DNA of 64,000 bases. It comes from Rhina ancylostomus. Lineage: Eukaryota. Below, one piece after another: positions 1 to 64,000 of the stretch (position 1 is its first letter; each line of letters begins with the position of its first letter). Made by a program: the position numbers and the translations under genes. Location: NCBI GenBank assembly GCA_030265395.1, contig JARFYF010000012.1:30503036-30567035 (forward strand), given 5' to 3'. The notes below the pieces were generated by a model. That model saw only the letters and a list, made by a program, of their open reading frames with translations, was not told the origin of the DNA and searched no databases.

Positions 1-688
1 GAGGAAATATGTTATTTCAGTCAGCCAGTATTGGTGGCTGTTGAACTGTCTGCCTAGAAAGGTTGAAGGTGGCAGAAATTTTCACCACATTTAGAAAAAT
101 ATCTGGAGCAGTGCTTCAGGCCTATGGATCAAGAAATCGAAATTGTCTTCAACACAACTGTCCATTTCTGATCAGGAGGGACACAATGGGTCAAATAAAC
201 TCCTCCTATTGCTATAGTTTTAAACTTGTTCTTAAACTAGTCAACTTACAAGGGGTACGTTGAGTCACGGTAAATAACAGCTTGCTATCCAGGAAGTTTT
301 GTGAGCATTTATTTGGATCTTGGCACCAGCACCCCTCATTTATGGTGTCTTTATTCCAAGTGGGTAAGTCAGATACCGTGACAGCTTGCAAGCATTCAGG
401 TGGACAGGATACTGAATGAGGATTGAACGTTGATGAGGAATAATGCATTCAAAAGGAGAGGGGAGGAGGAAATAGAGGCAAAAGTGGAGAAGGCAGATGT
501 CACAATGTTATCTTCATTACTGAGATAGTTAAAGTACCCTCTTCAACACAACTTACAGTGAAGATAACCCAGTGCCTTTCTAGATACACACAGACCAAAG
601 TAAATAAGAGCAGAATGCCAACTGATCCCTCAGCCCCACCTCTCAATACACTGCACAGTTAAAAGTACAACATCAAAGTGTGACTTAC

Positions 689-697
689 CTTAACAGC
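689..697 (-). CDS. MYOF: Candidate 9-nt microexon (AVK), likely equivalent of the human LTEK mini-exon ~39
   Basis: tgatgctgcaaacag|GCTGTTAAG|gtaagt; perfect donor, long AG-free upstream zone with pyrimidine tract. Confidence 0.65.
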
Positions 698-1399
698 CTG
701 TTTGCAGCATCAAATGATTTATCAATACCACATTTGGGAAATAAGAAGAAAGAAAATTAAGTGATCAGAATAGTAAACATTTTCCACAAATTCAAATAGA
801 TAACATGCATTTCTGTGCAGAAAGGAATAATCAATTTTTTTTTCCTGTTCCAAGAGAAAGGGCATCATTATAACTAAACACCATTCCCGCCAAAAGAGTC
901 CTAGAGCATTGGTTTATTACATACCTCATTGGAAAGATTAATCACTAAACAGAATAATTTACACCATTGTATGCCAAACCTTGCACTGCAATGCAATGCA
1001 AATAGGCAATAGATTAACATTTCTAATTTTGGCTAACATTTTTCTACCTTCAAAATTTGGATTCAAGTTTAAATCAAATTGAATAAATAAATGTAGATCT
1101 TTGCATGCAGGTATGTAATAAACATGTACTGGTTAGTACAACCACTAATGAACTGAAAAAGGAAATTCTCCAAGAATACAACCCTATGTGTGATCATGCG
1201 CTGGGTTTTGCCAAGCTGTTTAATGAGCAGAAATTATCACCCAATTTATAGTTCAATTATGACCCCAAAAAATGATATCCCCTCCAATGGTATTTAGGAG
1301 ACTATCTTTCTAAATAATAAAAAAAACAGCCTACACAGTCTTCACTATACTTTTGTTTAAAAACCCACAGCATTATTAGTATGTTGTGTGTTTTCATAC

Positions 1400-1432
1400 C
1401 ATTTGTTTTAATACACAGTCTATGGTACATAC
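1400..1432 (-). CDS. Candidate 33-nt cassette/RS-type exon (VCTIDCVLKQM)
   Basis: tgtcttgtgttcttctcag|GTATGTACC...CAAATG|gtatga; strong acceptor, open in phase 0. Confidence 0.4.
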
Positions 1433-2493
1433 CTGAGAAGAACACAAGACAGACAATCCTGCAGAATTTTTCATATCAATGGATACCATCTTTGATATTT
1501 TTCAGTGCAAGGATTAATAATGCTGTATAGTTTAAGACATCCTTGTTACACTTTTCTAATAGGCTCAATCTACCGACTGTGTAGGCTTGTATAGGAAATA
1601 CTGTCTTTATTGAATCAAAAGATTTTAATTACTGTATGCAAATGAGATTTGGGAGTAGCTTTTCATCTGCTGCAGGAAGAAAACTCTTCAAAAAAAAAAG
1701 TTGTTCACTGCAAAGGAGCAACATCTGCCAATAGCTAGCTTCCTGTGGGACTCCTAACATTATTTCAGAGGGAACTGATGCACTTCAAATGCAAATCTGG
1801 ATTAAAATTTATGAGCACAATATGCAAAACTGTGACTTGCTTTCACTAAAGTAGGATTTACACTCAAAATTAAGTAGATAGGAATTCTTACATGAGAAAC
1901 AGCATCATGAAATAATGAAAGAAAGCAAAAAACAAATACAAACCAGTAACACATTATTCTCTGCTTTACTTCTTTTCATGATGCTTAGTATTTCGTAGGG
2001 GAATATAGAGTGGCTGAATCATCAAGTACTTTGGGTTTCGAAGTTAAGGTAATGGCTCCAAAGCTAAGATGGCTCGAAAACTGATTTCCATAGAGATAGC
2101 AATCTCAGCCAAGGCTGAGATAAGAGCACAAGTGGTCCAATGAGCTGAAGTTTTGAAAATAAAAACAGGCAGTGCTGTCCCTTTCCAATAATCTGCTGGA
2201 AATGTTCTGTTGGTGCTGGACATGAACAGTATCAGGTTCAGCGATAAAATCTCCCACAGTTCCATTACTTCCAGAAATCATCACATGGTGAGAACTATAA
2301 TTTCCCTTTCCCCACTTTGGAACTGTATCCCAAACTACTGGTAACTTCAGATAAGGGGAAGGGAAAATTTCCATGTACTTAGAGTGGAAACAATGAACTG
2401 TTTGAGAGTCAAAATATAGACAGAAGTAGTAAACTTGTATCTTAAATGGAAAAAAAAAGTTATATCAAGCAATTAAAAATTAGTATTCTTAAC

Positions 2494-2508
2494 CTGCAAG
2501 TAGTTTTC
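2494..2508 (-). CDS. Candidate 15-nt microexon (ENYLQ)
   Basis: long T-rich tract, cag|GAAAACTACTTGCAG|gttaag; frame-preserving; upstream GAG trinucleotides compete. Confidence 0.25.
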
Positions 2509-3007
2509 CTGACCTCTCGAGAAGAAAAAAAAAGTTGACTGTCAGATTATGTGACCAAGACCAAAACTCAGAGCAGGTACTAAGGCTAGGACACTGAAGA
2601 TTCCCAACCTGCTAAATCTTTACCAATTAAAAAAAGGTATTGTTATCTTTGGGACTCTTTAAACCATTGATTTTAGCCTTCAGAATATTAAAGTTAAATT
2701 TCTGTACAAGGAAAAATGGGGACCTCTCAAGTTTATCGCAGACACAGTATACCCGATCTTTGGACATGATTTATGGATTAGAATACTAAGTAAACATTGA
2801 CGTTACCTTGATCAAAGAAAACCTTACAAATCATTTCAATTTAGGTATTAAATATTTTCAGAGCATGTTAACTATTGGCAGACTGCTCAAGATAAAATGA
2901 GAGCAGATGGTGGTACTCCCCCTCATGTAACATACAGTGACAGAAAAAAATTCAGTACAAGCCTCCTAAACCTTGAATATTACTAACTTAGTGTTTTCCA
3001 TACATAC

Positions 3008-3064
3008 ATGCAGTGCTGATGTAGTAGTCATTTTGACGACTGCTTTGGTGAAACTGTCTACAAA
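3008..3064 (-). CDS. MYOF: MYOF alternative exon 38a orthologue (57 nt, FVDSFTKAVVKMTTTSALH)
   Basis: ctaactttcag|TTTGTAGAC...CTGCAT|gtatgt; phase 0-0; same 19-aa length, KM and terminal H as recalled mammalian exon 38a (CLSSMSTALSKMASPATVH). Confidence 0.85.
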
Positions 3065-3686
3065 CTGAAAGTTAGAATGCATGAGTGAGTTCCACCTACA
3101 GTGCTTTGACAAGTTAATCTCCTTTACCGACATTCACTCACTTCAATGTGAGTTAACATTTTTCCCTCAAATGTCTTGGATCAGATCCATTTCATTATTT
3201 ATTTAATTTTACAGGTTATATGGCAAGTCCTAGTAAACACAGCAAAAACTGAATCTTAAATAATGGAATACCTTATGCAATCCACTGCACACAGTAAGAA
3301 ATTAAATAGCATCCAGGTCACAGTGTCAAAAACCAAACTGGGATTTGTATTTGAAGTGCTTCATGAACTGGTATTTTAAATTATCCTAAATCGGTCAACA
3401 AATTGTGACGTAACATACATTGAGCTTACCATAGCATTTTTAATGAACAGCACGTGTGCATGGATTACATAGAATTATTAAACATGAACAAATCACATCC
3501 ACTTGCATACTATTTCTTCAATGTTACATCTATTCAATTTACAAGCAGATTTCATCTTGAGTAAATTGACTTGCTGCAGAATATTCAAGTTACTACTTAG
3601 CTTTTGTGGAGAGGGAATTAGGATTTCAAGCCATTCACTTAAAAAAAAATAAAGTTTTGACTGATTCCATGTAAAAAGGATATTAC

Positions 3687-3760
3687 CTGTGATTCCAGGA
3701 GAGGTTTCTGGCTGTCTTCTACATCAATAACACAATCACGAGCATTTGAAAGTAAAGATA
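3687..3760 (-). CDS. MYOF: MYOF exon ~38 (74 nt)
   Basis: [25 protein letters not shown]. Confidence 0.94.
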
Positions 3761-6700
3761 CTGCACAAATTAAGAAAAAAAATCTAAGATTACAGTATAT
3801 TTTAGAAAGCGGTAATGCCATCAAAATATCTAAAACATTTGCATGATGAATTTAAAACTAATCATTAAAATTTAGGAACTAATTTGCATGACTATACTTA
3901 AAAGTAGCCCATATAATTTTTAAAACACATTGGATATGATGCTTTAGAATCCAGATTTTCTATCTGCGTTGAAGCTAATTTTCAAAGGTCGAAATTCCTT
4001 TAGAAAGACATTTGGAAAATACCTTTAGACTGCATTCCAACAGTTTCTTTTTCAGCATAGGCATCAATCCGATATTCTTGCAAAGAATGAATTGTGCATT
4101 GTCCAACCACAGGTTTACGTCCAAACGGCCTGTGGTCAATTACCTTTATGACAATAGGAGGAGTGTACATTTCTTCTTTCGGAAGATACTAGAACCAAGA
4201 CCAGAAATGACGGATCATTTCAGATCCATTCACGTAAATTTTTGTTGATTAATACAATCATTTGTTACAGCATAAATTCAATCTAAGCTTTCAAGTACCA
4301 GTTCAGAAATTATGCATAATATAAATTTTCAATGGTAAACTTACTTTGCAAGATTAACTTCCTTAATCATTCAATGACATGTAAACCGCACAAGACTTGT
4401 TCAGATTGATTAAATCAATTTTACCTTTGATATCCTTCTGTAGAAATATATTTAACTTGTGGACTGGTGTCCAAAACTACCATATTTACAAGATGTGTGA
4501 CTTTAAATATTTCTCTGAAAATTGAAACAATTTGAATTCTCAAATTGCAATGAACAGTAGACTGATCAACAAAAGTTCCAACATCAGTTGGACAAAGCAT
4601 ACCTTTTGTTTTCAAAAAGAAAATCTTAGACAGTGAAATGCATTGATAATGTTAGTGATAATCATATTTTAAAAAAAAAATCAATTTTGATTTTGTTAAC
4701 TTACTTGCTAAAATATTCAAAAGCAGCAATTCTACCTCAATTGCTTTAGCTGCATCTCAAGTAGTACATTACAGAAGGCTAACAAAGCAGTCAAGGCAGG
4801 TATCCTTGCAAGGTCCAACAGGTTAATTATGCCCGAATTTTAAATAGAGTTCAGAGATTCAAGTGCAGAATACTTAGAATATACATATTAATTTTAGCAC
4901 AAATGACATGAATGGCAGTTTACAAATTACACTCCTTGATGTTGCTTTTTTTAAAAAAAATGCAGATCTGGCAGTAGAAGCACCAGGTTTAATCAATTAT
5001 ATAGTCATCCTATTACAGCTGGTACATTGAACTATAAGCAGTGGGAAATCCACTTCATTTGGAGAACTCTGGATTAATTCTACAATGATATAAAGATATT
5101 AGTGCAATTAAATATTTCACAAATTTAGCCTGATAACAACCTAAATGGTCCACTATTGCTCATTATTTCAATAAATGATCAAACAATATTAATTCAACAA
5201 TTTTAAAGTACCAATTGCACAGTATTCTTGAGATGCATAAACATACCACTTTCAAGAAGAGGACAGAGCGGGGAAAATTTGGACATTTTTTAAGGCTCTT
5301 GATCACAGCAGATTCCAAATACTTGTCACCACATTCCACAATGAGACTTGGGGAAGTAACAGCTGCCAGCTGGTAGCTCCTCATGTTCCGTAACCCCCAC
5401 GTTAGAATCTGCAACAACATTCTTGTTAAATAAATCTGCCTTACCATGATTAGTGGACTTGCTCAATCTTTAGTTTGAAGCAGATGGCTTAACCAGTTAA
5501 GTCAAGAAATAGCTTCTTAAAAAGGCACAGATTTTGTGCTGATGTCGACAGCTATAAATGTGCAAAAATGACAGCAACATCTGGGTCTGGATTTGTACAA
5601 TGCAGATCATGGTGTCACTAATAACCTGTTCCTTCATAAACTGGCAACTCCAGCCTTCTATGATGGAACATAGAAGGGGGATCACCTGAATGAGTGATTG
5701 ATAGTTATCTGCTATTCTTGTATTAGAAACGATTGAAGGAAGAAAAGGCTTGCTCATTCAGGTGTAAATGGTGAAATACATCATCATCCCTGGAAAAACT
5801 CAGTAGTCACATTCCCTAAAACTTGATTGAAAAAAATTAAAATTACATTTGTTTTACTCTTATACATTTCCTTTTAGTACCTGTCTTGCTCACATAAAAT
5901 GAACAGATTTTCCGTTTCCCCATTTAAAACCACTTCCTGCTTTGCCATCTGAATATGTTGATGAGGATTCTTCATAGTAATTGTTTTAACATCTTTTCAA
6001 ATACATTTTCTGCTCTTGGGGCATCATGGATGCCCCGCTGAGGCCATCAAATTTCAACTAATACCAGACAAGATTAAATTTCTGGTGACATGCCTGCTAA
6101 AATTTGCAGCCAGGCTGAGTAAAATCAAGAAGTAATTACAATTTAAAAACTACGTACAAAGGAGACTACCATCAGTGAAATGTGTTGTAAAAAGATTTCT
6201 GAATGCATGTAGAAATCCAAAATCATTTCCTTACAAACGAACAACCAAGTTCACATTTGCCCCTTTTAAAAATTAAAGACACTCTGGAGTGGAACAACAC
6301 TGGTTAAATTCAATGTTCTATTTTTTGAAAACATAAGCAGTCAAACTTATTCTGGCTAAAAATTGTCAAGAAATGAGACTTACTTCAATGGCAGTAAGCT
6401 GCACAACTGGTCTGATACCATGAGGCACCATGTACAGTGTACCTGACCGGACTGGAGGAAGAAGTGGTAAATTTGATCCATCAGGCTGTTGAAATGAAAA
6501 AGCAATAAAATGTTCACAAAACCTTTTTTGTTTTTAAAGAAAGGGAAAAGAGCATCACCAGAGTGAAAAAGTTTCAGCACTAAAAAAATATTCAGTATTA
6601 GCAAGATAGTCAGCAGATTTTAACTAGAATTATTCTTGCCTGGAGGAAAAGAAAGCTTCATAGACACAAAAGAGCCAAGAAATGCAGGAAGGTCTGACAG

Positions 6701-9700
6701 TGAAGGGAATAAATTGCAACTTGGATAGAGCCAGTTAGGGGAACTGAAAGCTTCAGTTCAAATGGTAATGGAACAACAAGAAAGACAGCATGGAGGATAA
6801 ACATTGAAGGCATTCCAAGATTGCTTTAAAAAAAAGACGTGCGTCAAGATTGGCCATGTTCAAATAGAAAGATTAAGGTAGGAGAGTTTCAGAAGTTTTC
6901 CTTTGTATCTAGTTCCCAATTAAACAGTACAGATGTTAAACTGGAGCAGAGACCTGAATCTGTAGATTAAAAACAAGATACAAATAGGCAAGCCCTATTT
7001 AATAAGCCGTATTTAAAATTAGTGCAGCAAAGTCAGAGCTCCTTATCCATCCAAGTTAGACATTGAGGAAAAATGCTCTCAAGTTGTATTGGTAAAGTGT
7101 AAAGATAGAGATATATTTACTTTATCTTTCAACATCAGTTCCGCAGCAACAAGGAGCTCCCCAGATTTCTTTGTACCCATCTTTACTGGGTACCAGAGGA
7201 GCTTGGGTGTCACCTCTGCACTGGGATTCAGCTTCACAATTGGAGGACAAAGGCACCTGCCCAAAAATTCATCTTTTCCCTGCACAGAAAATAAATTTAA
7301 CATCTTCCAGTTTTGCTCTATTGACAAGCAGGAACACAGTACGATGAAACAGAACTAAAGCAGCACTCACAACTTGATCTTCATCAAATATTTCAATCAC
7401 CACATTTGGTGGATTTTGAATCAAATTTGCAGGATCACCATAGATATCAATATCATTGAAAATTAGGGTCTGGTCCCAGGTTGGATTGAGGGTAGATTTG
7501 ATGACTTCTGTTGTCTTGCTTTGATGAAGAAATGAAACATGTGCATACGGATCTAAAATAAAATAAAATAGCATAGCTTTGAAATCCTCAAAAAAAGTGA
7601 AAGCGCATGAGGAGCGACTCCACATACTACATCCCTTTGCAATGATCAGTGCACGGAAAGTATCCCCACATCATCCTTATATGCTAGGGCCCTGAACTTT
7701 GGGACATTAGAGATATTTACAATGTGGATTTCAGCACAAAACCAAATCACAGGTCAGATCTCCACTGGTTTTCAAGCTCAGATTCAAGNNNNNNNNNNNN
7801 NNNNNNNNNNNNNNNNNNNNNNNNNNNNNNNNNNNNNNNNNNNNNNNNNNNNNNNNNNNNNNNNNNNNNNNNNNNNNNNNNNNNNNNNTCAAGTTAGAGA
7901 TTAAGAGAATCATTCCCAATGAAGGGAATTCCACCTCAAGTGCTAAATATTTTATCATATTCCATTAAAGGCAGAAATACAGTCTAAATTCATAAAATGC
8001 ATCAACTGAAATCAAAATGATTGGCTATTAAATCAGGGTGATCTGAAAATAAAGCTTAATCTTTATTGATTTACATGCACTACAATCATTACAAGGAATC
8101 ATCCTTGAATTTAGTACTCATGTGCTGCAGAAATGAGTACTGCACACAGCTTCTCAAAGAACAACTACTAATTACAATAGATGCACAACAATTGGTCTCA
8201 GCAGCTCTGGGCAATGAAGAAGGTGTTGAAGGTCAAAAGAGAAGAAAACCAGCACCCTGATCACTATACAGTGACTCATCATCAAGGACAAGGTCATTGA
8301 CAGGAACATCCCCTCACCTCTGAAGTTAAAAGTCCTGCTGACAATTCACTGTTCAAATTGCCCTGAAGAATGGTCACTGAGCTATGACGCCAGAAAGAAA
8401 AAAACCTGAAGCTGATAACTCAAAATGTGGGGCCTAAACATACAGTGAGGCATGGGCTTTTCATAATTTCAACTCTAGGTACACACACTTAAGTGTGAGA
8501 CTGAGAGAAGTGTTGAAAAGCATTTCTGAAATGTTTATACAGTTCTTATAATGACAAAAAAAGTTACTCTTCTCAACAAGGGCCCAAGTTGCACATCGCT
8601 GATAATTCCCACCCAATGTGCTGCCACATTCAACCTTGGAAGAATGGCAGTAAGTTGAAGCCTGATGTGCTACCAGCGTTTACTGTCGCCTGCCAAAAAA
8701 TAAACAGGCTGTTCCCATAAAAGCTGACTGGTGGGTCAGTCAGTTTTGCTATGGATCACGAATCAAATTTTCCAGTCTTCCCTGAGCAAGTTAGGATGGG
8801 AAGAGGGAAAAGGCAGAGAGATAATTGGGAAACTGCTGTTGACTGCACAATATTTCTCCTCAAAAATAAGCCAACTAAAATTTATAGTTATGCAACTATA
8901 GAATATAAGCTGACTAGCAAGTGCTGTCCTCTACCATTTACTACCAGATTCTTAGACACGTCTCACAGCATTTCACTCAACACATGTGCATCACATGTCA
9001 CTGAAAACAAACTTTATATGAACAAGTCAGTTTCTACCTGTTGATATTTATGGTTGCTTCCATCTCAGACATTAAAGGGTTCTGACATTATCTATAGTTC
9101 TTAATCACCTTTATCTGTAGAGCAGGTACTTGCTCAACATGACTATTTCCTGTACAAGCTCTTGTAACCCAATTCCAGTTATTGTTTAGGTCATCTTCAG
9201 GTCAACCTTCAATGACTGACTGCAGAGTTCAAAGAAATTAACTCTTCTTTTGCCAACTACTTTTTGATGCAGCAGAATTTTTTTTTTAAAAAATGGGAGA
9301 ATTTTATATCACGGAAGGCTCGACCAAATTAAAATTCACCTATTTTCTTAGGAAATGAAATTGACACAACCTTAGACAAATGCAACTTCAGAGAGCTGCA
9401 ACAGTCACAGCTGAAACCTGTCAATCAAAATTCAAAACCTAAAACACAATTGGCTTTAAAACTAACTGCACCATTAGCTGGGTGTGTACCTTATTGATGA
9501 ATTTTGTTTGATGTTTCTGTGCAACAACTTGGGATGTTTTCTGCTATATTAAAGCGCACATTTTAAATTCAAATTGTTACTATTATCAGTGGTGTATTTG
9601 GTTCCAGCTTACGATGCTTATTTTGAGACTGTTAGGAAAAAATATAAATCAGCCCAGAAATTTTTGAACACTGGTTAGATGAGTAGAAATGTTATTATTG

Positions 9701-12700
9701 GGTATAGATTATTTACTAAACTATTGGAGTTGTTGTCACAAACTTCATCAGATGAATTCTGACAATCACATACCAGAAAAGCTGTCTTTGTCCATAGCGA
9801 TCATGTTTCTGGCTTGAAAAATATAGCAACGGAGGTGAAAAATTAAAGGCCCTGGAATAGAACAGAATTAACAGAAAGGGTAAGAAATAAAGAACAAGCA
9901 GGAGTGCACCCACTACACAAGCTCCTGTTAAACATATACCATAATCCACGTTCCATCTCCCACCTTACCCAGACATCACAGTGCAAGGCAAGCATTTAAA
10001 TTTTATTCCTATTTGCCCTCAAAGTAGCCCACCTGCCATGTTCTTGCCTAATTGTTTAAGTGATCTAGACATCAGTTTGCAGCCCCTACATTCTCCTTGT
10101 TCCCATAAAGTTGTGTAGTTAGCAAAGATCATTATATCTCTAATAAACATGGCCACTTCACCCAAACCAAGGATTTACATTGTAAATGATCAAGGTCAAT
10201 GGCCAGATTCTTGTAGGACTCCACTAGTTGCATCCAATCTTCCCAAAAAGTTTATTTTCAGTCTATGAACTCATCATTTTAATCCTCATTAATACATTAC
10301 CTCCATGTGGTAATATTCTGTAACAACCTCATGTATAGAACCTTATCAAATTCCTTCCAAGTATGGGGCACCAGTTTCCTTGTTATATAACCAGCTACAT
10401 AAGGTTAACTATGAGAAATCTGGTAGCACATCTGCTACAGAGTCAGAAGGTTAAGGGTTTAAGTCTCACTCCAGTTCCTTGAACGCATCAAAAATTAGAC
10501 TGAACACCTCACGTTATGCCTCCTTAGGAGAGCACTGGCAAAAGGATAAAATGAGACCCTGTCGGTGACATCAGGTGTAATCAAGAGATTTCATAGCACT
10601 TGTTTTGAAGGTCACCACAGAAATTACATTGTCCTGTACTGGGAGAGACAAATATTGAAGACGTTTCCATCTTTGCTTTCAAAGGAACTCTCATTCACTT
10701 TCAATGACTTCTTCCTTTTCACATGCTTGCAAAACCTTACAGTTTATGTATAGTTGTTCATATTTTTTCCCTCATTATTCTTAGTTTTATTCCTAGAATT
10801 TCTCATTCATTAGTTGATCTTTAAAAGTTCTCAATTCTCAGACTTAACACACATTGTAGGTGAGCCGCCTTCCATACAACACAGTCTTTAACTTCTCTAG
10901 ATAGCCATAATACCACTTTTCCAATGGTGTACATTCTACATAAAAGTGCACTTTTAGCTTTATATTGAGAATTATTGCTTAAAATGTTTGCTGTTGACCA
11001 TTACATCTTAATAAAATTTCCTCCATCAACTTAAGCCCATAGAACAGCTTAAATTTATACTCAACTTTACTAAAAATTCTTTAGAAGTACCACCTTGACA
11101 AGAAAGACTTTACTATAACATTAATATTGTCACATAGCACAATAATAGATCTAAAATAGCCTATCCACAGTTGATTTCCTGACTTTTTTTTGTTTATAAC
11201 AGAAAATTGTCTAATTCACGTCCTGAAGTTACCTTCCGAACTACTTCCTCCAGTTTAGTTGCCATATCAAGATGAAAGCTCTCTGGAGTAATTAAACACC
11301 CGAACATCTCCAATTTTCCCAATTTGTATTCTGTCCAACACCAATTACTGTTATGAGTTATCAAACCCAAGTTTCTTGGCCATGATTATTCCATTACTCT
11401 ATCCATACATATTCTACATCCTGATTTTCTGGGCCAATATCCTCATTTCTGTTCCCTTTGTCATTCAGGACCATCTTGGTCCATTTCTATTTTGTCAATC
11501 TTTCAAACTGAACTTGCCTAGAAATGCTTGGCTCCCAAACCTTGCTGTAATGTATCCACATCTCAGTAATGGCTGCAATATCAAAACTTTTATTTCTTAT
11601 TGAGCCATAAATGTATCTATCTGGCTGCAAATACTTACCCATTTACTGTTGTTCTGAGATGCCCCTACTGTTGCAATTAAACTCAACAACAATTCTTAAC
11701 ACAACTCATTTGGATTATACTTGAATCCGTATTCTGGTCTGCAGAATGCACATATCCAGGAGTGAAATTTCCTTTGATCTGCTACCCCCAGCGCGGGGGG
11801 GGGGGGCGCGGCGNNNNNNNNNNNNNNNNNNNNNNNNNNNNNNNNNNNNNNNNNNNNNNNNNNNNNNNNNNNNNNNNNNNNNNNNNNNNNNNNNNNNNNN
11901 NNNNNNNNNNNNNTGCTACCCCCCGCGCCCCCCCCCCCCCCCGCTGCACCCTACACCCCCAGCCAATTATTCAATGTCCTTGGAGACTACCCAATGATAC
12001 TGGTGCAAAAATGCGTCAGACAAGCATTACACTTATGGTTTGAATGCATGACCCAAGCCGAGAGAAGTACTAAGACCACCTTCTGCACAATTACCATCAA
12101 CCCACCCACTCAATCTTACAAAAATTTAAGCAATAGATTCCAACAGTTTTGGAGAATTACTCAAGGCATAACCACTGTTGAAACATTGATTGATGATCTC
12201 TCTATCAACCTAAGCAAATAAATCATGATAGCAATATAAATGGGGATAGAACAACACTAAAATATACACTTTTATCCCTTATCCAGTAGGGTAAATACAG
12301 TGGCTTTAACATGTTGCTACAAATTGGGAAAAACAGCAAGATGGATTGCTGGGAAATGATTCATTGGCCTCAGGGGAGAAGCAAAAAAAAAATACACTGA
12401 TGTCTGAATAACTTGTTAAGCATTAGCTTTTAGTGATTAATTTCATGCAAAGGATCAGCCTGCATTCCCCTTGGCAGTCTATATCGCTATGGCAGGGCAT
12501 TCAGAATTGTAAGATTTCACTTACGGTCAAACACACAGGAGATCATAGGAGCACTTGATCCAAATATAGAATCTGTTGGCGATTTATCACCATCCTCACT
12601 AGAAGATGGAGCCTTAAAAAGAGACAGAAACAAACCATGAGTGACAGGTTTAGGATAATTTATTTTCCTGAGAGTCCCAACTTTACAGCCACAATCAATA

Positions 12701-15700
12701 TCAACATTTCACTGTTCCCTTTAAACTTAAAGTAATGATGCAAAAGCATACATATGCTCTCAAATCATAGATTGTAACAGCTACAGCCAGAAATATTTGC
12801 AGAGGACTGAAGCTATGGAATTTTTTTGTTCCCCCTGCAAAGCACATAAGATATGGAAAATTAATTACTTTTAAAAATAAAACTCCACAATTTAATAGAA
12901 TAAAAATCAATCATCCAACTCTTTTAATGAGGACACACTACCATTACCCATCCAATAGGAATCAGCACAAACTGATGTTTCATAGACAGAGGTGGTAATA
13001 TCTGGTTTAAAAATATACAGGTAATTTACTTACAAGAGCACCTTCCAGTTTGAAGATTGCTGCAGCCCCTAATTGCCCAGATGGTGCCATTTTTCTTCTC
13101 CATCTTCTGCGTCTGTAAGTGTCCGATTTCCGCTGCTTTATGTGAAAGTTCCAGCCAATCAGAGATGCATATTCCCATCCTTCCAAATCCTGGTCAGATG
13201 ACGTACTCTGGAAGTTTGCAGCAAGTTAGAGCCAAAAGAAAAATGCTCCTGTCATCTACAGGTAGTGACATTTTGTTTCTACACTGCTGATAACTGAATG
13301 ATTGGTTTCTGCTTCAAAACGTTTGATATTATTGAACTAGCATTACAATGCACTGTGGGCAGTAATTTTGCACAGATCAGAGGCAATATCAATGCAACTT
13401 ATGTGAAAGGATTTCTTTTTAAAAGAAGAGAGAAATGCAACCTTTTCAAAACAAAATACACCATTCAATTTCAGGATCTTGCCCAGATATGCTTTAGCAA
13501 AACTGGGAGCTTTGGCATTGCTCTGCTTGCAACTTTCAAATAATTTTACCAACACAACACACCTTAGACGATGGCACATTTTGCTGGACGTCCTTTTTGC
13601 GCCTTCGCACCCAGCGTCTGCGTCTATGGGTGTGATACATTTTTTCTGTTGAAACCCAGGATTTGGGTTTGTCATCTGGTGGAATGGTTATTCCATATTC
13701 CCAACCTGTGATATGTGGAAAAAGTAGCATTGTAAATACAAAATTCATCAACCTCCTTATAAAACCTTGAAGCAGTAACAAGCTACACAATCACATGCAC
13801 CAGGAAACAGATCTACTAAGATACTGGTAAACCCAATGAAATGTAGTATTAAGATGGTTAAGTGTGGAATACGTACCTCATTGCCTTCAACAAAATATGA
13901 TGAGCAGAATTCATTATGAAATTCAACACAAGATAAATCAAGGACTACAGATTTGTCATGGTATTTCATACCATGACATCCTGAAACTTCTGTTACCTTT
14001 CATAAAAGGAGAAATTTTTCTAATATCCAGAAAAGGCTCTACAAAATACTTGTTCAATTGTATTTTTATTCACAAAATTAATCGCAGAAAGCAGCCATTT
14101 GGCCCAGAGCCCATACCAGTTAATGTTCAAAACAGAGCCCCACAGTGCCACCCTCTGAATTCTCTCTTTTCAGACTTGCCCCGCTTCTTGAACACTTCAT
14201 TATGACTCAAGTGTTTCCTAGTCCCTAACCACTCACCACAAACAGCTTTCCTCACATTACCCTTTGCTCCGTTAATATTCACATTCAGTGTCCCGTCTTT
14301 CTTGCCAATGGGAATACATATCTACTTCACCTTCACTCTTAATTATTTTAACTACCCATATCAAATCCCCTCCAAAACTTCTTTCCATAGAGAACAACGC
14401 CAGCTTCTCCAGTTTTTCCAACACATTTCTTATTACTGGGTTTGTTAAACATCTCACATCCCCTCTTCAAAACAAACACATCTTTCCTAAAATGGGGTAC
14501 CCAGAACTTGACAACTGTGGTCAAATCAATGTGTGTTAAAAAGATTGATAATAACTTCTTGTATTCTTTGCCTCTATTTTTAAGTCCAGGATCTTGTATG
14601 CCTCTTTAACCACTCTCTCAACCTACCCTCCTACCTTCAAAGTAGACATACTCCCCAATATCTGTTCTTTCCTTTCAGAATGGTGCCCTGTAATCCATAT
14701 TTCATCTTCTCATTCCTTCTAACAGAAGGTAGCATGAAACAAGCTTGTGTGGTATTCCATACTTCATTAACTAAAGAACTTAATATTTCAGCTAATGCCC
14801 TTTGTAAGGCATGGGTTGGTTTGTGCTGTGCATGCCCCTAATATATCCAGCCACATGCTACACAGAATAAACCACCTGGATTTGCTACAATCAGCTATTG
14901 ATAGTTTTCCTGCCTTTCATAAATCTGTCAAGTTTACTATGTTACAGTCAAATACAAGCAGATTAATTTCTTCAAGAACAGAAGTAGAAAGGATTCTTCA
15001 TAAAGTATTCTAAATTGAAGGGTTTTGGTAAATAAGGCAAAACAAATCTCCACTGGCAGAAAAGGGCAATTAACAAAGGACATATCCAGATGCAAAAGCA
15101 TGTGGCAAAACTTAAATAGCTCTTGGATTCAGCACAAATTTCACTGCCCTGTCATTTCTGGGTGCATTTCCCCATCATAAATCAATGAATAAATACAACA
15201 GTACAACACAGGAGATGGCCATTAGCCCCATTAAATCTTCACCAATTCGCCATTCAATTCATTTAATCTCACAGTCCCATATCCTTGGAAATGTTTTTTG
15301 AAGATTATTATTCATTTTATGTCCACCTGATCAAGCATAGCACTCCAGATCATTGCATTAATAAAAATCTTCATAGTTTACCACAATTGTGTCATCTGCA
15401 AATTTCAGAATTATGCTCTACATCAACTCATGAATGCAAATCAAGAAAGTGATCAGGACTGAAGTTTTGGAAAACAAAGTAGTCACTCAACCAACAATTT
15501 TTGACACTTTGACCAACTTTGTATCTTTTTAAAACAAAAAATGTTAACAGTAGTAAAGTCTTGTGTTACTTTTGATGGCCCCAATACTCAGCATTAATTA
15601 CACAGCTCTCATTTGTTACCAGAAAAATTTAATTTGTCAAACAAAAATGGCAGAAGAATGTGTTGAATTGATCAGCATCAAACTAATAGCTTTTATCAGT

Positions 15701-18700
15701 TCAATAGGTGCAACAGAACTCATCAAATCAACAGCTCATGGGCCAATGTGAAAGTAATGATAAAGATCTTCAATTTGTGCAACTAACAAACCCAAAATGA
15801 TGCAGGTAATATTTGTATTCTTTAGCTTGGAATATAGTACATTCCATGAAAACCCCAAATTGGTTGAGGACAATTGTTCAGGGTTTAACAATCAAATTAA
15901 GACTGGGGAAATTTGAAATTGATTCAAATAACATCTATACAAATCAACATATTTCAATGAGTAAATACTTTCAATAGCTCATGCTTCCATTCTACTTCAA
16001 CACTTCTCCAATAATTCCCCACTGACTGCAAATTCTGGGTTTTAAAGTAGTTAACTTCACAATTAGCATTCTAGATCATACAAGTTCTGTTCAGTTGCAA
16101 TGAATTGAAGAAACATGTTCAACTTAACCAAACTAGAATATGTTCACACTGTATTTTCTAGTGTACAGATCAAAACTTCCAGCCTGCATTCTAAAATGTA
16201 TGGATCAAGAATTAAAAAGCAATACAGGTCCTTGCCAGTTTATTGTAAGGTTTCATTCCTGTAATCCATTTGTCACCGGAACAGTTCTCAAGTCAATGTG
16301 ACCACAAACAGAGTTCCCAGGTGGCAGAAGGTACCTGCAGCAGCCAGCAAATCCATCCCACTGGTCTCTCAAACACTTGTCATATGCACGGGCTGTAAAT
16401 AAATCAGCATTTGTAACCTGGAGGGGGCCTGTACAGCATCTTGCTGGTCAGGTGTCGTCAGCTGATCTTTGAAATCTTTGCATATCATGATTTCAAAAGG
16501 ATTTAGAATGAACAGTTAAACATTTGTGTTAGTTACCCAAGCAGAATTGATGTATGCTGAATAAGTTGTAATAACACATCAATATTATTCACTGATTAAC
16601 TTGAACCAGAGCTAATTATTAAATTCATTTTGAAATGAAAACAACAATAATGTTAGCGAGATGAGGTTTAAAAGTGTGGTTGGATTTATACGAATCATTT
16701 TTGAAACTATTATTTCACCCATTACAAATTAACTAGAACAGAGGAAACTGCAAAGACAACCTGGAACAATAAACAAATGGAAACCTGCATCTGCTGTCTT
16801 CCACCCTCTAAGCAAACAGAGAATTATTCCAAAAGTAGGTTGTAAAAATTACCCTGCTCATCTACAGCTCGATTGACATCATATTCCCACTCATCCATCC
16901 AGTTCCAGCCAGCTGGAGGCTCAATCTCTTCTTTTGATGAGGTCTTTTCTCCATTCTATTAAAAAGTTAAAAGCAATGTTTAAGGAACAGTGAATGAATC
17001 AGGATTGGAAACAGCTTTACTTTAATAAATTGGAGCAGACTTCAAATTAACAATGGATTGATTATTACAAACAATTCAAAACAACCACAATGCAAAATAG
17101 CCACAACAGAAGGATTTGCAGATACTACATCAGGCACCAACAAGTGGTTCAGTAGTTCTGACATGGCAATTCAAAATCCAGCTTGCAAGTGGTCAGACCG
17201 CAAGAGGCAATATTGTCTACAAGCATGAAGCAAAGTGAAAGTATTTTGAATGAAAGCAAGCTCTTAGGTTATAACGACAAAACATTTGTATTCTTCACAT
17301 AAATATCTCATCTGGCCCATTGACACTGCTCAGAGCAACTCAGTACATTATATGGCTATAATAGTGCATGGGTGAATCTTGAGTCACATTTTCAAATCAC
17401 TGCAAGTTGAAGAGTTCACGGGATTTGAGTCATTAAAAGTACACAAGTGACTCAGGAGTCAAACAAGCTTTATTTGCTCAGTTTTTGCAGTGTGGGAGCT
17501 TGCACCATCTTGGAACTTGTGCCAAACCAGCAAACTTTCCAAGTATCCCACTGTCTAAAGCAAGACTCAAAATTGAACTCAAAATTAAACTCAATAATCC
17601 AGTGTCTTCAAAAGGTAATGTTACTAAATGTTAGTTAATTATGGATGGAGAGCACACGAGACTGTACAAAGCAACCCTCAAACCATGTTCAGTTGGTACC
17701 TTAATTAACTGGAAAATCAATAATACAATACACACCACATCAGTAAAAGGCTCCTTTGCCAATTTCCATTCAGCTCCAGGATATCGTGAGTTATTTTCAT
17801 AAACTTCATCAATAAATTCCGTATGACCAGCATCAGCTTCTGTTAACAAGCTTAAAAATAAAATGAGCCACATTAATGGTGTACTCTGTATGAAACGCAA
17901 ATGATCCGTCTCTTTCCTTCCCTTCTCATTGGGTTTGCTTACTAATCTCACTATTGGGTTTAAATGAATACACAGTCTCAGGTCCTGGTTGTTGGTGTAG
18001 AATTCTCTCTTTTTGCCTCCTCAAATGGATGACTCATCATGACCAAGGGAAAATTCAGGAATAACTAGGTACTGGAAAAGTATTTTCTCCTCCTCCCAAC
18101 CAGGGTTGATAGAAACCAGTGCTACTTGGGGGTTTGAAAGCTACCACTGTAATGATATTCCAAAGTCACATGGAAGTGCAATTTTGCCAAAAGGGAATTG
18201 CTTCAGAACAACTGCAGCATTAAGTTAAAATAACATCCATATTGAAGTGAGTCTGGCCTCAGCACCTTAAGCTAGGTGAGAATCTCACCTTTCGGTCCAC
18301 TATTGGACAGCAGGTCAGCCTCTAGCAAGAGTGCATGTTTCCACTCACCATCTACACCACAGAATTGAGAGGATCCAATGATTAACAACTTGCTCAGAAT
18401 TAGTGCAGCTATTTAAATCCAGTATTCTGTTTGCTTTGGGCAAGAGTGTTCTTTAAAAAAAAATCAAAATTTTACATTTTTTTTATATTTGGCAAAATGC
18501 ACTTCAGCTGAGTTTTGGGAGATGCAGTACAATAAGGTTCAAAATCTTTTCTCAGGTAAGGTTTTAGGGATTAGGGCAGGAGGGGAGGGGGTGGTTCAGA
18601 AGACGAAGGAGAAATGATTGCATGGTGCTGATCTGTACCAGACTTAGAGCACGATTTTTTAATACAAATCATTTATCATCAAGATTCATGAAGTTCTCCT

Positions 18701-21700
18701 TACGTGGGAAGAACAGTAAGAAAGCATCTATTTTTGTTTCTATGACACCCACATTCTGCCCAGAGTAATTCCTGCTTGGCTATGATCCTTTCTCTCTTGC
18801 ACCCTCATAGGATGCCCATAATCCCATATGTGCAGAACTCAAGCTTCATTTATTATTCTTCATCTGCCCTCAGCCCCAATTCAAACTCTTCGAATTTTAT
18901 TCATTCTTTCTTCCATTATATTCCACTGTTAGACATCTTATCTACATTCACCAAGGTATTGGAAAGGCAGTGCCAACCATTTACTGTCTGAAAGCTTACT
19001 CAAATTTCTCTTCAGTTATGATTCAAGTTAACATTCCCCAAACTCAGCTACAATAGTTAAAGAATCATTACCCACGGGAAGAAGCCACTTAGCTCATCAG
19101 GACTATACTTGTTCTCCATAAAAGCTATTTAGTTAGTCCAATTCCCTAGCTCGCTGTAGTCTTGCGACATTCCTTTAGATTGTACTCTATCTATTGCCTT
19201 TATTTATTCTTCCTTCCAAAATACAATATTTTGCATCTGAGATCATTTTCATCTGTCACATGCCTGCTCATTCCTCATCATTTCCTCCTGGATAGTAGAG
19301 AAACCAAGGACTGCAGATACTGGAATCTAGATGTGGCCCCCTCTACATTGGAGAGACCAAATGCAGTCTAGTTGACCATTTTGCAGAACACCTGCGCTCT
19401 GTCTGTAAATGTGATCTGCATCTCCCTGTTGCCAGTCATTTCAACTCCCTCTCCACAGATAAGTCAGTCCTCAGCTTCCTCCACTGCCAGGAGAATTCCA
19501 AGCGCAAACTGGAGAAACCGCACCTCATTTTGTGTCTTGGAACCTTGCAACCTAGTGGCATAAGCATTGAATTCTCCCACTTCAAGTAATCCCCTCATCC
19601 ATGCCTCTTTCCTTCCCTTTCCTAGCCTCTCTCTTTCTACACCTTTCTCCCCCTCTCCTTATCATTAACCCATCCCCCAGTGGATCTGCTCTCCTCTCCT
19701 GCACTTGCCCATCACCATATCTTACCTGCATCTACTTATCACCACTTTATACCCACCTTGCCTCCCCTCTTTTGCCCACCTATCACTGCTCTGCTTTCCC
19801 CTCCTATAAATTAGGCTTCCCCTTTTCCTATCTGTAGTCCTGAAGAAGGATCCTGACCCGAAATGGTGACCGCCTGCTTTTCTCAGAGGACGATGCCTGG
19901 CCTGCTGAGTTCCTCCAGCGTCATAGTGTTTTTCATCCTCCTGGACCTTGGACTTCCTCCTCATCTACCACACTTCTAACTTGTGTATCACCTCTAAATT
20001 TTGTTATGCTGCCTTCTATACCCAAGGCATTAATATACAATCAAAAAGCTGTTCTAGTACCAATCTTCGGGGAACACCACTGAATATCTTCCAGTAGCTC
20101 AAGAATAATAATTTACCATCGTTATTTCTGGTCACGAAGTCACTTTTATATTCATGCTCTTGCTGCCCAATTTTTCCATGGGTTGCAGTTTTGTTGAATA
20201 GCTTATTATGAGAAATTTTACTAAACATCTTTGCAAAGTCCATATACACAGCTTCAACTGCATTGCTCTCAAAAAAACAGTTGAATTAGTTAAGAATGAT
20301 TTGCCTGCAATATATTCCTGCTGGATTTTCTTTATTAATCCACACTTGTACAAGTGACTTAACTTTTGACCCCATCATCTCTTAACAGTTGCCCCAGCAC
20401 TGAAAATTAAATTGATAGACTTGCATTTGCCAGATTTTTACATTTGTTATGATGAGTGCCAATCCTGTAGCTTTCAGACACCACTGCTAAATCTGGGGAG
20501 GATATGAAACTTGCTCATTAAAGCTGCCAGATTGATCTAGATGCCTTAAAAAAGTGGTAGAGAAATGCAAATAGTTACACAAAAGCTACATGAGAAATAC
20601 CAGTGGCTATTGCTGTAGTGCATCTTGTGGTCTGCTGCCACCAGCTGACAGTACACTAGTATCAACAGTAGTTTCAAACTGCACACAACTCAAGCACACT
20701 GGTAAGCCCAGTTAATGTGTGCCCCCTTCTGGTCAAAAATTAAGTGCAACCACAGGAGGTGGAAAATGTCTCACAAATTCGATAAAGTGCTAAAGGGAAA
20801 TACCACCACAGTGCCCAAAAGTGTGCAGTCAGCAACAAAGCAAAACCCACTGACCTTTTACGGGGCAAAGGATGGGGACGCTCAAAACAAAGACCTAACA
20901 ACGTCTGGCAAGATTTCTTTGTTGTAAATAAAAGAGGCCATTCAGCCCATAGACCATGCTGGCTCAGATCAAACTCATTCCCCCACTTATTCTCTCTCAT
21001 ATACCCTTCAATTCCACCCCGATTTTCCCACCACCTCTATCTTCTTTAGCCTACCAGCACAGATCCACATTGAGGGCAATTTACAGTAGCCAATAAATCT
21101 ACCAACCAGCATATCTTTGGATGTGCTAAATAGTGCCATAAAAGGAATTAAACATGATTTCTCCAGTGATGGTAAATGGATTAGGCAAACTAATAGGACT
21201 AAAGGCTTGCACCCTGGGATATAGCTATTGAGACAGTGGAAGCTTCAAAAAAAAACCCTTAGATTCTGGAGAAGTACTAGAGGTTTGGAAAACTGGCAAT
21301 CTGAAATTCTCATCCAAAGCATGAGGCAAAAAAATAGGCAACTATAGGTCATTTAAATTTTTTTTAAATTTTATTTACAGCGTGGTAACAGGCCCTTCCA
21401 GCCCAATGAGTCAGCGCTGCCCATTTTAAACCCAAATTGACCTACCCGTACATCTTTTAGAATGTGGGAGGAAACCGGAGCACCTGGAGGAAACCCACAC
21501 AGACACGGGGAGAAGGTACAAACTCCTTACAGACAGTGGCGGGAATTGAACCCTGATCGCCAGCGCTGTAATAGCTATGCTAACGGGCCGCCCCCAATTT
21601 AGCCTAACGATTATCAATTCTAACAAGTTTCTAACAATATAGAAGTACTAGCAGCACAATTAGGAAATCAATCCAAGCAATCAGAGTCAGCATGGCTTCA

Positions 21701-24700
21701 GGAAGGGGAGATCACATGTGATAAATCTATTAAGAGTTTAAGGAATTCTTAACCAGACTACATAAAGTGGAACAAATAGATGCATTGTATTTTAACTCCA
21801 GAAGGCATTCAACAATGTGTCTCACAGAAGTCACAAGAGAGGATCCCATGATGTTAGATGGAATATTGGCAATGAAGAGAGCACTGGCTCACAAGCAGGA
21901 AGCAGCAAGTGGAGATAAGGGTTCATTGTCAAGTTGGTAACCTGTAACTAGTGAGGTACCATAGGGATTAGTTCTGGGACCACAACAGTTTACAACAACA
22001 CCTTACTAACTTGAGAAAGGAAGATAAAGGCATGGTCAGCATATTTGTGGATGACAAAAAAAGTGGAAAGGAGGAGAACTGAGAGGAGCATACAAACACA
22101 GTTTACCAGGAGCTATTGACAAGTTAAAAGAATAGGCAAAAAAAAAAATTGTCAAATGGTGTATAATGTGGAAAAATGCAAAGTTATTCAATTTGGATGC
22201 AAGAATAGTATTAGTGAAATGGAGAGGATTTTTTTTTGAGGAAAGCTGCAGCACAACTGATTTGGGACTTCTTGTGCGTAAAACTTAAAGTCAGTACACA
22301 AGTGCAGCAGATAATATAAGGCTATTGGAACCATGGCCCTAATTTCAAGGGGGTTAGAGTAAAAAAAAGTGAAGTCTTAGTGCACTGTACAAGGCACCAA
22401 TGAGACCACATTTAGAATATTGCAAGGAAATTTGGTCCCACTGTTTAAAGATATTATTTCGTTGGAGGCAGAGCAAAGAAGGTTCAATAGGATAACATTG
22501 GGTATGGAGGGATTGCCCCATAAAGGCAACGCCACTGGTGTTTAGAAGGATGAGGTGATTTTTTTTTATTTTTATAAAAAAAGACAGGATTCTTAGGGAA
22601 GAAGTGGAAGTTAAAGTAAAATAAAGGGTCACACATGATTAGTTTTGGGTTTTATATGCCAGTGAGAACCAGAATTAAAGATGAGGAACCAATGTGGTAT
22701 ATTTGGATTTTCAGAATGCTTTCAACAAAGTCCCACACAGGAGGTTAGTCAACAAGGTTAGAGCACTTTGAAATCAGGGGAGAAAGAATTGGTTGTCAGA
22801 TAAAGCAAACAGTAGGAATGAATGGATTATTCTCAGGTTGGCAATCTAACTAGCAAGGTACTGGAGGAAATCGGTACTTCAGCTCAAGATTTTCACAATG
22901 TACACATCAACAATTCAGCTGAAGCGGCTACGTCACATTTCCAAGTTTGTTGCAATACTAAACTAGGTGGGGTTGGAAGTATAGAAGAAAATCTAAAAGG
23001 CTTTGGGAGACAAGTCAAGTGTGTATGAGAATCCATAAGTGTTACATAAATGGGAGGAAGTTAGTATTTGGAAGAGTGGGGTTCACAAATGTGAACTTGC
23101 ACATGGATTCTGAAAACAGTGTTAAGGGACTAAATGGTAGAATGGGCAGGTGGGTGAAGGTAGAGTTTCTCTAATAAAGGCAGGCACAGATATGATCGGC
23201 CAAATTGCTTCCTACTGCACTAATCATTCTGCGATTCTAGAACAAATACAACATTTGGAGTGCTGTTTATTTTGCCCTTAATGCAAGTAGACCCCTGCTT
23301 GTGTTTGGGGAAGGGAAGATGAGAAATTAGTGAATAAAAATGAACTAACTTTTAAATATGTCATACACATACATGCATAGTCTGGTCAAAGATGCAAGTA
23401 GAAAGCAAAATATTTCAGTTTTTCTTCTGCAAGTTATTTCCATATTTCAATCACATTAATTATTTGGCATTAATTTACATTGATAAAAGGTCTTACCTTC
23501 TTTCAGGATCAACAAACCAGTCATCTTCCCATTCCCAGCCTTTTGGAGGCATGAAGCTCTCTTTTTTCAGTTTTATTTTACCAGTCACATCAGAAAACTT
23601 GTGGCGTCCCACAAGCCCACTAGTGCCCCATTTTCCCAGCATCTGCATTTGGTTTTCGTACTGCACACATACGGAAAAAACAAAAATCAAGCTTAAATGA
23701 GGCAGGTAGTAATATTAGAACAACTCCGAATGTTGCATGAATACAAAATATAAATTTAAAGGTATTTGGTGCGGGCAACAATCATTAACTGAGTGGGATT
23801 AAACAAACTTAAACATTTTTTAAAATTAAAGTGTCAGTGACTGGTCAAGCACAAATATGTTAACAAAACTGAACTCCGGAAATATTAAAAGCCAAGACTG
23901 TTGACCAAAATGTATTAAAATAAGCATAGCATTTTAGTGAGCTGTTCCCAGACCACCACAAAACCACTTTTTAAATACTCCTTCCTTTTGCTGTGAGGAA
24001 GTGACTTTTTACTACCCATTACAACAGGGTCAAAAACATGTTCAAAACCACATTTCACAAGAGGAAAGATATTAGCAATGACAATATAACCATAGTGCTT
24101 GGATTAAAAACATCATAAATCACACCATCAACTAACATATTGAAAAAGGATGCAAAGCCAAATTTGACAATTATTGAGGCATCACAAGGAAGATACCTGC
24201 TGGAGCCTTCCAGAATCATATGCTCTACCTCACATAGGAAGTACTGAGTCCCAGCGAGACTTCAGATTATCACTGGTACAAAACACAATTTCTGCATTTA
24301 AGTAGATGAAGTGGCAGGAACACCAGGAGATGTACAGGGCCTTCATCAACCTGACCAGAGCCTTCAACTGTCAATGAGGAGGTTTTGTGGAAATTCATGC
24401 CAAAGTTAATCCAACCAAACAAATTTCAGTGTTGCAAGATGACTTGATGACTGCCTTCAATATACAGTAGATCTACCAGACAAATTTATTATCCAAATGG
24501 GCACAAAGCAGTTGTGTGCTGGGATTCACCCACTATTTCCCTAGCAGCTATGANNNNNNNNAAAACAAATGTAAATGTCTGCTACAGGACAATTGCATCC
24601 AATAGTTCATTTGCCAGAAACAAAGCAACAATAATCAGGCTCCAGCACACTAATGATTTTGTTGTAGTTGCACAAAACAGGGACTACCAGTAGCCCACAT

Positions 24701-27700
24701 CCAAATATCCGAAGCTTACAAAAGCCAAGGAGAAACAGCAACCTACTCCAAGTCCAGCATTCAGACCCAGCAATGACGCACTTCAACATTAAGGAACTCT
24801 GTCTATTTTAGCAACCCTCTTTCCCAGGCAGGGGAAACACGGGCATTGACATACACCACAAAATCCTGTGTGCTGTCCTTGCCTTCAGTAGAGTGGCTAG
24901 CATGAAGTTTAACACAATCAGAAACATACCAATTTTCTAGTTTAGCAAGTAAAACTCTCCACTTGGGCGACTTATAGAAAACACCTGAAAAAACAGCAAT
25001 GCTAGCATCAGCTTTTTCTCTGCAAGAACTTCCAAGTAAATTGGGAAAATCACTGCACTTAAAACATCAGTGAACTTCTACAGGACAGATTCAATGCAAA
25101 GACTGATTATCCAAAAGCAGCCGAGATGGAGTGGGCACTACATTCACAGCTTCCAGAACAATTGTTGCACGCCCAACTCACCAATACAGAAGGAAAACTG
25201 GAAGATCCAAAATGATGCTCTTAAACACCCTCAAGACAAACCAAGTACCAACATCTCATGCTGGAAGTCATTAACCCAGAACAAAGCTTCCCACCATTAA
25301 CGTAAATCAGGAGGGAGCATCCATCTCTGAGGAAAACTGTCTCACCTGGTTAGAAGTAAAATGCAAAAGTAGTACAGATGACCATCTCATAGTAATAGTA
25401 GCCAAAATCTACCTTCTCACCAGATCTGTAATTTTAGCCAATGGGTCTTTGGATCTAGGATCAGATGCTTCAGGCCCCATAAAACAAAACCTATAGGTGA
25501 TTATCCTTGACCTCCAACATGAGAGCAACTTCAGTCAGGTCTACCAAATCATTTTACATTGATCATGTTGGAATTCAGAATCCCACTGTTCCTCAATAAG
25601 CACTGAAAATTACTCTTCCTGCTAATTCAACACTATTCTTAGTTACGCGAGGGGACAATTGCCTAATAGCACAAGATTGACTCAAAACTGCAATCACTTT
25701 CACCGGGGAACCAGTCATTTGCATTCAAGCTACAGACAATTTCATGCAATGCTCAAGGGAATTAATTTGTATGTAAAAGCAACAACCAATTTTTTTTTAA
25801 TGAATGAACACAAATTTAATACTCCTGCTCCGAACTCTTGCTCCACCATTTAGTAAGATTATGGTTGATCTGAATGTTGCCTCAACACCACGATCCTGCT
25901 TACTAGCATTTCATCCCCTTGACTCATCAACAGTTTATCTAAATATGCCTTACAAATATTCAAAGACTGCTACCGACCATTCAGGAGCAGAGTCCAAAGA
26001 GTCACGACCCTCCAGAGAATAAAAAACTCTCAGCTCATCCTGGTCTTAAATGGCAAACTGAATTTTAAACTGATTCTCTGTCCTCCCACAAGCAGAATTA
26101 TCCTCTCCATGTCCACCCTGTCAAGTCCACCTCTGGATCCATACGATTCAAGTCACCCCTCATTCCAAAACAACTGTGCCCTGCAACATAATTTGTTTTT
26201 CTGTCCACAAATGCTACCTGATCTGTTGAGAATCTCTGGCTTCCTGGTTTTATAAACAAAAAATAAACATGCTACTGGCTTACCAACTCTGAAAATACAC
26301 TGAAGTTCCCTTCAGAAAAGCTATTGAATTTTTTCTCCACAGCTGAAAGTCCAAGCCAAAAGCGAACACGCAACTGAGTTGGTATTTTAGAATTTTTGCT
26401 TTTGTCTTCCACGTACTAGAAGAAAGAATAAAAGGATTAGACCAAATATTCTTCAGTGAAATCTGACACTCAGAATTTTAAGCAATCAATTATGATCTTT
26501 AATTCCTTAAGTTGTATCAGTCTTCAAAGTTCAGTCACTTGTAATAAACCTGTAATATAGTAGAGGCTACATGTAATATTAGATTTCCATTGATGCAAGT
26601 GAAATCACACCATGAAAACATAGAACAATGTATGTTTAATGCAAGTGATAAAAGAATGAATTCCTATCCATTGGTTTTCAGTTAGGTAATGGGCATTGGT
26701 AAGCCCACAAATCCAAACCATTGATCAATGCTTTATCAATGATGGAGCATTGATAAAGCAATGCTCCATCAGCATTGCTTTAGCTTTGCAGTCATTTGCT
26801 CCATCCTCCCTGTAATCCGACTGCAGAATCTTGTCCTTTTCTCTGTTTATAACTTGACGTCAAGGTACAGGATTAATATTCTGGAACTGCACCATGAAAT
26901 CCTTGAACATGGCACCTGGGAGGCCAACCTTCCTGGAATAAGATTCGTGGCCACAGAGATAACCATCAGATCCCCACCTATTAAATCCCCTAGAAGTGTT
27001 GCTTTTGTTTCTTCTGCCCACAATCTGTACAGCCATCATGCATCTTTGTCTTGATTACTGGGTAATGCTGATTGTCCATTGGTGAATAATGCAGAAAACT
27101 GCTTTTCATTGCCCTTAAATTGATAACACTAAAGTTGCTGAATATGTGAAAACATACTTGACTTCTGATTAACTGCTATATTTGAGTAACCAACACCAAC
27201 CGTTCCCTATAGATGCTGGATCGGAAAGCTTAAGAAAATTGAGATTCAGCTTTTCAGTAGCTTGATTTTGAACTCAAAAGCTGGTTCCCAGCACTACCAC
27301 CCCCACATGGTCAATGTTGACAGGCCAAGAACCACTTACGATTATTATTATTATTGGGGGGGGGTGGTTGGGAAGAAAAAAGGTGATGGTGAAAAGTTGG
27401 GACCTGAAATTCTCTTTTACATAGCTTTTTTTCATAACTCAATATGTCCAGTTTGAAAATACTAAATTATATACTTCAAATTTTATCAAAGTCGATTTGT
27501 GACTTTCATGAAACTGAATACTGTATTCCACTACATACAACTTTTTCCACAAGATTCAACAGTATGAAGAAATGAGATAAATCACTGGAAGTTTTAGTAT
27601 ACTACAGGCACCTGAAGTGCCCAAATTCTTTTATTTACTAAAAGAAGGATACAAGGTGTTAATTATTTGAAGAGAAAGCAAGGAAAGAGGGAGTTAAAAG

Positions 27701-30700
27701 TATATTTTGTACAGGAATATTTAAATTTGTTAAGCAATGAACAGCTTAAAATCACGTCCCGAGGCAGTGGTTGGATCAAAAACTCAATTAATCTCCGGGA
27801 CACGTGACCTTTAAAAATAAATTCAAGCCCTCATCCTTCTAGGCAGATGACATCCTAAAGTTGGAGGTGAAGAAATACAGTACATTTTGAAATGGCACAA
27901 TGTATTCCTGTGATAGAGGGAACTATGGTGGATGGGGTGCCAAACAAGCAGGCTGCTGCATTTTGGGTGTTGTTGAATTTGTATATATACAACTAGGGAG
28001 TATTTTCCACTTGTGTTGTAGAAACCTCATCTCTGGGGAGGTGAGGTTTGTCACTTGCTGTAGGATATGACTTGCTCTTGTAGTTACAGTGTGTAATTGA
28101 GGCTGGTCCATTTAAAGGTTCTGGTAAATGGCAACCAGGTCTTGAAAGAGTCCATGCCTACAAGCAGCATTTATTGAGGATCTGTGAATAGAACTAAGCA
28201 TTGTGCAATAGCCAACAAACAATCCCACTTCTGACCTTACAATGAAAGGAAGGTTATAAAGGTGAAACAGCTGAAGATGGTTGGTCAAATGTAGCTCAAT
28301 GACAAATACCGTCTCTCCCAGTTCACCTCTAGGATTTAGTGTCATCCCTGTTTGAACATGGAATGAGACCAGAAGCCGAAAGGTTTCTGGAGAAAAAAAC
28401 TGACCATTATTATGTGGTTATGGTTATGCAAGTGCTGCTTGACCATATTGACAATGACACCTTTCATCATATTGCTGATGTGAGGATAATTAGCCAGATC
28501 AGTGGAGAGAACACATTCAGGTAATGTTCAATATTGTTAGACAAATATTTGCATTGTAGTTTCACTAGAACATATTAGCTAGAGGCATGACTAGTTTTGC
28601 AGTACCAGCATTACAAGTGAATATATGGGAACAGAAACAGCAAATGTCAAGGATCTGAAACAAAGACAGAAAATATTGTCAAACAGATCAATGGAGAAAG
28701 ACAAAAATCAACCTTTAGGGCTGAAGGCCCTTCATCTGAACCGAAAAAGTGAGATGCAAGCACTTTAAGTTGAGAGAGGGGGAAGGTGTGGCGAGAACAG
28801 GGGATGTCTGCAATAGGGTGGGGAGTGGAGAAGACCAGAGCTATTAAAGTAAAAATTACTTTAAAATACACTGGGAGACAAAAATTTGAAAAGTACAACT
28901 TCTGTGGAGGAAACCTAAAAGGACCGGTTACCTGAAATGATTCAATTCAATATTAAGTCCCATGACTTTAACATATTCCAAAAGGGCCAATGTGCTCAGA
29001 GACTCCCTCGTCCACTCCACCAATTTCACCAATCACTTCCTTCTCACAGCCTATTCCCATGACACTGCAGGAGAAGCAGAGCCTGTCCTTTTACCTCTTC
29101 CTTTCCCATCATTCATGGGCCCAAACTGTCCTTCCCATTGAAGCAGCAATTCACTTGCACTTGCCCAAGTTTGCTGTTTGCATTCAGTGCTCACGATTTG
29201 ATCTCCCCTACAGCAGGAGAACCAAGTGCATACTGGGTGACCACATTGTGGAACACCTCCATTCAGTCTGCAAGCACAACCCCAAGCTTCCAGTCACCAA
29301 GCCCTACTCTGACTAACTGCCTGCATTGCGCCAACAGTGAATGTAAGCGAGGTACAGCCCTTCATCTTTAACCTGGGCATGTTGAAACCTTCCAGACTAG
29401 ATGTTGAAATTCATAAGCTTGGGTAACCGCTTCCCTTCATTGATGTAGTTCCTCCTGCACTTTAAATTAGTTTTGTTTTTCTTTGTCACCACGAAATATT
29501 TTAAAACAATTGTCACCTTGATAACTTTGCTCTGCACCTTATCACAGGTATTCATCCATCCTCTCCACTCTCCCCCTTTGCAACCTTAAACATTTTGTTT
29601 TCTCACTTTTCCAGATCCCATTAAGGGTCCCTAATCAACTGTTGATTTGGTTTCTGCTTGCCCTGCTGAGTACTTCTGGTATTTTGTGTTTCCATGACAG
29701 CTGGGATGTTACCTGGTCCTTCCACTTTCGCTATAACAGGTGCCCTGAGTTTTTGACATTGCAAAGGCAAATCAAAACTGGCTAAAGACCACTTCCATCT
29801 AGAAAACAGGGTGCATCATCTACTCAACAGCTCCAGCCAAGAATGGCTTGAATGGGTTAGCCTCCTCTCTGACACTTACTCACTTAGTTCTGCCATTGAG
29901 TATAGGATTGAGTATGCCATTGAGCAGGAGAACTGCTTGAATCAATTCTCTTCACTGCTGTTTAATTATCCACCACCATTCATCTGGATATGGCAGGATT
30001 GCAGTGTTTTGGTCCGATTAGGTGGTTGTGAGAAGCAATGGACAACCTATTGAATGCAGCATTCGGTGATATTCTCAACCATTAAGAACACCTGCATCCC
30101 ATTTCTTGTCCAAGCTCACAGAAAGTGGACATTGTTTAGAGACTGCTTAGGTACCCGAGGAATTGTACTTTGCCCAAATTGTTAACTTCAGAAGGAAAAA
30201 AGATGCCCATCAAATTGGGTAGAGGATACTTCAATCATATAGAACTTTCCCAATCTGCTAACACAATTAAGCAGAAGAACAGCAAATGATTGTTTCAACC
30301 GCTTCAAGGTATCCACTACAACTATGACAGAATAAGACTACAGAAATTTTAATGCATTGACTCAGCTAACTAGTGATATAATTTCAACAAATCCAAGGGT
30401 GTGGGTGTGGGTGAGAAATAAAAAAAAAATCAGGAAAATTTTGGCTTTGATTAATGGTCACCTTTGTTAGTAATAGTTCAACTAGCACTAAGGTTAAAAT
30501 GGTAAGCTAAAGCAGCACTTGGGTTCCAAAAGTTGCCAAGGTGTTTATTTTTACCTTATTTAATATCAGCATTAAACAGAAACTGATAGTTAAAATCAAC
30601 ATCAGCTAGTGGCAAAACAATGCATGATTTAGCACATTGACCTCAAGTTGAACTGCAGTCATTCAAAAGCACCTCTCAAACATATAATGCTACAATTTTA

Positions 30701-33700
30701 GAAAAACACATTTCTCTAAATAGTGTACACCACTTGGAAATATATTGCCATTCCTTTATTTATAATCAAAAATTATGGAGCTCCGCATGTACTACTATCT
30801 GTAGGAATCCTTTGATCACATTGACAGCCATGTTTGATGTGGCAGAACACCAGCAATTTCTCAAATGCAGTTTGGGTTGGGAAATAATTGTGTTACTTAC
30901 CAACAATGCCAAGATCTCAAATCTAAAAAGTTACTCCATTGTGCAAAACAATACATTTTTTCTGGAGTGACAACAGCTAACACAAGGGGACATAATTTTA
31001 AGGTGATAGGAGGGAGGAAGGTGTAAGGGGGATGTCAGGGGCAAGTTTTTTTGTGTTTTTTTTATATATAGACAAAGTGGTGAGTGCATGGAACACACTG
31101 CCAGCAGAGGTTGTGGGGGCAGATACATTAGGGACATTGAAGAGACTCTTAGGTATACACAAATGATAGAGAAATGGGGAGCTATGTGGGAGGGAAGGGT
31201 TAGATACATCTTAGAGCAGGATAAAATGTCAGCACAACAATGTGGGTTGAAGGGCCTGTACTGCACTGTAGTGTTCTAATTAAAATATGAATATAATATT
31301 TCAATATGCATCATATAATATTTATGATTGTACAATTATAATTATACAATTAGGTCAGATTTCAGGGACATGATACCAAAATGGGTTCCACAAAAATTTT
31401 ACAAAATAAAAGCAAACAAGTGCATTAGAAGCATTACAACATGAATGCCAGCTGTAACACCCATGTCTACCTTCAAGAATATGGTCTGTGTCTTTCCACA
31501 GTATCTACCACAGGCTTCTTCACTTGTAGTTGAGTAAAGTAGGTCATGAGCTGGAATTCGTGCAAAAGCAACTCGTTTCTCATCACATATCATCCAGATG
31601 ATAATGTCAGGCATACTACTTTGTGGCTGTTAGAATAAATCAAAAGGAAGATCTTTATAAGATATCTTTATTAGTCACGTGCACATTGAAACACACAGTA
31701 AAATTAATCTTTTGCATAGAGTTCTGATTTACCAGGAGGCTCCTTCTAGTTCAAAGCTCTGCAGATATGTTAGTGGGTGAATGTGATTTATACAAATCTA
31801 TGTTATTTGGCTCCAAATTCCAACCTAGGTCTATGCTTATTTACTGATTAGCTGGACCTGCAATAAAGGTTTTATTGAATAAAAATAAACAACCTACCCA
31901 GCACTTGCAAAATGTTTATACAGTTGTGCATGCTTGGCACAGAAAAATTAAACTGATTGTGATGCATCATGCCAGTGATTAATTTGCTGGTACTCTAACT
32001 CACACAGAAATGGGTAGTGACATGACGTTCAAAGTTCTTGTCCAATAGCAGAGACAAGTTGTTTAATGAATATTAGGGGTAGCTAATTTCCCCAATATCT
32101 GAAGTACAATTATATCACAGAAGTAAAGTTGTTACAATGAAGTAACAAAGTAAACCAGGTGAAATTAAAATTGAGATTAAATGAAACAAGGCCTGTGGAT
32201 TCTGTTCTGACACCAAGTTGCTTCACTGGAACATTAATATGATTCAAACCAAAAATATTACAGATGCTGAAAATCTAAAATAAAATCAGAAAATGCTGGG
32301 AATATTAAGCAGGTCAGGCTGCATCTGTAGGAAGAGAAATAGAGTTAATGTTTCAAGTTGAAGATCCTTTGTCAGAACTGGGAGGAGGAAAAAAGAAATT
32401 TACTAGGTTGCAGGAAGGGTGGGTTGAGGGCATTTGTCCATGATGTAGTCAGCCAGGTTTTACCCCATCATAGACATCCCCCTCCTCCATGCAGTTTATT
32501 GAGCCTCTTTTCTCCCCTTTCTAGTTGTGACCAAGACTTTGACCTGAAATGTTAACGATTTCTCTTCCCACAGATGTAGCCTGACCAACAGAGTATTTCC
32601 ATAATTTTCTGGTTTTAATTGTTATGATTAAATGTACTCTGCAACAAACAGAATTATAGTTCCACAATCTATACCCAACTAGAAAGGAGTAAGGGAAAAA
32701 ACTACTTTATTTTCCATTTCTTGCTCAGAACATGAGATAATGACTTTTGAAATTTTTCTAGTGCCTTACAATATACACCATGTGAACTTTTTAACCAAAT
32801 ATTTCCTACATAAAAGCAAATGCTATAAAATGCTGGTTTTAGCTTTGACCTCACGAACATCACTCTCCACTCAAAAGCACCACACTGCTTGTCTAACATC
32901 TATTCTTAAATCTCCAAATTAACTATTCCACCGAAAAACATACTTTTGGATACCTGGTCCTTTGCAATTCCCCTTATAAACCTCACCACTAAAACACTGT
33001 GCCAGCCCACTCTTTAAACCTCACTCTTTGGACAAGCTTTAAAGTTCTTCCATTCTCTCTCGAGTTACTTTGGTGTTGAATTTTATTTGATAGTACTACA
33101 TTGAGGCATCAAGGCATTTGAAAGGCACTATACAAACTAGAGTTGCATATTACTATAGACAGTTAGTTTTTGGTTAAATACAGATATTATCCAAACAATC
33201 AAAAAGGTCTTTTTCATGACTGGTAAAATAAATATAGTACAGTTATGAAAATGGAAGAGAATACAAGATATAATTGGAAATCTGAGTACCAACCTCTTCA
33301 GCCAACAACTTAAGGGTCTCCAGCCAGCCTTCAATATCAGTGATTGTTTCCTTAGGATCACTTGCTTCGTTTCGCAATCTTGTTGCGGATTCAATAATAG
33401 ACACCAGTGCACTTCTACGCATCTTGAGGATTTGCAAGTCAAGCTGTGTTACATTAGGTTTACCTTCAATATTTGGCAAGGGCTGGCTGAAATCAGAGGA
33501 GAGATTCAAATGCAAAACTCAGTAAGATCATCAATGCCAGCCAAGTTACTGCTTAGCCAAAAATGTTAACTGAAAATTTAACAAGTCAGGAAGTAGCTGG
33601 TGCTTAATGTTTGAGTTTTTAAAAATAAGAATGGAATGACTTGAAGTAACAAACTTGTCCCATCAAATTGGATTGCAATGTTAGTAACTGAAGGAAATCA

Positions 33701-36700
33701 ATTCAATTATTAAACTATTTCTTTCAAATGAATTTCAATGCATTTTAAATAGGACTGATGTTGGAAAATCCACCCTTTTTAGTTTTTTTCTATACTTCTA
33801 GAGTTTAAGACTTGAGAGAACTAGTTAGATATTTTCAATGTTTATCCTAGCAAATCACTTAAATGAAAGAAGTCTTATCTATTGATGCTTACTCTGAACC
33901 TCAATCTATTAGTGCAAATGGATCAAAATATCAATCGGCTTGATAAGCTTTATGCAGTTCAACTACCTACTACATGGAGCATTCCATCATAGGACATTTT
34001 TGAAAAAGTCTCCTGCTGAAGGATGCACTGAAGGTGAAACCTGTTACCAATTGTAGCCCAATGATTCCATTGATTTTATTTTCTCAAAATGTGGACAACA
34101 GTCAAAAGATTGAATTTATATGGAAAAACTTTTCAGATTCTTGTTATATTTGGCACATGTGTAAGTCCATTTCTTCAATCATATTTTACCAATTTCTCCA
34201 TCAGGAGACAGCATAGCTATCTGGAATTAGCTACATCAGAATTTACTTTCATGATGTTGGGCAAATTCTCTTAAATTTTACCTGCATTCTTCTATAACCT
34301 GTTCAATAACTTTGAACCAGAATTCAGCCAGAGGTTCCTCTGCAACTTTGGCTTGTATAGCAGTCTTCAGTTTTGTCAAGTTCGCTTCCTAAGGGAAAAA
34401 AAAATGTACCTTTTCAGCTAACTGCTGAGTAAAGTTGAATGAAATGCCAGCTTTAGATAGGTGACGGCATGCACATTTTTGTTGAACTCCGTCCATAAGC
34501 TTCAACTACGATACCCATCTTAATGCCATAGTAATCACACAATTCAAATTGGCAGTGGGACTTCTGCAACAATTTAAGGCAGCTCTGTAAGCAAAAGTTT
34601 TTGCATGGTTACTCACTATTTGGAGAGGATTGCTTTGTCACCAATAGGAATGCTGCCTTGGTGGAAGTTGTGCTCCACAGCAGCAAGAACTGCTTTGTTC
34701 ATATTTGCAGTTGGTTACTTACTAAAAAGGGATACATTCAACAGCGTATTTAAACAAGAAAGGGGTCAAATGCACAGTATCTACACTGGCCATCAAGGCT
34801 CACAGATGAAAGAGGATACCAGGACAAGGTACAACTAGATAATCCTGTATAACCACAATTTGACATGAATGAAAAGCATTTGGTTTCTTCAACGAAAGCA
34901 GAATATGGTGTAGGAAGTGAGGGGCTTTTGCGAAAAAGCTATGCTTGCAGTGTTTTAGAAGAAAATGAATGGATGTGCCCAATCAAAAACTGATAGCATT
35001 GGCACTAAGTTGGCACTATATTCTAATTGTGACAGGATGGACTGCATTTTTGTTTGAAAAATGCTCAAGTACGCCAAATTCAAGTGAGATCATGGTTTTT
35101 GACTTTTGATCAGGGATGACTGAAAACATCTGAACTTAGAAGATATAACAGCCATTGATAACATTCATAATAAATGCAACTGAAAAAAAGTTAATTTATT
35201 TGCCATGGGAAAAAAAGCCACCAGGAATTTGTAGTTTTTGTTTAATCACAAATCTATCAAAATGAAAAGACATTAAAATATTTATTCACCTGATGTTTAT
35301 CATGAGAAGTGAGTGAAGAGAAAAATAAATGCTTACCAATCTGTGGACCATTTTTATGAGGATGTTCACTGAATCCAACCTGTGACTGATATCTTCCCAG
35401 TAAGAAGTCAGAGTCACCACAGGCTTTGTGTTTGCCCAAGGTAGAAAATAGTAGTAGTTACCTGACAGAAATAAGACAATGACTTAATAGACAGAAGAAC
35501 TACCCATATCTGTTTTGACACTGCCTTCTAAGCAAATACTCTGATCCCATTTGCTGAGCCATTTTCATCACCTCCCCAATGAGACGATGTTTAAACAATC
35601 TCTATCTTGACAGCCATTCACTATACTATTTGCCTTTTTGACCTGTACTCCTACCTTCAAGAGATCTATGCAACTTAATCACCAAAACTTCACTGTTCCT
35701 TGACTCTCAGTATGGCCATTCAGGATACGCTGCAGAAACTCACCAAGACTCCTTAAGACAGCACCTTCCAAACCCACGACCTCTACCAGACAGAAGGACA
35801 TGGACAGCAAAAGTCATGGAGTCACCATCTGGAAGCTGCCCTCCAAGCCACATACCACCCCCACTTGGAAACTTGTTTCTTTACCGGTATTGGGTCAAAA
35901 TCCTGGAACTTCCTAACAGTATTGTGTGTATACCCACACCTCAAGGACTATAGTGGTTCGAGGCAGCAGCTCATCACAAACTTCAAGTAATTTAGTGATG
36001 GGCAATTAAATACTGCCTCAGCCTATGAAGCGTACATCCACTGAATGATTTTTTATGTCATATGCAATTTTCACTCATTAGGAGTCACACAGGGGTTCCA
36101 AGCAGCCCCAAGGAGTTAAGATACAAGGTTTATCTGGAGGCATTCCAACTTATTATGTAGTGGGCAGATACTTTCCAAAACCCAAGCAGTTTTCAGAGTC
36201 ACAGGTCCATTAAATTTGAAGAAACCATGGAATAAATTTAGCATTGGTCCAAATCCAATGGTCCAGACATTCAAAATTTACTTAATTTCAATCACCATTT
36301 CTCTTCAAATATCTGTGCACTAAAATCTATCAGCTATTTATTGGACATTTTCCCAGCCTACTAATTTAACTCTGCAACTTTTTCAGTCCAATTTAAAATC
36401 ACCATTACAGCCAATTTTGTGTGAACAAACTTTGATATCAATGTACATCACCTTCATCCACATCAATTTCATGGACTCAAGGACCACCCCCCCCCAAAAA
36501 AAAAGTCACACCACGAACCACAATTGGAAATGTATGCTCTCAACCCTCATCCCTCCAAAATTCTCCTTCCAACAGCTATTAAATTCATATACAATTATGG
36601 TTACACAATATTGGCCACCTGGTGGTACATTATCCAGGATTCATTATTTACCCATAAGCCTCGATGGCAAATGTCAGACCATTTCCACAATTAGCTATAG

Positions 36701-39700
36701 CACAGCTTGAATTCCGGTCAATTTTCTCTGGATCATGGATATAGATGTTGATTAATCACTACCAAATGAAGTCATTTATTAACAGCTAAAATATGAAAAT
36801 ATGCCATTTTTACAACCATAATTGAGGCAGGTAACTGATGGAAATGGAGGATCACAAGCACCATGCTTTACAATAGCAATATTAAATCTTAGCTGCTGAG
36901 GATTCACACAGTAATACTCACCATCAAACACTGCTCTACTGTACTGGGTTGTGGAAGCCAAAGGCCTGCAGGTTTTGTCGAATTTGTTACCATAATTGCC
37001 CATGCTGACTTCAAACTGAATGGCATCTCCAACTTCTTGTTGCATAGTTGCAGCATAAAATACAGCACAAAGGCTGTACTTGCGTCGGCGTTGATATTTC
37101 TAGAACAGGAAGTATTAGATGAATTCATGTCAATGGTGATCAATAAATATCACCAATAGAGAGACTACGAGTCAGGCAGATACAGCATGGAAACAGGCCC
37201 TTTGGCCCACCAAGTCTGTATTGAATGTAAACCACCCCTTTATATTAATTCTACATTAACCCCATTATTCCTACATTCTCTCAACTCCCCCCAGATTATA
37301 CACTCAGCTAGACACTAGGGGCAATTTGCAGTAGCCAAGTAACCTTCCAACCTGCACATTTTTGGGGTGTGGGAGGGAGGAAACCAGAGCACCTGGAGGA
37401 AACCCACGTAGTCATAGGGAGAACGTGCAAACTCCACACAGACTGCACCCAAGGTCATAACTGAATCAGGATTTCTGGTGCACGAGACAAGTGGCTCTAC
37501 TAGCTGCGCTATCGTACTGCCCATTAAAAAGAGATTGTGGCATAAAATGCAGTTGATACTGAATTGCTTGTCAAAAACCCAATTATTTAGATGGGTTTCT
37601 CCAGCACCAGAAACACAGCACTTCCACCCCAGTTTGTCATTGGCTACTGCAACAGTAGGACAAAAAAAAACAACTTGGAAACTGACTGTTGTGTATCACT
37701 GTGTGGATCCAACCACAGGGAGTCTGTCAACTGGATTTATATATTCCAAGTCATTCATAGATTATTGAATCATGAATACAAGATGGTAAACCTACACCTT
37801 GAAGCCAAAAAAGGTAGAAACATTCCTGCTGGGTGGCCGTGAATAATTGCATGTAATGTTTAATCCCTCCTCTTTGACATCACATGTACTTAAACTGATA
37901 ATCAAGCATGGAGAGCAGGAGGTGATGCACAATCATGGGAAACTTTGTGAAAATTAAATGGATCAAAGTAGGTATAATGAGAGGAATCTTTTTCACAGCA
38001 TAATTAATAATTAAGCAATCCTTTGTAAGCAGGGAGAAATGAAGCCAGTTAGGGAGAGCTCAACTTTGAAGTAGTGATTACAATATAATAAAGGATAAAA
38101 TTTCAGACTTGCACTGTGGAAAGTAAGCAGTTCTCCATTTAGCAATGGCCAGAAAGTGGATTGAGGGAATATGATGGGAAGAAGGAGAATGGAATAGGGC
38201 TTTTAGAACTGAAAATTGGATCACTTTTATCAATAGTACTATCAAACTATTTACTACTTGACACACAGAAAAGACCTACAATGGCAACAAGGTTAAAGAT
38301 AAAAGATTAAAAATATTTCAAATTCAAAACGACATGCATACATTTGAGAACAGAAGAGAGTTCGAGAACATTAATTTCTGTCAAAGGAGACAGTAGAAGC
38401 AAACAGCCACAGATGGATGCAAGCAACTTTTCCAGCCATCTTGGATTGAGTGAACTAGGACATGGAATGCTAGTTCATGTGGATCTNNNNNNNNNNNNNN
38501 NNNNNNNNNNNNNNNNNNNNNNNNNNNNNNNNNNNNNNNNNNNNNNNNNNNNNNNNNNNACCTTAATTAACTGAACACATGTTCAACTAACCTGAACAAC
38601 CAAAACATCATCACTTGGTAGGTCTTCCAACTTCTTCTCTGGACTACCTTCAAGTTTAGTGATTAGTTCAACTAATAGTCGACCACGATACGAAACTCCC
38701 TCACCCTAAAAGCAAACAAAAATGGATTTTGTATGGCAGTTTAACCCCCCCAACCAAAAACACTAAAATGCATCTGAAGAGATTGAAAATTTACAGCAAT
38801 CCACAAATTCAACGAACTGACTTTATCAATGCTTTGATGCTCCACTTTCTGATCAACAAAACTATCATCAATCTGCCGTCAGGTCAGTGTTTACCAAACG
38901 GTAACATATTTCTCTGTCAGATATGAGCCACTGGCTTCTTTTACTCTAACGTAGGCACCAATTCACATTACAAACTGCAGAATCAGTGACTTGATTACAA
39001 GTTGCTTTTGTAAATAGCAATGCTGAAATGGTTCAGTGATTTGTAGCATCAAGTAACGGTGACAAAAATCAACATTTGCACACACTTCAGTTCACATTCC
39101 AGTGCACACTACCAGTCTCCAGTACAAATCTCCAAGGATGTACTGCTGAGGCTTAGTAAGGCATTGGTCAGACTATATTTGGAATATTTTGAGCAATTTT
39201 GGGTACCATCACTAAGGAAAGATGTGCTGGCCCTGAGAGGGTCTAGATGAGGTTCAAAAGAATAATCCCAGGAATGAAAGGCTTAACACACAAGGAGTGC
39301 ATGATGTCTCTGGGCCTGTGCTCAATGGAGTTCAGAAGGATGCTGGGGTGGGGTGGAATCTCATTGAAACCTACCAGATACATAAAAGACCTGGATAGAG
39401 TGGATGGGGAGAGGAAGTTTCCATTAATAGGAAAGAGTCTAGAATCCAAGGGCACAGCCTCAGAATAAAAGGGATGTCCCTTTATAACTGAGATGAGGAG
39501 GAATTTCTTCAGCCAGAAGGTGGTGAATCAGTGGAATTCACAGCCATAGAGGGCTGTGAAGGCCAAGTTATTGGGTGTATTTAAAGCAGAAATTGATAAG
39601 CTCTTGACTGAAAAAGGAGTTAAGGGTTACAGGGAGAAGGCAGGAGAAAGGGGTTGAAATATATACACACACACACACATACACAGCATAAAAATCAGCC

Positions 39701-42700
39701 ATAATTGAATGGTGGAGCAGACTCAATTCACTGAATGGCTCAAGTCTGCTGCTATATCTTATGATTATGGTTCCAGTTACCTCCCTAACGCAGATCAGAA
39801 CCCACATCAGGTGCATCAATGACTCAATAAAATTCTCCTGCATATTATTATGTTGAATTAAAATCTTCAATGGAAAGCCAGAAAATTAGTAAAATGGCAC
39901 AATATGCACCATCAAGGTCATTTAGGTGGTTCCCACAGATCAAATTGCAATAGATCTGGCCCATGCCTGCCTCAAATTAAATTCACGGTCCATCTTCCAA
40001 GCCCCAAATCAAATGTTATTGGCCACAGGTCTTTAAAAACTTATTGATTCTGGGCTGAAGACATTGATTTCTGCAGCTGAACACAAAGGAGCACAATAAC
40101 ATCCAAGTAGTTTTCTGAAATAACTTATTAGATACATTTACACATTACTATTAAATCAGACAGTGAGTTACATTATTCTGACTAACCTTTCCATGGTTCA
40201 GGTCTTCGTAAGGATCAGGAAAGCCAGTAAATTCTCTGGGGCTCCCATAAAAGTTGATAAAAGCAGGGCCAAAAGCTGGAAGAAATCCTACTGATTCGTC
40301 TCCAGTTTCCCCTATCAATAGACAAAATGATCAGCAAACCACACTGGTATTTCTAGAGCATTCACTAAAAATTCATTAGTGCAAGTTAGTTTGTTAGCAT
40401 GTGCGCAGATTGCGTAACAGACAAGTAACAATTGCAGAGTATAAAAAACTCATCCGAAATGGGAGTAGTAAAATGGGTTCTAAGTAAAGTTAACTTACTG
40501 AACAGAATTGTTTCCAGACCTCAACTATGACTTTCATTTACCAAACTTATTTCTAGGCCTCACTAACTCGGATTGACAAGACCCAAAAGTTTTATTTTTT
40601 TGGGAGGGCACGGTAGCGTAGTGCTATTACAGCACCACGATCGTGTTTCGATTCCAGTCACTGTCTGTAAAGAATTTGCAAGTTCTCCCATGTCTGCATG
40701 GGTTTCCTCCGGGTTCCCCCCCACATTCCAAAGACATACGGGTAGGTTAACATGGGTTTTAAAAAAACGGGTGGTGCGGACTCGCTGGGCCAGAAGGGTC
40801 CATAACCACGCTGTAAATAAAATTATAAAAAAATCTTTAAAAATTCAACTCCATCATACAGAATGAATATTGGAAAAGTGAACAGGAACATACAGACACT
40901 CTCCCTACCCTACCCCCAAAAGCAAGTCTAGAGGCAATCTCCTGAAATAAACAAAAAGTAGTAAATCATTATACTTCCTGCACAATTATGCGACCAAACA
41001 ACTAACCTACTACTTGCCCCCATTATTTGGGATTGTTTCAGTTCCTATCAGAGCACTTTCCAACTCAGTGGAGGTGGGGAGAGAAAAAAGTTTGCAGAGT
41101 GATCAATTTTGTGGAATTGCTATCCTTCTGCTCTCCAGATATCACTTTTACTAGCAGTGTGGAAAAGTAATGACTTATTTTATCCCCCCTTTCAGCAGAT
41201 GAAATACAAAAGGTCAGAAGGCCCAGGGAAAACCTGAAGAAAAAGTCAAAATAGAAAAATTGCTGCCATGAAATTATTTAACCAGTTCCCACATACCTGC
41301 ATTCAAATCAACATAAACCAAGTCTAACAGTCTGAAGCCCAAAGGGGAAAATTTGAAGCAAAAAATATTCAAAAGTAACAACCAAAAATACTTTAATGAG
41401 ATGATTTAACCAGTACCCAAGTATTTGCTTTGGTCAATATAAATCAAGTCTAACAGAAAATGCACAGTTACGCTGAACAAGCAGTTTTTAAAAAAAAAAG
41501 TCTTGTAATACTACCACAGAATTAGTCACAAGCATCAAGAGTTAGACACAATTTACTTTTAATTCTAAAATCTGATTTTAGGGTTTCTATCATGGGTCAC
41601 AGTAAAATTGTAGGGGTGTTCTTACCCAAGAATGCCAATAATTGTAGCAAACTTTAAACTGCACTTATTCACCAAGCATTTTGTGTTGAATCCCACATGA
41701 CAGATGTAGTAAAAGGGTGAGATATTAAATCATTAATAGAGAAATAAGAACAAGTCCAAATCTGTCAAGGAAGGTTGAAAACTAGGAAGAGCAGAATATA
41801 TAGTACAGAGGAATACTTAAACCAGTTCTATCAATAAACCAAACCCACCAAGTTCAAAAATTATACTCTGAGGAATAAATTATGGCAGTTACAGCCAGAA
41901 GCAAGGGATTGAGTCTGCATTATTTCTGCTAGTGATCTAAAAAGGCCCAGGGAAATCCTGATGCCAATTGATCTAAGGAGTTACCTCGGGAAGATGCATT
42001 CTTTGATTAACAAAGTAGATAGTTAATATTAACTATGTGTCTAATCTTGTGACATCAATTGTGCTTTTTTAAAAAAACCATTTTGTTTCTGTGGAAGAAC
42101 AAGACTTAGCACAATAACGTAAGCAGTCATTTAATGAACACAATGACGGCAAGCAATTAGTGCAGCTTTAAGCCAAAGCATGTAGGATCAGTGTGCATTT
42201 TACCAGCATGGTTTATTCAAGATGTCTAAATGGGGAAAGTTAGTCAATTGTTTAAAAAAAGTTTTTTGTAATGCAAATTGTTGGTCAGGAAAATTAAAGT
42301 ACATACTTTTTAAAAAATTAAATGTTATTAATAAGTGAAATGAATAGTGGGAAGTTGAAGTTGATCAAGTCTTATAGTTAAAAGAGAGACAAACATTTTT
42401 GCGACTATTTGCATGAAGCTTCCCAAGTATCTATTTTGACACAATGTACTAGAATTACAATGATGGGCTTCATTCATTCAGAGTTAATGCCAAACAGGGC
42501 AGTAAACTAAAGTGATCTCTTGTACAATCCATAGCATGCGCTACATCAACCAATATCGGCTGGATTTCTCAACTACCTTCACTGTTTTTATATCCACAAT
42601 ATTATTAAAGCAAAAATACTGAAACGATCAAGGACTCCACTCCTGAATGCCATGCAGTTCTCACAGCTAGAAGCATGTGTTGGGGAGGGATTCATTTGGC

Positions 42701-45700
42701 TTAGGCTAGTTGACTAAGATGCTGGAAGGCTGCCAATGACAAACAGCCAGTACGCAGTACTGAATCACCGTGTCCAGCCGTGTAAGGGAAGGAAGAAGAG
42801 AAAAACAAAGTAATTGTAGTTTGGTGGTAGATGATTTAAACAAAAAAAGCTGCCAAGCTATATTTAGTTTCATTTTTCATCTCAGTGTAGCATTTTAAAG
42901 CAAGATATTCAGAGGGTATAATCTTACCAGTTAAATGCACATTCGAGCCTACAATGAAATCGGAAATGCTAGTTGCTCATATTTTTCCAGAGCCTTTCAT
43001 AAAAAGGGGAAAGAAGAATGCCAAGCCAGCAAAACAGCTCATCCAGTAGCCATTACATGTGAAAACATCCATTGCCAAATATCTTTGCATTATTCATTTT
43101 GAGGCAAATTTACCCAACTCATTAATAAACATATGTGCTAGATCATCATTCCCTTTCACACCAAAATATTATAATTGGCAGTGGAGGTTGAAAGTTTAGA
43201 CCAAGAAATGAACCTTCATTTGATGGAGAAGCCCCAGTTCCCTCATCATCTGGATTGTAGGGAAACAAAAACAAGTTAGAACATTTCAAAATAAAGTGTT
43301 ATTAACCAGTCACAATGTTGTAGGCATTACACAAGCCAACTTCACAATTCATTTATACTGCATCACCATGGAGTGCCAACGTACACCACTGTTCAAATCA
43401 GAGAGATCAAATCTCCTTGACCTTCTATATACATGATGTGATANNNNNNNNNNNNNNNNNNNNNNNNNNNNGTTATTTGGGATGGTGTGGAATTGTGACG
43501 ATCATTTGCACGCTGCTACTGCACACTATTTTATTGGAGACAGGGAAAGAGTCAGGAACTATATTACCTGACATGCACTTCCCAGGACAAGGGCTTCTTG
43601 GGGATTCTGAAGAAAAATGTTGTTTAGAAAGCACCATGCCCTGCAAATAGCTATTCACCTAACTGTTAAAATAAAAAGCGTAGAATGGGAGTGGTTTGTT
43701 ATCAGAGAGGTTGGGATCTGTACTGAGGAACACAGATTAGAAAAGCCTTTTTCTTCTTTTGTCAATTTGTTACGTTACTTTATTTAGCAGCATCCATTCT
43801 GAAATCAAAGCAAAATAAACAGTGCTAGAGGAACTCAGCAAGTCAGGCAGCATCCACAGAGGAAAAGAGACAGTTGACATTAAGGTGGTGACCCTTCATC
43901 TGGACTCACTGAGTCCTCGAGCAGTTTATTTTTTGCTCCAGATTCCAGCACCTACTGTCTTGCGTTTCTCTGAAGAGTTCAAAGCTAGATTGTTATGACT
44001 AGATACCTATTAACCTTATCTATATAATGGCTAAGGAGGAAAAATGTTTACAATGCCTTTTATATTATTTAACAAGACAGTGTACAAATGGAATTTGAAA
44101 TGCATGCTCAAGTGTAGACAGTATAGAAATTTAATAGGCTAGTTACACAATGTTGAATGCAATTTTCCATGAATGAAAGATACTCTGCATCAACTTTCTA
44201 AAGAGCCATAAGCTAAAATCATGCACCCGATCTTTTCGTACAGGGCCACAGATAAATCTATACCATGAGAATATTAAGGTCTGAGGGGTCAAATAAGAGT
44301 TGATCAAGTACCATGAATGAGAGGATCCTGGGAAGTATTGAAGGAAGAAAAGGGACTGGGGTGTACAGGTACAAAAGATCCCTAAAGGCAGCAGCACAGA
44401 CTGACAGGGAAATGAAGGTGACATACAAAATTCTAACCTTCATTAGCCAGGACACAGAGTTTAAGAGGAGTTCATGGTACAATGTTATAAAATTTAGTTA
44501 GTCCATAATTGGAACTGTTCTAATCACCACACTAAAAGGACATGATTATACTGGAGAGGAGATTCAGCAATATGTTGCCTCATGGGAGGTAACATTCCAG
44601 ATACAAGGAAAGACTGGATAGACTGGACTGGTTTTCCCAGGAACAGAAGTGCCTGACAAGGGGGGGGGGGGGAGGAATCCAGTAAAGAAATACAAAATTG
44701 AGGTACATTGGGTAGATAACAAGCAAGTTTTCCCCATGGCAGAGGTGTCTAAGACCGGAGATCATACATTTAAAGTTTTTTTTTTGCGGGTGTGGGGGTT
44801 GGGGGAGTAAAAACAAGAATCTGAAGAGACAAGAAATTTAATATTTAAGCAGCATCCGGGTGAACACCTGAATTGCCAAGGCATAATTGGCTACAAGCCA
44901 AGTGTGGTAAATGGGATTAGTATAGATACTTGACAGTTGGCAGGGCCACAATGGGCCAAAGGGTCAGTTTCTGTGCTGTACATCTTTCCATTAGTAGCTC
45001 TCAGTACTGCTTGTTGACAAGGTTCTGATGCAAGACCAGAGCTCTGAAAGATCATCAACTCCATTTCATGTTCATTGGAGGTTGCCTGACCTGCTGAGTA
45101 TTTATCACATTGAGTCTTATTTTGGATTTCCAGCATACTACAGTGTTTTCTTTCCAGTGTAACCCAAAGCTACCAGCATTGCAAGGCGCATTGGCCTAGA
45201 AATGTTAGTACCCCCAGAAAAATGCAGTGGTGAGCAACAAAGGAGGGGGCAAATAATTTTTGGTTGTAAGCCTCTTGCTGGAAACTCCAAATGAAAAGGG
45301 CACTGCACATTTCTGTTTAAAAATGTGTCACTCAATACTTGGCCAAGGAGATCAAACAAGGATGGGAAGGAATGGTGGTAGCATCAGAATGCAGCACTGG
45401 TTGGGGAAAGTTGTAGGGGTAGGGTGCGATGCTGTGTGGCAAAAGGAGAGCTGAGCACTAGAGAGTTGGGGATGGGGTTCAGAGAGTGAACCCTACACTA
45501 ATGGACAGTGAAGCACATGAAATATCAGGAAGCTGCCACGTTTAGTGAGATGGAACAGGGCCTGAAGGAGAGAAGGAGTGAGGGAAGAGTGTTGGAGTGC
45601 GGGTGGGGTGGAGAAAAAACAAACAGGCTGCCCTAGTTTCCTTGCACTGAAAGGATATTGCATCAGGGTGTGAAAAGATAACTCATACCCAAAAGGGCCT

Positions 45701-47845
45701 GGTTGGATGCAAAGTGGTCTGAAAATGCTCGTTAGAAAGCTTCACACCGGGAAAACAGATTCACTTATAGAACATTGGAAAAGATTAAAATACAAGTTGC
45801 CCCAAAATTAAAATGTTGTACTGCATGATGAAAAGCACATTGGACAAATTATCTACATGATATTGACTGGATAATTTCAAGACTTTAGCAAAGATACATG
45901 CAAAATACTTCCTTCTTAGTTTTGCTCCAAAATTAAGTAGAATGAACTCTGAGCATGGTGAATCATGGCACCGGAAGACTAATACCCTTGAACCTTATGA
46001 TCCAAGGTGAAACTTAAATGCAGCTTGTGATATTTATTAAAATCAAATTGGCAAAACCACAATTTATGGAAAAATCTGGAAGGAGATTCCAAGCCTTGAT
46101 TTTTGGAGATTTGTAAAGTGGAGGATGAGAAGTCCACAAGGAAGGAAATAAAAAGGGAGGTTTCAAAGCTACTGTAACCTATTTGTTAATACTCCAAGCT
46201 ATTATTCCCCTTTTTTAAAATCAGCATCAACTAAACTTGTATACATTTCTCTCTGCCAAGTGATACCAGTCTGGTTTCAGAACCTCAGTGGACTTGGGCC
46301 TAATTAATACTTGGCCGGAAGACCACTGATGTCAGGCACCGTAGGCTTCACTGTGTGGAGAAATGACACCAACTTGCTACTGTCTGAGAGTTTTCCATAT
46401 CAGAAAGTATATGGTAGGATTTAACATCCCTCAAATGATTGAGGCCATCGTAACAGATTTTGACATGCATCTGTTTGGAGAATGGTAACATTTTAGCTTG
46501 ACTGAGGCATTGTCAGATTTTGGAAGTTAAATTGTACATTAACAGCAACAATATAATGGTGGCGGGGGGGGGGGGGGGGAAAAAAGAAGAAAAACACAAA
46601 CCTTCAACTTCGCCACCAGATGAAGCGATCTTGGAGAGGTATAAATACGCTGTCCCAATTGCATCATTTCCAGTCAGCCGATCCCTAAAAGATGTTTATC
46701 ATTCAATAAAAATATATATTATTGCCTATACCATGAGGTTCAAGAATAGCTACTTCCCTTCAACCATTCGGTTCTTGGACTAACAGGCAAAACCCTAATC
46801 ATCAGTGCAGTTTAGCAACACTATGACCACTCTGATCACTTTGCACTAAAATTGTCTTTGCTTTTGGTTCTAATGAGTCTTTTTCTTGTAAAACTTGTGT
46901 ATTATTTGTTTTCATTTATGTTTTCTTGTGGATGCTGCTTATATGACACTAGATGCCTGTGATGCTGCTGTAAGTTTTTCATTGCACCTGTGCATACATG
47001 TATTTGTGCACATGACAATAAACTCTGCCTTTGAATTAGGCTGAACCAGATCTCACCCTTGCAGTAATTAGTAGTAAGCCACTGGAAAGACAACACTCCA
47101 TCCAATCGTTGTACCAACTGATCAAGTAACCAATTCTACTCAAGGTAGCAGAGCCTATTGTACAGGCTGGCTACAGAATACTTCCATAAGCAGAACAATC
47201 AGAACAGCTCAGACCATTACATTCATAGGCAATTAAGCATGGGAAATACATACTAGCTTTACGAATGACTTCCAGATCCCAAAAATAAGTAAAAATAGTT
47301 TTATTCAATGTTATTGGTAACAAAGTTTATGGAGTTGTAATACCATGGCAGTATGTGTCATTCAGACAAGAGGGAACAAAAGGCAGAAACAAAACTGTCT
47401 TAGAATTTGATTTAAAAGATTGGTAATGAGTACTGCTTACGTGTGTCAGACCTGGAGAACATAGCAGTCCATGCCATTTCTACTAGACAATCAAAAGTGG
47501 TTAATGATCTGCTCCTGATTGCTACTGTACATGCAGTAGGTTACACCTCAGAACCAGTGAGCCCAAGTCACACAAAATACTGTGGCATCTCAGCAATGCT
47601 GAGTTCTCCTCCCAAACTACAGTAACTGAGTAATGATGGTTACACTGGTGCATGCTTTCAGCAGACCGGACTTACCAAGAATCTATGCAAGTCTGGGACT
47701 TACAAGGACCAGTAGATGAACCCTGGCAGTTCCTTTTGGAACCACTAGCCTTGGCCAGCATAAGTCAACCTTTTGCTTAGTATATCATTTGGTACTTTGT
47801 TATAGATTAGGTTACTATTTGGTGAATGTCCCTTTAAGACATAGT

Positions 47846-47919
<74 letters not shown>

Positions 47920-50900
47920 NNNNNNNNNNNNNNNNNNNNNNNNNNNNNNNNNNNNNNNNNNNNNNNNNNNNNNNNNNNNNNNNNNNNNNNNNNNNNNNNN
48001 NNNNNNNNNNNNNNNNNNNCAATAACTGTCTGTCACTACAATCCACGTATGGATTTTTGGAATAATCCAGTGGAGTCCACTTTGTCATTAACCTGTAGAG
48101 GGAAACAGGTATTCGTGTGGACGGCCACGTCTCAGATGCCTTTCAGGGTGGCAGATACTTCTGAACAAAGCAGTGAAGATCATCAGTGTCGTATGAGTTC
48201 CATCATGGGACATTTGGATTTCATAATTTCTCTCTATTTTCTCTTCAGTTAATGATGGTTTTGCAAAAGCCTATGCTCACGTTTCCCCTTATGGCTTGCT
48301 GAAAGGAATAATAATTGATGTACAGCAGGTCGGAGGGGAGAGAACAAGGGGCAGCACAGTGGTTAGCATGATGCTGTTACAGTGCCAGCGATCAGGGTTC
48401 GATTCCCACCGCCATCTGCAAGGAGTTTGTACATTCTCCCGTGTCTGCGTGGGTTTCCTCCCACATTCCAAAGACATACGGGTAGGTTAACATGGGTTTA
48501 AAATGGGCAGTGTGGACTCGTGGGCCAGAAGGGCCTGTTACCATGCTGTAAATAAAACTTAAATTTAAAAAACTGAACTTTGAGAACTATTCCTAGACTT
48601 GGAGTTTGGGAATTTGCCACACACACACTTGAGTTTAGTTTTGGGGTTAATGTTTAATATCTATTCTACTTTTAACATTGTAGAATTTTTACTTTTATTT
48701 TTTTCTTATTATCATAAGTAGTTATTAATAACATAGTTTCTAACACTTAGACATGACTCGGTGTGTTTCTTTTGTTGCTGGTATGTAACAACTTGAAAAT
48801 GCAATTCAAGGACTTCCTACTGCAGTCCAGTGAGTCACAGGGAAAGGAATTTCTTGAACAAGAATATTTTAGTCAGATTTATATACAATTGTAACTTGTT
48901 CTCTCCCCTCCAACCCGCTGTACATCAATTATTATTCCTTTCAGGAAGCCACACTCATCGTCCTCCTCCTATCACTCCAGGCAAATTTGGAAGTGAACAA
49001 TTTAACAGGCTAATGTGTTTTTCTTTTGGATTGTCGTTAAAAGGAAAATGGAGGACTCTATATCCCAGAATAAGTTGCATCACTGAAAGATCAGCAATAA
49101 AAGAAAAAAAATGCTCACTGGATAATGCACGGAGTTCCTTAACTGTTTGTGCAGGGCAGTACATTGTTTCTTACAAAATCCATGCAAGTTACAACCACCT
49201 TCTGAAGCAGTAGATTTTTAATATTAGGGCAAACCAGCTTTTTAGTAACTGCACCAAAAATTGCAGTTACTCTCCTTAAAAACTGCAGATTCCTGCCTCA
49301 CCCCTTCTTCGCTTCCTTGTTCTTCAGCATCAACACCCAAGGTGACTTGGTCAAAGACCACTTGACCTAAAGCCAATTCATTTATAGGAATTATCTACAC
49401 TTAATCATTCACAAATAAAATCAACAGGCAGGGAATGAAAACTTTTGCTGCATACTCACCAATCAAAAAGTGTCAGGCGTAATTTCTCGCACATTGACGG
49501 AAACTGAAAGAAGAAAAATATCATACTATTTCTTCTGCATTTATTATTGCCATGCAAGAGAAAACAAAGAACAGTTTTAACAGTTGCATTTCAATCAATT
49601 CTCGTTGGGTTCATTATGCACCAGTTAACCATATCTTGTACAAACAACTTGACAACATTGTACTGCTCATACTTCAGTACAAGCTATCTACCACTAATAC
49701 GATTTGCAAGCACAAGCCTAACACCACATATAGAACATTAAGACTACCAGAATTCAGTATCCAAAAGTACAATGGTCATGGGTCAATCTGTAGCAGAGAC
49801 CTCCGTGCCCTTTACCCAAGATTTCAATGATGATTCTACTCTTATTTCTACTTCTTTAAGCTTCTCCCCACACACCCACCAACACAAGTTCCAGTTATCC
49901 TCTTCCATAAACATATAGAATGATTACATGAACAAAAAACTTCTACTCATCCTATTGTGTGTGTTAGTTTTTCCAACCAAAGAAACTCTAGTTTCAACCT
50001 GCTACCTTTCTCTGTAGCCTTGAAAATTTTTCTTCAACATGCATTTATCCAATATCCTCCTGGCTACCATGGAACCTGCCTCCACGACATCCACAAATGG
50101 TGCATTCCAGATTCCAACCACACACTATTAAAAAATTTTCCTCATTCAACTCTTAAATCCTCTTTTATAAATGTGAGCTCTAGGCCTTAACCCCTCTGAA
50201 ACAGTCCTACTCTCCACTCTGTTCAGATCCCTCATTATTTTTATATACCTGCTCAAGTTTTCCCTCATCCCTTCTCCAAAGAGTCCAAACTCTCTAATCT
50301 ATCCTTACAAGTGTTGTACTTTATGCCAGTAATCACTCAAATCTTTTCTGGACCGTCTTGCATCTTCATCTTTCCTTGGTGTCCTTTCCTGTCATTTAAG
50401 CTCTCCCACATTGATTCTTAGAAACAATTTCTCAACTGTTTACTGTTCTGATGAAGTCATTGATCCACAGGTTTTTTTTGTGTTGATCCAAAGTGTCCAC
50501 ATTTTTTTTATTCCAATTACACATGCTTGATCTCCAGCTGAGTATTATGGATTTTATTTCCCATTTCAGGCATCTGCAGTATTTAGCTTTTGAACTTGCA
50601 GTTGCTGGAAAATTGATGAACTTGGCAGGAGCCATTGGCAATTTCAAATACAACTAAATATGGCTCCAATAGTTAAAAGCAAGCAGACAGAGCAACTGAA
50701 GGGGGGAAAAATACATTGGCAAAAAGCATTGGAAAATACACTTGTCAAAAGTGACTGTGTATTAGGATAGCACGACATACCCATTACCATTAATGTAGCT
50801 GGCCTAGGCATAACCTAATGAGTAGCTTATATGATGCTATGTGCCTGTGATCCTGCTGCAAGTTTTCCATTGCACCTGTGCATAAATGTACTTGTGCCTA

Positions 50901-53900
50901 TGACAATAGACTCTACTTTGACCTAAATATGACAAAGTATCTTTAACAATTCACATCAAATGTTGCCTACAAAGGTTTTGCTTGTTCCATTTTTGAAGAG
51001 GTGGAACAAACACCAATGATAATCTACTACGGTCTGCATGATCGTTACACCCTCAGGTCATGCTGCTCTAAAGAAAAATATAGGATAGCACAAGTCAATA
51101 TAAGTGCAGACTACTTCTGAAAACAACTAACAACGTTGAATTTAATATGGTATCAATGACAAAGCCAAATTCATGAACACCAATCCAATTTTTTAAAAAA
51201 CCTCACCAGATGATATATACATTGCTATATCTGATTCAATAATGCTCAGAAATCATTTAAGTGTCCCATTGTGGTGGAAGCCCATTGGTAGATTTGCTTC
51301 ATGAAAAATTCCATTGTCGTCCTTGTCACTCATACAGTAACCCAAGACTTGCAAAATAGTGGAATATGGCAAACAAGAATTCTAACCAAACCACTAGGAG
51401 GATTACACAAGATCATAACTATGGAAGCCACACAACTAATCAATGACATCTACATTTTTATTCCATTTGTTACACAATCTCTCAAATAATAATCAAAAAT
51501 GTAAACAAGAAGGATAATTGTATGTATTGTGCGACAAGGATCCTGATTTTAGCTTTGATATTACATTTTGTTAGCAATAGCTGAGTGGCATTTTATTACT
51601 TGCACACAATAACAATAATGACATAACCACCAATATCAGAGCTGCAATCTTTATTTGGGAATATCTTCTGTATGGCAATTATTATGGATAAACAAGTTCC
51701 TCAACTAGGTTAGCAAGCCACTTGGATCAAATATATGTAGTTATTTTATTAAGAAGGTAAAATAAAGCAAGTGGACTTTAAGTCTTGCTAAAAACCAAGC
51801 CAACATCTTATAAAATAGGATTGTTCAAAATTAGTCTCAGGTCAGGCAGATTTAGAGAGACACCTAGTTTTGGAATCTATTCCATCAACAGATGGGATGG
51901 ATAAAACTCCTGCTATTACTGTTGAACACATCAGTAATTACACTGACAGAGGATTTAAGTAACAATGATGCACCCCTCTTCTTTGAAACATCATTCCTTT
52001 AGTAATGGGAAGAAAGATGCATCAAGGGCTTTCAGCAATTATCCACATTCACAAAATTTTTGCTGCTGCTATTTGACTTCCTGTGGTTACATTTGTTACG
52101 TCCCCTTCAAATGTTTCAATCTCAATCTCTATTTATACTGTTACAACGGACACTGCCTTTGTAAACTAATCACACTATAATTATGCTGTTCTTTCGTGAC
52201 AGCATTGAAATGCCTAGGGGGTAAAGACACATAATTAATCTTTAAAGTTTACATAGGCAATTTCTGGTGTAAATATGAAGGAGGAAATTTATGCCAGAGG
52301 ACAGAATCCATGACTTCAATATGGAAAAGTAATTACACCCAGTTAGTCTAGCTCAGGTGTTCTCCAATTCCTCACTATTTCATCTGAACACACAATATGA
52401 ATCTCAGGTACAAAAGTACAAGGATCTAAAGATTTATGTGCGTGCATATTCATTGCCTTCCTGTCATAATATTAACATATTTCTCTCTACATCTAACTTG
52501 CAACTGCCCAAATGAAAAAAGTTTAAGGATGTAATTCTAGATTCTGATCATTAGGTTCGATGGTATTTCCAGTTTCCAGCTATGCTGACAAAAAGCATTA
52601 GATCACAGGAAAACATAGCTCAAAGTGGACAGGAATGGACATGGAAATGATAGCTGCCACTGACTCAACGTGGCCAACTCAAAGCAACTGCAGATTATGA
52701 AATGCTACAGTTCCTACCTTGACTTGAAGGTTGAGAACTTGGTTCCACTCAGGATTTGCATTCTTTTCTATTATCTTTGTACAAAGCTTAAGAGAAGAAA
52801 GAATCAGTGTTACATGTGGAAGGCAATTTTTACATTTAGAAATTCCACACTGATATCACTGAATATGGACATGGATAGATTCTCACTTTTTTCCCGGCAA
52901 AGCTAACTTCCACATATGGATCCACGAGGTTTTTCTTGTCAGATCCTGCTCCAAATATTGACTTCACACTTTCTGCAAAGGCATCATCCACTAAAATGGA
53001 GTAACACAGGAAGAAAATTCATATCACTACCAAATTATTTGAGTGTATTAAACTCAATAGCCAAAGCCAGAAATTAAATTTTAATTGCTAAATACAAAAT
53101 TTAAAGAATAATAGACTAAATCTTGGACCCAAATCTAGCTTAACTGCTTTCAATACCTGCAACAATAACATGGACTAAAGTAAGATCCAACACAATTATA
53201 CACTCTCAAACTAAGATTATATGGTTAAATTAAATAATGCAACAGATCAAAGAATTTAGGGATACAGGTCAAAAGGCAGCACCAAGCAATTCGACTACTT
53301 GAAGGTGGAGCAAATGCAAGACAAGCATTGGGAAGAGAATTGTTAAATATACAAGGTGACATTGACCCTATAAAACGGCCTGTATGACAGTTTTTTTAAA
53401 AAAATGAGTCAGTATGGAAATAACTGGAAGAGTTGAAAAGAAATTTGGGTGGTGGTGCACATTTGAAAGTTGAGAACAATGTAGAAATGCAGAAAATGGG
53501 CTCATAGCTGAAGTGCAAGGGCCTGTTGATTAAGGGTTTGGATGGGGTGAGAGAAAACAGAACAGTACAACATAGTATGGGCCCTTCAGCCCACAATGTT
53601 GTGCCAACCAATGCAAATGCCTACTCCATGATCGATCCAACCCTTCCCTCCTACACAGCCCACAACCCACCATTTTTCTTACATCCATGTGCTTAGCCAG
53701 AGTTTCATAGAGCTGTAACATTACCTCACAGCTCTTGAACTCAATCCCCCAACTAATGAAGGCCAGCACACCATAGGACTTCTTAACCTCCCTATCAATT
53801 TGCGTGGCAACTTTGGGGGATCTATGGATTTGGGTCCCCAAGATCCTCCTTAATTCTACTCACCAGGGCTTTCTCATGTCCCCTTATAGCTCCAAGTCTC

Positions 53901-56900
53901 TTAAACTCCTTCCTGGCTACCTTATAATTCTCAAGAGCCCTGCCTGATTTTTGCTTCCTAAACCTTAAGTATACTTCCTCCTTCTTCTTGAAGAAGTGTT
54001 TCACTTCTCTTGTTAACCTTGGTTCCTTTACCCTACCATCTTTTCCCTTTCTCAGTGGGACAAACCTATCTAGAACCCAATGCAAGTGGTCCCTAAACAG
54101 CCTCCACATTTCTGCTGTGCATTTCCCTGAGAGCATCTGTTCCCAATTTACGTTCCCAAGTTCCTGCCTAATACCACTGTAGTTAGTCCTCCCCCAATTA
54201 AAAGCTTTCGCACATCATCTTCTCAATATGAAATGCTCCATCTCAGTCAGCACTGGATGCAGGAAACATGTTACTGCTGGTCCAAAACTGGGTTGTGGCA
54301 GTCGGAGGACAAGGGCAAAATAAGTTGGTGCATCTCTAGGTGGTGGTATATAACAAGGGTGAGAATATCAACACAAGCTCTAGGATGGGATTGGGATGAT
54401 GATGATCAGGTAGCCAAGCAGATTAGATTTAGAATGTCAATAAATAGGCAAGCTCCTTTCAACTTCAGTTGGATCCAGAATACTGACATGAGCTAATTGT
54501 GCAAAGCCCTTGGGTTTTGAGGATACAACAAGTGTGCATTATGTAGAAAGGCAAGAGACCATAAATAGCTTGCTTGAGAAGTTCAAATGAACAAATTGAA
54601 AGCAGGTAGCTGAAGGCAGGGTATTAATGTTCTGTTTAAGCTCTCTTTGTTGTAATATTTATCCTTGTCACCAGAATTACCATGCTCTCCTCTGCAACCC
54701 CAAAACCCAACTTACTCTGAGGAATGTCCTCTGCTCTGTAGATCTTCAGAAGAAAAGTCACCCATCGAAGAGTGAGGCCTGCAGGAAGCATCAGGTTGCT
54801 CTCAACATCGTCCTCATCTTCATTTTGCTCCTTTTTCTCAACCTATTGAATAGAATTTAAAGAACAAAAAGAACAATAGGAAGTAACTCTTGCAAAGCAG
54901 AACATTACTGTGCAATTCCTGTCTCTTTCACCAACTTAACATAGCCCATTATGAGATGCTTTGGTGGCAAGGTGTTCCACTGTGACACCAGCATCACCAT
55001 TACCTCTGGGTGTTTGACAGTTTGTTGTTCAAAAGCTCCTTTCCCTGCAGTGGTTTAGTTTTATTGCTGCAAACCTCAGCTTGCAGTTTGGTCTTGCAGC
55101 TCATCACTGAAAGAGAAAGGTGCCCCTTCTGTCCCTCACTTTCTTCCAAGACCATCTGCCACTGTTGAACAATTTGCTTCGAAAAAAATTGAAAACCATC
55201 TACCTTGTGTCCAAAGTGTAGTTTTAATTCCCCAGACCACTTAAATTTAGTTGCTCCTCAAGTCACACCCATCTATTGGGAGGTATAGTTGTGGTGGCAT
55301 TTATCCCGATGATGAGAGAGAACAAGATTCAGCAGTGCTGCTTGTTTGATCCAGGTGAAGAAAAAGCAGGTTAGTGTATTAATCTGTATGTAACATTATA
55401 TCCTTCTGGGTGCCCTCTTAAACTAACTAATGAAAGGGCCATACCAGAATGAAGGGAGTTTAGTGACCTCTCAATATCAGTTGAGCAACTCTGCATTTCT
55501 CAATTATGTATTCCAATAATATCCCATATAATGCTATTCAACACATGAACCAATTGATTTATTTACATTTTGAAAGTGCCCATTTAATCTCCATTCTTGT
55601 AGGCAACTACTGAATAGGGATTCCCCAAGTAGCACCAACAACGAGCAGTGCTCATAATGATCACTAATAATCATTACTATAACACCACTTAATGTTAACC
55701 CTCATGAATCTTTCTGCAATGCATTCTTAATATTGAATTAAACCAGTTATTTTGAAGATAGCAGCTTTCACCCTGCCCACTTCTGAAGTACCAAATTCAA
55801 ATTAAATATGTTGACTTTTCCTTAACGTGTGCCTTCATTACACAGGAGGGCACCCCTTTTGCCAAACTTTATCAGTCACACAGTAAACATCTTAGAAAAC
55901 AGTTGGTCATGATATTCTGAGGCTCAGTGTGTATTCTAATGAAAGAAGATGCTTGCAGAGCCGTAGCTCACAGCTCAGTGGAAGAGAGCTTTTGTGAACA
56001 TGATAAACGACTAGAGACAATGCTCATTTGGCTACAGACTGAATTCACACATCATCCACAAAACCATTACCGGAGGTTCATCTCCTGTGGCCAAGACAAA
56101 TAAGCTGGCTTTCATGTATCCCTTCGATCCTGTACTTGCATCTTCAGGATCATGAAGCAGGAGCCATTTCCTCAAAACAGCATGTCCTGTGGGTAGCAAA
56201 ATATTCACCATAAAATGTATGTAGCCTTCACCAGTTACACAACACTGTCCAATAATGTAGCATGAAACTGAAGCAGAAAATGCATTTAGCATTGATGTTC
56301 ACTCTGGGCAACATTGATGCCAAGTCANNNNNNNNNNNNNNNNNNNNNNNNNNNNNNNNNNNNNNNNNNNNNNNNNNNNNNNNNNNNNNNNNNNNNNNNN
56401 NNNNNNNNNNNNNNNNNNNNNNNNNNNCATAAAACACTATGGGCTTCAGCTTTGGTACAGTTCTCAGTTGCCATTAAGGATATCACCATCTCAGAGAATG
56501 TAGAAAGGAGACTGAAACAAGGGATGCAAGATCTGTGTTACTTAGAGACTAGAAAATCTGGTCTGTATGGAGCACAAGAGGAAATTTGATATAGGTTTTC
56601 AAAAAAAAACAATAAGGATTTAATTAGCATAAGTAAGGTGAAAGTTTCCAGTGGAAATAAGGCCCAATATGATTGGCCAAAAGAAAGAGGCGCTTGAGGA
56701 AACTTATTTTTAAACAGTTATTTCCAATACAGTTATGTCAAAAGATAACAGAAGTAGATTCAAATATCAACATCCAAAAAAAGAAACTGACAATTTCTGA
56801 AAGACAACATTACAGGAAAATAAAAGGAAAATAGGACAGTTCTACTGGAGAAATATCATAGCCACAGCAGCTGAAGCAATCATTCCTGCATCATTCCAAT

Positions 56901-59900
56901 AACTGCTTACACAAAACCTTCCAGCAAATGGCATGACTAATTCTGCAAAAATGCTCATGAATCTCTGGTAATTTGTACCAATTTATATCATTTTTGATCA
57001 AAACATTAAAATAGCCTTTCAAAAGAAGTCTTTAAGAGATGGTGGAGCAGTGTTTAAGAGAACTCCAAAGCTGCCCTTGATTTCTTTGCTTCGAAGGAGT
57101 TTCGTATTAAGAAATACTCCTCCTGGTTATCTGCAAGGTCGAGACAAGATGGAATCCATACCAACCTTTGTCAGATAAACATGCATTGGGCTAGTGTAGC
57201 CACACGTCTGTACCCATCAATGCAGTTGTTACATGTTAAGGGCACCAAATGCTGCCAGAAATAAACTGTAATCCCAACTACTCCGAACTGGAAACAGGAG
57301 AGGACATACAACCCCATGGCAAAAGTGGCATCCAGGACTACACAAGCTTAACTGCATTGGATCTTAGCCAAGATTGAGCATGCTTAAAGTAGCCACAAGA
57401 GAATTATTGGCAAACTTCATTTCCAAGGAATATTTTGGCAGTACCTGTTTATAACTACAAAGCTTACAGTAATGAACACCTGATACATGAAGCAATTTTC
57501 AAATCTTAGTTACCTATGCATTCAAAGGATAAAGATAGGAGAAATGCTGTCATCGAGACAGGAGGTGGGATCATGACAAGCAAAATTGGAGGGGGGGGGG
57601 GAAGGGAGAATGGTTTGACAACAAAATTACAGTAGCAACATATCAAGTTTGAAAGAGATAAAGACAAATATATTTCAAGTGTTTAGCAGCTTTGCAAAAA
57701 TGGATACTCAAAACACATTTCCCCTTCTCCACTTCTATTTACAAAGAAAAGCACAACCTACCAGGTTCATCATATACATAGCCAATGTCCAGCTNNNNNN
57801 NNNNNNNNNNNNNNNNNNNNNNNNNNNNNNNNNNNNNNNNNNNNNNNNNNNNNNNNNNNNNNNNNNNNNNNNNNNNNNNNNNNNNNNNNNNNNNGAAAAA
57901 CAAAATGGTTATATTTTAAAGTGAGGTCTAATTGTTCACTTTACAAACAATACAATGTTAACATCTAGGAGATGTGTACTTCAGACTACACAAGCTACCA
58001 GGCCAACTTTATGTGCAGGTGTAGCTTACTTGATATTTTACATCATCATAGTGATCTTACTACATAGTTTAGCAAACGTTCCTTTCAAGTGTGGGAAGAG
58101 AATGGCTCTAATGATTGCGAGGACCCCAATGACAGGAACTAAAAGCAGTCAACTACAAACCAGAAATACCATGAGTGCCCAGAAATTAAACTGTTTGGAA
58201 TAATAAGGAACATATCCTTCACCTCAGTACTAGATCTCAAACTCAACCTATGCTACATTCAAGTTTGAGTTTCCAAGAAAAAAAACAAAATACCCATTTT
58301 CATAATCCCCAACTCCAGCTTCACGCAAAATTTAAACACACGTGTCACAATTCAGAAAAAAGGGAGATTTAGATAATATTGGCATTTCCAAAAAGTTTAG
58401 CAGTTTTAATTACTGGGTTTATTCATTCTGTTAATAATTTAAATCTAATCACCAAGATACATAGGTTAAAAGCTCACCTTGAATTCTCCCATTAGTGAAT
58501 CTGATCGCAATGAAAATGAATTGTACACCTGAAAAGAAAACAATAAATTAAATTTGCCTCAGAAGCTCTAAAAAAAAATCAAACTTATTACAAGTACAAT
58601 TGAAACTTACTCTAATTTGGATTGATTCATCAAATAGCTCCTCTGGTGATCGAGTTACATTGAAGAAGAAAATCTGTTAACAAAAGAACATCGGTTACAA
58701 CAGGGTACATAGGAATGAGTGCTGAACTGGGCTCTCAATAGCCAGACATCAAAAAGAGGAAAAAAAATGCTTGTGCTTTAAAAGACACAATAATCCCAGA
58801 AGGTGCATTTATCTACTGCCCTTGACATTCAATGATATTACCATTGCTATATTCACTCTCAGCCTCCTCTCCAATATCAATATTCCAGAGGTTAATGAAT
58901 GGAAACTTAAGTAAATGAGCTAAATAAGGACCAAAATTCTATGAAGAACAACTCTAACCCTGACACCCTCACAAAGCATTTCTACATCTATTTGACAAGT
59001 CAAGACCCAGTTCACTAACTATTGCCTAGATAAAAAGGAGTTCCAACAAACACTAGAAGCTCATCAATCCTTGTTTAAAGCAATCGATTTGATTAGCGCC
59101 CTATACATTTCCTTTAATACTTACTCACTACACCACTGGCTCAGTTTAATGTCAACAGAATGCATTTCAGCAAACCTGTCACCCTTCTCATCAAGCACAC
59201 CAACTAATGTTTGGAATATTAGCAGCTCCCCCAAATTGCACATAGTCACTAGGTCAAAATCCTGGCATTTCATACATAACCGCACACTGGGATTCCCACA
59301 TCCTATGAATAATTAAAAGTGTCACAAAATAAGTTGTGCATCTCGATTGTTAGGGCTTTATGCTATTACTATTATTTTGCACATGGCAAGTTCCCATTGA
59401 TCCCAATTAGTATTGGAGAGATACATTTCAACATGAACAATGGGGAAATACTTCAGCTTTTCTTTAAGTACTTATGGGATCCTGTACCACCAAGAGAGCA
59501 GACTGGCCAACACTCAGTCTAACAACTAGCTCCAATAAGTAAGATTGCTAATAGGAGTAGACCATGCAGCATTATTGAGATGGCACCAAGTTAAGTATTG
59601 AATACTTCAAAGCACAAGTTAATATTTATGTACCTCATCGAAATGGGGGTTGTTTCCTCTTCGAATCCTTGTTCGATGAGTCTGATTGCAGACAGTCACT
59701 TTAACTACAGGCTTTACATTATTACCTGGCAACTGACGTGCTGCAATTATCCTCACCCGAATCTGAAAATACAGCATAGCAACTCAGGTGCAAAAATTGT
59801 GCTTTATACTTATTGTACAAACAAACAAAAATAAACCAGTCACCATTAGCAGTTTCCTTTCCAAATGGACTGCAGTTGGAAACAGTCTAAATGAAGTGCT

Positions 59901-60184
59901 ACCTCACACATTCTACAAGTTCAACATCCTCACAGTTAAGTGGAAAGTGGCTCCATGAAGACAAAATAAAATTCCTTTTACTGCCAGAGGAAAATAATTG
60001 CTGCCTTGACTCTTCCAATGCATGGATAAATTATATACCTGGAAATCCTGGGGTTTGTTGGATAGCATCCTCTTACTTTTCTTCCTCCGGGACCTTTTCG
60101 CTCCTGGAAGGGCTGGCACGCCAGGCGTTCCTGTAACCCCTCCATCCCCTGCTCCACCCGCCGTATCTTCTTCGTCACCTTCAT
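3687..60184 (-). CDS. MYOF: Myoferlin, partial multi-exon gene span (exons ~6-38; gene extends beyond both window ends)
   Basis: 33 exons with canonical AG/GT ends whose phases chain into one ORF (3839 nt). Peptides such as [43 protein letters not shown] and [16 protein letters not shown] match myoferlin rather than dysferlin. Most exon sizes equal the recalled human MYOF sizes. Confidence 0.97.
4023..4188 (-). CDS. MYOF: MYOF exon ~37 (166 nt)
   Basis: [55 protein letters not shown]. Confidence 0.96.
5247..5408 (-). CDS. MYOF: MYOF exon ~36 (162 nt, C2DE)
   Basis: [54 protein letters not shown]. Confidence 0.97.
6384..6485 (-). CDS. MYOF: MYOF exon ~35 (102 nt)
   Basis: [34 protein letters not shown]. 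Confidence 0.95.
7121..7279 (-). CDS. MYOF: MYOF exon ~34 (159 nt)
   Basis: [53 protein letters not shown]. Confidence 0.97.
7371..7552 (-). CDS. MYOF: MYOF exon ~33 (182 nt, C2D)
   Basis: [61 protein letters not shown]. Confidence 0.97.
9774..9851 (-). CDS. MYOF: MYOF exon ~32 (78 nt, C2D start)
   Basis: [26 protein letters not shown]. Confidence 0.96.
10418..10655 (+). mobile_element. Degenerate tRNA-derived Deu-type SINE (SacSINE1/AmnSINE-like)
   Basis: tRNA-like head ggtagcac..gagtcagaaggttaagggtttaagtctcactccag followed by Deu-like core (gatttcatagcacttgttttgaag); family recalled from memory, boundaries approximate. Confidence 0.55.
12525..12612 (-). CDS. MYOF: MYOF exon ~31 (88 nt)
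   Basis: [29 protein letters not shown]; donor gtaagt; phase fits neighbours. Confidence 0.92.
13034..13207 (-). CDS. MYOF: MYOF exon ~30 (174 nt)
   Basis: [58 protein letters not shown]. Confidence 0.95.
13563..13705 (-). CDS. MYOF: MYOF exon ~29 (143 nt)
   Basis: [48 protein letters not shown]. Confidence 0.95.
14090..14720 (-). mobile_element. Old CR1 LINE 3' fragment
   Basis: cagccatttggccc tail motif and ccagaacttgacaac RT C-terminal motif similar to other CR1 pieces in the window. Confidence 0.55.
16853..16955 (-). CDS. MYOF: MYOF exon ~28 (103 nt, inner DysF)
   Basis: [34 protein letters not shown]. Confidence 0.96.
17736..17850 (-). CDS. MYOF: MYOF exon ~27 (115 nt)
   Basis: [38 protein letters not shown]. 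Confidence 0.96.
19293..19935 (+). mobile_element. 5'-truncated Penelope-like element (GIY-YIG endonuclease remnant + pseudo-LTR) with 10-bp TSD
   Basis: [35 protein letters not shown] from 19344; TSD TCCTCCTGGA at 19283-19292 and 19936-19945. Confidence 0.85.
19946..20520 (-). mobile_element. CR1 LINE reverse-transcriptase remnant
   Basis: degenerate motifs [13 protein letters not shown] (cf. YMDFQKAFDKVPH) and [13 protein letters not shown] (cf. SGVPQGSVLGPLLF). Confidence 0.75.
20930..21125 (-). mobile_element. Partial HE1-like SINE (3' half)
   Basis: similar to 37170-37370 (ggccattcagccc...gggcaatttacagtagcc). Confidence 0.6.
21125..23235 (+). mobile_element. Degenerate CR1 LINE ORF2 fragments (interrupted by SINE at 21352-21594)
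   Basis: NYRP-S-L region, gatttt cagaatgctttcaacaaagtcccacac (DFQ-AF-KVPH), LYKAP-RPHLEYC-EIWS motifs; many stops and frameshifts. Confidence 0.75.
21352..21594 (-). mobile_element. Short tRNA-derived V-SINE (HE1-like), near full length
   Basis: tRNA-like head with B-box gggttcaattccc, V-domain (gtgggtttcctccaggtgctccggtttcctcccaca), tail gggcctgttaccacgctgtaaataaaa; four further copies in the window. Confidence 0.9.
23497..23660 (-). CDS. MYOF: MYOF exon ~26 (164 nt, DysF)
   Basis: [54 protein letters not shown]. Confidence 0.97.
24130..25300 (+). mobile_element. Highly degenerate RTE-like LINE remnant
   Basis: gccttcatcaacctgaccagagccttc (AFI-LT-AF) and Q-RWSGH...LPEQLL-AQL-type motifs; boundaries approximate. 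Confidence 0.5.
26284..26415 (-). CDS. MYOF: MYOF exon ~25 (132 nt)
   Basis: [44 protein letters not shown]. Confidence 0.96.
26719..26782. repeat. Four overlapping perfect inverted repeats
   Basis: CATTGATCAATG palindrome; TGCTTTATCAATG/CATTGATAAAGCA; TGATGGAGCATTG/CAATGCTCCATCA; TAAAGCAATGCT/AGCATTGCTTTA. Confidence 0.9.
28625..29692 (+). mobile_element. Penelope-like element remnant with inverted pseudo-LTR ends
   Basis: frameshifted [36 protein letters not shown] (GIY-YIG region); 28650-28830 is a diverged inverse of 29520-29690. Confidence 0.7.
30955..31278 (+). mobile_element. CR1/HER1-like LINE 3' end
   Basis: gtggtgagtgcatggaac...gagactcttag...gggttgaagggcctgtactgcactgtagtgttcta tail. 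Confidence 0.8.
31471..31626 (-). CDS. MYOF: MYOF exon ~24 (156 nt, FerB)
   Basis: [52 protein letters not shown]. Confidence 0.97.
32250..32620. mobile_element. Fold-back non-autonomous element (Penelope pseudo-LTR-derived)
   Basis: 32280-32385 is an imperfect reverse complement of 32515-32620; shares ggtcaggc-gcatctgt motif with the PLE ends. Confidence 0.7.
33294..33486 (-). CDS. MYOF: MYOF exon ~23 (193 nt, FerA)
   Basis: [64 protein letters not shown]. Confidence 0.96.
34282..34388 (-). CDS. MYOF: MYOF exon ~22 (107 nt, FerA)
   Basis: [35 protein letters not shown]. Confidence 0.94.
35337..35461 (-). CDS. MYOF: MYOF exon ~21 (125 nt)
   Basis: [42 protein letters not shown]. Confidence 0.97.
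35715..36050 (+). mobile_element. Non-LTR retrotransposon 3' end (family unassigned)
   Basis: related degraded copy at ~58830-59318 (shared ggtcaaaatcctgg motif); recognisable dispersed repeat. Confidence 0.6.
36922..37099 (-). CDS. MYOF: MYOF exon ~20 (178 nt)
   Basis: [59 protein letters not shown]. Confidence 0.97.
37170..37522 (-). mobile_element. Long HE1-like V-SINE
   Basis: tRNA-like head (gggcagtacgatagcgcagctagtagagc), V-domain gtggagtttgcacgttctccc, CR1-type tail gggccaaagggcctgtttccatgctgtatct. Confidence 0.85.
38592..38705 (-). CDS. MYOF: MYOF exon ~19 (114 nt)
   Basis: [38 protein letters not shown]. Confidence 0.96.
39135..39772 (+). mobile_element. CR1 LINE 3' end (ORF2 C-terminus + 3'UTR)
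   Basis: [46 protein letters not shown]; tail gaatggtggagcagactc...ttatgattatg. Confidence 0.9.
40187..40311 (-). CDS. MYOF: MYOF exon ~18 (125 nt)
   Basis: [42 protein letters not shown]. Confidence 0.96.
40602..40843 (+). mobile_element. Short V-SINE (HE1-like)
   Basis: same family as 21352-21594. Confidence 0.9.
41297..41323 (-). CDS. Candidate 27-nt microexon (DLVYVDLNA), paralogue of 41411-41449
   Basis: ctgttag|ACTTGGTTTATGTTGATTTGAATGCAG|gtatgt; open in phase 1, strong donor; competing AG 8 nt upstream. Confidence 0.35.
41411..41449 (-). CDS. Candidate 39-nt cassette exon ([13 protein letters not shown])
   Basis: ttttctgttag|ACTTGATTTATATTGAC...GGTACTG|gttaaa; open in phase 1, weak donor. 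Confidence 0.3.
42928..42948 (-). CDS. Candidate 21-nt MYOF microexon (GSNVHLT, phase 1-1)
   Basis: ttcattgtag|GCTCGAATGTGCATTTAACTG|gtaaga; strong splice sites, open and frame-preserving. Confidence 0.55.
43214..43249 (-). CDS. MYOF: MYOF alternative exon ~17 orthologue (36 nt, phase 1-1)
   Basis: ctaac branch point + pyrimidine tract + cag|ATGATGAGGGAACTGGGGCTTCTCCATCAAATGAAG|gttcat; [12 protein letters not shown] resembles recalled human exon 17 (..SGTGAASYT). Confidence 0.8.
43804..43968. mobile_element. Short fold-back Penelope pseudo-LTR-derived element
   Basis: gcaaaataaac..gctagaggaactcag / ctgagtcctcgagcagtttattttttgc inverted arms; possible TSD TCTGAA. Confidence 0.65.
44310..44985 (+). 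mobile_element. Degenerate CR1 3' fragment
   Basis: [36 protein letters not shown]; tail atgggccaaagggtcagtttctgtgctgta. Confidence 0.75.
46602..46684 (-). CDS. MYOF: MYOF exon ~16 (83 nt)
   Basis: [27 protein letters not shown]. Confidence 0.95.
46722..47026 (+). mobile_element. LINE 3' end (Rex1/Babar- or L2-like)
   Basis: [19 protein letters not shown]-terminus, 3'UTR ending acaataaactc; second tail copy at ~50820-50920. Confidence 0.7.
47850..47919 (+). repeat. (TG)n microsatellite, about 35 units, running into an assembly gap
   Basis: directly visible. Confidence 0.98.
48348..48572 (+). mobile_element. Short V-SINE (HE1-like) nested in the solo LTR
   Basis: same family as 21352-21594; A-rich tail. 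Confidence 0.9.
49460..49503 (-). CDS. MYOF: MYOF exon ~15 (44 nt)
   Basis: [15 protein letters not shown]; donor gtgagt. Confidence 0.95.
52718..52786 (-). CDS. MYOF: MYOF exon ~14 (69 nt)
   Basis: [23 protein letters not shown]. Confidence 0.96.
52887..52990 (-). CDS. MYOF: MYOF exon ~13 (104 nt)
   Basis: [35 protein letters not shown]. Confidence 0.96.
53555..54215 (-). mobile_element. Internally deleted CR1/HER1-like LINE
   Basis: ORF2 linker peptide ([26 protein letters not shown]), then post-RT peptide ([28 protein letters not shown]), then 3' tail gggctgaagggccc. Confidence 0.85.
54716..54842 (-). CDS. MYOF: MYOF exon ~12 (127 nt, FerI/C2C)
   Basis: [42 protein letters not shown]. 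Confidence 0.96.
56071..56186 (-). CDS. MYOF: MYOF exon ~11 (116 nt)
   Basis: [39 protein letters not shown]. Confidence 0.96.
57762..57792 (-). CDS. MYOF: MYOF exon ~10 (31 nt)
   Basis: [10 protein letters not shown](G); donor gtaggt; the acceptor AG abuts the N-gap starting at 57795. Confidence 0.93.
58478..58528 (-). CDS. MYOF: MYOF exon ~9 (51 nt)
   Basis: [17 protein letters not shown]; donor gtgagc. Confidence 0.95.
58611..58673 (-). CDS. MYOF: MYOF exon ~8 (63 nt)
   Basis: [21 protein letters not shown]; donor gtaagt. Confidence 0.95.
59634..59762 (-). CDS. MYOF: MYOF exon ~7 (129 nt, C2B)
   Basis: [43 protein letters not shown]; AG/GT ends. Confidence 0.96.
60039..60184 (-). CDS. 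MYOF: MYOF exon ~6 (146 nt, C2A-C2B linker)
   Basis: ttgtag|ATGAAGGT...TTCCAG|gtatat; [11 protein letters not shown]...[12 protein letters not shown]. Confidence 0.92.
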
Positions 60185-62931
60185 CTACAAATGGCAAGAT
60201 GCCCAATGAGAACTCAACCATTTGCGTACACCTTCCCCGGTATACCATTTAGAAGGAAGCAAGTTTAATCTCTTCTGGACTTGCATTCTATCAAATGCAC
60301 TCAACATAATGAATCGCTACCTTGGAGGTGCCACATAAATGACCCTCTGCACCAGACAGCCCAACTTCCTCTCTCTAATATTCAATGCCTTTACTATCCA
60401 ATTGTTGTTTGCCAATTGTTAATTGGCAACTAAGCATAAATGCAAAGGCTACTCAGGCATCCGTATCAATCCCCCATTTACCTCTGTACAGAATGTGTGG
60501 ACCAAACCAGGAAGCACTTCCAACATTTTCTATTTTTAATGCAGGAATATTACTCATTTTGAATGGAGATTTAGAGAGTCTACATTTAGCATCACAGAAA
60601 AATTGACAACTTTTAGCAATATTCTTAGAAATCTTCACTAACCTAGACACGACAACACCAAGTGCTTGTTGCTAGTTTTTCTTCTACTTTCCCACTAGCT
60701 CAAGTGGCTACTGAATTTGACAGGATGTGGACAGCAGTCAATTCGCATTGCGTGCAGCTCTTTGCTGCTTTTAGAAATGAAGAATGGGGCATAGCTTAAA
60801 TATTATCTGAACAGTTAGATTTGCTCATGTGCTATAAGAATGATAATAAAACACAGGGTATTGTTTCACTGAAGTGTTCACATACGAATTCTTAGGGATA
60901 TTTCCCACAAGAGCCAATTACCAGTATAATGAATTTACGTGGCACCTCCAAACAGATGTAGATACAGCAGGAAACTTGGAAACCTGAACATAATGACTCC
61001 AGAAATTACCACTAGTTATATCCCTCCCATCAGGACCAAGTTTTAATCTACATCCTTGAACACTACTTAATATTAACTCTAAGAAGACAGGAAGCCAACT
61101 TGAATAAGGTTACACATTTTTCTTTATCCAAGTTGCTAATACAAATTACAAACAGCTCATTGCCCAGTTGCATTCACAGTGGCACTCGTCTCAACAATCT
61201 GCCAATTCCTAGTTTTGTCCTCAAGTCAATCCTCTGTTATCCCCCAATGCATTGAACCATTGCTTTACATATTTCAACACTGTCACAATCAACAAATATT
61301 TTCTTGGTAATATTGTTGACTGCAAGGAACACACTTTAGGGCTCCAGCCAAAACCATTCTGCAGAATCTAGCTTAAAATGTAATATTACAACAAATTATC
61401 TATAATTTAAGAATCTGTAAGACATGGAAACAAAAAAAAAACAATGCTAGAAAGCCTTGAAATGCTAGAATGCTAGAAAAACTTATGCATTAGGCATCAC
61501 AAACTGACTTTCTCGTTTCAAGGAAATGCAGGTCACAAATATAGAATTTGCCCACAGCACTTCTGATAATACTCCATGTGATCAAAGGAGTTAGCTTGCT
61601 GAATTGCCACTGCCCAGCAAAAAAAAATGGAAATTATAAAGTGAAGATTAATTAGTAAAATGAATGCCATCATTTTGTGGATCTTAGCATGAGTAAATTG
61701 AATGAGGCATGAATCGTGGTGACTGTAGGAGTCTGATCACACTCCATACAGAATTTCAAGAGTGCATTGCTTTCTTAAATAAGTAACTCCACACAGAATT
61801 CCTGCTGATCAACTAGTGTGCACTGCTTTCTCGAATAAACAAACTTTAGTTAACTAATGACCAAACCTTTGGTCTGATCTTGCTCGATCTTATTTGAAAG
61901 AATAACTAAGTTTACAGACTAAATGAAGTATAACCAAACTGTACAAAGAAAGCCTGGAGTTGTCCTCACACACAAAACAACATCTCCACTGTTACCTTTG
62001 AAATTAGCATTGTTAGTTACTGATTCATTCCACAAAGTTGCTTCTCTTCACAATGAGCATGGGTCATTGGTCTGTTAATTACTTAGAATGTATCCTATTC
62101 TTTAAACAAACTGTAAAGAGGATTTTGCACCAGCACAAGATTCAGGCAAGGTCTAGAACATGTGGTGCAAGGATATGCTTCCTATCAGCTTGTTAGCAAA
62201 TAATAGTGTACTATATATAGCTCATTATCACAAGCAATGTTATTGAGCAGAACAAATGAAAACCAGATGTGTCAACATTCTGCATTTTTCAGTTATAATG
62301 GTGAAATAAATGAATGCTGTTTCTCCATTACTCTGCTCTAAAGTCATTTGGCAGAATACCTCATTTGGCCAAACTCCCAAATGAGTACCAAGATCTTGAT
62401 TAGCTGGAGAAGAGAAAGACCCTCCCTTCATGCACAGCCAGCATCTCCATCCCACTGTGCACTGCCCATGACATGGGTGCGGTGAAGATGAGACACAGTC
62501 ATCCACCTCCTTGCGAGTGTTTACCAAGGTTTGGAAAGGGATGCAGTAGTTCTTGTTGAGAATTATCTTGGGTTACACGGCTGCTCAGAACTCTCACACA
62601 TAGATAATGACAAAGCACAAAAATAAAAATCAACAACCGTGAAAGATGCACTTTGGTCTGCTTTAGTCTTCTAACGCAAGATGTCCACAAGTGAATAGTG
62701 TCAACAGGCACATTCCAAGGTGCTGTAGTACATACTGATGGATGCACTGAGCCTAGGTGCAGACACCGCAAATGCCAGGGGGAAAGGGACAATAGTCTAG
62801 CGTCCTATCACCACTGCATGTTGAGGGGCTGAGCATGTTTATTGCACCATTGAAGCATTTGAGAAGCTATATTTAAGGATGAAATATTAGTACTATTGAT
62901 ATATTGTAAGGGCATGTTGCTTCATAATTGA

Positions 62932-63306
62932 GGGGCAGCATGGTAGCGTAATGGTTAGCACAGCGCCAGCGACCCGGGTTCAATCCCTGCCGCTGCCTGT
63001 CAGGAGTTTGTACATTCTCCTGTGTCTGCGTGGGTTTCCTCCAGGTACTCCCGTTTCCTCCCACATTCTAAAGACGTATGGGTAGGTTAATTTGGGGTTT
63101 AAAATGGGCGGTGTGGACTCATTGGGCCAGAAGGGCCTGTTACCACGCTGTAANNNNNNNNNNNNNNNNNNNNNNNNNNNNNNNNNNNNNNNNNNNNNNN
63201 NNNNNNNNNNNNNNNNNNNNNNNNNNNNNNNNNNNNNNNNNNNNNNNNNNNNNGACTCATTGGGCCAGAAGGGCCTGTTACCACGCTGTAAATAAAATTT
63301 TAAAAA
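62932..63306 (+). mobile_element. Short V-SINE (HE1-like), split by an N-gap with duplicated 3' end
   Basis: same family as 21352-21594; gactcattgggccagaagggcctgttaccacgctgtaa on both sides of the gap. Confidence 0.9.
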
Positions 63307-63894
63307 TTTTTTAACAATTGCTTCATACAATGAATGGAGGTAATGACATGCCCCAAATGCATTCATTGTAATATGAATAGAGCATATTTTTTGGGGAAAA
63401 AACAAACTTTCTGGAAAAGGCAAGTAGAAAAAGAAAAAGCACATTCTGGTCTGCACCTTCTCAAAAGGTTAAAACAGTGGTGATTAAGAAATAGTTCTTT
63501 AACATTATCTGTGAATGCAAATAGCATTGCATGACCTACGGAGTAAAGTTACTATGCCTAATTTGCTGATACATTCAGATCCAAATACATTTTGTCAAAA
63601 CTTGCAATCTGATTGGAACGAGAACATGAGAAATTAATTTTGACAATGACTATTGATATTTTTAAACTGAAAACATGCCAGTGAAGTTCGAATTTAAATA
63701 TCCACATTAGCCTTCAAAATCATTGAATGCACTAATTCCAGATGAAAGATAATGGATATTGTTATTTCAGATCTTTGACAGCCATATTGTAGGCTACATG
63801 ATTTACAGGAATATTATATTTATCACCCAAAAACACTTCCCAGCATTGATTTCTGTGTGTCCATGTGGCAGACAAAGACAATTACCACTTTCTA

Positions 63895-64000
63895 ACAGGA
63901 TAGTGTGATGCTATTACAGCACCAGCGATCGGGGTTCAATTCCAGTCACTGTAAGGAGTTTGTACATTCTCCCGTGTCTGCGTGGGTTTCCTCCAGGTGC
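63895..64000 (+). mobile_element. Short V-SINE 5' part, truncated by window end
   Basis: ggggttcaattcc B-box and start of V-domain. Confidence 0.85.

What the first reader, a model, noticed from the sequence alone, without database searches (positions are those of the whole stretch)
3001..3085. Exon 38a (calpain-cleavage exon) orthologue in a probable cartilaginous fish, with an RBFOX motif straddling its donor
Seen: 57-nt in-frame exon FVDSFTKAVVKMTTTSALH with the branch-point-like ctaac unusually close to the AG, and an exon-intron junction CTGCAT|GTATGT that contains TGCATG. Established: mammalian MYOF exon 38a and DYSF exon 40a are alternatively spliced and carry calpain sites that release a C-terminal two-C2 mini-ferlin; UGCAUG is the RBFOX site. 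Inference: this splicing-gated cleavage module predates the bony/cartilaginous fish split, and RBFOX binding could compete with U1 at this donor.
Basis: partly seen in the sequence, partly recalled or inferred. Interest (0 to 1): 0.7.

Follow-up and report, generated by a model that had tools for sequence, protein, structure and literature searches.

The report
Ancient optional exon in ray myoferlin
This 57-base piece of a cartilaginous fish's myoferlin gene matches an exon that gene models of sharks, bony fish and mammals include or skip, and it likely adds a protease-sensitive loop; an RBFOX motif across its splice donor recurs in one land-vertebrate sequence, but control by RBFOX is untested.

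Summary
The exon is real: minus strand 3064-3008, 57 nt, phase 0/0, in myoferlin of an elasmobranch, probably a ray. It is not new. Gene models of 16 of 19 cartilaginous fish species carry it, 8 in both forms, and a 19-residue cassette sits at the same place in ray-finned fish and amniotes. Orthology to the mammalian cassette is well supported; the name '38a' is recalled. TGCATG does straddle the donor. One amniote-type DNA sequence (L039) matches the ray over 81 nt, with 14 of 14 donor bases and 16 of 17 free third codon positions identical, although only 5 of 19 residues match. So the exon is likely constrained as RNA. RBFOX-U1 competition stays a guess (about 25%): 9 of the 14 bases fit U1 pairing, a Leu-His end gives the motif a third of the time, and 0 of 18 ray-finned cassettes can form it. 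CTAAC at -8 is not conserved and is an unlikely branch point. 'Splicing-gated cleavage' is overstated, because myoferlin without this exon is already cut by calpain. No RNA or protease data exist for this species.

The parts
3008..3064 (-). Cassette exon A of myoferlin, 57 nt, phase 0/0, 19 aa; orthologue of the mammalian 19-aa cassette (exon 38a, name recalled)
3007..3012 (-). TGCATG (RBFOX motif) across the exon/intron junction
   Evidence: same position in L039
2999..3079 (-). 81-nt block (acceptor -15 to donor +9) alignable without gaps to amniote-type L039, 74% identical, E 3.5e-8 against the 164-kb locus
3071..3075 (-). CTAAC, branch-type A at -8; not kept in L039
2988..2991 (-). CTAA at +17..+20 of the downstream intron, same offset in L039 (QKI-like core; noticed after the fact)
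3687..3760 (-). Upstream constitutive myoferlin exon (74 nt, ends in phase 0)
4023..4188 (-). Constitutive myoferlin exon in C2E (aligns to residues 1413-1465 of PDB myoferlin 9h6x)
1433..1489 (-). Second cassette B, 57 nt, phase 0, homologous to a cassette used in shark and chimaera models; purine-rich acceptor here, possibly decaying
689..697 (-). 9-nt microexon C (AVK), homologous to the 3-aa optional insert of cartilaginous fish models (4 aa in tetrapods)

Best explanation
This is a 57-nt in-frame myoferlin exon shared by cartilaginous fish, ray-finned fish and amniotes, likely spliced in or skipped in this ray as in its relatives' gene models, and likely inserting a short amphipathic helix plus Ser/Thr-rich stretch into the C2E anchor loop as an extra protease (calpain-type) cut site. 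Cutting there would free the C-terminal two-C2/transmembrane mini-myoferlin, adding to, not creating, myoferlin's cleavability. The exon and its splice sites are likely held by selection on the RNA: splicing signals are spread over the whole exon, and the donor pairs well with U1 but lacks the usual G at -1. The TGCATG is part of that conserved donor; RBFOX may read it, but that step is the least supported.
For: Shown: frame and boundaries; gene identity; cassette in 57 of 484 proteins that have both anchor motifs: 26 chondrichthyan, 18 ray-finned, 13 amniote; +/- isoform pairs in 8 of 19 chondrichthyan species (hand count) and in Polyodon, Takifugu, Mastacembelus, crocodilians, Podarcis, Lynx, Sus and Trachypithecus. 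DNA conservation to L039: 39 of 57 exon bases, 14 of 14 donor bases (-5..+9; best of 40 other ray donors 9), 10 of 13 acceptor bases (best of 36 others 8). Third positions 16 of 17 against 0.36 and 0.42 overall (0.38-0.48 where the residue is the same) in constitutive exons compared with two ray paralogues. Helical hydrophobic moment of residues 1-12 exceeds 90% of shuffles in 25 of 28 variants. The insertion point lies just before residue 1498 of PDB myoferlin, the end of the anchor loop 1447-1498 (PMC12264198, passages; same numbering assumed). Literature: myoferlin is cleaved within an alternative exon, and cleavage of dysferlin exon 40a tolerates substitutions (PMC8650162, passages), which fits a drifting peptide on conserved DNA.
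Against: No RNA evidence for this species. The isoforms are predicted gene models. 3 of 19 chondrichthyan species (Rhincodon, Hemitrygon, Amblyraja) and the unnamed skate-like Logan proteins show only the skipped form. The ray and mammalian peptides share only 4-6 of 19 residues, so calpain sensitivity is carried over by homology. DNA-level conservation rests on one sequence pair with a paralogue, not an orthologue, baseline, and non-synonymous differences (17 of 44 sites) exceed synonymous ones (1 of 13; Fisher p 0.044), which a uniform RNA constraint does not explain. Dysferlin exon 40a knockout mice reseal membranes normally (PMC9847081, passages), so the physiological weight of such exons is uncertain.
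Confidence: 0.7

Rival explanations
1. RBFOX occlusion switch: RBFOX1/2/3 bind UGCAUG across the donor, block U1 and keep the cleavable isoform low in muscle, heart and neurons; the Leu/Val-His end is conserved because it spells the motif.
For: Motif at the identical position in the ray and L039 although the search pattern left -4 and -1 free; L039 has a second TGCATG at +21. 26 of 26 chondrichthyan cassettes end in L-H and 13 of 13 amniote ones in V-H, both compatible with NTG-CAT. [quoted passage not shown]
Against: 0 of 18 ray-finned cassettes end in His, so the motif cannot sit at their junction. P(TGCAT given Leu-His) is 0.34 and given Val-His about 0.24 with ray codon use, so two lineages sharing it is not decisive. 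9 of the 14 conserved bases are U1-pairing positions and the donor matches U1 at 9 of 11, at the top of this gene's range. His can be explained by CA for U1 plus a non-G at -1. No other (T)GCATG lies within 450 nt of the ray donor. The described RBFOX action at 5' splice sites is U1 recruitment from downstream sites (PMC10514471).
Confidence: 0.25
2. The cassette is mainly a structural insert: an amphipathic helix that changes the anchor-loop contact with C2F or membrane binding, with cleavage incidental.
For: Amphipathic pattern kept in 25 of 28 variants; A8 and K11 are invariant in the 33 representative peptides; the amniote peptide is nearly invariant; the anchor loop wraps C2F (PMC12264198).
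Against: Mammalian myoferlin is reported to be cleaved within an alternative exon (PMC8650162 citing Piper 2017); no structure or binding test was run.
Confidence: 0.2
3. The exon doubles as the start of a short transcript (alternative first exon) that would encode a ready-made mini-myoferlin without any protease.
For: The 15 intronic bases before the AG translate in frame to the same five residues in the ray and L039, with all 3 differences at wobble positions; four of the five recur in a chimaera model (P0176); both DNAs have an in-frame ATG further up.
Against: The 3 differences are C/T changes in a pyrimidine tract, which any acceptor tolerates; noticed after the fact; the search of representatives with the 55-aa read-through frame gave 1 hit, a multi-stretch match to the intronic part and not a ferlin by length or pattern.
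Confidence: 0.06
4. In this species the exon is vestigial and never included.
For: Skate and some stingray models lack it; cassette B beside it looks decayed at its acceptor.
Against: Intact frame and both sites; 18 of 19 residues identical to the Narcine model; DNA conserved to an amniote.
Confidence: 0.05

Closest known systems
Mammalian MYOF alternatively spliced exon 38a (Piper et al. 2017; paper not held, name and details recalled; the cleavage-in-an-alternative-exon statement seen second-hand in PMC8650162)
   Same: Same gene, same position, 57 nt, phase 0, optional in gene models; conserved S4, A8, K11, M12, H19; 81-nt DNA homology to an amniote-type copy
   Different: Only 4-6 of 19 residues identical; a second 57-nt cassette (B) follows in cartilaginous fish and was seen in no amniote protein here; cleavage untested in fish
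DYSF exon 40a (PMC4230592, PMC8650162, PMC9847081)
   Same: Optional exon in the equivalent linker of the paralogue; calpain cut releases two C2 domains plus membrane anchor; peptide ends in His
   Different: Dysferlin cleavage depends on the exon, myoferlin's does not; no exon 40a candidate was found in the ray dysferlin-like locus, which is mostly gaps there
RBFOX-regulated cassette exons such as GFPT1 exon 9 and EPB41 exon 16 (PMC10514471)
   Same: UGCAUG next to a cassette exon's donor, conserved between species
   Different: There the motif is in the downstream intron and helps U1; here it overlaps the U1 site itself, and no functional data exist
QKI-regulated MYOF exon in EMT (PMC6028027)
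   Same: Optional myoferlin exon under an RNA-binding protein
   Different: That exon is 39 nt (supplement rows), not this one

Membership tests
MYOF exon 38a orthologue | Lies in a myoferlin gene, not dysferlin or another ferlin | tested here: met
   Best PDB hit myoferlin; exon-by-exon map; 80-83% to elasmobranch myoferlins; two other ferlin paralogues lie elsewhere in G000
MYOF exon 38a orthologue | Between the last C2E-linker exon and the DWWSK exon; 57 nt; phase 0/0 | tested here: met
MYOF exon 38a orthologue | Sequence homology to the mammalian cassette | tested here: met
   81 nt ungapped, 74%, E 3.5e-8 to L039, whose peptide equals the Lynx and Sus cassettes; ray-finned cassettes bridge the peptides
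MYOF exon 38a orthologue | Alternatively spliced | tested here: inconclusive
   Both forms in gene models of 8 of 19 chondrichthyan species; not observed in this species
MYOF exon 38a orthologue | The mammalian cassette found here is the exon Piper et al. call 38a | not testable with these tools
   Paper not held; it is the only 19-aa cassette at this place among 238 proteins of the tetrapod-centred searches
MYOF exon 38a orthologue | Confers calpain cleavage | not testable with these tools
   needs a protease assay
RBFOX-regulated exon | (U)GCAUG in or beside the exon | tested here: met
   3012-3007
RBFOX-regulated exon | Motif conserved across species at DNA level | tested here: inconclusive
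   2 of 2 DNA sequences have it; impossible at the junction in 18 of 18 ray-finned cassettes
RBFOX-regulated exon | RBFOX binding and change of inclusion on perturbation | not testable with these tools
   no CLIP or perturbation data for this exon were found
U2 branch point at CTAAC | Branch A about 18-40 nt upstream of the AG (range recalled) and YTNAY kept in orthologues | tested here: not met
   A at -8; L039 has CCAAT
Shared ancestry with DYSF exon 40a | A matching cassette in the ray dysferlin gene | tested here: inconclusive
   none in the assembled pieces; region largely gaps

The most novel reading that the evidence does not exclude
For some 450 million years (date recalled) sharks, rays and amniotes have kept an RBFOX site written across the U1 site of myoferlin's protease-site exon, inside an exon whose synonymous bases are nearly frozen, so that RBFOX physically blocks the donor and sets by tissue how much extra-cleavable myoferlin is made; ray-finned fish kept the exon and dropped the switch.
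Probability: 0.22. Interest if true: 0.62.

Novelty: new member of a known kind. Interest (0 to 1): 0.36.

Why it matters
The exon itself is ordinary and already in public gene models. Two points are worth keeping. It dates the optional myoferlin cassette to the ancestor of jawed vertebrates. And its donor and synonymous sites look far better conserved than its peptide, which points to splicing control as the conserved trait and gives a small, direct test (two-base changes in a minigene) of how mini-myoferlin output is set. If RBFOX acts by covering the donor, that would be an uncommon, sterically simple mode of RBFOX repression on a gene that matters in cancer and membrane repair. Searches of the held library found no paper with myoferlin + exon 38a + calpain, myoferlin + 38a, mini-myoferlin + cleavage site + exon or myoferlin + calpain + shark + alternatively spliced; the listings show no title on this exon. 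Subscription journals are not covered.

Tried and rejected
RNA evidence: no RNA holder listed; two contig runs of unknown kind were laid: X1 covers the exon with no other letters and may be the source sample, X2 shows no listed piece over it, so neither is used as support. The orientation of the gap-bounded piece that holds the downstream exon stays untested. More DNA orthologues: the degenerate pattern gave 1 hit in metagenome contigs, 0 in viral contigs, 0 in prokaryote genomes; no further flank of L039 was obtained. Shifted or antisense coding frame as the cause of the codon-position pattern: rejected, the two frames that would fit carry stops in both sequences. Shared RNA structure around the exon: not supported (z -0.35; different folds in ray and L039). 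RBFOX data sets: supplements of PMC12925963 (6 files; gene-level rows only), PMC10676425 (12 of 24 files), PMC4801060 (3 files) and PMC11419088 (1 file) showed no Myof splicing row; this is uninformative, and unseen files may bear on the claim. PMC6028027 (12 of 19 files): the rows shown concern a 39-nt exon. Dysferlin exon 40a in the ray: not found, region gapped. Representatives search with the read-through frame: 1 unrelated hit. Earlier findings: none returned. Papers not held: Piper 2017 and two others. Known flaws: exon ends were set by nearest AG/GT; 33 of the 42 rows were used for codon and acceptor counts (28 with a single open frame for codons); cassette B was entered one base off, giving the outlier of 1 among control donors; corrected by hand it scores 9 of 11 against U1 and 9 of 14 against L039, which leaves the maxima unchanged.

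Full report
Observation. On the minus strand, 3064..3008 is a 57-nt stop-free frame, FVDSFTKAVVKMTTTSALH, between AG and GT. The upstream exons (4188-4023, 3760-3687) end in phase 0 and the downstream exon begins in phase 0, so the exon can be added or dropped without a frameshift. TGCATG spans 3012-3007 and CTAAC 3075-3071, with its branch-type A at -8. The stretch is single-copy in G000 by DNA search.

Gene and organism. The exon at 4188-4024 hits PDB myoferlin best. Chimaera and ray myoferlins map exon by exon over the window and its flanks. Summed tblastn identity is 80-83% to 10 of 10 shark and ray proteins, 75% to chimaera and 67-71% to 4 bony vertebrates. The cassette is 18 of 19 identical to the Narcine model and the upstream exon has the DAY motif of ray proteins, so a ray is likely. 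A dysferlin-like gene (C52) and a third ferlin (C62) lie elsewhere.

The exon is annotated and old. Of 513 proteins gathered by three homologue searches and two cluster look-ups, 484 had both anchor motifs and 57 carried the cassette: 26 from cartilaginous fish, 18 ray-finned, 13 amniote. By hand count, 16 of 19 named cartilaginous fish species have a model with it, 8 have both forms and 3 only the skipped form. In the tetrapod-centred searches 13 of 238 proteins have it (mammals, birds, crocodilians, a lizard). These are predicted models; that RefSeq builds them on RNA-seq is recalled. A profile from bony vertebrates alone ranks the ray peptide first of 102,002 windows, an amniote-only profile sixth.

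DNA evidence. A degenerate pattern matched the window once (0 in 100 shuffles) and one metagenome contig, L039. L039 holds an AG..GT exon whose peptide equals the Lynx and Sus cassettes. It aligns to the ray without gaps over 81 nt, from -15 to +9 (E 3.5e-8). The donor is identical at 14 of 14 bases (best of 40 other ray donors: 9), the acceptor at 10 of 13 (best of 36: 8). Codon positions 1, 2 and 3 are identical at 7, 15 and 17 of 19. The pattern fixed many second positions but left third positions nearly free; 16 of 17 free third positions match, against 0.36-0.42 in constitutive exons compared with the two paralogues (9 and 13 of 18 exons aligned; binomial p 1e-6 to 1e-5, and 2e-3 at a generous 0.6). 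Synonymous differences are 1 of 13 sites, non-synonymous 17 of 44 (p 0.044). Low synonymous divergence in minor-form alternative exons is a known effect (Xing and Lee, recalled). The excess at first positions is unexplained. This is one pair of sequences.

RBFOX. For: the motif recurs at the same place in L039, with a second copy at +21; all 26 chondrichthyan and 13 amniote cassettes end in L-H or V-H; dysferlin exon 40a is lowest in muscle, heart and brain (PMC4230592, passages). Against: none of 18 ray-finned cassettes ends in His; a Leu-His end gives TGCAT with probability 0.34; 9 of the 14 shared bases are U1-pairing positions and the donor matches U1 at 9 of 11, so it is not a weak target; the mechanism described in PMC10514471 (passages) is U1 recruitment from downstream sites. 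I put RBFOX control at about 0.25.

Branch point. An A at -8 is closer than the usual range (recalled), similar motifs occur at 3 of 33 constitutive acceptors, and L039 reads CCAAT. The conserved acceptor block is real, but CTAAC is not its point.

Protein level. The insert falls just before residue 1498 of PDB myoferlin, at the end of the C2E anchor loop that wraps C2F (PMC12264198, passages). Residues 1-12 have an amphipathic-helix pattern in 25 of 28 variants. PMC8650162 (passages) states that myoferlin is cleaved within an alternative exon and that dysferlin exon 40a cleavage tolerates substitutions and needs its first 11-12 residues. PMC4230592 (passages) shows myoferlin NM_013451.3 cut by calpain in vitro and cleaved in uninjured cells; PMC6770723 (passages) reports calpain-independent cleavage in breast cancer cells. 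So the exon likely adds a site and does not gate cleavage. That exon 38 carries a second, constitutive site is recalled from Piper 2017, which I could not read. PMC9847081 (passages) found exon 40a dispensable for resealing in mice. PMC7140416 was searched for passages only and added a citation.

Mechanism, by step. Shown: exon anatomy, orthology, motif position, DNA conservation to one amniote. Inferred: alternative inclusion in this species, RNA-level constraint, protease sensitivity. Speculative: RBFOX blocking U1.

Verdict. A correct sighting of a known, already annotated exon. The conserved donor and near-frozen synonymous sites are the only additions, and they make the RBFOX idea testable, not established. 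Interest 0.36.

Noticed in passing
window 1489-1433 (-): Second 57-nt phase-0 cassette (MVSIDMKNSAGLSVLCSSQ) homologous to one used in shark and chimaera models but in none of the ray models seen; its acceptor is purine-rich here, so it may be decaying in rays.
   Followed up: partly
window 697-689 (-): 9-nt microexon AVK with a strong donor and UGC triplets just before the AG (an SRRM3/4-type layout, recalled); a TGCATG lies about 110 nt upstream at 809.
   Followed up: partly
window 912-938 and 1097-1123: Inverted repeat with 27-nt arms (15 perfectly paired), 158 nt apart, folding z -3.6 (region chosen after the fact); one arm holds an AG|GTATGT donor-like site, the other a TGCATG at 1109; single copy by DNA search. 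It could mask a cryptic donor.
   Followed up: partly
L002:4802-4903 (+): The next constitutive myoferlin exon lies on the strand opposite to the rest of the gene, in a piece bounded by runs of N; probably a mis-oriented scaffold piece, not tested.
   Followed up: partly
window 3079-3065 and L039: The last 15 intronic bases translate in the exon's frame to the same five residues in the ray and L039, all 3 differences at wobble positions, with an in-frame ATG upstream in both.
   Followed up: partly
window 3007-2999 and L039: Tandem GTATGTATG offers a second GT four bases on in both sequences; use would shift the frame.
   Followed up: no
G000:C52 about 2.63-2.72 Mb (+) and G000:C62 about 3.65-3.69 Mb (-): A dysferlin-like gene (heavily gapped) and a compact third ferlin paralogue, not named by any test here.
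   Followed up: partly
P0145, P0149 (Bufo); P0140, P0141, P0146-P0148, P0157 (sturgeon and eel-like fish): Other optional inserts of unrelated sequence at the same linker position, so this loop repeatedly hosts alternative exons.
   Followed up: no
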